DNA of 49,035 nucleotides from Nanobdellota archaeon. GTDB taxonomy: Archaea > Nanobdellota > Nanobdellia > Parvarchaeales > Parvarchaeaceae. Made by a program: the position numbers and the translations under genes. Below are positions 1-49,035 of this stretch, one piece after another. Within the stretch, counting starts at the first letter, position 1; each line of letters opens with the position of its first letter. The stretch spans positions 1 through 49,035 of the forward strand of contig JAKATQ010000001.1 of NCBI GenBank assembly GCA_021818665.1, in the 5' to 3' direction. A model generated the notes under the pieces. It was not told the origin of the DNA. It did no database searches and worked only from the letters and a program-made list of their open reading frames with translations.

Positions 1-685
1 TCGGTTATAGCCGGCGGGCTGCCGCTGTAGGCGAAAGGCGAAGCGGGGCTGGAGGAGAGGGTCTGCGTTATCGTGGCTCTGGATATCTTCCTTGACTCGG
101 AGACGGAGCCGGAGGTGTAGTTCTGGTCTCCGCTGGTGTTGTAGACCGCGTCGAAGACTCCTGCTGTCGCGTTAGAGTACGGGGACGCCTTCTGCGCGCC
201 GTTGATGTAGAGCTTTGCTGTGAGCTGGCTGTCCACGGACGTGACGGAGGCGGTGAACTTCTCCGGGGTGCCGTTGTAGGTGAAGTTGGAGAGGGAAGCT
301 GAGAGAGTGAGGGTCGGCGCGGCTTTGTCGATCGTCACTGCCAGCGAAGGGGACGTTGTGACTGTGTAGTTCTGGTTGCCGCCGGATTCGGAAGTGTAAC
401 TGTAAGAACCGGCTGCCGCGTACTTGCCGCTGAGGGCGGAGAACGTGAAGGAGGAAGAGGAGAGGTCGGACGAGCCGGTGGATCCCGTGGAGGCGGAGCC
501 GTTGTAGAGGGAGAAGGAGAGTCCGGACTGACCGCTGACGAGCGTGCCTGAGAGGGTGTCGGTTATAGCCGGCGGGCTGCCGCTGTAGGCGAAAGGCGAA
601 GCGGGGCTGGAGGAGAGGGTCTGCGTTATCGTGGCTCTGGATATCTTCCTTGACTCGGAGACGGAGCCGGAGGTGTAGTTCTGGT
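1..685. repeat. Intragenic direct repeat: positions 1-127 are identical to 559-685 (558-bp spacing, 186 codons). The flanking parts of each unit are diverged.
   Basis: Direct comparison: tcggttatagccggcgggctgccgctgtaggcgaaagg...ggaggtgtagttctggt occurs at 1 and again at 559. The first mismatch is at 128/686. Confidence 0.9.
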
Positions 686-1391
686 TGCCAGTGGTGTTTA
701 GCACGAAGGAATAAACGGCAGCTGTCGCGTTCTTATACGTAGTCGATGTAGTGGTGTTGGATTTAAACCTGCCGTTTATGAAAAAGCTTGCGTTCAGCTG
801 ATTGCTGACGGTGGTTATGGTCGCCGTGGTGTTCTCTGTAGTGCCGTTATAGGTGAAGTTCGCTCTGCTGGCTGTCAGGGTTATGGTTGGCACGGCTTTA
901 TTTATGGTCTGGGAGTGAGTTTCAGAGGTAGATGTCGCCGTCTGATTGGCAACGATTGTATAGAGCCCGGCTGGCTCCAATCCAGAGAAGGTCACGTTGG
1001 TCGGTGTCGTACCACTAATCGAAACGTTTCCCTCAAGTTTTCCATTCACGTAAAGAAGCCCGTTATAACTGCACGTTGCCAGATTATTGGTGAATTGTGC
1101 GATATAGACCGAATTAGTGCCGTATGTTCCAGTCTGGTTCGCGTCTCGCGTGCTATTTATCCACATGTGGATTGTTTCTGTAGACAATGTACAACCTGCT
1201 GAAAATGAAATTATGCCCGTCGTTATCTGCGGAACGCGGGGGGGCGTTTGAGGTGTTTTCATCAATAACCCGCTTAATGTCAGAATTATCAGCAGACTTA
1301 CGATTATGGGCCACACATACGATATAGCATAGCCCAGTCGTAGACCTTCATGTGCTCCGGGAGTTGATTGCGATTTGTGCGCCAGATTCAT
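1..1391 (-). CDS. Large repeat-rich cell-surface (adhesin/S-layer-like) protein. Only the N-terminal part is present; the C-terminus runs off the left edge of the window.
   Basis: My own reverse-strand translation from the ATG at 1391-1389 stays open down to position 1. The ORF is absent from the supplied track because it is edge-truncated. The protein starts MNLAHKSQSTPGAHEGLRLGYAISYVWPIIVSLLIILTLSGLLMKTPQTPPRVPQ, which is a single N-terminal hydrophobic anchor. S/T/N-rich modules follow. They end in G(N/D)QNYT and restart with TINKAVPTITLTAS..NFTYNGT, TIDKAAPTLTLSAS..NFTYNGT or ISRATITQTLSSS. NxS/T sequons are numerous. The pattern resembles Ig-like/MBG-type adhesin repeats. Confidence 0.75.
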   Translation of the reverse strand, partial: MNLAHKSQSTPGAHEGLRLGYAISYVWPIIVSLLIILTLSGLLMKTPQTPPRVPQITTGIISFSAGCTLSTETIHMWINSTRDANQTGTYGTNSVYIAQFTNNLATCSYNGLLYVNGKLEGNVSISGTTPTNVTFSGLEPAGLYTIVANQTATSTSETHSQTINKAVPTITLTASRANFTYNGTTENTTATITTVSNQLNASFFINGRFKSNTTTSTTYKNATAAVYSFVLNTTGNQNYTSGSVSESRKISRATITQTLSSSPASPFAYSGSPPAITDTLSGTLVSGQSGLSFSLYNGSASTGSTGSSDLSSSSFTFSALSGKYAAAGSYSYTSESGGNQNYTVTTSPSLAVTIDKAAPTLTLSASLSNFTYNGTPEKFTASVTSVDSQLTAKLYINGAQKASPYSNATAGVFDAVYNTSGDQNYTSGSVSESRKISRATITQTLSSSPASPFAYSGSPPAIT

Positions 1392-1767
1392 ATAGTAGAA
1401 ATGATAACTTGAATAAATATAATATTATTTGAGCCAAAAGAGGCGATTTTGCCACTTGGATAACACTTTAAGTCCTAAATCTTTATTTTTGATGGGTTTT
1501 AACTGCTCTAACGAATTTGGATTGTTCTTGGAGAGCGTTACCAACATTCAGCCATCAAATCCAGTTCTTTCAGCTTTTTAGGACAGAAAGCCGACTCAGT
1601 ATCAATTATCTCTCTTTCGTTTAAGGGGCATCACAATGCTGGCACAGCGTTTAAAAGCAAGTATTGGCTTCTTTACATTTGAGATGTATTTTAACTTATT
1701 TGTGGTTTTCCTCCTCATTAGTTTTAATGCTACGAGCCTTCTGAAGCAAAGCGCCCTATACATCTCT

Positions 1768-2016
1768 CTAACTTAAGTGAATGTAAACTTCGGTCATCTT
1801 TTTTGCTGTGGTCCATCCGACTATTTGTTTTAGAGACGATCTTAAGGGCGAGTTTTAAGGCCGCACATGATTTATTGATTAGTTGAGTGAGGGCAGGCCT
1901 TGTTCAAACTATAAGAATTCTAAGAACGCTTTTTTGTTTATGTCCATTATTTCTTAGCTCCACATAAGAACTTCGGCCCTGTTCTTAAAGATTCTCTCCC
2001 TTAAACCATCTTCCAT
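1768..2016 (-). pseudogene. Decayed tyrosine recombinase (integrase) remnant: C-terminal catalytic region, broken by stops and frameshifts.
   Basis: Reverse-strand reading gives ..LTQLINKSCAALKLALKIVSKTNSRMDHSKKMTEVYIHLS* with the stop at 1768-1770. This matches the integrase C-terminal pattern (L)GH-x5-T-x2-Y-x-H-x-S that carries the catalytic Tyr. Upstream, in shifted frames, are MEDGLRERIFKNRAEVLMWS* and ELRNNGHKQKSVLRILIV*. The fragment lies 60 nt from the 3' end of tRNA-Asn. Confidence 0.45.
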
Positions 2017-2075
2017 GCTTACACTTAATATTTAACTCCTTTTAAAACGATAAAAGATATCAACTAATCAAAGAC

Positions 2076-2147
2076 CGCCCAGGGAGAGACTCGAACTCTC
2101 AACCTAATGGTTAACAGCCATTCGCTCTGCCGTTGAGCTACCCGGGC
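2076..2147 (-). tRNA. tRNA-Asn (anticodon GTT), 72 nt, no encoded CCA.
   Basis: Manual fold of the reverse complement: GCCCGGG TA GCTC AACGGCA GAGC G AATGG CTGTTAA CCATT AGGTT GAGAG TTCGAGT CTCTC CCTGGGC G. All four stems pair and the T-loop is TTCGAGT. Confidence 0.9.
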
Positions 2148-3383
2148 TTACTCTCTGAGTATAGCTTTTTGAGCCATATATTCTTTGATTTTGCCCAATA
2201 TAAATTTATTAAAATCGTGGACATCGTATGGTTTGTCGTAAGCGGCGGATTCCTTGTAAACATACGCTTCTCTGTGCTGGTTCACGAACCTAGAAAAGTG
2301 CTCAATTCCAAGCCATGGATTCGGACCAACGACGCGCTTAGTCTTCGTCGCTGGGACGTTAGCGACTTCTAGGAACAGTTCTGCGTCGTGCTCCGAGAAC
2401 ACGACGTTCAAGTCGTAGACTTCTACACCGGCGTCTGACAGAGTTTTCAAAAGCCGCTCGGAGTTCTTGTTATATTTCGAGAGGAACTTCTCACGCGGAC
2501 CGGATATCCTCGTGACGTTCCTGAAAAGGCGGGTGCCGCGTAGTTTCGACCTGGAGATAATTGCTTTTTTGTCATCTTTCTTCAAGAAAAATGACATTTC
2601 GGGATGGAGGTGGAAAAATTTCACCGCGAATACGAACTTGGCGAAGTTGGTCATGTTCAAAGACGCGCAGACGTTCCGATTTGGGTTCGTCGGATCTACC
2701 AGCAGTATCGGCGAGCCGTCCTCCCCCAGCTCTTTTACCGCCCCATCCCTGTTCGAGTAAACCTTTTCTATGTCGATATACACGCACGGTCGCCATGCCA
2801 ACACGGCGTCAAAAAGCTGTTTTATGCCGCCATAGTTCAGGATCATCAGTTCAAGCGCATAGCCGGAGAAGCCGTGTATGTGCGTTTCGGCGCCGAAACA
2901 CCCGTTAGCCTTGCAGAATTGTTTCAGCGCTACGACGTCGCGCTTCATGCCGGCATCGAGTCTCCTGTTTATATAAGATGCGTGGAGCCTTGAAAAATCG
3001 ACAGAATTGGTGACCTCTTTGCGGTCCTTGAACCTTACCAGAGGCACTATCTCGACGTATACTCTCTGGATTTTGCCTCTGAAGTAGACGCGCGTGCCAT
3101 GCGCCGTATCAAAGCCATCTGGTATGAGCTTATGTAGCCCCAATGTTTCCTTTTCTGAACCGAAAACCACGAAAACGTCTATATCGGCATCATTCCTTAC
3201 CCACGTTCCCTTCGAGAAAGACCCGCCTAGCTCGACTTCTATGTCTAGCTTGTATTTTATCGCTTTGGCCCTTATGCCGGCAATGACGGATTCCGCTATC
3301 CGTTTCAGTTTGACGGCTTCGGCCCCGGATGGCAAGAAAGACTTATAAACACGTTCGATAATGTTATTAGTTTTGTCGAGCAT
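2148..3383 (-). CDS. cca: CCA-adding enzyme (archaeal class I tRNA nucleotidyltransferase).
   Basis: 411-aa ORF with an ATG start. The motif IEVELGGSFSKGTWVRNDADIDVFVVF matches the class I nucleotidyltransferase signature GS..RGT(W/F)...D.D(I/L)D.F. Length is typical. Confidence 0.85.
   Translation of the reverse strand: MLDKTNNIIERVYKSFLPSGAEAVKLKRIAESVIAGIRAKAIKYKLDIEVELGGSFSKGTWVRNDADIDVFVVFGSEKETLGLHKLIPDGFDTAHGTRVYFRGKIQRVYVEIVPLVRFKDRKEVTNSVDFSRLHASYINRRLDAGMKRDVVALKQFCKANGCFGAETHIHGFSGYALELMILNYGGIKQLFDAVLAWRPCVYIDIEKVYSNRDGAVKELGEDGSPILLVDPTNPNRNVCASLNMTNFAKFVFAVKFFHLHPEMSFFLKKDDKKAIISRSKLRGTRLFRNVTRISGPREKFLSKYNKNSERLLKTLSDAGVEVYDLNVVFSEHDAELFLEVANVPATKTKRVVGPNPWLGIEHFSRFVNQHREAYVYKESAAYDKPYDVHDFNKFILGKIKEYMAQKAILRE
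2175..2183 (-). promoter_or_regulatory. TATA-like element (GAATATATG on the minus strand), 28-36 nt upstream of the tRNA-Asn 5' end, inside the 3' end of the cca coding sequence.
   Basis: The sequence and spacing fit an archaeal TATA box at about -30. There is no independent evidence. Confidence 0.3.
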
Positions 3384-3410
3384 ATGTATGTTTAGCGAAC
3401 CATTATTTAT

Positions 3411-6110
3411 ATGGATATTCTGAGCCAGAAGTTGATGAAGATACTAGCCGAGCTTGGTTTTGATAATCTGACGGAAATACAGAAGCTTTCGATGCCTAGG
3501 ATAAAGAACGGAGAAAGCCTGGTCGTAGGAGCACCTACAGGTTACGGCAAGACCCTCGCAGCATTCCTTCCGCTGATAGAAAAGATTGATGGCACTAAGG
3601 ACGAGCTACAGCTATTGTATGTTACGCCGCTGCGCTCCTTAAACAGGGACATCTTCAAGAACATAATCTCTATCTGCAACAAAATGGGCGTAGAGCTCGA
3701 CATAAGGCACGGGGACACCTCAGCCTCGGAGCGAGCCAAGCAGGCGAGCATGCCGCCGCACTGCCTTATAACCACTCCCGAGACTCTGCAGTCGATGTTC
3801 TTAAGCAAGAGACTTGTGGAACACATGCGCAACATAAAGTACGTCATAGTGGACGAGATACAGAGCCTGATGGAGTCAAAGCGCGGGACCCAATTCAGCG
3901 TCGCACTGGAAAGGCTAAGGGAACTGGCCAAATTCCAGATAGTAGGACTCAGCGCGACTATCGCTGATTTCGAGGCGACAAAGCGCTTTGTAGGCTGCAG
4001 CGAATCCATAGAGTTCACTGGCGACAAAAAATACAACGTAAAGGTTATATATCCTCAGATAGAGCCCGAAGATGAGGGCGTCGCCTCGAAGGAAAACCTT
4101 AGCGATCTTGTGGCTAATTCGCTTAGATATATAAAGAACGAGATGCTTTCCGCCAGATCCACGATTCTTTTCACTAACACGCGGGAAACTGCCGAACTCC
4201 TCGGGTCGAGGCTGTCTAAATTCCTAAAACGCCAGAACATAGATGTCCACCATAGTTCGCTGTCTAAGGAAGTCAGGATGGAGATAGAGAATCGCTTCAA
4301 GATAGGCGGCATAGACCTCGTTATAGCCACCAGCTCGCTGGAACTCGGGATCGACATAGGAGACATAGATTTGGTCATACAATACATGTCGCCCCGTCAG
4401 GTCGTAAAGCTCATCCAGCGTGTCGGTCGTTCAAAGCACGTGGCGAGCGGGGTATCGGAGGGCCGCGTACTTACCATAAATCTGGACGACTACCTAGAGA
4501 GCGTAGCTGTCGATGAATGCCGCAAAGAGAACATGATAGAGGTCATTCCACTGCCAAAGCTTTCTCTGGACATACTCGCGCATCAGATAGCCGGCCTGCT
4601 CATAGACGGCGTAGGAAAACCGGCTAAGATGTTCGAGATAATAAGACGATCGTACGCGTATTCCGACCTGGATAAAAAGAAATTCGACGATACTTTGGAC
4701 TTCATGCTAAAACACTATCTCGTGAGATATTATGGTGAGGATCTTGTAAGGACAAGAAAGGGCCTGCTCTTCTACATAAACAACATCTCCTCCATCCCAA
4801 ATATAAAGACATATGTAGTTGTCGACAGCCAGCTGAACAAGAAGATAGGCGTACTAGACGAGAAATTCGTGGCGGAGAACGGTCGTGAAGGGAGCATGTT
4901 CATAATGCGCGGGGAGACATGGAAAATCATAAAGTTTGAGGGGCAGAAGATCAGCGTCGTAAGGGCGGCAAACTCGATTGGCGCGATACCTGCATGGGAA
5001 GGCGAGCTGATGCCGGTACACAGGTTTGTCGCTGAGCGTGCAGCCGCGCTAAGACACAAATATGTGGACCGTTTTTCTGTACTGCGTGAACAGCAGTCCG
5101 GGTTCGTGATCCCGGATGGGAAGACCATGCTGATGGAAAGAATGGAGGGTTTTGCAATAATCCATTCTCCTTTCGGGAACAAGATAAACGAGGGCATCGC
5201 GAAGGCGCTTTCCGCCAGGATATCGGTGATAGTCGGCGAGAGCGTCGTGAGCAAGGTCGATCCGTATCGAATAACCATCAAGACGCACCTTCCGCTCAAG
5301 GAGCTTAGGAAGTTGTTTACGTCAATGGAAGACCCAAGCGCCCTTATAAAAGACGTGATAAGGAGGACTTCACTTTACGAGTATCGTTTTTTAAACGTGG
5401 CGAAACGTTTCGGAGTCGTAAACAAATTCGCCGACTTCAGCAAGATGCATCTAAGGAGCCTTGTAGATATATACAAAGGTTCCATACTGGAAGAAGAAGT
5501 CTACAACGAGATATTCAGCGATAAGATAGACGTGGCGGGAGTAATGGACGTGATAGGAAAAATAAAGGCCGGCAGCATAGAATTAGTCCTTAATGAGGGT
5601 GCGCCGTCTCCTCTAGCGTACGAAGGATTTGAGAACTCGTACGGCGGTTCGATAGTAAGGCCGGAAGACGCGAAGAAGATGCTGCGGCAGCTCGTACTAG
5701 AAAGGCTGAGAAGCACCAGGATGTTCCTGCAGTGCCTTAACTGCGGCAATAAAGTCGGCGAATTCGATGCACAGAACGCATGTGACCTGAAATGCCAGAA
5801 ATGCGGTGCAAAGTACATAGGTTTTTTCAAATCCAAGTACAGCAAGGAATACTCGGACATAATCAAAAAGTCGTTCAAAAAGAAAAAACTTACGGCAGAC
5901 GAGGAGCGGATACTGGAAGGGCTAAAGCAAAGCGGCGCCCTGTACCTTGCGTACGGTGGCAAGGCATGCGTAGTCGGCGCTTCATACGGCATCGGCCCCC
6001 GCGTCGCAAGCCGCATCTTATCTACTTACAACAAAAGCGAGGAAGAGCTAGTGGACAAGATAATCGAAGCGGAAAAGAACTACATAGAGACCCGGGACTT
6101 CTGGAATTGA
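3411..6110 (+). CDS. Lhr-like ATP-dependent DExH-box helicase (superfamily 2).
   Basis: 899 aa. Motif I is GAPTGYGKT, motif II is VDEIQS and motif VI is QRVGRSKH. The long C-terminal region includes a CxxC...CxxC zinc ribbon (CLNCGNK...CQKCGAKY). Size and layout fit the archaeal Lhr core family. Confidence 0.7.
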   Translation: MDILSQKLMKILAELGFDNLTEIQKLSMPRIKNGESLVVGAPTGYGKTLAAFLPLIEKIDGTKDELQLLYVTPLRSLNRDIFKNIISICNKMGVELDIRHGDTSASERAKQASMPPHCLITTPETLQSMFLSKRLVEHMRNIKYVIVDEIQSLMESKRGTQFSVALERLRELAKFQIVGLSATIADFEATKRFVGCSESIEFTGDKKYNVKVIYPQIEPEDEGVASKENLSDLVANSLRYIKNEMLSARSTILFTNTRETAELLGSRLSKFLKRQNIDVHHSSLSKEVRMEIENRFKIGGIDLVIATSSLELGIDIGDIDLVIQYMSPRQVVKLIQRVGRSKHVASGVSEGRVLTINLDDYLESVAVDECRKENMIEVIPLPKLSLDILAHQIAGLLIDGVGKPAKMFEIIRRSYAYSDLDKKKFDDTLDFMLKHYLVRYYGEDLVRTRKGLLFYINNISSIPNIKTYVVVDSQLNKKIGVLDEKFVAENGREGSMFIMRGETWKIIKFEGQKISVVRAANSIGAIPAWEGELMPVHRFVAERAAALRHKYVDRFSVLREQQSGFVIPDGKTMLMERMEGFAIIHSPFGNKINEGIAKALSARISVIVGESVVSKVDPYRITIKTHLPLKELRKLFTSMEDPSALIKDVIRRTSLYEYRFLNVAKRFGVVNKFADFSKMHLRSLVDIYKGSILEEEVYNEIFSDKIDVAGVMDVIGKIKAGSIELVLNEGAPSPLAYEGFENSYGGSIVRPEDAKKMLRQLVLERLRSTRMFLQCLNCGNKVGEFDAQNACDLKCQKCGAKYIGFFKSKYSKEYSDIIKKSFKKKKLTADEERILEGLKQSGALYLAYGGKACVVGASYGIGPRVASRILSTYNKSEEELVDKIIEAEKNYIETRDFWN

Positions 6111-6113
6111 CGT

Positions 6114-6818
6114 TCAGATGTTCAGGTTCGAGATGTTATGGTCCTTCCCGTGCGAAACGCACACGAGGTCTGGATTAAGGTCTTTTACCTTCTTTATACT
6201 GCTGAGGAGCGAGATGTAGTCATCATAGAATATCGGCACTCTTAGCCCTTCGGGCACGCCTCTCAAAAGGTCCCCGACTATAACCGTGTTGGAATCTGGA
6301 AGATATATGGAGATGGAATCCGGTGTGTGGCCCGGCGTTTCGAGTATCTTCGCTTTTACGTGCATCTGTTCCGGGAACATCCCCTCTTTCAGGACCATGT
6401 CTGGTTTTACGAACTTCGGTCTCGCGAATGCGATCATTAATTTTATCATGCCTGCCATAAGTGCGGGTTTTATCCCCTTTACATTGCCCTGCTTTGGGAG
6501 CATCAGGCCACTAGCGCCATCTATATACTGTATCCCTTTTTCGTGTATAGCCAGATGCGCACCGGAAAGTCTCTGCATGTAATATGCGCCTCCGAAATGA
6601 TCTATGTGGGCATGGGTCAGCAGGATGTACTTTATGTCGGAGACTGATTTCCCGAGCGAGTTTATGTAGGCGATTATCGTTTTGTAGCTGTTCGGCATGC
6701 CGGCGTCCACAAGAAGAAAGCTGCCATCCGAAGCTTCTATTAAGAAAGCTTTTGTACGCCCAAGGTATATCTCGTGGAGTGAGGAATTTATCCTCATGCC
6801 GAGCGTGTTTGCTTCCAT
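6114..6818 (-). CDS. MBL-fold metallo-hydrolase.
   Basis: 234 aa. The HxHxDH motif is LTHAHIDHFGG, with later conserved His/Asp (TPGHTPDS, VSHG). Confidence 0.8.
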   Translation of the reverse strand: MEANTLGMRINSSLHEIYLGRTKAFLIEASDGSFLLVDAGMPNSYKTIIAYINSLGKSVSDIKYILLTHAHIDHFGGAYYMQRLSGAHLAIHEKGIQYIDGASGLMLPKQGNVKGIKPALMAGMIKLMIAFARPKFVKPDMVLKEGMFPEQMHVKAKILETPGHTPDSISIYLPDSNTVIVGDLLRGVPEGLRVPIFYDDYISLLSSIKKVKDLNPDLVCVSHGKDHNISNLNI

Positions 6819-6916
6819 AATAATCCTTATGAGCTTATTATTTAAATATTGGGCTCATCAGCTACCCTTGTCCTCATCGGTCGCCCTCAGAAGGTGTTCA
6901 CTTAATCATCGCCCAT

Positions 6917-7498
6917 TCATATTTTTGGCGGCGGAGTCCCGCCTGTCGAACTTATTTTATTTTGGTTATTGCCTAACTGGTACTGGAGAACGAAAAAGGC
7001 GGTGCTGCCTATCACAGAGCTGAGCTTCACGTTCATCGGGGCTAGTGGATTCGTGCTATAAAGTGTAGGGGTCGCTCCGTTAAGCCCAAGGTATAAGTAC
7101 CAGTAGGAATTTGTCGTTGTATTGTCACATATCTGCCCGGTGAACTGGCTGGAGTATATACACGTAAGCTGGCCGCCGGAAATGGAGGCGGACATGTTGT
7201 TAGCCCTTAGGATGTCATTGGTCAGGCCTCCTATCGTCGTGGCGTTAAGGGACGATATCGGGGTATATGCAACGCTACCGATGAGCGTAAGATTCTGCCC
7301 GGTGGACGATGAATTGCTCACGAGCCCGGTCGTATACAGTGATGAGGTTGGTTTCACGAGCGACTGGGGGATTATTATCTCGTAAGCTAGTTGCGTCGGA
7401 TTCCCCACGTTCATGCTAGCGAAACCGTACATAATAGAAACAACAAACACTATCCCGACCGCAGCAGCGAATATCTGTTTTAACCTTCTATTTACCAT
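6917..7498 (-). CDS. Hypothetical membrane-anchored secreted protein, N-glycosylation-sequon rich.
   Basis: 193 aa with an ATG start. The N-terminal hydrophobic anchor is IFAAAVGIVFVVSIMYGFA. The body is S/T/N-rich with a Cys pair (LTCIYSSQFTGQICDN). It may be distantly related to the family at 11449 and 45477. Confidence 0.5.
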   Translation of the reverse strand: MVNRRLKQIFAAAVGIVFVVSIMYGFASMNVGNPTQLAYEIIIPQSLVKPTSSLYTTGLVSNSSSTGQNLTLIGSVAYTPISSLNATTIGGLTNDILRANNMSASISGGQLTCIYSSQFTGQICDNTTTNSYWYLYLGLNGATPTLYSTNPLAPMNVKLSSVIGSTAFFVLQYQLGNNQNKISSTGGTPPPKI

Positions 7499-7510
7499 AA
7501 ACTCTTAGAG

Positions 7511-8830
7511 TCACTTCAAAAGCACGTAGCCTACCACAGAAACGGCTAGGATCACCACGAGCCCGACTAGGAACGCCGCGGGAGAGAGGGCTATGAGGAC
7601 CAATAATAGGATGCCGACGAACATACCGAACCCGGCTCTTGTGTAATCTCTGTTCTTAAGATAATGGTAGCCGTATCCTATAGAGAAAAAGACGAACGCC
7701 GCAACAAAGGACAGCGCAGCGAGTATGATTATAGGGATGTAAACGAATACAGCACCGGGTACTATGGTTATTATGTTTGCGAATATCGTTATGAGGACCA
7801 TCGGTACTGCGGCGGTTATAAGCAGCTTTAGGTTTTCATCGTTCTTGAGGAACGAAGGCATCAGGTGGTCCCTCGACATGTCATCTAGAGTCCTGTTTGC
7901 TGTATTTATGACGGCGAACGCCATAGTCAGTATGACTATTACTGATAGGCCCACTATTATGTCTTGGAGAAGGGAGCTGAACGAACCTGACAGTATATTG
8001 GCGGTGAATATCGATATCGGTGAGAACTGTATGGACTGCACCGTCACGCCCTGGCTATTGCCGTAGACTAGAAGCTGTATCAGTGAGAATATCACTATCG
8101 CGCTGAAGAGTACGTATATCAAAGCCTTCGCGACTTTGGTCCTGTCTGTCCCTTTATAGACTATCGCAGATCCTTCGAAGCCGCCGTACATCCACAGGAA
8201 AAGCACGAGTGCAAGCGAGAACGGCGCTATTATGTACGAAGGGAAGCTTACCGAGGCAGTTGACGTATTGAATCCGTGCTGCGTCACCGCTATCGTGCCG
8301 ACGACTATCAGGAGAACGACGAACAGTATCTTGAGCGCACCCGCGAAGTTCAGGCTCTTCCTAGTTTTCTGATAGAAGAAAAGCAACCACATTACGAAGA
8401 AAACTATGTCGACTAGGGCTATGGAAATGTATATGTTAAGACCAAAGAACTGGGATATCTCGCCCACTGACGCTATGCCGGCAGCCGTGGTCGTTATAAG
8501 GAAGGACACCAGTATTAGGAAGCCGAATATGAACGAATATTCTATGTCCGAAGTCGCTTTGAGAAAATTGTATGGGTCGTGGCTATGTGTGATGGATATA
8601 TCATATATAAGCATCGCTATCATGAGCGCTATGAAGCCCGCCGCTATCACGAGATAAACCGAGAACGGGCCGCTGTAGACTAGCGACATGAATATCGGGA
8701 GTATCAGTATGCCCAGTCCGATTATCCCTGCAAGTCCGTGAAGATAAAGTTCCGAAGTCGAATGCTCATTTCTCCCCGGGGTTGCCGGCCTTGCGACTCT
8801 GCGTGGTGCCGAACGCCGTCTTTTCTGCAT
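7511..8830 (-). CDS. APC-superfamily amino acid/polyamine permease-like transporter.
   Basis: 439 aa with roughly 12 hydrophobic segments throughout and a basic N-terminal tail. The family call rests on overall topology and composition only. Confidence 0.55.
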   Translation of the reverse strand: MQKRRRSAPRRVARPATPGRNEHSTSELYLHGLAGIIGLGILILPIFMSLVYSGPFSVYLVIAAGFIALMIAMLIYDISITHSHDPYNFLKATSDIEYSFIFGFLILVSFLITTTAAGIASVGEISQFFGLNIYISIALVDIVFFVMWLLFFYQKTRKSLNFAGALKILFVVLLIVVGTIAVTQHGFNTSTASVSFPSYIIAPFSLALVLFLWMYGGFEGSAIVYKGTDRTKVAKALIYVLFSAIVIFSLIQLLVYGNSQGVTVQSIQFSPISIFTANILSGSFSSLLQDIIVGLSVIVILTMAFAVINTANRTLDDMSRDHLMPSFLKNDENLKLLITAAVPMVLITIFANIITIVPGAVFVYIPIIILAALSFVAAFVFFSIGYGYHYLKNRDYTRAGFGMFVGILLLVLIALSPAAFLVGLVVILAVSVVGYVLLK

Positions 8831-8918
8831 AAGGGTTAAAGCACAATTTAGTATAAATAGCTGTATTTTTGAAGTCTTTTTACGGCTGATTAGGCGTATT
8901 TTTCTGGGTCTCTTGGGC

Positions 8919-10337
8919 TCAGACGTATTTACTTTCTTTCTTACCGGCGTCTGTAAGGCCTACGAATGACGCGTTTTTTTGGAATTCCTGCAGGTTCTCC
9001 GCGTTTAGATACGTCATAGCCGACCTTAGGCCGCCGATTAGGTTATTGATTATCTTCGTCGCGCTTCCCTTGTACGGTATCAGCGTCTCGGTGCCTTCGG
9101 GCGTGTACTCTTCTATGTTGACAAGGTCCTGCATCTTGGACGATTTGTCAGCGAAAGCGTTTATCGATGCCATCCCCCTGTAAAACTTGTAATTAACGTT
9201 CGATTTCGTGACTATGCTCCCCGGGCTCTCGTCGGTTCCTGCCAGAAGTCCTCCAATCATCACCGTACCAGCCCCGGCTGCTATGGCTTTTGACAGATCT
9301 GCGGACTTTATTATCCCGCCGTCGGCCATCACCGGTACCCCATGACCGGCGCATTCCATTATGGCACTCAGCTGCGGGTAGCCGACACCGGCTACGGGTC
9401 GCGTGAGGCACGCGCCTCCCGGCCCTATGCCTATTTTTACGCAGTCCGCACCGGCCTTCTTAAGGTTCACGACACCTTCTTTTGTTGCGACATTGCCGGC
9501 TATGACCTCCACGCTGAACTTAGCCTTCACCGTCTTTACAACTTCAGCGGTTTTCTCCAGATATCCGTTTGCAACGTCTACGACTATGAAATCTGCGCCG
9601 GCCTTCAGCAGCGCCCCGGTCCTTTCGAGATAATCGTGCCCTATGCCTATAGAGCCGCCGACTATCAGTCTGCCCTGCCTGTCCTTAGCAGAAGAGCCGT
9701 AGCTTTCAGCTATCGTTATGTCTTTTGACGTTATCATGCCACAAAGTGCGCCTTCCTTGTCCACGAGGGGCAGCTTTTCTATCTTGTTTAAGAGCAGTAT
9801 CTTCTTTGCATCCTCCGAGGACACGCCCTTCTTGGCAGTAACGACGTCCCTCGTCATCATTTCTCCGACGCTCTTGTTTTCATCCGTCTCGAACTGAAAG
9901 TCGCGTTTAGTTATTATCCCGACTACTTTCCTGCCACTCACAACTGGAAAGCTGGTCACTTTCTTCTCGTCTATCAGCTCCCTTAGCTGCTTTAGCGTAT
10001 AGTCTGGCGGGACTGAGTAGGGTTTGTCTATCACCACGTTCTGCTCACGCTTTACCTTGGTTATCTCGTTAGCCTCGTCCTCTATCGTGTTGAAGCGGTG
10101 AATCACGCCGACGCCACCCATCCTAGCGAGCGTTATCGCCATGACCGCCTCTGTCACCGTGTCCATGTTGGCACTCACTATAGGGAGTGGTATCTTCAGT
10201 TTGTCCGTTAGGTAAGTCGACGTATCTGCGTCTTTCCTTGAAGAGACTCTGGAAACTCGCGGCACTAGGAGCACGTCGTCGAAAGTCAGTAACTGCTTTA
10301 TCTCCATAAAAGCCAAATTCTTTACGTATTTAGGCAT
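8919..10337 (-). CDS. guaB: IMP dehydrogenase with tandem CBS domains.
   Basis: [13 protein letters not shown] lies near the N-terminus. A CBS pair is inserted in the barrel. The catalytic loop is [12 protein letters not shown], and [17 protein letters not shown] is present. The track ORF begins at a TTG (10409). I prefer the ATG at 10337; an alternative ATG is at 10307. Confidence 0.9.
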
Positions 10338-10457
10338 TAAATAGTTTGCCACGCGATGAGGCTGTTGCATAATTCGATTGCGGACAGCCTGCGATAAGCG
10401 ATAAATCAAACAAATGCTTCCTATTCTGCATTAGGAAACACAAAAAAGGAGGCATTT

Positions 10458-10727
10458 ATGAATAAGAAGACAGTGAAAGGATTTAAAGATTTAGTACAGA
10501 GAAAACTGCAGTTTGTTATAGATGAAATGAAGAAAGTCGTGGGAGACAGTGTGATAGAGCTGCTGCGGATGAACAAAGAAAAGAGGGGAAACCCCTTTGT
10601 CTATTCTGAGACGGAAATAGTCAATGCCAGTGCTTTTAGGTTCCTTATAAAACAGAGACTGCGGCAAACAAATGTCTTAGTGAAGAATCTTGCGCATGAA
10701 AGCGCTTATATTCGACTGCCGCTGTAA
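10458..10727 (+). mobile_element. Truncated IS (IS5-like) transposase, N-terminal fragment only (89 aa, no DDE domain).
   Basis: EKRGNPFVYSETEIVNASAFRFLIKQRLRQTNVLVKNL resembles the conserved N-terminal RGRP(F/K)xYSdxxIxxxxxxxxxFxLxYRQxEGFxxxL region of IS5-type transposases. The ORF stops before any catalytic domain. A strong AGGAGG lies 6 nt upstream of the ATG. Confidence 0.4.
10705..10712 (+). promoter_or_regulatory. TATA box candidate (CTTATATT) 29-36 nt upstream of tRNA-Ala.
   Basis: Position and sequence are very similar to the element upstream of tRNA-Ile (TTTATATAA). Confidence 0.4.
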
Positions 10728-10740
10728 AATAGTGATTCGT

Positions 10741-10827
10741 GGGCCGATGGCGCAATTGGCAACGCGCTCCCCTTGCAAGGGTTTCCTGGAACGGGAGAGA
10801 CTGAGGGTCCGAGCCCCTCTCGGTCCA
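10741..10827 (+). tRNA. tRNA-Ala (anticodon TGC) interrupted by a ~14-nt intron in the anticodon loop (about 10778-10791).
   Basis: Manual fold. The acceptor stem GGGCCGA/TCGGTCC contains the G3:U70 alanine identity pair and the discriminator is A. The D-arm is GCGC..GG..ACGC. The anticodon stem is CTCCC/GGGAG, with its strands separated by CTTGCA + 14 nt + C. The variable loop is AGACT and the T-arm is GAGGG TCCGAGC CCCTC. Length is 87 nt, or 73 nt after intron removal. A T-rich tract (TTTGTTTT) follows directly. Confidence 0.8.
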
Positions 10828-10834
10828 TTTGTTT

Positions 10835-11103
10835 TCACTTGGAGTTCTGCAGCGACATTATCAGAAGCCCGTACTTTTCCATCGTCTTTTCGGCCAGAAT
10901 TTTATGCTCTTTATATGTACCGCATATGGTCATCTTGCGCTTTATTAAACGCCTGTGTACTGCTTCATGCGCGGATTCCATTCCATCATAAATGCATAAC
11001 TCCGGGGTTTGCACCTAAAAACATCGAGTTTTATCTCGAACATCTTCTTTCCGCTGAGGACGGCATTAAAGTGTTTTGGCCACGCTTTTTTCTCTATCTG
11101 CAT
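10835..11103 (-). pseudogene. Frameshifted DUF3850/ASCH-like gene.
   Basis: My translation gives MQIEKKAWPKHFNAVLSGKKMFEIKLDVFRCKPRSYAFMMEWNPRMKQYTGV* (11103-10945). In the -1 frame it continues RLIKRKMTICGTYKEHKILAEKTMEKYGLLIMSLQNSK* and ends at 10835. Joined, the two parts follow the DUF3850 pattern (W P x x F x A V x x G x K x F E ... E W ... Y T G R ... G y v v l). One missing nucleotide after ACAGG at about 10952 explains the break. Confidence 0.5.
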
Positions 11104-11167
11104 GCCGTTCGGAAGCCGCAAATATATTTAAACAATGCGGAACCTTAAAACACGTGTTTAAAATTTT

Positions 11168-11440
11168 ATGTACATGCCCCTTTTTGGAAGAAGACTTAGG
11201 AGAATAACGGCGGAACTGATAGCTTCAGCGGTGATAGTGTCTTTCTTGGAAGAATTCGCACTGATATATTTTGGACTTTTATCAATAACCGGTCTACCTG
11301 ATTTTCTGGCCATAAGTGTCATACTATCAGTAATAGAACTTGTGCTGATGTTCATGATTGAAGAATTCCTGATAGCGGCAAAGCACGAAGTGAGGCGACG
11401 TATGAATAGACAGAGTTCCCTCAGCAGACACCTGAAGTGA
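11168..11440 (+). CDS. Hypothetical small membrane protein.
   Basis: 90-aa ORF with an ATG start, two hydrophobic segments and a basic C-terminal tail. No recognisable family. Confidence 0.3.
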   Translation: MYMPLFGRRLRRITAELIASAVIVSFLEEFALIYFGLLSITGLPDFLAISVILSVIELVLMFMIEEFLIAAKHEVRRRMNRQSSLSRHLK

Positions 11441-11448
11441 CCGGCGGC

Positions 11449-12327
11449 TCAGCTGCTTGAAAATACTCCATCGGGAGGCAGCGATGTTATGCTAGTCTGT
11501 GACGGTGTTTGTCCGATAGTGGCTGTAACAGAGTATGATATAGTCAGGTAGGTGCCGTTCTCGTCCCTAGTGGTAGATACCGATGCTTGTATCGGCAGTC
11601 CAAAAACATTGGAAAAGCAGATGGAACCTGATCCTGACCGGAATCTTATGTCGAAAAGTGAGCAGCTCTGCCCGTTTATTGTCTCTGTGCCCATGAAAGT
11701 CGTCGGTGTGCTGGAGTTTATAGAGATGTTGGTGATCCCAAAGGTAAGTGCAGGGAACATATTCGATCCGAGTGCTACACGACGATTGAAAGTCTGACCG
11801 GGAAGGTAGTTGCAATATTCGATGTTGATATTGGCACTGTGATTCGCGAAGGCATCGCCATTAGAACATGATATATCTCCAGTACCATTGAATATCGAAG
11901 TTGCGTGGAAGTTGCCTGGTATGGAAGAGAGGTTGGGTGGAGCACCCTCGACAGGTGAAAAACGGAAAAGTGCCGCTATCTCCGAAAACGGCACAGCCAG
12001 CGCATATCTAGACAAGTTGCCATATACTGCGAATGAGATACTGCTGTTAATTCTTTCATTTATTTGAGTCGGCGCGCCGGAGGAGTTCGATGCTGTGTCG
12101 TTGAGCCTTAGGCTGTCAGCGTAAGTAATATTTATTGCATTCTGCTGTATCGATAAATTCTGCGCTGTCTGCATGACCTGCTGCCCGTTGATGTCCGCTT
12201 GGAAAGCCGAGCTGACGATTTGCGTATTCTGGCCGTGCTGCAAGTTAAGCACACCGGAGCCGTATACTGCTATGATCGCTACCGCAACAGCTATTATCAC
12301 TATGGCGGCTAAAAGCTTAGACTCCAT
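11449..12327 (-). CDS. Membrane-anchored secreted protein, Cys-motif family (paralog of 45477..46409).
   Basis: I use the ATG at 12327 (MESKLLAAIVIIAVAVAIIAVYG..) because the track start at 12417 is a TTG. The N-terminal anchor is followed by an N/S/T-rich ectodomain with many NxS/T sequons. Motifs shared with 45477..46409 are NITY, CSL, ICFSN..G.P and a C-terminal PPxG. Confidence 0.6.
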   Translation of the reverse strand: MESKLLAAIVIIAVAVAIIAVYGSGVLNLQHGQNTQIVSSAFQADINGQQVMQTAQNLSIQQNAINITYADSLRLNDTASNSSGAPTQINERINSSISFAVYGNLSRYALAVPFSEIAALFRFSPVEGAPPNLSSIPGNFHATSIFNGTGDISCSNGDAFANHSANINIEYCNYLPGQTFNRRVALGSNMFPALTFGITNISINSSTPTTFMGTETINGQSCSLFDIRFRSGSGSICFSNVFGLPIQASVSTTRDENGTYLTISYSVTATIGQTPSQTSITSLPPDGVFSSS

Positions 12328-12490
12328 AATCAACGAATGCGATAATGATTTAAATAGGTATCTAAGCGGCCGGCGTCTCCGAAAGATTAGATAAAAGCTG
12401 CAACGGTTCGAATGCAAAGGCCATCATCTCCTTTTGTAGAATGTCAATAGTAAGATAAGAACCTATTAGGCATCTTGTAAAGACAGTACT

Positions 12491-12766
12491 TTATTCACTA
12501 TCTTTACGTCTAGAGACGAGAAACCAAAAGCTCTTATAATACGGAAAGTCGCTAGGTTCGGGACCTCCGCCAAGACCAGCTGCTCGAAACAGTATATTGG
12601 AAGGATCGTATATCTGGTAATAATTGTGTACAAACGCTCTCTTCAATTGATTTAGAACGCATTTTACAAATAAGAACTGATTTTTAAGAAGTCCCTGATT
12701 AGCCCGTATGAATAGAACGGGAGAAGCTTGATTTGACAAACATGAATCTGATTCTGCTATAGCCAT
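12491..12766 (-). CDS. Hypothetical protein (orphan ORF downstream of tRNA-Ile).
   Basis: 91-aa ORF with an ATG start and no recognisable motif. It may be non-coding or a gene remnant. Confidence 0.2.
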   Translation of the reverse strand: MAIAESDSCLSNQASPVLFIRANQGLLKNQFLFVKCVLNQLKRAFVHNYYQIYDPSNILFRAAGLGGGPEPSDFPYYKSFWFLVSRRKDSE

Positions 12767-12881
12767 GCAATCCTTAGGATTCAGCGAGCGCGTTTCAACG
12801 TCAAAACGTTTCTCCTATCATGTTGATTCATTTGTTATAGAGATAATTATTTGTAAGAGACGCTTGCAGTTGGATAAAAAT

Positions 12882-12955
12882 TGGGCCGGCTGAGATTTGG
12901 ACTCAGGACCTTTCGATTATCAGTCGAACGCTCCACCGGGCTAAGCTACCGGCCC
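12882..12955 (-). tRNA. tRNA-Ile (anticodon GAT), 74 nt, no encoded CCA.
   Basis: Manual fold of the reverse complement: GGGCCGG TA GCTT AGCCCGGTG GAGC G TTCGA CTGATAA TCGAA AGGTC CTGAG TCCAAAT CTCAG CCGGCCC A. A T5 tract follows the 3' end. Confidence 0.9.
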
Positions 12956-12979
12956 ACAATTAGCAGAATAGTGCGGGGC

Positions 12980-12988
12980 TTATATAAA
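12980..12988 (-). promoter_or_regulatory. TATA box (TTTATATAA on the minus strand) 25-33 nt upstream of the tRNA-Ile 5' end.
   Basis: Canonical archaeal TATA sequence at canonical spacing. Confidence 0.5.
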
Positions 12989-13055
12989 TCCTATACATTA
13001 GGTACACCATCTCCGGTGGTATGAGTTAAATATAATATCTCCCCTCTAAGATTAC

Positions 13056-14507
13056 ATGGGTGGAGTAGAACTTACGATGGACGATCTTGTTGGAACCGCC
13101 GTAAAAAACGATGTTAAACGGCTAGAGGAGATACTTACGGAGGAAAATCTGACTGAATACTCTGCGGTAAGGCGCCTTAAACGTGCCATGTCCTATCTAG
13201 ATTATAACAATGCGTCGCGATTGTACGGAGAAAACGGCATTAAGCGTTTCTACGATTATGCGCTGGCAAATCCGACGGAAGGACCGGACGGGATTGAAAA
13301 TCTTGATCACGATGTCATTAACGAAAAAACGCGCACTTTTAAGAAGATTTTGTGGGGAGCCGCAGGATGGCTTGCTTACCCCGCAAAAATATTCTCAAAG
13401 GTCTACGACTTCGTCCTAAGAAAGACCGATAGCCACCTCTTTTCGTATGCTGTCGCAGGATTTTCTCTTTACGAAACACTATATTTATCCAGCACGACCG
13501 GATTTACTGCGCTGGCCTCTTACGAATACGGTCTGCCTTTCATATCAAATCTCAGTACATTCGTATCTGCAACTTTGCCGATTGCGCTGTTATTTGGTGC
13601 TGGAGAGGGGTTGGGTTGTGCCGGCTTTCTTCTAGGGAACGTCTCTGTACAACGCCGGCTCTACAATCCGTCGAATATCAGCACTGAGGAGATAGAAACG
13701 GATGTCAGAAGTCTATCTATAGATTTTATGGACATATGGCGAAAATACGACGATTTACTTTCAAAGGACCGTGGGAAAGCGGTTGGTCTGCAGAAGCTAG
13801 ATGCTGTCTACAGCATGGTGACTTCTAATATAAGTGATATAGACATGCCCAAGAAGGACTTTGTGGCGCACGAAGCCGCGATACTCCCTGCGATACAAAT
13901 GGCACTTGGTAAAAAAGTTTACGGCCGTAGCATAATACATCACTGTCCATCAGAGATAGGCGGAATTACACTTATGATACCCTCCGTAATAATGGGAAAA
14001 TTCTCTAGAAAACATGCGTATGGGCCGGTCTTTCTTAACAAGAAAAGGGCGAACCTCATGCCTAACTACGATTTTGCTTTAGCTCACGAATTCGCGCACG
14101 CTGCGGGGGCGGCTTCCGAACCCCTCGCGAACGTATATGCGTTGCGTGCCTTGGAGGAGATGGACAAAGAGTTCCCGTTGAATGGGTATGATCTTTACGT
14201 AGCCATAAATAAACTGTGCTTCGCTGCCGGGGCGCTACGGGAAAGATTCAATAACGAATCTGAGTTTTTCGTGAGACTCAAGGAACTCGGTGCCCCGAAG
14301 TTCTTGAAACAAACATTCAGAAGGGATTTTGACGGGATAACAGCGCCTACGCCCCCAATGTCTGACTTGTGCCAAAAAACCGCCGAATCGCGGTTTGCGG
14401 GCTTGTATATAGTGAACTCTTACATTGCATCTAAACTGGTAGAGCGCGGGAAGATAAAACTCCGTTCCGAAAGCCGGGACTCTAGCGCTTTAGAGCGCCG
14501 CCTATGA
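13056..14507 (+). CDS. Membrane-associated putative zinc metallopeptidase (DUF3810-like, HExxH).
   Basis: 483 aa. Several hydrophobic segments lie in the first half. ALAHEFAHAAGAASEPLANVYALRALEE has the HExxH..G...E..AN arrangement of DUF3810-type gluzincins. Confidence 0.5.
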   Translation: MGGVELTMDDLVGTAVKNDVKRLEEILTEENLTEYSAVRRLKRAMSYLDYNNASRLYGENGIKRFYDYALANPTEGPDGIENLDHDVINEKTRTFKKILWGAAGWLAYPAKIFSKVYDFVLRKTDSHLFSYAVAGFSLYETLYLSSTTGFTALASYEYGLPFISNLSTFVSATLPIALLFGAGEGLGCAGFLLGNVSVQRRLYNPSNISTEEIETDVRSLSIDFMDIWRKYDDLLSKDRGKAVGLQKLDAVYSMVTSNISDIDMPKKDFVAHEAAILPAIQMALGKKVYGRSIIHHCPSEIGGITLMIPSVIMGKFSRKHAYGPVFLNKKRANLMPNYDFALAHEFAHAAGAASEPLANVYALRALEEMDKEFPLNGYDLYVAINKLCFAAGALRERFNNESEFFVRLKELGAPKFLKQTFRRDFDGITAPTPPMSDLCQKTAESRFAGLYIVNSYIASKLVERGKIKLRSESRDSSALERRL

Positions 14508-15174
14508 CTTTCAGAGTCTTCGAATAAGGTTTCTCTACTAACCGATAAACCATTTCGAACGCCTTCGAATCATGAATGGCCCAAAAAACTAGGGCGGCTA
14601 TGCCTGCACTCAAAAATGCGCCTGCTAGTACGTCTGTCGGATAGTGTACGCCGACATATACACGTGAATAGCATACAAGGAGCGCTTCGGCAAGAAGAGG
14701 CGCCCATATCCAGTAGCGTTTTCTTAGCATCATAAAGACGGTCGCGGCTCCGCCAATGACAATTATGGCGTGGCCGGACGGGAACGAGGAGTCCGTATCT
14801 GGCGGCCCAGGCATAAGATTCACCGCGCCCTGTACTGTATAGAACGGCCGCTCTCTGAAATATACGGTTTTCATCGACAAGCCTATTGCTATCAGTATTA
14901 TGAACACTACTACGAGCATCAGCGCCGCTTTCTTTTCTCTCTCCTTACCGAATATCCACAGGATGGCGACGACTGGGATCCAAAAGTATTCACGGCCGTA
15001 TAGCGATAGGGCCACGAAAAACCCGTTCAAAGCTGGCATATTGAACGTCTGATTTATCGCAATAAATGCAGAGACGTCCCACGACGAGACAAACCCGAAA
15101 TAAACCAATATAAACACAAGTGCGAACGCCGCTATCAAAGCAAATCCCAAGAACAATGCTCTGTTTTTGGCCAT
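14482..15174 (-). CDS. PAP2-family phosphatase (lipid/polyprenyl-diphosphate phosphatase-like).
   Basis: All three PAP2 motifs are present: K..YFRERPF, PSGH and SRVYVGVHYPTDV. The protein is polytopic. I use the ATG at 15174 because the track start at 15189 is a TTG. Confidence 0.8.
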   Translation of the reverse strand: MAKNRALFLGFALIAAFALVFILVYFGFVSSWDVSAFIAINQTFNMPALNGFFVALSLYGREYFWIPVVAILWIFGKEREKKAALMLVVVFIILIAIGLSMKTVYFRERPFYTVQGAVNLMPGPPDTDSSFPSGHAIIVIGGAATVFMMLRKRYWIWAPLLAEALLVCYSRVYVGVHYPTDVLAGAFLSAGIAALVFWAIHDSKAFEMVYRLVEKPYSKTLKVIGGALKR

Positions 15175-15236
15175 CACTACATCTGGCAATACAGATTTAA
15201 ATCTCTTTCTGCACTATAAAACTTAGTTCGGACCGC

Positions 15237-15959
15237 ATGGAAAACAATCTGCTTAACATACCACACGAAAACGGCGATCTTGTAGATATAGACATCGGAG
15301 AGATAATAGACGAGTTTCTAGAAGAAGAAGCCCGGCCGAAAAGAGTCGGCGTCTATTTCCCAAGCGAAATCGGGATGTGTATAAGGAGGAGCTATTACTC
15401 CTACGGATTGCCTAAGCCGACAGAGCGTAGTGCGCTTAGGATATTTGCCCTCGGGAACAGCGTTCATTCATTCATAGCCGAGGCACTTAAGGCTTCCAAG
15501 GAGTTCTCGACCGTCGAAGAAGAGAAGCCGATAAAGATCCAGCATAACGGGCCGGACGGTTCGTTTTCTATATATGGGCGCATAGACGACTATGTCGTCA
15601 CGAAGGCTGGTTCCAAGAAGATAATCATAGAGGCTAAGTCCGTGGGGGACATAAACCGCGTAGAAAAGCCAGAGATGAAGCACGTCATGCAGATAATGCT
15701 CTATCTCGCGGCGCAGGAAGCCGATTATGGTATACTTGTCTATGCAGACAAAAAGAACCTCGAGATAAGACAATTCAGAGTCGATTATGATGACGGACTC
15801 TATCGCAAAGTTATGTCGCGATTCGAGGAACTGGATTCACACTTAAAACGCAAAAAGCTCCCTCGCGCAGAATACTATTTCGATGCAGACAAAGTGTGGG
15901 AGTGTAAGTATTGCCCTTATTTCCAAGACTGTATGCAGGCAATAGCCGATGACGAATGA
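15237..15959 (+). CDS. Cas4-like PD-(D/E)xK nuclease with a 4-Cys cluster (stand-alone).
   Basis: 240 aa. It has an N-terminal Cys (EIGMCIRRSYY), GRIDDYV...IIEAKS (D..ExK), QIMLY (QhxxY) and a C-terminal CKYCPYFQDC (CxxCx5C). This is the Cas4/RecB-like arrangement. Confidence 0.7.
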   Translation: MENNLLNIPHENGDLVDIDIGEIIDEFLEEEARPKRVGVYFPSEIGMCIRRSYYSYGLPKPTERSALRIFALGNSVHSFIAEALKASKEFSTVEEEKPIKIQHNGPDGSFSIYGRIDDYVVTKAGSKKIIIEAKSVGDINRVEKPEMKHVMQIMLYLAAQEADYGILVYADKKNLEIRQFRVDYDDGLYRKVMSRFEELDSHLKRKKLPRAEYYFDADKVWECKYCPYFQDCMQAIADDE

Positions 15960-16007
15960 CATTCTTGATAACTTTAAGTACCAAAGAAACCATACCGCTT
16001 ATATCCT

Positions 16008-17198
16008 ATGAGAAAAAATATATTCATAGAGCGCGCCAAGGGCAGACCGGTTGACGAGCAGAAGATAGAGATCGTGGAAAGAAAAGGCCTTGGACACCCG
16101 GACTACATAGCCGATTCCGTGGCGGAAGCGTTCTCGAAGAATCTTTCTAAGTATTATATTGCGAACTTCGGCAAGATATTTCACCACAACGTAGATAAGC
16201 TGGAGATAGTAGGCGGAAGCGCATCCACGGCATTCGGCGGTGGCACAATCGATGCGCCGATATCCGTGATATTCTCCGGAAGAGCGACTGAATTCGTCGA
16301 CAGCAAAAAACTTCCGATAGAAGAGATAGCCATAGGCGCATGCAAGGAGTGGCTTTCGTCCAACATGCGGTTTTTAGACCCTAACAGTATAAGATTCACA
16401 TTCGAGACCAAGAGTGGATCCGAGAACCTCGCCGGTGCGTTCAAACGCAAGGGCTCAATCGGCTCTAACGACACTTCTTTCGGCGTCGGATACGCGCCGC
16501 TTAGCAAGACCGAATCACTTGTATTCGAAGTGGAACGATTCTTAAACTCGAAGGATTTCAAGACTCGCTTCCCTTTTAGCGGAGAGGATGTAAAAGTGAT
16601 GGGCGTAAGGATAAAGGATAACATAGACCTGACGATCGCGATGGCGTTCGTAGACAGTTTTGTGCCTTCGGCTAAGGAATATTTTGACAAGAAAGCTGTG
16701 GTCCTCGACGCCGTGAAGCAGAGATTCGACCAGGGCAGTTATGGCAAGAAGCTCAAGATTTCCCTAAATAACATGGATTCTAAAAGAGAAGGTGAGGATG
16801 GCTGCTATCTAACTGTGACGGGCTCTAGTTCTGAACACGGGGACGACGGGGCTGTCGGTAGGGGAAACAGAGTCAACGGCCTTATAACGCCGGGAAGGCC
16901 CATGAGCCTAGAGGCTGTCGCCGGAAAGAACCCCGTCAATCACATCGGTAAGATATACAACCTGTTTTCGCACAAGCTCGCCAACGAGCTTAACGCGACT
17001 ATGGACGTACCACTCACCGTTAAGGCGGTAGGAAGGATAGGTTCTCCGTTAGAGAACCCTATAGCCCTGTCCATAGAAACGTATCGCGGCCTCGACAAGG
17101 AAAAGAAAGCGGCGATGAAGCGCCTTATAATCGAAGAACTAGACGGTATACGGTCTATAACTAAGGAAATACTAGAAGGAAAGTTGGCGGTCTGCTAG
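16008..17198 (+). CDS. metK: Archaeal-type S-adenosylmethionine synthetase.
   Basis: 396 aa. [19 protein letters not shown] lies near the N-terminus. [20 protein letters not shown] is typical of the archaeal MAT family. Length is typical. Confidence 0.9.
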
Positions 17199-17208
17199 CT
17201 TAAGCAGT

Positions 17209-18291
17209 ATGGACGAATTCGAAACACTTAATCTCATAAAATACCTGGAAGGGATAAAGGGCAGGCATACTGAGCTCGTAACGGTGTACGTTCCAGCCGG
17301 CTTTAGTCTTGACATAATAAGGAGCCATCTGCTGGGCGAAAAAAGCACTGCCTCGAATATAAAGGACAGGAACAACCGAAAAAATGTCATAGACGCCCTA
17401 GAGAAGATAGTCAACGAGCTAAGGCTCGTAAGGACGACTCCAAAGAACGGCCTCGTGGTTTTTTGCGGTAACGTATCAGACAAGGAAGGAGAACCGGACA
17501 TTCGGATATGGGACGTAGAGCCACCACAAAAATCAGATGTTAGGCTGTATAGGTGCGACCAGTATTTCATAACCGCGCCTCTGAAATCCATGTTCCAACA
17601 GGGGAATTCTTATGGCCTTTTGGTAATGGACAACCGTGAGGCTACGTTTGGCCTGCTTGAAGGGGCGAGGATAACAGTCCTAAAGCACATAAAATCCCTG
17701 GTACCAGGAAAGTTCTCAAAGGGCGGTCAATCTGCAATGAGGTTCGCCCGCGAGCGTGAGGGCCTCATAAGGGACTTTTATAAGGAAATAGCGGAAACGG
17801 CGAAGGGACTTTTCTTTTCGAAAAACCTTACTGGCCTTCTCGTTGGCGGCTCTGGCCCGGCTAAGGACAATTTTTTGGAGAGCGGCTATCTTGTGACGGC
17901 ACTTAAGAACATCGTTAAGGGCGTGAAAAGCATAAGTTATACCGATGAAAGCGGTCTAGAGGAGCTTGTATCCAGAAGCCGCGATGTGCTGGCCAACGAG
18001 CGCGTAATGATAGAGAAAGAATACGTGCAGCGTGTTCTAGGCAGTATAGCTAAAAACGACAATCTATCTGCTTATGGAGAGTCCGCCGTGAAAAGGGAAC
18101 TGGATGCCGGGAACGTTGATACACTGTTGATATCCTCCGGTCTGGATGAGATTAAGAAGAACGAATTTTATTACGCTGCGAAGGGAAAGAACATAAAGGT
18201 AGAGTTCGTATCAAAGGAATCCAGCGACGGCCTGCAACTTTTCAACCTCGGCGGCGTTGCAGCCGTACTGAAAAGGCCTTCTAAGGGCTGA
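17209..18291 (+). CDS. prf1: Peptide chain release factor aRF1 (compact, 360 aa).
   Basis: The GGQ motif is KFSKGGQSAMRFAR and the YxCxxxF motif is YRCDQYF. A NIKS-like motif is present as TASNIKD. The C-terminal ending is LGGVAAVLKRP. Confidence 0.85.
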   Translation: MDEFETLNLIKYLEGIKGRHTELVTVYVPAGFSLDIIRSHLLGEKSTASNIKDRNNRKNVIDALEKIVNELRLVRTTPKNGLVVFCGNVSDKEGEPDIRIWDVEPPQKSDVRLYRCDQYFITAPLKSMFQQGNSYGLLVMDNREATFGLLEGARITVLKHIKSLVPGKFSKGGQSAMRFAREREGLIRDFYKEIAETAKGLFFSKNLTGLLVGGSGPAKDNFLESGYLVTALKNIVKGVKSISYTDESGLEELVSRSRDVLANERVMIEKEYVQRVLGSIAKNDNLSAYGESAVKRELDAGNVDTLLISSGLDEIKKNEFYYAAKGKNIKVEFVSKESSDGLQLFNLGGVAAVLKRPSKG

Positions 18292-18351
18292 AATGCTGCG
18301 CGCAGCGGGACGCGTACCAAAAGTTAAATAGCTTGTTATCCACTTATAACT

Positions 18352-18930
18352 ATGGACTTGCTGATTAAAGACAGTGAAGTGATATCGCGCGCAGTCAAAG
18401 ACGCTCTTACTCGTACGCTCGGCGAAGACGGCTATAAGCTGGTCCACGGTGCACTTGGACTGGACGAAATCCGCACGAGCGATTCGCTACGCCAGATGAA
18501 TGAGTTCCTGCTTAAGCGTGGTTCCGGTTCAAGAGTAAAAGAGCTTTTTGAGAGACTAAGCGAGGACCTGTCGTCGAAGGTGGACGTGAAGGTCGCCCCA
18601 TCTAGCCTAAAAATGATAGAACAGAGCACAGAGAACGTTACCGTAGAAGTAATGAACATGTTCGACGTGCCACTCGTCTTCGATGTGACTCTTGAAGATC
18701 GCGACAATTTTCTCCCAGTGGTTTACGACAAGCACCAAGAGGCATACTTCAACAAGTTCACGATAGAGAAGATAATAGATTCCGGCAATGTCGAGCGCTT
18801 TAGGTTCAAAGTAGGGGCTGGCCCGGAAATAACATCAAAGAACACGACGCTTTTTGTGGTTGTGCGGTCGAGAGAAGTTGATGGTCTTAATTGGATAGGT
18901 CGGCTTAAGATAGACTTCTCCGGTGACTAA
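18352..18930 (+). CDS. Hypothetical protein.
   Basis: 192-aa ORF with an ATG start and coding-like composition. No hydrophobic segments or recognisable motifs. Confidence 0.45.
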   Translation: MDLLIKDSEVISRAVKDALTRTLGEDGYKLVHGALGLDEIRTSDSLRQMNEFLLKRGSGSRVKELFERLSEDLSSKVDVKVAPSSLKMIEQSTENVTVEVMNMFDVPLVFDVTLEDRDNFLPVVYDKHQEAYFNKFTIEKIIDSGNVERFRFKVGAGPEITSKNTTLFVVVRSREVDGLNWIGRLKIDFSGD

Positions 18931-19044
18931 TCTCCTTCGATAAGCCGGTATATAGCCTGTTTTAATTTCCTGACATCGGCGGCCGCCCGCCTTCTTATTC
19001 GTCTTTTCTTTGACAGATGCTTAAACACTAGTTTTCCCATATAG

Positions 19045-19563
19045 TTATATTCTCACCCACCCCATCTCGTAATAAGTTACTGAGCCTTCATCGTCAACAA
19101 CTCCGAAAAGTACTTTCTTCTTTACGCTGTGGGCTATTCTATTTATGGCGGCGAACTTTAAAAAGTTTATTCCTTCGTGTTCAGTGGCTGCATAAAGGAT
19201 CCACGGCGCGTGGCCTTCACCCGGGTGCGAACCCTTACCGTAAACGCGGAAATCACCACCATACTTGAAAGCCGTCTTTACGATATGTCCTGCGGCCCGA
19301 AGGTCCTTGAAGACCGAATATCTAGCCCAGAACCTCTTTTGCAGTTTTTCACAGTGCCTCAAAAATCCTTTCAACGTAACTGCCTTGCCGTTCCTGTCAT
19401 ATATTTCCAACCCGCGCTTCTCTTTTAGATACATTGCCTCCTCTAGAGATAGAATTAGTTTTCCGTCTTCAAAGGCGCCGAACCTGCCCTTGTTGAAGGT
19501 CCTAGACGCCAGAGCGTGGTCTAGCACGACGACTCTATCTTTTATTAGTAACGGTTTTTCCAT
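19045..19563 (-). CDS. endA: tRNA-splicing endonuclease (EndA, short alpha-type subunit).
   Basis: 172 aa. YSVFKDLRAAGHIVKTAFKYGGDFRVYGKG....HAPWILY...HSVKKK matches the EndA catalytic domain pattern (Y..DLR.rG..v..G.kfG.dF.vY ... H ... K). Confidence 0.8.
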   Translation of the reverse strand: MEKPLLIKDRVVVLDHALASRTFNKGRFGAFEDGKLILSLEEAMYLKEKRGLEIYDRNGKAVTLKGFLRHCEKLQKRFWARYSVFKDLRAAGHIVKTAFKYGGDFRVYGKGSHPGEGHAPWILYAATEHEGINFLKFAAINRIAHSVKKKVLFGVVDDEGSVTYYEMGWVRI

Positions 19564-19567
19564 CCGT

Positions 19568-19882
19568 TTATTTTACCGCCGATATCGCCCGTTCTACTTC
19601 TGTCTTAGGCACGGCGCCCACCAATGACATAACTGGCGTGCCGTCCTTGAAGATGAGCAGAGTCGGAAGGCTCTCGACACCGTATTCGCTCGTCGTTGCG
19701 GGGTTCGCATCAACATTCATCTTGAAGAAACCTAATTCCGGGTTTGCATTCCTGTGCACTTCTTCCATAACTTCTGACATGCTCCTGCACGGCCTGCACC
19801 ATTCCGCCCAAAAATCGACGACGGCTATCTTGTGTTTTCTTAGAAGCGACTTGAAATTTCCATCGCTGATATGCTGTATCAT
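19568..19882 (-). CDS. trxA: Thioredoxin.
   Basis: 104 aa. VVDFWAEWCRPCR contains the CxxC active site. The fold-typical LPTLLIFKDG is present. Confidence 0.85.
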   Translation of the reverse strand: MIQHISDGNFKSLLRKHKIAVVDFWAEWCRPCRSMSEVMEEVHRNANPELGFFKMNVDANPATTSEYGVESLPTLLIFKDGTPVMSLVGAVPKTEVERAISAVK

Positions 19883-19979
19883 GCAATAGCTAAATAATTT
19901 CAGTATTTAAGATTTATTGTAAAAAAGTATACAACATCCATTATTTAAACTCCCAGCTTAGAATATTAAGTGATGTCGT

Positions 19980-20714
19980 ATGCAAACACTTAACATAGGT
20001 TCAGTGTACGTATGCAAAGTCAAGAAACTTCTGCAACACGGGATAATAATAGAGACAGAGGAACCTAGGCGTGACGGATTCGTACACATATCCGAACTTA
20101 GCAAGAGATGGGTAAGGGACGTGAAAGACGTCGCTAAGGAAGGCGATAAAATAGTCTGCAAACTGATAAAGATGGACGCGCAGGGCATCGAGTTCTCTGC
20201 GAAGAGAGTTACAGACAACGAAAAAAGACAGGCTCTGAAGGAGTGGTCGATAGAGAACAGGATAAGCAGGATTATCGACAAGAACTACGTCAACGAGGCC
20301 GCTTCCGTCAAGCAGCACATTCGGGAGAAGTACGGCTCTATCTACGGCCTTTACGCCTCGGTTTACAAAAACGGCGAAACGGCACTGGAAGCGGCCGAGC
20401 TTAACAGAGATACTGCGAGAGGAATCGCAGAATTTATAGAGAAGACAAAAAAGAAGATAACTATAAAGACCGACCTTATTATAAAGGACTTTTCCGAGGA
20501 CGGTGTCGAGAAGATAAAACGCTTCCTGCTCGAAAACTATTCTGATGTGGCAGATTACAATATAGTATATGTAAAGGCCCCGCATTATATGCTGACGGTG
20601 AACGCTGGCGAACCGAAACGTACGCTAGGGGAGAACAAAAAGATATTAGAGAAGATGGAAAAGCTAGGCAAGAAAGACGGCATAGACTTCACGTATAAGG
20701 AGTTAAAAGAATGA
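19980..20714 (+). CDS. Translation initiation factor aIF2 alpha subunit.
   Basis: 244 aa. The N-terminal S1 domain contains GFVHISELSKRWVRDVKDV. Size and the neighbouring nop10 gene are typical for archaea. Confidence 0.85.
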   Translation: MQTLNIGSVYVCKVKKLLQHGIIIETEEPRRDGFVHISELSKRWVRDVKDVAKEGDKIVCKLIKMDAQGIEFSAKRVTDNEKRQALKEWSIENRISRIIDKNYVNEAASVKQHIREKYGSIYGLYASVYKNGETALEAAELNRDTARGIAEFIEKTKKKITIKTDLIIKDFSEDGVEKIKRFLLENYSDVADYNIVYVKAPHYMLTVNAGEPKRTLGENKKILEKMEKLGKKDGIDFTYKELKE

Positions 20715-20887
20715 ACAAGATAAGATTTTGCCAATTCTGTGAAAGTTACACGCTTAAGGAACTCTGCGGCAGATGTGGCGAACAAACAGTAATAAACGCG
20801 CCGCAGAAGTACTCCAGAGACGAGACTGTGGCTTATTACAGGCGGCAGATAAAAAGAACGCTCATAGACAAAATGATCAGTGCGTAA
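20711..20887 (+). CDS. nop10: H/ACA RNP protein Nop10 (58 aa; too short for the supplied ORF track).
   Basis: My translation: MNKIRFCQFCESYTLKELCGRCGEQTVINAPQKYSRDETVAYYRRQIKRTLIDKMISA*. It carries the Nop10 zinc ribbon C..C..YTL...C..CG followed by P.k(Y/F)S..D....YRR. Its ATG overlaps the aIF2-alpha TGA (ATGA). The stop is immediately followed by the next gene's ATG. Confidence 0.85.
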   Translation: MNKIRFCQFCESYTLKELCGRCGEQTVINAPQKYSRDETVAYYRRQIKRTLIDKMISA

Positions 20888-22054
20888 ATGGACGTAATAA
20901 ACGTAAAGTCTGTATACGAAGAGCTTAAAAAGAACAGGGCCAGAATGGGCACTGTCATACGCGCAGTTAGGAGAGGGGACTTGGATGGATTTACTCCGCC
21001 GTCCACACTGGTGGGAGAATACAATTATCCAAGCGTTTCTGTAGGCGTGATGTTCACACTGGATGAGAACGCCCAAATCTATGATTCGCCTAAGCACTGG
21101 GCAGAAAACGGCTACGACATAGCCAAGATACTCTCTCTCAGGAGCCTCCTCATCAATGGAAAAGAGAGCATTAACGTGAAACGACCGGATGCGAGAACTA
21201 TGGAAAATATAACGATGGCAACACTATCCGAAAGGGAAGTACAGATAAGCATGGATGTTTCTGGATTACCCCCTGCACCGTTGTACAGAAACGACACGGC
21301 CGGTGGACTAGACGTTAGAATACGAGGTTTTAGACTGAACGAGAATGTAAGGATGGGTAGAACGGTAGAGAAGGTCTACTATGACAGAGATTTAAAAGCT
21401 GCCGACGGGATACTTGTGCTGTACAACGATAAGGTTGATGAAAGCAAGATAAGCCGCATACTGAGCGTGGGGGCGATGGGATCCAAAAGAAAACTTGTAC
21501 CGACTAAATGGTCTATAACTGCTGTTGATGACATTCTTGGAAAAACTCTAGAAGAGCGGGTAAAATCCCTGCACAGAAGCGAGCAGTACTTTGTAAAGAC
21601 GGGTTCGTTCTTAGGGAACCGGTTCACGTTCATATTCTTGAAGGGGCCTTGGTCATTTGAGTTGGTAGAAGCTTGGAACCGTGACGGTGCTGCAATTTTT
21701 TGCGGAGACAGCGACTATGAATTTTACAGTGGCCGCAAGACCTACGCAAAAAACACTGCCGGCGCCTACTACGCTATAAAGCTCGCTGTGCTTGAAAAGC
21801 TCGAATCACTGGGACAGCAATGTTCTGTCATAGTGATCAGAGAGATAACTCCAGAATATTTCGCCCCGCTGGGAGTCTGGGTCGTAAGAGAAGGTGCGCG
21901 CATCGCTTTGAGTGGGGACGTAGAAAGGTTTGATGTGCTGGAGTCAGCCATAGACAAAGCTGGCCAGCATATAATTTATCTTAAAAATCTTGACACTAAA
22001 AGCCGGCTATTGCACTACGAACGTACACAACGCGGGCTTTCCTCGTTTTACTAG
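20888..22054 (+). CDS. Nre-family protein (archaeal DNA repair-associated NreA-like, DUF650/DUF651).
   Basis: 388 aa. FTPPSTLVGEYNYPSVSVGVM and YDSPKHW...ILSLRSLLINGK match the Nre N-terminal signature (sPPsvFVG..gYP.V.vGp ... P..W ... Rs.Li.g). The usual N-terminal Cys cluster is absent. Confidence 0.55.
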   Translation: MDVINVKSVYEELKKNRARMGTVIRAVRRGDLDGFTPPSTLVGEYNYPSVSVGVMFTLDENAQIYDSPKHWAENGYDIAKILSLRSLLINGKESINVKRPDARTMENITMATLSEREVQISMDVSGLPPAPLYRNDTAGGLDVRIRGFRLNENVRMGRTVEKVYYDRDLKAADGILVLYNDKVDESKISRILSVGAMGSKRKLVPTKWSITAVDDILGKTLEERVKSLHRSEQYFVKTGSFLGNRFTFIFLKGPWSFELVEAWNRDGAAIFCGDSDYEFYSGRKTYAKNTAGAYYAIKLAVLEKLESLGQQCSVIVIREITPEYFAPLGVWVVREGARIALSGDVERFDVLESAIDKAGQHIIYLKNLDTKSRLLHYERTQRGLSSFY

Positions 22055-22797
22055 GCGATCCACTTCAAGCGCATAAACACTCTGTTGATTGACATTGAAG
22101 TTATAAAGGATATAATCAGATACACCCAAAACCAATTGAGTTGGTTGCCTATCAGAGGTATACTAAATGGCAGCGTCGCTAATATCAACGGGTTAGGAGA
22201 AAACTGCATGTTAAGGCTTCCAAGACTGTACGTCTTTTGCCCTTCCGAGCCTATCAAACCGGTGATGGACGTGTTATAAAGCGTTTTGTTCTGGTAAAGG
22301 AAGACCGTACACGCCGTAGAATTCAATACCGATGGGAAGGTTTCCGGTAGCTTCTTGGAGATTATTGTGACATTATAAGAATCGTTTATCTTAAGGCAGT
22401 TGCTGGCGGAGGTGATGCTCCCATTTACCTGACCAGACAGGACGAGCGGTATCGCTGTACCAATCCCTATAGGGACGTAACTAAAGTATGCAGACATTAT
22501 GAAAAAGACGATAAGGAACGGGACGAGCGTGACGAACGTCGGTTTTGTCGTCTGCTTCATCATCTTACCGCTTTCTTTCAGCATTTCGGTCTGAAGCTCC
22601 TTGAACTTCGGGTCGTCAGCCTTTATCTGATTCGCTTGTACCTGCTTCCTGAGCTCCTTTATCTGTGCCTGGATTTCTTTGGTCCTGGTCTTGCTGTTTC
22701 TGACTATCTCATGGTCGACTATAAACAGGTACGCTATCTGACCAGCAAGACCGACGCCTAGCGCGATCAGTATGACATACAGAGCGGCGAGGGACAT
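22051..22797 (-). CDS. DUF106/EMC3-YidC-like membrane protein carrying a ~95-aa extracytoplasmic insert.
   Basis: 248 aa. The layout is TM1, a charged coiled-coil (KEIQAQIKELRKQVQANQ..KELQTEMLKESGKMMK), TM2, a 95-aa N/S/T-rich insert with two Cys, then the last TM (NWFWVYLIISFITSMSINRVF). Its position directly downstream of secY is the conserved archaeal location of DUF106. Confidence 0.6.
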   Translation of the reverse strand: MSLAALYVILIALGVGLAGQIAYLFIVDHEIVRNSKTRTKEIQAQIKELRKQVQANQIKADDPKFKELQTEMLKESGKMMKQTTKPTFVTLVPFLIVFFIMSAYFSYVPIGIGTAIPLVLSGQVNGSITSASNCLKINDSYNVTIISKKLPETFPSVLNSTACTVFLYQNKTLYNTSITGLIGSEGQKTYSLGSLNMQFSPNPLILATLPFSIPLIGNQLNWFWVYLIISFITSMSINRVFMRLKWIA

Positions 22798-22798
22798 G

Positions 22799-24196
22799 TT
22801 ACTCTACGGTCTCCCCGGTAAGCTTGTCTTTTATCGGCTTGAATTCCGGACCATTCTCTTGCATAAGCGAATAATAAAACTGGTATATTATCATCACCAC
22901 CAGCAGTATGCCTACACCAGCCGTGAGCGCATTGAAAAATGTAGCTAGCGCTGCGACTAGACCGGTTATCGCGCCGCCGATTATAGCTAATGGGACGATG
23001 TATCTTTTAAGGATGTCCGTTATTATGCGTTCATCCCTGCGAAATCCCGGCATGGAGAGACCGGATGACATCAACTGCTTGGTCACAGACCGCGGGTCCT
23101 GCCCGCCTAGATACATCCACAAATATGAGAATATCGAAGCACCTATTATCAATATTAGCGTATACACCACCATAGATTCTATCTGGAGTGAAGTTATGCC
23201 AGTCGTCGTAGCACTTACGTATAGCTGCTGTATCGTTGGTGGAGACAAGAGGGCGGCCAAGCCGCTAATGGGAAGTTCCTGCGTACCAAAGAGGGTACTT
23301 TGCTTTTGATACGTGCCAAGTATAGAATTACCCGCATTGAAAAGCGTCTGCCCGAAGAACTGTACGCCGGCTACCAAGGACACGACGAGGACTATCGGGA
23401 TTATACTGGTGTAAAACAGTGCTACTGGCCATCTTATAGAATAACCTCTCAAACGGCCGAACGACAGGGGGAGCTCAATCTTTACCCCTTGGAGCCATAT
23501 CGACACTGCGAACAAGGAGACGGTCGATATTATCGCCACTATCGGGAACAGGGCGTCTAGAGGGACTCCAGATATGAACGAAGATATGATCGAAGGTATC
23601 GCCCCTATGGGACTAACGAACGGGTTCAGAGTCGTATTTACTAGCTGGAGGGATATACCGGCGAGTATGAACAGGCTTATGCCTGACCCTATGCCCCACT
23701 TGCTCACTACTTCGTCCATAAAAACTAGCACTATCCCAGCGGCGACTAGCTGTAGCAGCATTATTATAGGAAACATTATGCCGCTCTGTGCAGGTGTCAG
23801 GGCGCCGCTGAAAACGTAAACTGCGTTCTCGACGATTACGAAGGCTATGGAGGTCATCTTCTGGATGCCCTGGAATAGTATCCTGCCCTCTTTTGTAGAA
23901 GTGTCTATGTGTATTATATCTGTGCCCTGAAGCATCTGTATGATTATGCTTGCACTTACTATCGGACCTATCCCTAAGGAAAGCAACGAGCCGAAATGCG
24001 AGGCGATAAGCACTTGGAGTATTTCAAAATTTAGACTATACGCCTTGCTAACTCCAAAAAGTGGGACGAAAGACATCACTATGAACAGCAGTAGTATCGC
24101 TGCGGTCCATCCAAGTTTTGTCTTAAGGTTTAGTTTTTCTAGTGGGACTGGTACTGATGGGAGGTTTGATAAGAAGCTCCTTATCTTCTCGTTCAT
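22799..24196 (-). CDS. secY: Preprotein translocase subunit SecY.
   Basis: 465 aa, 10-TM pattern, located at the end of the r-protein operon directly after L15. Confidence 0.9.
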   Translation of the reverse strand: MNEKIRSFLSNLPSVPVPLEKLNLKTKLGWTAAILLLFIVMSFVPLFGVSKAYSLNFEILQVLIASHFGSLLSLGIGPIVSASIIIQMLQGTDIIHIDTSTKEGRILFQGIQKMTSIAFVIVENAVYVFSGALTPAQSGIMFPIIMLLQLVAAGIVLVFMDEVVSKWGIGSGISLFILAGISLQLVNTTLNPFVSPIGAIPSIISSFISGVPLDALFPIVAIISTVSLFAVSIWLQGVKIELPLSFGRLRGYSIRWPVALFYTSIIPIVLVVSLVAGVQFFGQTLFNAGNSILGTYQKQSTLFGTQELPISGLAALLSPPTIQQLYVSATTTGITSLQIESMVVYTLILIIGASIFSYLWMYLGGQDPRSVTKQLMSSGLSMPGFRRDERIITDILKRYIVPLAIIGGAITGLVAALATFFNALTAGVGILLVVMIIYQFYYSLMQENGPEFKPIKDKLTGETVE

Positions 24197-24591
24197 ACCA
24201 CCTCTCCGCCCGCAGAGAGTATCTCATTCCTTGCGCGTTCGGACGCCGTACCGTAAACGATTATCTTTGGTTTTGCCTTCCCGAACCTGCCACACACCTT
24301 CGAATAACCGAGTTTTTTCAGGTTGATTATTATTTTATCGTCTTTGATCTCTAGCGTTCCCGCCTTTTTTAGGGAGTCTATCTTTCTTTCTATGTTATTA
24401 AGGTTGAGCGGGACTTTTTTCTCTAGCGAAAGCGAATACCTGTGCTCGTGCGCCCTTATGGACATCATATTCTGCTGGCCGCGTTTCCCTCCACCTGCCC
24501 TGCCGCGGCCGCCGCGATTGCCGGCTTTTCTCGCACGTTTACCATAGCCCCGGCCGGCTGTCGTGCTTCCTCGCAGTTTCCGTCTTTTCAT
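24193..24591 (-). CDS. rpl15: 50S ribosomal protein uL15.
   Basis: 132 aa. Basic Gly-rich N-terminus RGYGKRARKAGNRGGRGRAGGGKRG. Operon position between L30 and SecY. Confidence 0.85.
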   Translation of the reverse strand: MKRRKLRGSTTAGRGYGKRARKAGNRGGRGRAGGGKRGQQNMMSIRAHEHRYSLSLEKKVPLNLNNIERKIDSLKKAGTLEIKDDKIIINLKKLGYSKVCGRFGKAKPKIIVYGTASERARNEILSAGGEVV

Positions 24592-25037
24592 ATCATCCTT
24601 TCCAAAAGGTTGGCTATCTCCTTTCCCCTGTAACCAACGGCTCCGCCCAAGCTGAACGCCACTTTCTTGCCAGCCCTCTCAAACCCGCCGGCTGGCGGAT
24701 GTAATCTAAAAATTCTTTTTATCTTTAGGTCGACGAGTTTCTTTTTGCCTGACATGAAATCGTCGATAAACGCGGTAAGCTCTCCGCTCTTCCAGTCGTA
24801 TCTTTTTATGTTGCTGGCCATAGATCTCTTTGCAAGAAGTTTTGCGGCTGCCTCTTTGCTAAGCTCACCGTATGTTATCACACTGTCTATCTCTTTGAGC
24901 ATGCCCCTCATCTGCTGGGAACCGTCTACTATCGTACAAGAATATAATTTATATAGGCCGAGATTGCCGAGTATTACTTGGATCTTACCACGTTTTTTTA
25001 TGGACGACCTCATCTTTATAACACATAGCTTTTCCAT
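24588..25037 (-). CDS. rpl30: 50S ribosomal protein uL30.
   Basis: 149 aa. CVIKMRSSIKKRGKIQVILGNLGL. Operon position after S5. Confidence 0.8.
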   Translation of the reverse strand: MEKLCVIKMRSSIKKRGKIQVILGNLGLYKLYSCTIVDGSQQMRGMLKEIDSVITYGELSKEAAAKLLAKRSMASNIKRYDWKSGELTAFIDDFMSGKKKLVDLKIKRIFRLHPPAGGFERAGKKVAFSLGGAVGYRGKEIANLLERMI

Positions 25038-25044
25038 ACGGTTT

Positions 25045-25848
25045 TTACATCGACATCCCGAGAGATTCGCTCTCGGATTTTAATACGCTGTAAGAGCTCA
25101 GGCTCTTTAGGGCGTTGAACGTGGCATAACCAAGGTTTATTCTTGTGTGCGTCTGTCCATCTACACGGGACCATACGTCCTTTATACCAGCTAGTCTGAG
25201 AATTGTCTTTATGTCATCAGCAACGCAGAACCCTATCCCCTTCGGTGCCGGTGTCAGCGTAACTATAACGGAGCCGCACTTTCCTTTTATCTTGAATGGT
25301 ATCGAATGTGGGGTCTTACATGCGCACTCCCAGCTTCCGCAGCCCCTCTTTATCGCTATCATGTTGAGCTTTGCCTTTTTCAGCGCTTTGTCCTTCGCTA
25401 CCACAGATTCCAAGGCTCTGCCCTTTCCTATACCTATGTGACCGTTCTTGTCGCCTACAACGGCCATCGCTGAGAAATGCTGCCTTTTAGCCTTCGCCGT
25501 GACCTTCTGCGTGTTCCTTATTATCCTTCGTTTACCGCCACCGAGCTTGCCTTTCGACTGGCCGATAAAAAGGAAGTCTGTCTCTAGACCTGGGATGAGA
25601 TAATCAACTATCTGTGGCTCTAGCATCTTGAGGTTCTTACCTAGTATTTCGTCTATGTCCTTTATTTCGCCCGACGCCACTTTAAGCCCAAGATCTGTCT
25701 TGAATCTGTAATCTATCCGTTTTTCTTGGCGAGCATTTTTTACTTCTTCGGCTATTACTGCTTTTGCGCTTTCCTCGACCGGCTGTGATGCCCCCACGAT
25801 TTCCTCTTTCGCAACGGCCGTCTTAACTTCGTCAACCTTATTTTCCAT
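25045..25848 (-). CDS. rps5: 30S ribosomal protein uS5 (with an acidic N-terminal extension).
   Basis: 267 aa. AMAVVGDKNGHIGIGKGRALESVVAKDKA and GSVIVTLTPAPKGIG are typical of uS5. Operon position fits. Confidence 0.9.
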   Translation of the reverse strand: MENKVDEVKTAVAKEEIVGASQPVEESAKAVIAEEVKNARQEKRIDYRFKTDLGLKVASGEIKDIDEILGKNLKMLEPQIVDYLIPGLETDFLFIGQSKGKLGGGKRRIIRNTQKVTAKAKRQHFSAMAVVGDKNGHIGIGKGRALESVVAKDKALKKAKLNMIAIKRGCGSWECACKTPHSIPFKIKGKCGSVIVTLTPAPKGIGFCVADDIKTILRLAGIKDVWSRVDGQTHTRINLGYATFNALKSLSSYSVLKSESESLGMSM

Positions 25849-26359
25849 GCTCTCCTAACTTCTCAATAACGTTTTCCATCTCTTTTCTAATGTTCTTTAC
25901 TTTATCGCCTATCGCTGAAAATTGCGAGCCTTTGCCAGTACCAAAATAGTTAGCTATGTGTTCACCGAACATCCTGTTTTCAGACACCGGCAACTCTGTC
26001 GCGTGTAAATCCAAGCCGCCGTCCTGCGCTCCTCTCACCACGTAGTAAATGAAGCTGTCCTTTTTAAGCACGTGGCTCCCCTTGTCCAAGACCGCCTCTT
26101 TTACCGAGGACTTCTTGGCCAAAAGTACGCCGCTCAGGTAAGCAGAAGGGATGTTCTTTGGATTGAACGGCCACCCATATTTCTTCAGTTCCGTGCTGTG
26201 CACGCTTGCGAGTGTCCTGTCGCCGCTGGCCGCGTATTCGACAATCTGCGAGATTATCTGGTTGTCCGTCTTTCTTACTACGAGTCTAGGCAGAGACGAC
26301 TTCAGCAGTTTGAGTCTTGTCCTGTAGTTCGTTATACCTTCGCGCTTCATCATTCCCAT
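25838..26359 (-). CDS. rpl18: 50S ribosomal protein uL18.
   Basis: 173 aa. PRLVVRKTDNQIISQIV..ASVHSTELKKYGW. Operon position fits. Confidence 0.9.
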   Translation of the reverse strand: MGMMKREGITNYRTRLKLLKSSLPRLVVRKTDNQIISQIVEYAASGDRTLASVHSTELKKYGWPFNPKNIPSAYLSGVLLAKKSSVKEAVLDKGSHVLKKDSFIYYVVRGAQDGGLDLHATELPVSENRMFGEHIANYFGTGKGSQFSAIGDKVKNIRKEMENVIEKLGEHGK

Positions 26360-26360
26360 A

Positions 26361-26804
26361 TCAGCTCTTCTTCATCTCCTCGATGTAGTTGCGCATGTGG
26401 TTTACGCTGTGGAAAGCGTTCCCCTTGACCTTGGTGTACATCACCCGAAATTGTTTCTTGTCTATTTTACCGGCCGTCCTCTCCTTGAATAATTCGTTCC
26501 TAAGTGCTTTCACTTTGTCTATCCATTGGAAATTCGTCCTTGCGTTCTTCTTGCCCTTTCTGCTGCCTACGCCGGTACGATGGCCGCGCCTCTTTTTCAT
26601 GGCGAACAGTCTCGCTCTGGCTCTTGATTGTCCCGCGGACTTCTTTTCAGATATGAATCCTTTCTTTACCAGACCCTTCACATCCTCTGCCGTTATGGCT
26701 TCCTTTATCTCCTTGAACTTTGCCGGGTCAAGCCACACTTTCTTCTCGCCCACGCCAAAAAGCCTACTGGCCAGTCTTCTCTGCGTTTTCAGCATCCCTT
26801 TCAT
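26361..26804 (-). CDS. rpl19e: 50S ribosomal protein eL19.
   Basis: 147 aa. LKTQRRLASRLFGVGEKKVWLDP is the eL19 N-terminal signature. Confidence 0.9.
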   Translation of the reverse strand: MKGMLKTQRRLASRLFGVGEKKVWLDPAKFKEIKEAITAEDVKGLVKKGFISEKKSAGQSRARARLFAMKKRRGHRTGVGSRKGKKNARTNFQWIDKVKALRNELFKERTAGKIDKKQFRVMYTKVKGNAFHSVNHMRNYIEEMKKS

Positions 26805-27114
26805 GGTTTATCACCCTTATGTTCTTTGCCCTGCAGGCCTCTAGTATGCTTTTTCTTTTGAGAGCGCCTACAGCACTCGCGATTATGACTATATTCCCAT
26901 CGTTAAGACTCTCAAGTTCTTTCTGATTGTGAACCCGTACTGGCATCTTGCCAGCTATCCTGAAGCGCTCTTTTCCCGACGACATGAAGCCCTTGGAAGG
27001 CATCGGCTTGTGTCCCTTCTTCCTAACCTTCGTCTTGTTCTTCCTCCCCCTCGGCTTGCGCCATGAAAAGCCTATTTTTTTCAGTTTGCTTGAATCCTTT
27101 TTTGTGAATTTCAT
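26764..27114 (-). CDS. rpl32e: 50S ribosomal protein eL32.
   Basis: 116 aa. FSWRKPRGRKNKTKVRKKG..P.SKG. Operon position fits. The 3' end overlaps rpl19e by 41 nt. Confidence 0.85.
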   Translation of the reverse strand: MKFTKKDSSKLKKIGFSWRKPRGRKNKTKVRKKGHKPMPSKGFMSSGKERFRIAGKMPVRVHNQKELESLNDGNIVIIASAVGALKRKSILEACRAKNIRVINHERDAENAEKTGQ

Positions 27115-27115
27115 A

Positions 27116-27637
27116 TCATGGTTTCTTTGTTATGAACACCCCGTCTTTAAAAACACGCCTGTCCTTGTTTTTTATCTGTATCTTGTTCTCGATGGTTCCC
27201 GCGGTCTGACCGACTAGATACTTATCTATCCCGTTTATCGTTATCTTAGTGCCGCTTACCTTTACAACCACGCCCTTCGGCAACGGTATCTCCCTGGCTT
27301 TTCTCTCGCCAACAAAGTTCTCTACCACGAGTTTGTCTCCGACCACCTTCAACGTGGCTGGGAAGTGCATGTAAACCAGCTCTAATTCTGCGCTGTAACC
27401 TTTCTTAACGCCTTCGACCATGTTCCTTATCTCGGCCGCAAGAGTTCCCGCTATCGCTTTTTGATAATCGATGTCCTTTTCTGATTCTATGAGTATCTTA
27501 TCGCCGTCCCTTTTCAGTTTCAGGAATGAATATCTTATGTGGGCAGTCAGCTCTCCCTTCTCTGCCTTTACCCTTACGGCCCCTCTTGCTATCTCCGTTT
27601 CCGTGCCTGAAACGTCGACCTTGAACTTAGTAGACAT
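27116..27637 (-). CDS. rpl6: 50S ribosomal protein uL6.
   Basis: 173 aa. Two-domain uL6 pattern (VYMHFPATLKVVGDKLVVENFVGERKAR..). Operon position fits. Confidence 0.9.
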   Translation of the reverse strand: MSTKFKVDVSGTETEIARGAVRVKAEKGELTAHIRYSFLKLKRDGDKILIESEKDIDYQKAIAGTLAAEIRNMVEGVKKGYSAELELVYMHFPATLKVVGDKLVVENFVGERKAREIPLPKGVVVKVSGTKITINGIDKYLVGQTAGTIENKIQIKNKDRRVFKDGVFITKKP

Positions 27638-28013
27638 ATGCGACCAAAGTGCCCCCTACACGGAGATTATTCGCCTCCCGGTTCGTCATCAGTCCCTTGC
27701 TTGTGGACAGAATTATTATGCCGAAGCCTAGCGCTGGCAGGTATCTTTTCTCGTACTTCGCTATCTCAGCGGCCTTTATCGGCAGTCTTGGTCTTATCGC
27801 CTTGCATTTATTAAGATCTTCGCTGAGCTCTACTTTTATGAAACCGCCCCTCGAATCGCTGATTATCTCGTAGTTTTTTATGTAACTGTTGTTCTTCACT
27901 ATGTCGAGCAATTTTATAAGGAATTTCGATGATGGTCTGATTACGCACGACTTCTTTCCGCTCCGCCTTGCTACGTATATGGTATTAAAAACATCGGATA
28001 ACACATCAGTCAT
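27627..28013 (-). CDS. rps8: 30S ribosomal protein uS8.
   Basis: 128 aa. LSDVFNTIYVARRSGKKSCVIRPSSK...GGTLVAYVY. Confidence 0.9.
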   Translation of the reverse strand: MTDVLSDVFNTIYVARRSGKKSCVIRPSSKFLIKLLDIVKNNSYIKNYEIISDSRGGFIKVELSEDLNKCKAIRPRLPIKAAEIAKYEKRYLPALGFGIIILSTSKGLMTNREANNLRVGGTLVAYVY

Positions 28014-28019
28014 ATAAAA

Positions 28020-28256
28020 TCAAACCTCTTTCCCGTACTTTTTGAATCCGAGGTCTTTGGCGACCTCTCTAAAGCATTCTCGGCAATAGTTTAGACCGTG
28101 GACTCCGATGTGCGCCTCGGATCTCCCACATCTGATGCAGCGTCTAAAGCGCAAATCGTGCGGTTGCAGCTTATGCTTGTTGAATCTGACGAACCTAGAA
28201 TACTTGGCAGGTTTGCCCGTTAGGTTCTTTGCTATCCTCTCGAATGAAGTTTCCAT
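28020..28256 (-). CDS. rps14: 30S ribosomal protein uS14 (zinc-binding type).
   Basis: 78 aa. [25 protein letters not shown] carries CxxC..CxxC. Operon position fits. Confidence 0.85.
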
Positions 28257-28258
28257 TA

Positions 28259-28768
28259 TCAGTCCTCTATCTTGACATTGTATTTTCCCCTTAAGAAATC
28301 CATCGCTTCCTGTGGGGTTATAAGATGGTTTTTCCCTATCTTATTGCCGCTGCGTTTTCTTGCGATTCCGAAACCTCTTCTAGATAGAGTGACCGCTACT
28401 GATAGGCCCACTATGCCGACGGTGTAGTCATACTTCGCTCCAGGTATATGAACGTATTCTGATATGCCAAAAGACAAGTTCCCATTTTTATCGAACGCTG
28501 AACTCTTTACCTTGTTCTCGACTGCTGTGAAAAGGCGTTTCAGCGTCTCTTCTGCCTTGCTTTTCCTGAGCGTGACTTTCGTGCCTATCTGCAGGCCGGG
28601 TCTGATGTTCCATTCCGGTATTCTCCTCTTTGTAGTCGTATTCACCGGTTTTGAGCCGGATATCTGCGCGAGGAGTTTGCTTATCTTCTCCAGTTTTTCG
28701 CCGGGTTCGCCGACTCCCACGTTCAACGTGATCTTTTCGATCCTTATATCACGCATCGGATTTTCCAT
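28259..28768 (-). CDS. rpl5: 50S ribosomal protein uL5.
   Basis: [26 protein letters not shown] is the uL5 signature. An upstream in-frame ATG at 28810 would overlap rps4e by 41 nt, so I prefer 28768. Confidence 0.85.
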
Positions 28769-28769
28769 G

Positions 28770-29432
28770 TCAAAGCACCATGCACGAGGTTTCGGAGGCG
28801 GAAAATTCATCTTCGTCCTTCTTCAGAAGGACGGAGCCTTCCTTTATATTGACGATCTTTCCATTCCGTCCAGCGTTCTTGCCCCTGAATACTATGGCTT
28901 CCTTACCCTGCTCGAACGGCACTGAACGCAGTATCTTGTTGTTGATGGTGTCTAGAACTATCGTGTCGCCTACTTGGACGCCAGATTGTCTCTCTAGAAG
29001 GTTCCTGCCGTCGTTTAGGCCCAGGACCGTCCTTCCACCCCTAAATTTGCGCTTGGAAAGCACTTTAACACGTTTTGTGTCCGGTTCTAGGTCGCTTTTT
29101 ATGGTCGTGATCTTACCGTTGGAATCCAGCCATACCAAGAAGTGGTCGTTGCGTATACCGATGGCATCACCAAATCCTATCGCGCATTTCTCTTCTGTAA
29201 CTATCTTGCCGTCGACCTTTACCATGCCGCTCTTAATTAGGTATCTAGCCTCTTTTGCGTTCATCGCTATCTTCATGACGTCTCTGAGCAGGCCTGAAAG
29301 TGCCACCGCTTCGCGGCTGCTATGCCGACCTGGCAGGGGCCTGAAGTAGTATGTATATTTCTTACGCGGCACTACCAGCGATGTAGTCACTACGCTCCTC
29401 TTGAAATGCTTTGATTCACCGTGTCTGGCCAT
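28770..29432 (-). CDS. rps4e: 30S ribosomal protein eS4.
   Basis: 220 aa. MARHGESKHFKRS....PRKKYTYYFRPLPGRHS is the eS4 N-terminus. Confidence 0.9.
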   Translation of the reverse strand: MARHGESKHFKRSVVTTSLVVPRKKYTYYFRPLPGRHSSREAVALSGLLRDVMKIAMNAKEARYLIKSGMVKVDGKIVTEEKCAIGFGDAIGIRNDHFLVWLDSNGKITTIKSDLEPDTKRVKVLSKRKFRGGRTVLGLNDGRNLLERQSGVQVGDTIVLDTINNKILRSVPFEQGKEAIVFRGKNAGRNGKIVNIKEGSVLLKKDEDEFSASETSCMVL

Positions 29433-29811
29433 ATGATTTCAACTTCTCCGCCCTGAACCGATCTGATATGTTCAGGTCTTTTATCAACAAGGCCGAAGGC
29501 CTAAGTTTGAACGGGACCTTATTGCCCTTCTTAGTGGTCGCCTTTATGCTGTCGAGCGACACCTTAAGCTGCTTGGTGTACACCTTGTCTATCTTGCCCT
29601 CCTGTCCTTTGAACTTGCCGCGCATCACTACGACGCCGTCACCTTTCTTTAATGGCATATTCCTGACGTTATAAGTCTGCCTGAGTTCTTTCGACAGGTG
29701 CGCCGCCAGCATCCTGTGCTTTAAGTGGAGCGGTGCGTTCTGCCGGTATTTCCTCTGCTTCTTTGGACTCTTGCTCGAAACCCAATGACTGCTGAATTCT
29801 TCGTTCATCAT
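29416..29811 (-). CDS. rpl24: 50S ribosomal protein uL24.
   Basis: 131 aa. The KOW motif is LKKGDGVVVMRGKFKGQEGKIDKV. Confidence 0.9.
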   Translation of the reverse strand: MMNEEFSSHWVSSKSPKKQRKYRQNAPLHLKHRMLAAHLSKELRQTYNVRNMPLKKGDGVVVMRGKFKGQEGKIDKVYTKQLKVSLDSIKATTKKGNKVPFKLRPSALLIKDLNISDRFRAEKLKSYGQTR

Positions 29812-30239
29812 ACTATCTTAGATGCTATCTTCGTTATGTGCGGAAACCTATATGATATCTCTTTAGGCAAAGGCCCGCGAAGTATCGTGCCCTGCGGTTC
29901 ATATTTATCGATGTCCTTCACTATCGCGCATGCATTATCCTCAAAGCCGAGCCTGGTACCGTCAGGTCGTCTATAGAGTTTTTTCTGCCTCACTACTACG
30001 GCCGGGAATTTCTTGTGCACGGTGTCTGGAGACCCGCTCTTCACTACAACGAATATGGTGTCTCCGATGCCGCAGCGCGGCTGTCTGTCCTTAACGCCGT
30101 GGTAGCCGCGTATGTTGACCACCTTGGCTATCTTAGCGCCGGAATTGTCTGCGACGTTTATCCAGCTCCCGACATTTATCGCCTTGCTTATTTTTGCCTT
30201 AAGTGGCTTAAGTCCGCCGCCCTTTCGTCCGGTTCCCAT
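29808..30239 (-). CDS. rpl14: 50S ribosomal protein uL14.
   Basis: 143 aa. INVADNSGAKIAKVVNIRGY...GDTIFVVVK. Confidence 0.9.
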   Translation of the reverse strand: MGTGRKGGGLKPLKAKISKAINVGSWINVADNSGAKIAKVVNIRGYHGVKDRQPRCGIGDTIFVVVKSGSPDTVHKKFPAVVVRQKKLYRRPDGTRLGFEDNACAIVKDIDKYEPQGTILRGPLPKEISYRFPHITKIASKIV

Positions 30240-30240
30240 A

Positions 30241-30552
30241 TCAAGCTTTCCTCAGCACGACAAAACGCTTCCAGCGGCTTATGGGCCGCGTCTCGTAAAT
30301 TATGACATTGTCGCCGAGCTTCGCATTTACACACTCTGGGTTGTGGGCAAGCACCTTTGTCCTGTCCTTTATGAATCTGTCGTACTTCTTAAGGCGCCTG
30401 AAGCGCGTCCATGCTACTGCTACGGTCTTATGTGCTTTCGCCGACGTAACGACGCCTTCGAATCTCCTGCCGTGCACGCGCAAATCCCCGTGATAAGGAC
30501 AGTTCTTGTCAGAGCACGTCGTCTCCGGCTCCACGAAATCGCTAGATCGCAT
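30241..30552 (-). CDS. rps17: 30S ribosomal protein uS17.
   Basis: 103 aa. CPYHGDLRVHGRRFEGVVTSAKAHKTVAV...KYDRF..DRTKVLAHNP. Confidence 0.9.
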   Translation of the reverse strand: MRSSDFVEPETTCSDKNCPYHGDLRVHGRRFEGVVTSAKAHKTVAVAWTRFRRLKKYDRFIKDRTKVLAHNPECVNAKLGDNVIIYETRPISRWKRFVVLRKA

Positions 30553-30751
30553 ATTCCCACGGCCTTAGTCTTATCTGGTCGCCTTTCACTCTCGTTTCTT
30601 TGCCGTCGATGCTGGTCAAAAACACGTTACCGTTCTTTACTACTCTCTTTACGCCAGCGCCAGTCGCTATCAAAAGGGTGTTTCTGGTTTCGTCTATGAC
30701 CCTTCCTTGTATCGACATCCTCTCTACAAATACGTTTCTATCGATTAGCAT
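30542..30751 (-). CDS. rnp1: RNase P protein component 1 (Rpp29/Pop4 homolog), short form.
   Basis: 69 aa. GRVIDETRNTLLI.....KRVVKNGNVFLTSIDGKETRVKGDQIRLRPWE matches the Rpp29 core (G.VvdET.Nt..i ... k.vpK....f.f ... v.G..l..RPe). It sits at the conserved position immediately upstream of rps17. Confidence 0.75.
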   Translation of the reverse strand: MLIDRNVFVERMSIQGRVIDETRNTLLIATGAGVKRVVKNGNVFLTSIDGKETRVKGDQIRLRPWEYAI

Positions 30752-30883
30752 TGGTTATTTAAGAAAACCATCGTTTAAAAATGTTATTGTGCATCTTTAT
30801 ATCGATAGATGCCGTTTAAGCACGCTCGGATTAAACGGTGGTGTGCTCGACCCGCTCTCGATTTTGCTGAAAAACGTCCTAAA

Positions 30884-31153
30884 TTATATAAGGCCGAGTT
30901 TTGTCGCCAGGTCCGTCGCTGGGTATTCTGGCTTAAGCTTTACTATCGCGACCCTATCACCGTTCATCTTGTTTATTATGTTTATCTTGGCTATTTTTAT
31001 CTCGAATTCTGATTCGAGTTCTTTCCTTATAGCGAACTTGTTAGCGGACTTTGAGACTATGAAAGATATCTTGTTCTGTTCCTGCAGGAGCCGTGTGGAT
31101 TTCTCACTATTGTGAACGCTTATTATGATGTCTCTCTTCGCTTCCATGCTCAT
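30884..31153 (-). CDS. rpl23: 50S ribosomal protein uL23.
   Basis: 89 aa. Follows L4. FIVSKSANKFAIRKELESEFEIKIAKINI. Confidence 0.85.
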   Translation of the reverse strand: MSMEAKRDIIISVHNSEKSTRLLQEQNKISFIVSKSANKFAIRKELESEFEIKIAKINIINKMNGDRVAIVKLKPEYPATDLATKLGLI

Positions 31154-31932
31154 CTAAGCGCCTCTATCGCACCTTTAGTCCATATTATAAGTCTTCCGGG
31201 TTCTCCCGCGTGAGAAACGTCCGCTATCGACAGCCCGTCGACCTTCTTTACGGTCACGTTAAGGTTCCTAGCCGCCCGGGTTATCTTTGAATCGTCAGTC
31301 GTGACCAGCAATGGCCCCAGCCGAATCTTGTATCTTCTTCCTCTCAGCTTGCCCTTACCGGCGCGAAGCCTCCTCTCTCCGATCCTCTCCAGTTCTCCTC
31401 CAAGACCGACGCTTACCAGGGCCTTTTTAGCGTCTTTGGTCTTTGAAAGCTGGTTTATGGCGTCTTCCAAGACGAGCGGGAAAGGCACCAGTTCGGCAAC
31501 TGAATGGAACCGCGATACCAGCTCCTTGACAGCCGACGCCGCTATCGCACTCCTTATGGCGAGCACCATCTCTTTTTTGTTCATCTTTTTCACTAGGACT
31601 TTTTCGGCTCTCGGGGGATGCGCTTGCCTGCCGCCCACTGTATTCGGCGCCACCGCGCCGACGTAAGAAAATGACGTGCCTATGTGGGACATCGTCTTCT
31701 TCGGTGTCCTAGTGCGGCCTCCGTATACGGTCTTGTAGGAGCGCCTGCGTTTTGTCAGTTCCGCTGCTTTTCGCTTTCCTGCGAGGGGATCTGTGTACTT
31801 TAGCTGGAACTTTTTTGACTCTTCGGTTAGATACGCTCTCCTTACGAGTTCGGGATCTATCTCTTCGGCGAACACCTTCGGCAGCTCTATGCTGCCGGTC
31901 TTCTTGTTTTCTAGGGACATCAAGTCTACCAT
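31150..31932 (-). CDS. rpl4: 50S ribosomal protein uL4.
   Basis: 260 aa. YGGRTRTPKKTMSHIG..GGRQAHPPRAEK. Confidence 0.9.
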   Translation of the reverse strand: MVDLMSLENKKTGSIELPKVFAEEIDPELVRRAYLTEESKKFQLKYTDPLAGKRKAAELTKRRRSYKTVYGGRTRTPKKTMSHIGTSFSYVGAVAPNTVGGRQAHPPRAEKVLVKKMNKKEMVLAIRSAIAASAVKELVSRFHSVAELVPFPLVLEDAINQLSKTKDAKKALVSVGLGGELERIGERRLRAGKGKLRGRRYKIRLGPLLVTTDDSKITRAARNLNVTVKKVDGLSIADVSHAGEPGRLIIWTKGAIEALR

Positions 31933-31933
31933 A

Positions 31934-32884
31934 TCACCTTAGGAACGTAACTTTCACAGGTTCCGCCTTTTTGTTCGGTCTTAGCGCCTTCCTAACGATT
32001 ATGAGCCTTCCCGCGCTGCCTGGTACAGAGCCCTTAAGCACGACAGCAGTGCCGGTTATGTTACCGTATCTTCTGTATCCGCTGGCTATCGCAAGCTCCT
32101 TTGGGTCTTTTACGGTCTTCAAGACGAACTTGTTATATTCTACCCTGGAGTTGAATCCCAAACGACCATGCTGTGGCACCGTGAACTGGACCTTTGCCAT
32201 GCTTTCTGCGCCCAGGTTTCCGGCTTTTCTCCTAGATTTGCTGGCGTGTACCGGATATATCTTGACCCCAAAACGCTTTACGGAACCTTCGAAGCCTTTT
32301 CCTTTCGTGACGGCCGATACGTCTACGAACGAGCCGTCCTTTATGACCGATGACACGTCGATCTCTGTGCCGAGGAGTTTTTTTGCTAGCGTATACTTCG
32401 ACTCAGCGTCCCCGCCGAGGCCTATTTCGAACAGTTCTGGTTTCTTTTTAAGGTCTACCAGCCACGGCTGGGTAGAAACGAGCAGTCTGATGTCCTTGGC
32501 CGCACGCCTGAATTTTTCCGTATCGGAGTCATGTTCCTTGAATTTCCTGGTCCTAGAGATGTTATTATTGAGCCCATGAGCCCAGCTTTCACCCACTGTT
32601 CCCTTTGAGTCATAAAATCTTATCGCACATGCCACCATCGGCGGGCATTCCAATATCGTGCCTGCTGTGAGCACTTCGCTCTTGAACGTGGGGGAATTCT
32701 TGTCGCTGTCTTGGTAGACTAACTGTATCATGCCTACTTTATAGCCGGCAAAACTACTTATCTCGTCGGCTGAAAGCCTGCCGAAGTTAGTGAAATTATG
32801 ATACGGCCTGTCGCTCCTAGTTATAGGATAGTACTGCATGCTCCCCCTTCTCGGGGTACTCTTCTTGGTAACCTGATGTCCCAT
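31934..32884 (-). CDS. rpl3: 50S ribosomal protein uL3.
   Basis: 316 aa. PRRGSMQYYP..FAGYKVGM...VTKGKGFEGSVKRFG. Confidence 0.9.
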   Translation of the reverse strand: MGHQVTKKSTPRRGSMQYYPITRSDRPYHNFTNFGRLSADEISSFAGYKVGMIQLVYQDSDKNSPTFKSEVLTAGTILECPPMVACAIRFYDSKGTVGESWAHGLNNNISRTRKFKEHDSDTEKFRRAAKDIRLLVSTQPWLVDLKKKPELFEIGLGGDAESKYTLAKKLLGTEIDVSSVIKDGSFVDVSAVTKGKGFEGSVKRFGVKIYPVHASKSRRKAGNLGAESMAKVQFTVPQHGRLGFNSRVEYNKFVLKTVKDPKELAIASGYRRYGNITGTAVVLKGSVPGSAGRLIIVRKALRPNKKAEPVKVTFLR

Positions 32885-32933
32885 ATTGTAGCGTTTTTAC
32901 AAGTCCAATAGATAGTTATTGTGTCAAGTTTAT

Positions 32934-34280
32934 TTAAATACTTATTAATTCCAAAGAATTCGCGGGTCCGTGTTCGACGGTGCTCCGTATGACGAGAGTC
33001 GTGCCCTTTATGCCGAACCTGCGTCCTGCACCATCGATGAACTTCCTTACGCCGGTGTCTAGGTTCTCAAAGTAAAAAGGTTCTACGCCTCTCGCTATGT
33101 TAAGTTTGTCCAGTACGTTTTTCTTGTCGGTGAGGGCGAATATCCTGGCGTTGGTGTGGTACCTAGATAAGTTTATCGGACCGGCCCCTCCCCTGGTCAG
33201 AAAGACGACGTTCTTTACGCCGGCACTCAATATTATGTACGCTGCAGCGCCTACGAGCGCCTCGTGCGGGCCGGATTCCCTATGCTCTTGCGGGTCGTCA
33301 AAGTACTGCGACTTCCACGTTATGCGTTTGAGCATCTCGAACGCACGCAGCGGGTAAGCGCCTATAGCCGTCTCTTCGGACAGCATCACCGCGTCAGATC
33401 CCTCGTAAACGGAATTGAACACGTCGTTCACCTCCGCCCTTGTAGGCATAACGTTCGTGGTCATGGATTCCAGCATCTGTGTGGCGGTTATCACAGGTCT
33501 CCTGAGCTGGTTCGAAGCACGTATAAGTTTTCTCTGCACCAATGGTACCTCCGCTATGTCTATGTTTAGCCCTAAGTCGCCTCTGGCTATCATTATCGCG
33601 TCAGATGCTATGGCTATCTCCTTGAAGTTTCTAAGTGCCTCACGCCTCTCTATCTTGGATACGAGAACGATGTCTTCACCGACTATGTCTCTGACTTTAG
33701 TCACGTCTTTTTTACGCGAAACGAAAGACAGGGCGAACGAAGTTATTCCTTTTTTAAGCCCGAAGCTTATCGCGGCCTTGTCATTCTTGGTCGGGTAGCT
33801 CCTCTCATAAAGCAGGCCCTGGGAATTTATACTCTGTCTATCGAGCAGTGTGCCGCTGTTCATCGCCCTAACGACAAGCTTCCCCTTCAGCTTGTCTATT
33901 ATCTTGAGTTCAAGTTTCCCATCCGCAAGCTTTATTCCGCCCTTCGACGGCAGTTCACTCAATATCTGCCGCGATACCGGTATCTGGCAATCTGGGCCGA
34001 GCGAGTAAGTCTCGCCCTCTAATAATTCTAGTTTGCCGCCGATGGGGTTCCCTGTCCTTATCTTTGGTCCCGGAAGGTCGAGAAGTATGGAAACGTGTTT
34101 GTTCAGCCTAGCGTTTATGTCGTTTATCATATCTATAAGTCTGCCGAAGTAATCCGGAGTATTATGAGAAAAATTCAGGCGGAATATGCTTGCGCCTCCC
34201 GCTGCGAATTTTTTTATCGTCTGTTCGGAGTCTGAGGCGGGCCCGAGTGTTATTACAGTCTTTATCTGGTAGTTATTCAT
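32934..34280 (-). CDS. pyk: Pyruvate kinase.
   Basis: 448 aa. KTVITLGPASDS...IFRLNFSHN, DLPGPKIRTG, MIARGDLG and VITATQMLESM. Confidence 0.9.
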   Translation of the reverse strand: MNNYQIKTVITLGPASDSEQTIKKFAAGGASIFRLNFSHNTPDYFGRLIDMINDINARLNKHVSILLDLPGPKIRTGNPIGGKLELLEGETYSLGPDCQIPVSRQILSELPSKGGIKLADGKLELKIIDKLKGKLVVRAMNSGTLLDRQSINSQGLLYERSYPTKNDKAAISFGLKKGITSFALSFVSRKKDVTKVRDIVGEDIVLVSKIERREALRNFKEIAIASDAIMIARGDLGLNIDIAEVPLVQRKLIRASNQLRRPVITATQMLESMTTNVMPTRAEVNDVFNSVYEGSDAVMLSEETAIGAYPLRAFEMLKRITWKSQYFDDPQEHRESGPHEALVGAAAYIILSAGVKNVVFLTRGGAGPINLSRYHTNARIFALTDKKNVLDKLNIARGVEPFYFENLDTGVRKFIDGAGRRFGIKGTTLVIRSTVEHGPANSLELISI

Positions 34281-34371
34281 AAGGAAGATAGGAAACGACT
34301 CGTTATATTAGTTTTGTTTATCGATATGGTCCTTAAGGCCGTTCAAGTGCGTATTACTCATCCATGAATAT

Positions 34372-36675
34372 CTACTGTATAGTTCCGATAGAAACCGAAG
34401 GCATGTCACCGAACGGCGGATAGTCTCTTATCCTAACATAATAGAGCGGCGGTGTTGTAAGCGAAGTTTTGTAGTTTAGTATGGCGCTGAACGGTATGTT
34501 TGTAGGCGTATATCCTGTACTGACACTTTTTACTTGTACGTAGTTGAAAAACAGAAGTACGTTCGAGCCTGTCGCTGCTATCCCGTACAGGTTGTTGCTC
34601 GCAGTGTTAGAAACGGCTATGGCGCTCGTATTTGTGTACGAAGAACTAGAAGTCGCATACTGCAGGTTGATAAAGCCGGGTTTTCCCAAGTATATCGTTT
34701 CTCCGTCCATCGTGGTGTTTATGTTGCCGAACTGAAAAGATTCCGGTGAGGTCGTCTTTGTAAACGGACCTGCGAACCATTCGAACACCGCTGGATAACT
34801 GTACGTGGCGGTTGTAAGTACGTTTACACCCTGCGATGCTGTCGTATTTGTGGTAAGATTATTGTTCACGGTATAAGCTCCTGTGGAGCCCGTTCCTTGG
34901 TTATCGACGGCCCACTGCGAGCCGAGCGACGTACCGGAGAAGTTGTAGTAAAACGTGAATACCTCCGCGCCGTCGTCATAAGCCCCGTATTTTGACGACC
35001 ATTCCGGCGCCTCTCCGGTGTTCTTTGGATTCATAACGTCGTAAGATGTAGGGAAAAACGCCATATATATGCCAAGACTGGAAAACGCAGGTATATTGCC
35101 TATATTGAGCCAGTAAACTGTCGATTTGCTTGCCGAGCCTGGGGCCAGAAAACCGATGTTTTGAGGGCTACCATCGTGCTCTCCTTTAATATCATTCGCA
35201 TTGCCGGTCAACGGCATCCATATCACGTTGTTTTCTCTCACTATCGGACCAGACGCCATGCCATTTGTGTATAACTGATTTATCTGTATAGATGAAAGAG
35301 CCGCGGTGTACACCTGCAAGTTGGTTATAGCTCCGTTTATGCCATTGAGAGTCTGGCCTCCCCCGGTCAAGTTACCGGTATTACCGCCCACGGCGAAATA
35401 GTGCGACGAGCTGACATTCTCTTCCTGTCCTGGAGACGTTGAGCCCACGTCATTCACGTATACGGTGAAGCTTCCTGAGCCCGGCTGCGGACCGCCGTTT
35501 GAAAGCACTGCTGTGACCATTGTCCATGTGTGCAGCGGCACGGTGATTGATGAACATCCGGAGTCTCCGAAATAGTGCGTTGTAGAGTTGAAGGTGGAAA
35601 CGCACAGATTGCCGCTCTGATTTACATAGAACATTAGGCTTACCTGCGGTGCCCCTTCAGAATATATCCAGCTGCCCTGCGGATTGTAAGAATTCAACAA
35701 TACCCAAGCGTTTATAGTGAAGTCGCTCTCGAAATCAAGTGGGGCCGTAGTAGAATTATAGATAATGCTGTTAACGCCGTTGAACGTAGCTATGTCACCG
35801 CCCTCAAGCCAGCTCTTTATTATGGTGTCATTCTGGTAGAAGAACTGCACATTAGAAAGATTTTTGGCTTCGTAGTGCGAAAATCTGGAGGAGTCTATAG
35901 TAAGCTGTTGCTGGAACCCGTTGCCCGTTTTCTGACTCTGACTATTTGTAAAGGTTATGGGCAGAAGGTTGGCGGGGGTGAAGCACAGCGAACTCTCAAG
36001 ATTGAACTTCTGGACGTACACTATAACCCTTAAGTTTGGATAATACTGGTTGATTGGTATCTGCCCCTCGGACGCTCCGGATGGCGATTCTATGCTGGTA
36101 GAGTATAGAAGAGTATTCGACTGCCCATACACCGATATTGTGAAATTCACCCCGTGTACAAGGCTGCCGAATTCGTTGTAGAACGAGACATTGTAGTCCA
36201 GGTAACCGTTAAAGAAAACATACGATGTGTTTATGAAAGATATAGGGAGTTGGAACTTCAGATAAGCTTCCTGTTGGCCGTTGACGTTGGCGAGGGTTAC
36301 GTATCCGGTGTACGTCCCACCGGTGACGGGTAGTTCACCTATTGTGTTCAGCGCGAGCGAAGAGGCCACCTGATTGTTCCCAGAGGACAGCACTATGAAA
36401 TTTCCACATATGTATGACAGATCCTGGTTTAGTTGCGGAAGCGAAAACGAAAATACGGATGTAGCACCGGTCTGCTGCGATGCTATGTAAGATATCGAAC
36501 TACCAAGGCTGGTTTCTGCAAGAGCGAGGTTTTGGTTTATGTCGGATGAATTGAACCCCGAAGAATAATAGTAAGTGATTGCAAGGAAGGCGCTAAACAA
36601 CAACAATGCTATCCCCATTATTATTAGATACTCTACGGCGGCCTGACCGCCGCTCCCGAAACGTAGAAACACCAT
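34372..36675 (-). CDS. Giant protein with a type IV pilin-like (class III) signal and DUF2341-like and LamG-like modules.
   Basis: I use the ATG at 36675 because the track start at 36705 is a TTG. The N-terminus MVFLRFGSGG|QAAVEYLIIMGIALLLFSAFLAITYYY has G at -1, Q at +1 and E at +5, followed by a hydrophobic helix. LLPITFTNSQSQKTGNGFQQQLTIDSS..NVQFFYQNDTIIKSWLEGG is DUF2341-like. FTINAWVLLNS..WIYSEG..SLMFYVNQSGNLCVS..HTWTMVTAVLSNG..FTVYVNDV..LQVYTAALSSIQINQLY is LamG/Laminin_G_3-like. STVYWLNIGNIPAFSSLGIYMAFFP is a second DUF2341-like stretch. Confidence 0.7.
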   Translation of the reverse strand: MVFLRFGSGGQAAVEYLIIMGIALLLFSAFLAITYYYSSGFNSSDINQNLALAETSLGSSISYIASQQTGATSVFSFSLPQLNQDLSYICGNFIVLSSGNNQVASSLALNTIGELPVTGGTYTGYVTLANVNGQQEAYLKFQLPISFINTSYVFFNGYLDYNVSFYNEFGSLVHGVNFTISVYGQSNTLLYSTSIESPSGASEGQIPINQYYPNLRVIVYVQKFNLESSLCFTPANLLPITFTNSQSQKTGNGFQQQLTIDSSRFSHYEAKNLSNVQFFYQNDTIIKSWLEGGDIATFNGVNSIIYNSTTAPLDFESDFTINAWVLLNSYNPQGSWIYSEGAPQVSLMFYVNQSGNLCVSTFNSTTHYFGDSGCSSITVPLHTWTMVTAVLSNGGPQPGSGSFTVYVNDVGSTSPGQEENVSSSHYFAVGGNTGNLTGGGQTLNGINGAITNLQVYTAALSSIQINQLYTNGMASGPIVRENNVIWMPLTGNANDIKGEHDGSPQNIGFLAPGSASKSTVYWLNIGNIPAFSSLGIYMAFFPTSYDVMNPKNTGEAPEWSSKYGAYDDGAEVFTFYYNFSGTSLGSQWAVDNQGTGSTGAYTVNNNLTTNTTASQGVNVLTTATYSYPAVFEWFAGPFTKTTSPESFQFGNINTTMDGETIYLGKPGFINLQYATSSSSYTNTSAIAVSNTASNNLYGIAATGSNVLLFFNYVQVKSVSTGYTPTNIPFSAILNYKTSLTTPPLYYVRIRDYPPFGDMPSVSIGTIQ

Positions 36676-36676
36676 A

Positions 36677-37276
36677 TCAGTTTTTTGCAAGAAATTTGTC
36701 GACAATGCCGCCTATCTTTTCGCTAACTATTGCAGCGTCCGCATCGCCATCAACGACCTTGAGGTGAAATTCTCTGGCCACGTGAAGATACATCTGCCGC
36801 ACCTTAGTTAGTCGCTCTCTGTCTGAGAAGAGCTGCAAGTTGTCTTCTTCTCCCGACAATCTATAAATTGACGTCTTTGCCGGGACATCTATAAGGATGC
36901 CAAGATCTGGCATTCTAAAGTTAAGGTTTATGTATCTCAACCATTTGTAATTTACTTTAGAAACGTAGCCGTAAGCTAGTGTCGAGAAGAGGTACCTGTC
37001 GCATATCACTATCTTACCTCTCGACACCGCCGGCTCTATAGTGTTTTCCAGATGGTGCGCCCTGTCGGCACAGAACAATAGTTGCATTGCTCTGGGACTA
37101 GTCATCCATTCTCCGTTAAGGGCCGCTTTCGAAAGACCACCCACTATGCTCGTGGTGGGCTCTTTTGTGAGCACGACAGATCTACCTGAAGTCCTAAGTC
37201 TGTTAGCGAGCATGACAGACTGCGTAGAGAGGCCGGAACCGTCTATCCCTTCGAGAACTATGAACTTTCCCTTCAT
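36677..37276 (-). CDS. Thymidylate kinase homolog whose Walker-A lysine is replaced by leucine.
   Basis: 199 aa. FIVLEGIDGSGLSTQ compares with the canonical EGxDGxGK(S/T)T. I checked the codon: CTC at about 37229-37231. The rest of the dTMP kinase scaffold is kept (TKEPT, LLFCADRAHH, VICDRYLFSTLAY). Confidence 0.7.
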   Translation of the reverse strand: MKGKFIVLEGIDGSGLSTQSVMLANRLRTSGRSVVLTKEPTTSIVGGLSKAALNGEWMTSPRAMQLLFCADRAHHLENTIEPAVSRGKIVICDRYLFSTLAYGYVSKVNYKWLRYINLNFRMPDLGILIDVPAKTSIYRLSGEEDNLQLFSDRERLTKVRQMYLHVAREFHLKVVDGDADAAIVSEKIGGIVDKFLAKN

Positions 37277-37905
37277 GCGGCACCGCCGATTAGCCTGCTT
37301 AGTTTTACTTGTATGTCTCGTGATACCGCATTCTTATCTCCAGAACCATCCACTACGAACCAGTTTTCGGAATAAAACTTGTCTTTCATAAGGGTGTCAT
37401 AGTTATGCCTTACCATAGTGAGAAGCTGCTGGTCTTTCTCAAACTTGTCTTCCGATTCTCCCGCCTCGGCTTTCTGCTTTCCCTTTCGCGCCATAGAAAC
37501 GCTTAGAGGTATATTTATGTAGAACACTGCTAATGGCTGCTCTAGACCGAGCATCCACGTCAGAGCTTTAGCCCTTTGATAATCAAAGCCGTTGGCGCAC
37601 TGGTATGCAATCGTGGAAAACAAATATCTGTCCATAAGTACAAACCCTTCATCAAGCGCTTTCCTGACTTTCCCTATATCCTTCACCATGTCGAGTATAT
37701 ACACGAGAAACTGCTCATCCACCGATAGTTGGATCTTGGAATAAAGGAAGGACTCTATTATCTTTCCGTATTGTGACGAATAATCCGGGTATGAAAATGA
37801 AGCGACCTTGAATCCCTTTCCCTCTAGCCACTCGCGCAAAAGTTTTGATTGCGTGGCTTTGCCGGCGCCGTCGGTACCTTCTAGTACAAGCAATTTTCCT
37901 GTCAT
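37273..37905 (-). CDS. tmk: Thymidylate kinase (canonical P-loop).
   Basis: I use the ATG at 37905 (MTGKLLVLEGTDGAGKATQ) because the track start at 37974 is a TTG inside the 3' end of the upstream gene. DRYLFSTIAYQ is present. Its stop overlaps the start of the downstream paralog (ATGA). Confidence 0.8.
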   Translation of the reverse strand: MTGKLLVLEGTDGAGKATQSKLLREWLEGKGFKVASFSYPDYSSQYGKIIESFLYSKIQLSVDEQFLVYILDMVKDIGKVRKALDEGFVLMDRYLFSTIAYQCANGFDYQRAKALTWMLGLEQPLAVFYINIPLSVSMARKGKQKAEAGESEDKFEKDQQLLTMVRHNYDTLMKDKFYSENWFVVDGSGDKNAVSRDIQVKLSRLIGGAA

Positions 37906-37921
37906 AATATTAGAAAAGGAT

Positions 37922-39361
37922 TCAGCCTTTAATACCTTTCTTATAAATCTGGACTTTCTCGCCCAAGAAATCAAGTATCTGGAAACTTTTGTCTCTCAAA
38001 TTAACGATGGGTACCTTTGCTATCTCGGGTTCTATGCCGTATTTTTTCTGATACGACGTCTGATATTGCCAGCACGAAGAGTTTATCAGCACGGTCTCCT
38101 TATATTTCGACGCCAATGCTTTGTGTATGTGACCTGTCGCGTATATATCCGGGGTTTCGTCTATCACCAGATAATCCCTCGGCAGCGGCATAATCTGCGT
38201 AGAGCCGTGCGTCGGCGCTAGGTGCCGGGATTTGAGCTGTATCTTCATTATAGCAGCTATGTCGTCCGGTTCCATCTTATTGTACTTTGCTATCGAGTTG
38301 GCGTAGTATGTCAGACTGAAACCGTGATACCCTAGTAGGCTGCGTTTTATTGCGCCGATGGAAAGGTTTACCTGGTATGGATTTGAAAGGAACGTCGCGT
38401 TCTGCAGCTCGTACATCTTTGACGCGAACGCCGGGTCCAATCTCGGCTGCGGTTCCGCTATATGTGTCGCATCGTGGTTACCCTGCGCTATTATAAGTTT
38501 TATGTTTTTTGGTATCCTGTCTAGTATCTTATAAAGCGCCTCGTACTGTGCGCCGAGGTCTTTTATAGTGAGTTCCTTTTCCTGTCCCGGGTATACGCCT
38601 ACGCCGTCGACCAGGTCGCCGTTTATGACCAAGAAACGTACCTTCTTGGCGATCTCGGCGTATTCCTCAACATCCCCGTTTATCCAGCGTATGAACAACT
38701 CCATCGGTTCCTTTGCAAAAAGTTTTGAGCCGATATGCACGTCAGACAGGAAAAGCGCATAGCTGTCCGGGATATCGGACGGCATTGTGTCCTTTATGGT
38801 TATATCCGGCAGGATGATGTCATTTATGAATATCGCGTCGCCGGATTTCCTGCCTTTTATTATGACTACCTGGTCCGGTAACAGGTCCTGGTTTATTACA
38901 GAAGACAGTGCGCGACCGGATGAAACGCTGTCCTCTATGTCCAATACCATATACTTCTTCACCGGGCTCACAGATATCTTGGATATCATCGCGATCGTCT
39001 TCACCTCTGAGCCCGGCGGCATCCCTTTTGCAGTCGATAGCGAAACTATGTTCGCCCGGTCCTTCTCTACCAGCATTGTCCTGAGCCGCTCGAACCTGTC
39101 GTTGAAGTAAGCTACCCACTCTGCTGGTTTTGATGGCGAAGTCGCCCCGTCATAGTTCTTTATCACTTCCACCATCGTGTCCGAAAGACTTTCATCTTCC
39201 GCGCGGTTAAGGTCGTAGAGTTCCTGCCTTCCAAGAAACGTTATGTTGCGTTCCTTTAGCATCTTTAGCAGACCGTCTATGTCTTTTATCTCGACGTTCT
39301 TGACGGACGCATCGACTAGTATTCCATTTGCAAAGAACAGTTCTAGGTCCTTATCGTCCAT
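37922..39361 (-). CDS. DNA polymerase D (Pol II) small subunit DP1.
   Basis: 479 aa. The C-terminal calcineurin-like phosphoesterase motifs are FLSDVHIGS, INGDLVDG, AQGNHD and ATGHIH. Size is typical of DP1. Confidence 0.85.
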   Translation of the reverse strand: MDDKDLELFFANGILVDASVKNVEIKDIDGLLKMLKERNITFLGRQELYDLNRAEDESLSDTMVEVIKNYDGATSPSKPAEWVAYFNDRFERLRTMLVEKDRANIVSLSTAKGMPPGSEVKTIAMISKISVSPVKKYMVLDIEDSVSSGRALSSVINQDLLPDQVVIIKGRKSGDAIFINDIILPDITIKDTMPSDIPDSYALFLSDVHIGSKLFAKEPMELFIRWINGDVEEYAEIAKKVRFLVINGDLVDGVGVYPGQEKELTIKDLGAQYEALYKILDRIPKNIKLIIAQGNHDATHIAEPQPRLDPAFASKMYELQNATFLSNPYQVNLSIGAIKRSLLGYHGFSLTYYANSIAKYNKMEPDDIAAIMKIQLKSRHLAPTHGSTQIMPLPRDYLVIDETPDIYATGHIHKALASKYKETVLINSSCWQYQTSYQKKYGIEPEIAKVPIVNLRDKSFQILDFLGEKVQIYKKGIKG

Positions 39362-39392
39362 GCACTATAAGTGCGAACAGTCGTTTAAATTC

Positions 39393-39695
39393 TTAAACAA
39401 ACGCTACTTCCGGAAAGCCAGAGTCGATTAGTATCTGTTTGGCCTTCGCTGTATGGTCGCCCTGAAGTTCTATCGAGTTGTTCTTGTATGTGCCGCCGCA
39501 TGCCAGCTTATTCTTTAGCTGCTTTGTCATGGCCTTGACATCCACGGTTTTCGGGTCTAGACCGTCTATTATCGTAAGTACCTTCTTGAATGACACTCTC
39601 TTGACGTAAATCCTTATCTTTTGTGTCTCCTGAGAAATGGTGCCGCAGATACACAAATCTTTTGGCAAACCGCAAACCGCACAAACTTCTGTCAT
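39393..39695 (-). CDS. sui1: Translation initiation factor aSUI1 (eIF1 homolog).
   Basis: 100 aa. An N-terminal CxxCxxxxxxC knuckle is followed by IRIYVKRVSFKKVLTIIDGLD....KQLKNKLACGGT.....IELQGDH. Confidence 0.85.
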   Translation of the reverse strand: MTEVCAVCGLPKDLCICGTISQETQKIRIYVKRVSFKKVLTIIDGLDPKTVDVKAMTKQLKNKLACGGTYKNNSIELQGDHTAKAKQILIDSGFPEVAFV

Positions 39696-39896
39696 TATCT
39701 TTTTTTCTTCCTCTCCCCAAATAAGATAGTATATTATGCTGACACTGCGTATAAATATCTTTCCAATAGCCGGATGCCAAGGTTTAGATGCTATCAGGAC
39801 TGCGGACCGATGAGCGAAACTATGGTGTGCAATGATTACACGTAGTCCGAGCCGGGCGCAAAACAGATTTATTAGTTACGGCGTACTATTTAGCCT

Positions 39897-41666
39897 ATGC
39901 TTATAAACACCATCAAAAGCCGCCTGGAGGTGCCATCCTGGGCCAAACTATCAGAAAGCGAATACGGTGAGCTGGAATTCCCGTGCTTTGAGGAAGCCAA
40001 GAAGGCCGGAGAGAACCCCAAAGAATTCGCAGAGAAAGTGTCCAGATCCATAGTCGATAAAAATGGCTACATCAAAAGAGTCGACGCCATGAACGGCTAC
40101 GTCAATATGTATCTCGATGTGGATAAAGTTCTTTCGGATTTCCCATACGCGTCTATGGAACGCGTGGAAAATCCGTTTTCTAGGAAGAATATACGTCTGG
40201 AACACACGTCCGTGAACCCCAACAAAGCCCTGCACATAGGACACATGAGGAACATACTGCTCGGTGAGTTCGTGAGAGTAGCGCTCGAGAGGAGCGGCGG
40301 CAACGTCCTCACAACATATTTCGTGGAGGACACCGGCACTCAGGTGGCCGATATACTCGTATGTTTCAAATACTTAGGCAAAAATTTGGATGTCGCTGAA
40401 AAGTTCGATATATATTGTTCAAAGATTTACAGGGAAGTAAACGAACGATATGAGAAGGAGCCAGCCCTGCGGGAGAAACGCGCGAGCGTGTTGCGCGAAA
40501 TAGAGGGCCACGATAAGGATACCACGGCCCTCCTAAAAAAGATAGTCGATAAGATACTGGCTGCGCAGATGGACACGCTTAGAGGATACCGGATAAAATA
40601 CGACATTCTGGACCTTGAAAGTTACATCTTGGGCAAGGGTATCGTCGACTCGGCTATGAAGCTTCTAGAGGAGAAGGGCGTCGCTTACACGCCAAAGAGC
40701 GGTGATAATGCCGGTTGCCTAGTCGCGAAACTGGACGGGTCCGAGAGGATACTCAGGCGTTCTGATGGCACTTCTCTTTATGTGGCAAAGGACATCGCAT
40801 ATGCGTTCATAAAACACGGCGTGCTTGACAAGGCCATCAGATACACGCCATTTGGAAAAAACTACGACGGCAGCGAGATCCTGGTGTCCGATGAAAATGG
40901 CATGCCTAAGCATTTCGGCAAGTTTAACGACTCGATAACCTTGGTGGGATCCGAGCAGCTAGCTGAACAGGACGTCGTAAGGGAGATCCTGCGATTGGTA
41001 GAACCCGACTCTAATTACACTCACTACAGCTATGAACTAGTGACATTATCGAAGAACACTGCGAAGGCTATGGACATAGAACTGGATGTGCGTTTCGTAA
41101 AGATGAGCGGCAGGAAAGGCACGACGGTCGAGGTAGACGACCTTGTTAGGATCATAATGGAGAAACTAAAGAAAGAGGCTGAGAATGGCGGGCGCCCTCT
41201 TGGAGATGAAGACGCTACAAAACTTGCTGTAAACATCGTACGTTATTCCCTGCTGAAGACTTCTCCGAATAAGATGGTGGTGTTCGACATAGATGAAGCG
41301 ACTTCCTTGAAGGGGGATACGGCATTGTACGCCAACTATACTTATGCGAGAGGGCTGAATATCCTAAAAAAAGCGGGCACGGCCGGCTCTAAGGCCCGTA
41401 GTGGGCTCGACGAAGCCGAGAAACAGCTCGCAAAAAAGATCCTTTTCTGGGAGGAGCATCTAATGGACAGCATAAACAATCTAAAACCCAATCTGGCATG
41501 CGAATATCTTCACAAACTATGCGATGGATTCAATAGTTTCTATGAAGCCAACCAGGTTATAGGGTCAGATAGAGAGTCCGAACGACTGCTCTTGCTAAGA
41601 AACGTGCTAGGCGTGATGAAGGAAACGATGGAACTTATCGGCCTTTTCGTTATCGAGCGCGTTTAG
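39897..41666 (+). CDS. argS: Arginyl-tRNA synthetase.
   Basis: 589 aa. EHTSVNPNKALHIGHMRN carries the HIGH region in an ArgRS-type context. VKMSGRKG is present. The C-terminal anticodon-binding domain ends in the typical ..ERV. Confidence 0.85.
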   Translation: MLINTIKSRLEVPSWAKLSESEYGELEFPCFEEAKKAGENPKEFAEKVSRSIVDKNGYIKRVDAMNGYVNMYLDVDKVLSDFPYASMERVENPFSRKNIRLEHTSVNPNKALHIGHMRNILLGEFVRVALERSGGNVLTTYFVEDTGTQVADILVCFKYLGKNLDVAEKFDIYCSKIYREVNERYEKEPALREKRASVLREIEGHDKDTTALLKKIVDKILAAQMDTLRGYRIKYDILDLESYILGKGIVDSAMKLLEEKGVAYTPKSGDNAGCLVAKLDGSERILRRSDGTSLYVAKDIAYAFIKHGVLDKAIRYTPFGKNYDGSEILVSDENGMPKHFGKFNDSITLVGSEQLAEQDVVREILRLVEPDSNYTHYSYELVTLSKNTAKAMDIELDVRFVKMSGRKGTTVEVDDLVRIIMEKLKKEAENGGRPLGDEDATKLAVNIVRYSLLKTSPNKMVVFDIDEATSLKGDTALYANYTYARGLNILKKAGTAGSKARSGLDEAEKQLAKKILFWEEHLMDSINNLKPNLACEYLHKLCDGFNSFYEANQVIGSDRESERLLLLRNVLGVMKETMELIGLFVIERV

Positions 41667-41745
41667 TTAACTGTGAGCAAGACCAGTTTAACCACTTTTA
41701 AGTAAAGATAGAAAGACTTTAATTATGGGCCGTTCTTAAGTAGCT

Positions 41746-43800
41746 ATGGACGCCAAAAGCCTTTTCAGTCCCGAGGGCGTGGCGGTAATAGGAGCTTCTA
41801 GGAACCCTGGCAAGATAGGCAGCATAATACTAAAAAACTTAAGGATAACATACCGCGGACGATTATTTCCTGTCAATACCAATGCATCGGAGATACAGAG
41901 TTTGAGAACCTACCATCGTATCTCTGACATAAAAGAACAGGTCGATCTGGCGATAATAGCCATACCGGCGGAAGGTGTCCTGAAAGTCCTGAAAGACTGC
42001 GAGAAGAAAAAGGTTAGATTCGCGATAGTGATAAGCGCCGGATTTAAGGAATCTGGTGAGAGCGGGACCCGCCTGGAGAACGAGATAAAGGCTTTTCTGA
42101 GGACTTCTAGGATAAGAGTGATAGGCCCAAACTGCCTAGGTGTGATAAACACTAACCCCACTTATAACGCCACGTTCATAGACCCTAACTCCAGGCCTGC
42201 GGAGGGGAAAACGGCTTTCATCTCCCAAAGCGGCGCTCTTCTCAGCGCGATAGTGGACGATGCTACCGCCGAAAAGATAGGTTTCAGTAAGATAGTCAGC
42301 ATAGGCAATGCCATCGACATAGACGAGGCCGAAATGTTGGATATACTCCAAAGGGACGACAAGACGTCTGTGATAGCCCTGTATTTGGAAGGACTTTCTG
42401 ACGGTAAAAAATTCATAAAAAACGCCCAAGAAGTGTCGAAGTCAAAGCCTATAATCATTCTAAAAGGCGGGACGTCGAAAATGGGCGCGAGTGCGGTCAC
42501 TTCGCACACCGGTTCGCTGGCCGGTAACAATACGAGTTATGAACTGGCTTTCAAGCGCGTCGGCGCGATACGCGTAAAGAACATAGACGACCTTTTCAAC
42601 TTTATGCGCGACGCCCCGAATATGAGGGTGAAGAGCGACGAGATCATCATCGTGACTAATGCCGGCGGAGCCGGGGTGGTGGCCACGGACGCACTTAGCG
42701 CCGCCGGACTTAGGCTTGCTAAGATGGGGAACAACATAACAAACGAACTAGCCAAAGAGTTGCCGCGAGGTGCCAACATAAATAACCCGGTCGATGTGCT
42801 TGGGGACGCGACTCCCGAGAGATACAGGTCTGCCATAGACATTGTAGCAAAACTCAACAAGCCCATCATAACGCTTTTTTCTCCACAAGAGGTTTCCATG
42901 CCTATAGAGACGGCTAAGGAGATATACGAGGTACAGCTGAAAAACCCTGGTCTTCCCATCCTGCCAGTGTTCTTGGGGGGGACACAAGTAGAAAAAGCCA
43001 GGCGATTCCTCCGCGATAAGAATATGCCGGCATACAGTTACCCACACGAAGCCGTAGACATCATAGAAGGGCTATATTCATACAGCACGTTCTCGCAACC
43101 GTCGTTCTCGGTGTACAACGGCGTAAAGTATAAGGCCCCTGCGATAAGGGCCGACAAGAACCTGTTCGGCATGGCTGCAAAAGACCTGTTTGATAAAATG
43201 GGCATAAAAACTGCGCCTGGCGTAGTGTTCAAGACCGAGCAGGACATGCGGAAGGCCGCTAGTAAGATAGGTTACCCCTGTGTACTGAAGATAGGCTCGG
43301 ACAAGGTGGTGCATAAGGGCGAAATCGGTGGGGTAGTAGTAGGAATAAAAACCGATGAAGAACTGAAAAGGGCGTTTGACGGTGTAAAGTCCAGGGCCGC
43401 TGAAAACCACGTCAAGCCGATTGATTATGAGCTTTACAAAGACGTTAGCAGAACAGACAAGACCAGGATCGAGATATTGCTCGGTGCGCACAGGGATCCG
43501 CAGTTCGGCACGATGTTGGGGATTGGACTAGGCGGAGAATACGCAGAGATACTACAGGAAGCCTTCTTCATGTTAGTCCCGATGTCGGACAAAGACTTGG
43601 CAGATTTCAAAAACTCAAAGGTCGGACGGATAGTCTCTACTGCTGTTAAACGCAAAGTGATGGACGACCTCCTTGGATATGCGATAAAGATCAGTAAATT
43701 CATGGAAGCGAATCCTAAAATCAAAGATTTGGACATAAATCCACTCTTCATTTTTGACGATGACGTAGTGGCCACCGATTTCAAGATATTCGTGGAGTGA
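41746..43800 (+). CDS. ADP-forming acetyl-CoA synthetase (NDP-forming acyl-CoA synthetase, fused alpha-beta).
   Basis: 684 aa. LFSPEGVAVIGASRNPGKIG, GPNCLGVIN, SQSGAL and HTGSLAG are present, followed by a C-terminal ATP-grasp region (GYPCVLKIGSDKVVHKGEIGGV). Confidence 0.85.
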   Translation: MDAKSLFSPEGVAVIGASRNPGKIGSIILKNLRITYRGRLFPVNTNASEIQSLRTYHRISDIKEQVDLAIIAIPAEGVLKVLKDCEKKKVRFAIVISAGFKESGESGTRLENEIKAFLRTSRIRVIGPNCLGVINTNPTYNATFIDPNSRPAEGKTAFISQSGALLSAIVDDATAEKIGFSKIVSIGNAIDIDEAEMLDILQRDDKTSVIALYLEGLSDGKKFIKNAQEVSKSKPIIILKGGTSKMGASAVTSHTGSLAGNNTSYELAFKRVGAIRVKNIDDLFNFMRDAPNMRVKSDEIIIVTNAGGAGVVATDALSAAGLRLAKMGNNITNELAKELPRGANINNPVDVLGDATPERYRSAIDIVAKLNKPIITLFSPQEVSMPIETAKEIYEVQLKNPGLPILPVFLGGTQVEKARRFLRDKNMPAYSYPHEAVDIIEGLYSYSTFSQPSFSVYNGVKYKAPAIRADKNLFGMAAKDLFDKMGIKTAPGVVFKTEQDMRKAASKIGYPCVLKIGSDKVVHKGEIGGVVVGIKTDEELKRAFDGVKSRAAENHVKPIDYELYKDVSRTDKTRIEILLGAHRDPQFGTMLGIGLGGEYAEILQEAFFMLVPMSDKDLADFKNSKVGRIVSTAVKRKVMDDLLGYAIKISKFMEANPKIKDLDINPLFIFDDDVVATDFKIFVE

Positions 43801-43805
43801 CACAC

Positions 43806-45281
43806 CTACTTTGCCCGCTCGAAAAGGTTTTTCCCGCGTTTTGGCCGCCCTTCGAACCTCTTGAATCTCGCCTCGCTAAGAGGCTGCGGCTGTACGCCAA
43901 GCTGTTCGAATATGCGTTCGGAGGTGGAAGGCATGAACGGTTGGATGAGTATTGCTATTATACGTATCGCCTCTAGGGCGTTGTAGAGTATTTTTCCCAA
44001 AGCCGCCCCTTTAGCCTCCCACGGCCTAGTATCATTTATGTACTTGTTGACCATCCTGATGACGGCCCATATCTCGTTTATAGCACCGTACATGTCGAAA
44101 TCTTCCATAGATTTTCTCACTTTATCTACATTAGAGTGCACCAGGAGTTCTTCCGCTCCGGAGATGCTCCCGACATCGGTTTTTTCGGCGATGGTCAATA
44201 TCCTCGCGACCAAATTTGCAAGATCGGCCACCAGTTCGCCGTCTATCCTGGCCCTTAGCGCGGCCTCAGAGAAATCGGCATCCTTCCATGCGGGACTTTC
44301 TCGTATAAGGAAGTATCTAACGGCATCTACGGGATATCTTTCCAGTAGCTGCATCGGGTCTACGGCGTTTCCAAGCGATTTGCTCATTTTCTGCCCTTCT
44401 ACCGTCACATAATCGTGCACGAATATCTTGCGGGGAAGTTCTAAGCCGGCAGACAAAAGCATCGCCGGCCAGTAAACCGCGTGGAATCGTATTATCCCTT
44501 TCCCTATGACATGCACGTCGGCCGGCCACCATTTTTTGAAAAGATTTTCATCGCGACCGAAGCCTACGCCGGTAAGGTATATCCCAAGGGCGTCGAACCA
44601 GACGTATATTTTCTGTGACGCGTCTTCGGGTACGGACAGCCCCCAGTCTTTAGCCCGCTCTGAAGAGCGCGACACGCTGAAATCCTTAAGACCGCTTTTC
44701 ACGAACGACAGCACTTCGTTCTTCCTAGATTCTGGATACACCAAAAGCGAGTCGCCCTCTATCAACTCGATGAGCTTTCTCTGGTACTTTGATAGTGTGA
44801 AGAAGTAATTTTCCTCCTCCACGACCTCGGGTTTTGTAAGGTGCTCCGGACACAGTCCATCGACCAGCTCGTCTTCGGTGTAGAAGGCTTCGCAGCCAAC
44901 GCAGTACAGCCCTTTGTATCTCTTTTTGTATATGTCCCCGTTCTTCACGCACGCGTTCCACAGTTTCTTTATACCTGGGAGGTGCAAATCTGGATTAGAC
45001 GACCTCATGAATGTAGAAAAGGAAAGTCCTATAGTTTGTGCGAATTTCTTGAATAATTCTGAGTTGCGATTGCAAAGCTCCTGCGTGCTTATGCCGAGTT
45101 TCTCAGCTGCCTGTACGTTCTTCAGGCTGTTCTCGTCCGCCCCGGTGGTAAGGAACACCTCTTTTCCGGCCGTCTTCTGATATCTGGCGATCACGTCGGC
45201 CTGGACGAATTCGAGAGCGTGGCCTAGATGCGGTTTCGCGTTGACGTAAGGTATGGCTGTCGTTATGTAAAATTTGTCCAT
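43806..45281 (-). CDS. metG: Methionyl-tRNA synthetase (core enzyme, no C-terminal appended domain).
   Basis: 491 aa. FYITTAIPYVNAKPHLGHALE carries the HIGH-type motif, and KMSKSLGN is present. A GGAGG lies 7 nt upstream of the ATG. Confidence 0.9.
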   Translation of the reverse strand: MDKFYITTAIPYVNAKPHLGHALEFVQADVIARYQKTAGKEVFLTTGADENSLKNVQAAEKLGISTQELCNRNSELFKKFAQTIGLSFSTFMRSSNPDLHLPGIKKLWNACVKNGDIYKKRYKGLYCVGCEAFYTEDELVDGLCPEHLTKPEVVEEENYFFTLSKYQRKLIELIEGDSLLVYPESRKNEVLSFVKSGLKDFSVSRSSERAKDWGLSVPEDASQKIYVWFDALGIYLTGVGFGRDENLFKKWWPADVHVIGKGIIRFHAVYWPAMLLSAGLELPRKIFVHDYVTVEGQKMSKSLGNAVDPMQLLERYPVDAVRYFLIRESPAWKDADFSEAALRARIDGELVADLANLVARILTIAEKTDVGSISGAEELLVHSNVDKVRKSMEDFDMYGAINEIWAVIRMVNKYINDTRPWEAKGAALGKILYNALEAIRIIAILIQPFMPSTSERIFEQLGVQPQPLSEARFKRFEGRPKRGKNLFERAK

Positions 45282-45330
45282 TCTGTTCCTCCAGCCAGCA
45301 AGCCGGGCTATTTCGCGGTTGGGTATTATT

Positions 45331-45405
45331 TAGCGGGGGAAAGATTTGAACTTTCGACCTTCGGGTTATGAGCCCGACGAGCACTCCTGGCTGCTCTACC
45401 CCGCT
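45331..45405 (-). tRNA. Initiator tRNA-Met (anticodon CAT), 75 nt, no encoded CCA.
   Basis: Manual fold of the reverse complement: AGCGGGG TA GAGC AGCCAGGAGT GCTC G TCGGG CTCATAA CCCGA AGGTC GAAAG TTCAAAT CTTTC CCCCGCT A. The A1:U72 pair and three consecutive G:C pairs at the base of the anticodon stem are archaeal initiator hallmarks. Confidence 0.85.
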
Positions 45406-45476
45406 AAAGTGCACACTTTATTCTAAGGAATCGCCGGGATTATAAACCTAACGTTGTGCTAACGGATGCCTGTGCA

Positions 45477-46409
45477 CTAAGCAACTGACGTGACTCTCGC
45501 ACCAGGAGGCATGTACGTTATGCCGCTCTGTTCGACGGGACTGGATGCGCCGTCTATGTTCACGCTTATGCCCGTCGCCGACGTATTTTCTCCCAGATAG
45601 AAATGCATGAAAAGAGGCGCACCTAGGTCGTTAGAGAAGCAAATCGTGCCGGTGGCGGTCAAGTTGCTATACGGAGAGCTCACACTCATCAATGAACACG
45701 GATTAGAACCGTAATTTTGCACCTGTAAAAATGTGAAATCGAGCTCGGGAACTAGTCCTATCACTGCCCCTATCGACTCTTTTTCCGACGAGATCAGGTC
45801 CTCCAGCACTGAAAACGTGCTCTCGCCTATTTTTGCCTGGCCTCTCTGGTAAGAGCAGTTTATACCGCGATAAGACGGGTTACTTATGGGGCATATTATT
45901 ATGCCGCTGCCGTTATAGAAACCGAACCCGTATGCGCTGCCGAGTCTGAAAAGGCCGTCGTACTTTGATATCGAGAAAGTCATTGGCGTGTTCACACTCG
46001 AGATCATAGTGACTGTCACATTCCCTGTATAGGTTATGTTGAAGTTGGATTCCGCCGATAGCTGGTCGAAAACCGCAGTGGCCTGGCTTCCGTCGGACAC
46101 ACCTGAAAAAGCACTTGGTGATGACGCGGGAGAGAATACGCTGCTCAAGCCGCTGAAAACGTTGAACTTGTATGCGACTGCTACGGCAACCACTATGGCT
46201 ACTATTGCGAGTATCATGAAAAGGTTACGACCGAAGTTAAATCTTCTCTCTCCTTGCGGCTCCCTGCGCATCGGTGGCGGAGCTGATTGAGGCTCTGGCT
46301 GCGGTTCTGGCGCATCATGGTAACTTTGACCGAAAAGCGACTGTGGCTTTGGGAGCGGCAATATTGCCGGCGGCGGCGCGTATGGCGGGCTCTGTTGTGC
46401 CTGGTCCAT
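45477..46409 (-). CDS. Membrane-anchored secreted protein, Cys-motif family (paralog of 11449..12327), with a Pro-rich cytoplasmic N-terminal tail.
   Basis: 310 aa. The tail PPYAPPPAILPLPKPQ...PEPQPEPQSAPPP is followed by a single TM (LFMILAIVAIVVAVAVAY) and an ectodomain. Shared motifs are NFNITYTG, CSLMSV, TGTICFSNDLGAPL and C-terminal YMPPGA. Confidence 0.6.
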   Translation of the reverse strand: MDQAQQSPPYAPPPAILPLPKPQSLFGQSYHDAPEPQPEPQSAPPPMRREPQGERRFNFGRNLFMILAIVAIVVAVAVAYKFNVFSGLSSVFSPASSPSAFSGVSDGSQATAVFDQLSAESNFNITYTGNVTVTMISSVNTPMTFSISKYDGLFRLGSAYGFGFYNGSGIIICPISNPSYRGINCSYQRGQAKIGESTFSVLEDLISSEKESIGAVIGLVPELDFTFLQVQNYGSNPCSLMSVSSPYSNLTATGTICFSNDLGAPLFMHFYLGENTSATGISVNIDGASSPVEQSGITYMPPGARVTSVA

Positions 46410-46516
46410 GTTTAGGTAGCATTTTGTCGGCTTAAATAGCTTTAACGAAAAGGTGCGCGTCCGCTGATTTTTGGCCGATACAAGGATATAATAATGGAAA
46501 CTTTACAATAATCCAT

Positions 46517-47149
46517 ATGGAGATAGTACTGTCGTTGGGCGGCTCTTTCATTTCAGACCGGCCCCATGAAGTACGCAGGCTTAGGGGCGTACTAAAAAGG
46601 GTCTCGAGAAACGCTATAGTGGTGGTCGGGGGGGGAGACTTGGCACGCGAATACATAAGGTTTGCCGGTCTTTTGGGACTCACAAAACGCTCGCTCCATA
46701 GGGTCGGCATAAAAGCTACGCTGATAAACGCCTTCATCCTTTCGGAGGTCCTCGATGGCGAGTTCTTCGATGGGGACCCGAGACGATTAAGAAAACGTGG
46801 GCTAATCGTGACCGGCGGTTTCAAGCCGGGTTGGACTACAGACACGTGCGCCGCATACGCCGCCGTGTCTTCCGGTGCTGATGTCATCTTCAACATATCA
46901 AAGGAAAAGGGCGTATACGATATGGACCCTGAAAAGTTCAGAAATGCGAAACTCCTAAGACACATAAAGTTCGACGAATTGCGGAAGATGACCGGGGCAG
47001 AGAGAAAACCCGGCATGAATTTCATATTTGACCCTATGGCCGCCACGATATGCAAAAGGCACAAAATAAAAGTAGTCGTGACTAACAGGATAACGGATGT
47101 CGCTGATTATCTTAAAAACGGCACGACTAAGGGCACAATAATAGACTGA
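46517..47149 (+). CDS. pyrH: UMP kinase (archaeal type).
   Basis: 210 aa. IVLSLGGS, VVVGGGDLAREY, VTGGFKPGWTTDTCAAYAA and FDPMA fit the archaeal amino-acid-kinase-fold PyrH. Confidence 0.8.
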   Translation: MEIVLSLGGSFISDRPHEVRRLRGVLKRVSRNAIVVVGGGDLAREYIRFAGLLGLTKRSLHRVGIKATLINAFILSEVLDGEFFDGDPRRLRKRGLIVTGGFKPGWTTDTCAAYAAVSSGADVIFNISKEKGVYDMDPEKFRNAKLLRHIKFDELRKMTGAERKPGMNFIFDPMAATICKRHKIKVVVTNRITDVADYLKNGTTKGTIID

Positions 47150-47174
47150 ATAAACCGTCAAAAGAGCGTCTAAA

Positions 47175-48434
47175 ATGGCGAGATCCACCTCATGGATGTA
47201 CAGTATAATACCCATATCGGCCGTTTCTGGCGGTCTCGGGATAATCCTGCCGCTCTACATCCTTGAGCTAGGGGGCACAGTATTCAATGTCGGGGTGGCC
47301 GTAGCTCTTTTTGAACTCGTATCCATACCGGCTTCGATTTTCTGGGGGGATCTTACGGACCGGCTTACGAGGACGAAAGTATTCATAATATTTTCTATAC
47401 TCGGGACTATTCCGATCTTACTGATATTCTATCTCGTCGCATTTGTGCCCGTTGTAGAGTCTGTATATGGCCTGTACGCGTTCATAGCCACGGCATCGTC
47501 GCCGGCGATAAACATACTCATAATGAGCGGGCGTGTCGGCCGGGCGCTTCCTAAACATTTCAGCAGGTACAGCGTATTTTCCATAATGGGTTCTTTCGCC
47601 GGTATGCTTCCCGGCCTTTTCCTTAATCAGGACCTAATCGGTGTCTATCTTTTGATAATCATGTCTTTCAATATTATAGCGCTCATAGTAGCCATATTCC
47701 TTATAAAGACCACACACCGGGAACAGGTGCGTCGTAAGAACATCACTGCGGTTGGAGAGAGTTTTGCCGTGCTGAACCAGCTCAGCCATACTCCGTTCAT
47801 ACTTACAAGCACGCGACTTCTTGAACGCATACGCAGAAGGCTGTCGGATGAGCGCGTAAGGAACATATACGCCCTTCTTGCAACGATAGCCCTTTTCAAC
47901 TTAGGGATGTACCTATTCAATTCATCGTACATTCCATACCTTAGGGGTCAATCGTTGTCGTACAGCGACATATTCCTCATAAACATTATTAACTCGGCTG
48001 CGCAGCTGCTGGTTTACGGTGTTTTCATCGCACTCGTAAGAAAGATAAACCTCGGCCGCTATTACAAAGCCGCGACCGTCTTCAGGACTATAGGCTATGC
48101 GATGACATTCGTGCCGTTTCTGCTCATAGACGGCGGTTTTCTGTACCTAAATATCGCCGGGTATGCTATAACGGGCCTGGCGTATGCGATGTGGAATGTG
48201 ACATCGTCCGTGCTCTTGTACACGCAGATAAGAAAACTCGGGAAGGGACACTACATAGGAGTATGGGTCGCCCTGCTAGGGTTTTCAGCCGTGATCGGGT
48301 CGCTCTTTTCCGGAATAATGTCGTCTTATGTCGGATACAACGCGACTTTTTCCCTTAGCATTCTCGCTATAATAGGTTCGCTGATAGTTTTCGCAAGATA
48401 CGAAGGCGCCATAGTATCCAAAAAACCGATCTAG
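47175..48434 (+). CDS. MFS-type transporter.
   Basis: 419 aa with about 12 hydrophobic segments arranged 6+6 around a basic central loop (HREQVRRKNI...RRRLSDERVR). WGDLTDRLTR after TM2 resembles the MFS signature loop. Confidence 0.6.
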   Translation: MARSTSWMYSIIPISAVSGGLGIILPLYILELGGTVFNVGVAVALFELVSIPASIFWGDLTDRLTRTKVFIIFSILGTIPILLIFYLVAFVPVVESVYGLYAFIATASSPAINILIMSGRVGRALPKHFSRYSVFSIMGSFAGMLPGLFLNQDLIGVYLLIIMSFNIIALIVAIFLIKTTHREQVRRKNITAVGESFAVLNQLSHTPFILTSTRLLERIRRRLSDERVRNIYALLATIALFNLGMYLFNSSYIPYLRGQSLSYSDIFLINIINSAAQLLVYGVFIALVRKINLGRYYKAATVFRTIGYAMTFVPFLLIDGGFLYLNIAGYAITGLAYAMWNVTSSVLLYTQIRKLGKGHYIGVWVALLGFSAVIGSLFSGIMSSYVGYNATFSLSILAIIGSLIVFARYEGAIVSKKPI

Positions 48435-48479
48435 AAGCCGGTGGATATACTTAAATACGATGGTATTCAAAAGGCTATA

Positions 48480-49035
48480 ATGCAGCTGATTATAGCAGAA
48501 AAAAGCACGGCCGCAGAGACTATAGCGAAAAACCTCGCAGAATCCAAGATAAGCAGCCAGGAAGTCGGATTAGTGAAGTTCTGGTTCACCAAGATAAAGG
48601 GCGAGGACTCTGTCGTAATACCGCTAAAGGGTCACATAAAGGAGGTCAAATACCCAGAAAACTTCAAGAAGTGGACTGAGGAATCTCTCCCTAAGATGAT
48701 AGACGCCAAGCTGGAATACGCGCCGACCGCTCTTGACAACATAAACGTCATAAAAAAGTACGCGAAGGGCGCCGACAAAGTGATAATAGCGACGGACTAT
48801 GATACGGAGGGGGAATCGATAGGCTTCGAAGCTATAGACGTCGTCAAAGAGGTCAACCCTTCGGCTAAGATATATCGAAGCCAGTTCTCATCGCTGACTG
48901 AAAAGGAGCTGAGTGAAGCGTTCACAAACCTCAAAAAACCCAACAAGAACCTGGCGGACAGCGCTGATGCCAGACGGGAAATAGACCTTATCGTTGGCGC
49001 TGTCCTTACGCGGTTCATATCTCTCGCGGCTAGAT
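48480..49035 (+). CDS. topA: Type IA DNA topoisomerase, N-terminal TOPRIM part (runs off the right edge).
   Basis: My translation: MQLIIAEKSTAAETIAKNL....VIIATDYDTEGESIGFE...REIDLIVGAVLTRF. It has IAEK, the DxDxEGE TOPRIM motif and the ARxxxDxxxG motif. The ORF is absent from the track because it is edge-truncated. Confidence 0.8.
   Translation, partial: MQLIIAEKSTAAETIAKNLAESKISSQEVGLVKFWFTKIKGEDSVVIPLKGHIKEVKYPENFKKWTEESLPKMIDAKLEYAPTALDNINVIKKYAKGADKVIIATDYDTEGESIGFEAIDVVKEVNPSAKIYRSQFSSLTEKELSEAFTNLKKPNKNLADSADARREIDLIVGAVLTRFISLAAR

Follow-up and report, generated by a model that had tools for sequence, protein, structure and literature searches.

DPANN archaea, such as the ARMAN lineages of acid mines, need physical contact with a host, and few of the molecules that establish this contact are known. 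A 49,035-nucleotide stretch of DNA from a Parvarchaeales archaeon (the window) raises the question of whether such a molecule could be encoded in the midst of a housekeeping gene cluster. The gene concerned occupies positions 34372..36675 of the minus strand and encodes, from an ATG, a modular, pilin-like surface protein of 767 amino acids plus a stop codon; according to the list of open reading frames, an upstream TTG would extend the protein to 777 residues. An identical protein is present in public assemblies, where it is given no name, and all of its relatives are called "hypothetical". We incline, with modest confidence, to the view that this DPANN (Parvarchaeales-like) archaeon uses it as a modular adhesin built like a type IV pilin. 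Its best reading, by analogy, is that of a modular minor pilin or tip adhesin comparable to PilC of Streptococcus sanguinis and to the predicted archaeal DUF2341 adhesins.

Genomic context

The gene is part of an all-minus-strand run comprising SUI1, the PolD small subunit, two thymidylate kinases, the gene itself, pyruvate kinase, L3, L4 and further genes up to SecY. Directly upstream are the tandem thymidylate kinase genes (36677..37905, minus strand; tmk1 37273-37905, tmk2 36677-37276; Pfam Thymidylate_kin), and the tmk2 stop codon at 36677-36679 leaves a 1-nt gap to the ATG, as a preliminary sequence-only reading of this DNA had stated; at another locus, L009, the corresponding genes overlap by 4 nt. 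Co-transcription with tmk is probable. Downstream, a 91-nt spacer (34281-34371, minus strand), with a TATA-like TAATATAA at 34303-34310 that may belong to a promoter, separates the gene from pyk (32934..34280, minus strand; Pfam PK). The same single-copy gene is found between the tandem tmk pair and pyk in 23 species-representative DPANN (Parvarchaeales-like) genomes, so that the embedding in a housekeeping run, noticed in the sequence-only reading, proves to be a conserved placement. The homologs P0014 and P0024 are likewise encoded singly, with housekeeping genes around them.

A search of the 49 kb window detected no pilus ATPase, platform protein or prepilin peptidase, in agreement with the earlier statement that these are missing from it, and the unannotated open reading frames of the window are neither polytopic nor peptidase-like. 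The first kilobase of the window, rich in G+C, is the final part of a further reading frame for a surface protein; it is not an RNA gene.

A prepilin-type N-terminus

The protein begins with MVFLRFGSGG/QAAVEYLIIMGIALLLFSAFLAITYYY, where the slash marks the predicted cut: a class III (prepilin-type) signal with G10 followed by Q11 and E15, and then ~27 hydrophobic residues. Alignment of the motif with those of the orthologs delimits a predicted leader peptide of residues 1-10 (36646..36675, minus strand), which a prepilin peptidase would remove after G10. Relative to the archaeal pattern QxSxExxxL, the motif QAAVEYLII has Q at +1 and E at +5, with A in place of S at +3 and I in place of L at +9, and the 20 residues that follow it have a mean hydropathy of 2.27. 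The leader is atypical in having Gly at -2, with the closest basic residue, R5, at -6; K or R occupies -2 in 102 of 116 related N-termini, and does so in the orthologs as well. The orthologs keep [K/R][G/S/A/T] before the predicted cut and QxSxEYLI after it, followed by ~20 hydrophobic residues, and canonical QSA[LM]EY class III N-termini are found in hundreds of relatives from the same lineages. In a six-frame pattern scan, this was the sole N-terminal class III-like motif of the window.

The Pfam model Class_IIIsignal (PF04021, formerly DUF361) aligns with residues 10-28 at E=0.61 and 10.6 bits, below its gathering cut-off of 23.7 bits. In the ortholog P0002 it reaches 23.0 bits (E=7e-5), just below the cut-off, and it is found at E<=0.01 in two of the nine orthologs. 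The class III N-terminus proposed in the sequence-only reading is borne out by the ortholog motif, by the score of P0002 and by the predicted helix described below. D, E, K and R together account for 7.8% of the protein, compared with 24-31% in its cytoplasmic neighbours, and this composition argues for an extracellular location. The "dozens" of glycosylation sequons that had been claimed did not hold up: 16 NxS/T sites are present where 14.7 are expected from composition, and enrichment in sequons was accordingly rejected.

Module order and predicted structure

The architecture was derived from sequence, homology and structure prediction, and all coordinates given in this section are on the minus strand. 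The AlphaFold2 model used here (model 2) supersedes a first run that was built on a shallow alignment lacking orthologs and had a pLDDT of 67.8, a pTM of 0.42 and a helix broken at residues 39-43; in model 2 the inter-domain geometry is uncertain, with a pTM of 0.65 and linkers at pLDDT <50. Residues 9-65 are modelled as one continuous, 57-residue helix (pLDDT 80-97) packed on a β-sheet. In the mature protein this helix, α1 (aa 11-65, 36481..36645), consists, by the model and hydropathy, of a hydrophobic half, Q11-Y37, with E15 at +5, and an amphipathic half, aa 38-65. The β-sheet of the pilin module (aa 66-118, 36322..36480) has strands at 72-79, 88-90, 93-98, 101-106 and 110-116, with pLDDT ~94-97. 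Helix and sheet together are predicted to form the "lollipop" shape of a pilin, followed by an Ig-like β-sandwich spacer (aa 119-235, 35971..36321), which has strands between residues 120 and 232 at pLDDT 82-97 and no Pfam match.

Beyond the spacer come a DUF2341 β-sandwich, with a LamG domain nested in one of its loops, and a terminal ConA-like jelly-roll. The N-terminal piece of the split DUF2341 (aa 236-293, 35797..35970) reads PITFTNSQ..FQQ..NVQFFYQNDTIIKSWLEGG, with the DUF2341 matches of paralogs mapping from query residue 273 onward. The nested LamG jelly-roll, of the Laminin_G_3 type and ~190 residues long (aa 294-482, 35230..35796), is recognized from Pfam matches of orthologs, a family profile, NCBIfam and Foldseek. 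A return linker of low pLDDT (aa 483-514, 35134..35229), with the W-x-P-L-x-G-N-A-N-D motif typical of LamG repeat junctions, leads to the C-terminal piece of DUF2341 (aa 515-590, 34906..35133; TVYWLNIGNIPA..., NTGEAPEWSSKYGAYDDGAEVF), located by the DUF2341 match of the ortholog P0140. The last module, a ConA-like β-jelly-roll (aa 591-767, 34375..34905), has β-strands from residue 600 to 763 and ends in a conserved Y-V-R-I-R-D-Y-P-P-x-G-x-M-P.

Orthologs, paralogs, profile searches and the structure model are the basis of these module assignments, which hold at the level of family and structure only. On the protein itself, LamG (PF13385) and DUF2341 (PF10102) have no Pfam match at E<=1, so that the Pfam check proposed in the sequence-only reading returned Class_IIIsignal (E=0.61) as its only match; the proposed structure prediction did model an N-terminal pilin helix plus β-sandwich modules. 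The missing DUF2341 match is explained by the split, since the two pieces of the domain are ~225 residues apart. PF13385 is found in seven of the nine orthologs (best E=3.8e-22), aligned with query residues ~299-466, and the family profile matches LamG/pentraxin chains of the PDB at E=2.5e-8 in the region of aa ~294-482. Foldseek relates the modelled LamG to laminin LG domains and pentraxins (E 7e-10 to 1e-7), with target TM-scores up to 0.69 for single-domain targets. PF10102 exceeds its cut-off of 23.4 in the paralogs P0012, P0023, P0025, P0039 and P0048 and in the ortholog P0140, with 25.9-38.4 bits; its contiguous matches in LamG-less paralogs map to query aa 273-293 and ~515-590, and the match in P0140 (profile positions 25-83, 25.9 bits) maps to aa 515-590. 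The mapping supports a DUF2341 domain split by a LamG that is nested between its two pieces. The order DUF2341, LamG, DUF2341 that had been read from the sequence is therefore correct; the segments then delimited, nt 35791-35973 and nt 35260-35763, correspond to aa 235-295 and aa 305-472. The C-terminal jelly-roll aligns in Foldseek to two-domain LG4-5 pairs and to the putative carbohydrate-binding proteins 4dqa and 4jqt. A search of PDB sequences with the single sequence gave no match, and the nine-sequence profile matched only LamG-type chains there, with nothing for the pilin, DUF2341 or C-terminal parts.

Conservation and divergence within the family

True orthologs were recovered by an exhaustive HMMER search; a word-indexed search with the ortholog alignment was swamped by multi-LamG proteins of bacteria and archaea and did not return them. 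The protein is 35% identical to its ortholog, while most flanking genes are at 50-76% (the exceptions being ArgRS, 33%, and MetRS, 46%). This divergence is unevenly distributed. The N-terminal DUF2341 piece (aa 236-293) is 60% identical to that of the ortholog, residues F254, Q255, Q256, W289 and E291 are nearly invariant, and the C-terminal piece (aa 515-590) is the best-conserved stretch of the whole family. The interior of the C-terminal jelly-roll is hypervariable, with 10-24% identity to the ortholog, in a module that is otherwise common to 337 proteins in one homolog search and to thousands in the exhaustive HMMER search. The LamG resembles the last such domain of the paralog P0003 (45% identity) more closely than its counterpart in the ortholog (31%); LamG is missing from paralogs of ~490 aa, and the motif of the return linker recurs in LamG proteins of Micrarchaeia. 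Judging by these comparisons, the scaffold (signal, DUF2341 and C-terminal tail) is conserved, the LamG and the inner part of the final jelly-roll change rapidly, and paralogous LamG genes seem to have traded LamG sequences with this gene. Fast divergence combined with apparent LamG exchange is the pattern expected of a specificity-determining surface.

Link to type IV pili and alternative readings

The connection to pili comes from relatives of the protein. A contig (L033) of the metagenome-assembled genome isolate clean1593, which also carries the closest ortholog, encodes a T2SSE ATPase (E=2.9e-18) and an 11-TM protein weakly matched by T2SSF, followed by a 960-aa class III/DUF2341/LamG protein, whose DUF2341 scores 33 bits. 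In a second locus (L086), a T2SSE ATPase (E=1.2e-33) and a 7-TM protein are accompanied by four genes whose products have pilin-like N-termini and include the family module. T2SSE candidates, both confirmed by Pfam, were found in only 2 of 89 loci (78 of the 89 from the family scan) by a Walker-A pattern scan, a crude method by which divergent ATPases will be missed. Proteins with the QxSxE (DUF361) motif are specific substrates of EppA (PMC2910488), and archaeal DUF2341 proteins of pilus loci have been predicted to be tip adhesins (PMC4858521); in M. maripaludis, a screen for defects in transformation yielded insertions that hit the DUF2341 gene at the epd locus (PMC10133366). ARMAN-related genomes combine an expansion of LamG with two type IV pilus systems and a single prepilin peptidase, and in Micrarchaeota LamG expansions are linked to pilus loci (PMC5498576). 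The fusion of a pilin to PF13385 is one of the layouts most often seen among bacterial modular pilins (PMC8179133). From the paralogs in T2SSE loci, and by analogy with PilC and the DUF2341 adhesins, we infer incorporation into a pilus and a role as an adhesin.

The sequence-only reading had put the protein forward as a possible pilus-tip or pilus-anchored lectin-like adhesin and as the most promising under-described element of the window. The pilin N-terminus, the LamG, the split DUF2341 and the housekeeping placement all stand, but the novelty was overstated (PMC8179133, PMC4858521, PMC5498576): the protein reveals no new kind of machine; both its component parts and the concept of a type IV pilus with a lectin at its tip have been described before. 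It probably belongs to a known kind of adhesin for attachment to a host, and its fixed place among housekeeping genes is what chiefly sets it apart.

A different role of the same N-terminus is possible, although we regard it as doubtful. The protein could be a membrane-anchored or pseudopilus-type surface lectin, in which the class III signal, processed or not, serves only for anchoring or export, with a location on the cell envelope like that of the "bindosome" substrate-binding proteins of Sulfolobus and still with binding of glycans or of the host. Class III signals do occur on archaeal proteins that form no filaments, such as substrate-binding proteins, and many FlaFind-positive proteins are not filament subunits (PMC2910488). 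The protein, P0014 and P0024 all lie outside pilus loci, the leader is atypical at -2, and the combination of DUF2341 and ConA-like module also occurs where an ordinary signal peptide is paired with a membrane anchor at the C-terminus, as in P0318 of Sulfolobaceae. However, Q at +1, S at +3 and E at +5 are strictly conserved, a long α1 with an amphipathic second half lying on a β-sheet is a property of assembling pilins, not of simple anchors, and paralogs are located directly beside genes for the pilus ATPase and platform protein.

Very unlikely, in our judgement, is an extracellular glycan-processing enzyme of the ConA-like glucanase/lyase type, tethered by the N-terminal helix and feeding on or remodelling polysaccharides of the host or the matrix. 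The ConA-like superfamily does include glucanases, and among the Foldseek matches are the putative glycosyl hydrolase 4jqt, the O-glycanase 6t2o and lectin domains of sialidases, yet LG, pentraxin and lectin domains, all non-catalytic, rank highest among the structural matches. Conserved acidic residues that could form a catalytic pair were not found; the invariant positions cluster in DUF2341 and the YPPxGxMP tail and the jelly-roll interiors are the least conserved parts, and neither Pfam nor NCBIfam assigns a glycoside hydrolase or lyase family to any of the nine orthologs.

That the likeness to pilins is due to chance, the protein being an ordinary type II membrane or S-layer-associated structural protein kept by tmk and pyk for reasons other than pili, is compatible with the non-significant Pfam match (E=0.61) and the all-housekeeping gene context but extremely improbable given a motif kept across orthologs only ~35% identical overall, hundreds of same-lineage relatives with canonical QSA[LM]EY N-termini and a predicted pilin fold.

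Proposed function and significance

As a modular pilin-like adhesin, the protein would act as follows. The preprotein would enter the membrane through its N-terminal hydrophobic helix, a prepilin peptidase of the EppA/FlaK type would cut off the 10-residue leader between G10 and Q11, and an ATPase of the T2SSE family, together with a polytopic platform protein, both presumably encoded elsewhere in the genome, would pull the helix out and pack it into the core of a filament. Because the mature protein is ~80 kDa, it would probably be confined to the pilus tip or be a rare minor subunit; for the modular pilins of S. sanguinis, a placement limited by bulk was likewise deduced from structure and modelling (PMC9934059). 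Glycans, most plausibly those displayed on the host cell surface, would be the ligands of the lectin-type modules, and the fixed position between tmk and pyk, probably with transcription together with tmk, would result in constitutive expression.

With a pilus-subunit stalk and three lectin-type modules in one protein, encoded by a single-copy, position-conserved gene in 23 species-level genomes, this family offers a concrete and easily found candidate for the contact molecule, in which the parts likely to bind ligands evolve rapidly and seem to be swapped as cassettes. If confirmed, it would provide a fixed genomic address for comparative and metatranscriptomic studies of host specificity, as well as an archaeal, nested-domain example of the "modular pilin" concept, which so far is based on bacterial experiments. 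A bolder proposal, which we consider unlikely, is that an entire order of acidophilic DPANN archaea relies on this protein, expressed constitutively, as its primary means of host recognition, a core-genome pilus-tip adhesin in a nucleotide-salvage/glycolysis cluster, with host range set by swaps of the nested LamG cassette and diversification of the terminal jelly-roll. If that were true, a single syntenic locus would suffice to read, and to predict, attachment specificity in any metagenome-assembled genome.

Relationship to known systems

In its predicted structure the protein conforms to the modular-pilin architecture, in which a pilin module is joined to others that have functions of their own. 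One of the closest known systems is PilC of S. sanguinis (PDB 7OA7/7OA8; PMC9934059), a modular minor type IV pilin proven to carry a lectin, which Foldseek recovers (7oa7, 7oa8; E=1.4e-6). It likewise has a class III signal with E at +5, a short pilin module, an Ig-like module and a lectin module of the ConA/LamG type, and is too bulky to be accommodated except at the filament tip. Unlike the archaeal protein, PilC is bacterial, is encoded in a pil locus and has one lectin module and proven glycan binding (PMC9934059), whereas the protein described here, known from sequence only, has the DUF361-type QxSxE motif and three β-sandwich/jelly-roll modules, one of them nested, and is encoded outside a pilus locus. 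Between the two there is no detectable sequence homology beyond the LamG fold.

TafC, the tip adhesin of the Tat-fimbriae of Haloarcula hispanica (NF052521; PMC11821415), is another archaeal filament-tip protein that presents a laminin-G-like domain. Its LamG region (profile positions 187-363) aligns with aa 288-472 at E=5e-6, the sole NCBIfam match. A twin-arginine signal and a β-sandwich of the donor-strand type take the place of a pilin helix in TafC (PMC11821415). Membership in its family was rejected, as the protein scores 25.8 bits where the cut-off is 410, the match covers the LamG part only and the N-terminus has no RR motif.

Among archaeal DUF2341 proteins, those of the arCOG03508/MJ1470 type, including MMJJ_08210 of M. 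maripaludis (PMC4858521, PMC10133366), are similarly large and secreted and contain DUF2341, and paralogs of the present protein are likewise found in type IV pilus loci. Here, in contrast to the methanococcal proteins, the domain is interrupted by LamG, the gene lies outside pilus loci and PF10102 is below threshold. LamG of the same subtype, with the junction W-W-P-L-x-G-N-A-N-D-Y-S-G, is found in the same lineages in class III proteins with a single LamG (~280-320 aa), in multi-LamG proteins of Micrarchaeia and in the LamG expansion of Mia14 (PMC5498576). These proteins share canonical pilin-like N-termini, but they do not have the scaffold of DUF2341 and C-terminal jelly-roll or the Ig-like spacer, and are encoded in variable clusters of LamG genes and not at a conserved core position.

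A family of class III/DUF2341/ConA-like proteins of ~490 aa (P0011-P0079), from Micrarchaeia, 'Marsarchaeota' and Parvarchaeota, shares the pilin-type N-terminus, a β module, DUF2341, the motif GEAPQLSxxYGxYDDGANVF and a jelly-roll ending in RAYPPNGVMP. Its members differ in having no LamG insertion, a different and shorter N-terminal β module and other genomic positions, and they match the C-terminal half of the protein at E-values down to 1e-69.

Genomic context of the 767-aa gene

The gene encoding the 767-aa protein lies on the minus strand at 34372-36675 and, just as the sequence-only reading had described it, begins 1 nt beyond the stop codon (36677-36679) of a thymidylate kinase (tmk) gene; counted from an upstream in-frame TTG overlapping tmk instead of from the ATG, the product has 777 aa. 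It belongs to a single minus-strand run (SUI1, PolD small subunit, tmk, tmk, the 767-aa gene, pyk, L3, L4, L23 ... SecY), in which the two tandem tmk paralogs (36677-37905, minus strand) are ~30% identical to each other; outside this run, too, the window holds housekeeping genes. No pilus ATPase, platform protein or prepilin peptidase was found within the window, so that gene order and search agree with the earlier placement of the gene in a housekeeping run, away from pilus genes. A 91-nt spacer separates its stop codon from the pyruvate kinase gene (pyk) and contains a TATA-like TAATATAA (34303-34310, minus strand) ~22 nt upstream of the pyk ATG, which would fit a separate, nearly leaderless pyk transcript; the 767-aa gene would then be the last of a unit co-transcribed with tmk.

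In 23 species-representative DPANN genomes (labeled by NCBI as Candidatus Parvarchaeota, Nanoarchaeota, Woesearchaeota or Parvarchaeum sp.), the second tmk is immediately followed by a family member, which overlaps tmk by 4 nt in one of them and precedes pyk wherever the contig continues; the tandem tmk pair is kept upstream in all syntenic genomes. Gene order is also largely conserved across the wider region (MetRS, acetyl-CoA synthetase, ArgRS, SUI1, PolD), so the fixed position is best explained by vertical inheritance in a part of the genome that rearranges slowly, and is no proof of functional coupling.

Domain architecture

When the protein was searched by itself, the profile tests proposed in the sequence-only reading failed: Pfam returned a sub-threshold match to the class III (prepilin-type) signal (Class_IIIsignal, E=0.61, 10.6 bits versus a cut-off of 23.7) and none to LamG or DUF2341. 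The sole NCBIfam match was to the LamG portion of TafC (25.8 bits versus a cut-off of 410), the tip adhesin of haloarchaeal Tat-fimbriae (PMC11821415), and a single-sequence search of PDB sequences gave no match. All three predicted assignments (signal, LamG and DUF2341) are rescued by family-level evidence. A word-indexed search identified one full-length ortholog, P0002 (760 aa, 35% identity), in which Pfam detects Laminin_G_3 (E=3e-17) and scores Class_IIIsignal at 23.0 bits. A profile built from these two sequences, searched exhaustively with HMMER, recovered 5460 relatives at E<=1e-3 (667 at E<=1e-30), including at least 10 collinear orthologs of 750-770 aa. Among nine orthologs, Pfam detects Laminin_G_3 in seven, Class_IIIsignal in two and DUF2341 in one, and a nine-sequence profile matches solved LamG/pentraxin domains over positions 283-470 (E=2.5e-8).

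With residues 480-767 as the query, we obtained a family of ~490-aa proteins (337 matches at E<=0.01) found in Micrarchaeia, 'Marsarchaeota' and Parvarchaeota, many of them annotated with PF10102 (DUF2341). In the members that were read, the N-terminus is a canonical class III signal, for example QSAIEF or QSALEYMMTYGWAIL, and alignment with the 767-aa protein shows that these paralogs lack exactly the LamG region. The contiguous DUF2341 matches of the paralogs map onto residues 273-293 plus ~515-590, and the Laminin_G_3 matches of the orthologs onto residues 299-466, between the two DUF2341 pieces; together with the LamG-less paralogs, this mapping places the LamG jelly-roll within a loop of DUF2341. 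The order DUF2341/LamG/DUF2341, previously read off the sequence, is the one that this nesting produces.

The N-terminus, MVFLRFGSGG|QAAVEYLIIMGIALLLFSAFLAITYYY, is the only one with a motif of class III type in a six-frame pattern scan of the window, the sole other pattern match lying deep within a membrane protein. Almost all ortholog N-termini read [K/R][G/S/A/T]|Q-x-S-x-E-Y-L-I followed by ~20 hydrophobic residues, which is the DUF361 motif QxSxExxxL; the 767-aa protein departs mildly from it in having G at position -2 and A at position +3.

An AlphaFold2 model computed from an alignment that included orthologs (mean pLDDT 78.4, pTM 0.65) contains one continuous helix at residues 9-65 (pLDDT 80-97), hydrophobic in its first half and amphipathic in the second, which together with a β-sheet at residues 72-116 forms the "lollipop" of a type IV pilin. 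These elements are followed by an Ig-like β-sandwich (residues 120-232), the two DUF2341 pieces (236-293 and 515-590) with the LamG domain (~300-480), and a second jelly-roll (600-763); linkers 490-513 and 550-566 are of low confidence. A Foldseek comparison with the PDB matched the model to laminin LG4-5 pairs, neurexin LNS pairs, pentraxins and sialidase lectin domains (E down to 7e-10) and also to PilC of Streptococcus sanguinis (7oa7, 7oa8; E=1.4e-6), a minor pilin whose short pilin module is extended by an Ig-like module plus a host-glycan-binding lectin of ConA-like type; structure and modelling put PilC at the pilus tip (PMC9934059).

The protein contains 7.8% D+E+K+R, versus 24-31% in its cytoplasmic neighbours, and 45% S+T+N+Q+G, a composition as expected for an exposed protein of an acidophile; the assembly names of related genomes suggest acid-mine and hot-spring samples. 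The "dozens" of sequons noted before shrink to 16 NxS/T sites, compared with 14.7 expected from composition.

Uneven divergence and possible module exchange

The protein and its counterpart in the nearest genome are 35% identical, compared with 50-76% for most flanking proteins (the exceptions being ArgRS, 33%, and MetRS, 46%). Identity to the nearest genome's ortholog is 56% in the signal and helix, 44-60% in the DUF2341 pieces and 53% in the C-terminal tail, and 16-28% in the LamG core and 10-24% in the interior of the last jelly-roll. The LamG domain (35230-35796, minus strand) shares 45% identity with the final LamG of P0003, a 1148-aa multi-LamG protein (L088:10001-13447) inside a cluster of LamG genes, versus only 31% with the LamG of its own ortholog, and this greater proximity suggests exchange of the LamG cassette between adhesin genes. 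In five tmk-pyk loci of relatives (L021, L026, L028, L029, L031), pyk starts 3-5.5 kb past the start of the family member, a long spacing that reflects either extra modules in the protein or an inserted second gene; the syntenic slot seems to be tolerant of module gain.

Connection to type IV pili and likely function

Homologs P0014 and P0024 are likewise isolated among housekeeping genes, and two related loci tie the family to type IV pilus genes. The first, L033, is another contig (DAHXLI010000053.1) of MAG isolate clean1593, which is also the source of the closest ortholog, P0002. Its compact pilus-type locus (L033:727-12208, plus strand) encodes an 814-aa secreted protein, a 750-aa T2SSE ATPase (E=2.9e-18) and, in an overlapping gene, a 705-aa protein for which 11 TM segments are predicted and T2SSF gives a weak match (E=0.018); next come a DUF6899 protein and then a 960-aa class III paralog with the N-terminus KSQSTLEYMMTYGW, DUF2341 (33 bits) and Laminin_G_3. 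In the second, L086, from a Micrarchaeaceae genome, genes for a T2SSE ATPase (E=1.2e-33) and for a protein with 7 TM segments are accompanied by a four-gene operon whose products have pilin-like N-termini and include the family module. Published data agree with this link. Large DUF2341 proteins in methanococcal-type pilus loci are predicted tip adhesins (PMC4858521), and insertions in a DUF2341 gene of the Methanococcus maripaludis epd locus turned up in a screen for transformation defects (PMC10133366). Mia14, a relative of ARMAN-2, combines two systems for type IV pili with a single FlaK-like peptidase; its LamG proteins are expanded in number, and some are encoded next to pilus loci (PMC5498576). 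Fusion of a pilin to PF13385 is, in bacteria, one of the commonest modular-pilin architectures (PMC8179133).

We consider the 767-aa protein to be most likely, by a modest balance of probability, a modular minor pilin or tip adhesin. It would be cleaved at G10|Q11 and assembled through its α1 helix by machinery encoded elsewhere, displaying a DUF2341/LamG/ConA-like lectin head that may bind glycans, plausibly those of a host. The analysis shows its domain layout, its homologies and an extracellular character; cleavage, entry into a filament, the ligand and co-transcription with tmk are inferred. The main alternative, for which there is precedent in archaeal binding proteins with a class III signal, is that the signal serves for anchoring or export only and that the protein is a cell-surface lectin; we regard this as possible and clearly less probable. 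An enzymatic role is unlikely, because the conserved residues are found in DUF2341 and in a YPPxGxMP tail and not in the jelly-roll interiors, and neither Pfam nor NCBIfam finds a hydrolase family in any of the nine orthologs. That the pilin resemblance arose by chance is highly improbable given a motif conserved despite 35% overall identity and a predicted pilin fold.

As a modular minor pilin or tip adhesin, the protein would work in the same way as PilC-type modular pilins and the predicted archaeal DUF2341 adhesins. Membership in the TafC family was rejected because both the TafC signal type and the TafC N-terminal domain are absent. The novelty is specific rather than categorical. It includes the ortholog group itself, which is unnamed (every named cluster member is a "hypothetical protein") and which no NCBIfam model covers. 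Further new features are the nesting of LamG within DUF2341, the stalk of pilin type with its Ig-like spacer, the constant core-genome location by tmk and pyk across a DPANN order, and the signs of cassette exchange in LamG. The locus is useful as a candidate for host attachment, but would be no surprise to specialists in archaeal surface structures.

Other putative surface proteins

Another ORF of surface type (2-1391, minus strand; at least 463 aa) runs off the start of the window; it has an N-terminal membrane anchor followed by S/T/N-rich internal repeats of ~150 aa, with ISRATITQTLSSSPASPFAYSGSPPAIT present twice. This ORF accounts for the 58% G+C of the window's first kilobase and for its strong GC skew; Rfam gave no match there. 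ORFs of 193 aa (6917-7498, minus strand) and 322 aa (11449-12417, minus strand), each with one hydrophobic segment at the N-terminus and without a match in Pfam, may encode further envelope proteins. P0318, an 1184-aa protein from Sulfolobaceae, shares the DUF2341 plus ConA-like module, which here follows an ordinary signal peptide and precedes long repeats and a C-terminal membrane anchor, a layout which indicates that the module also serves proteins without a pilin-type N-terminus.
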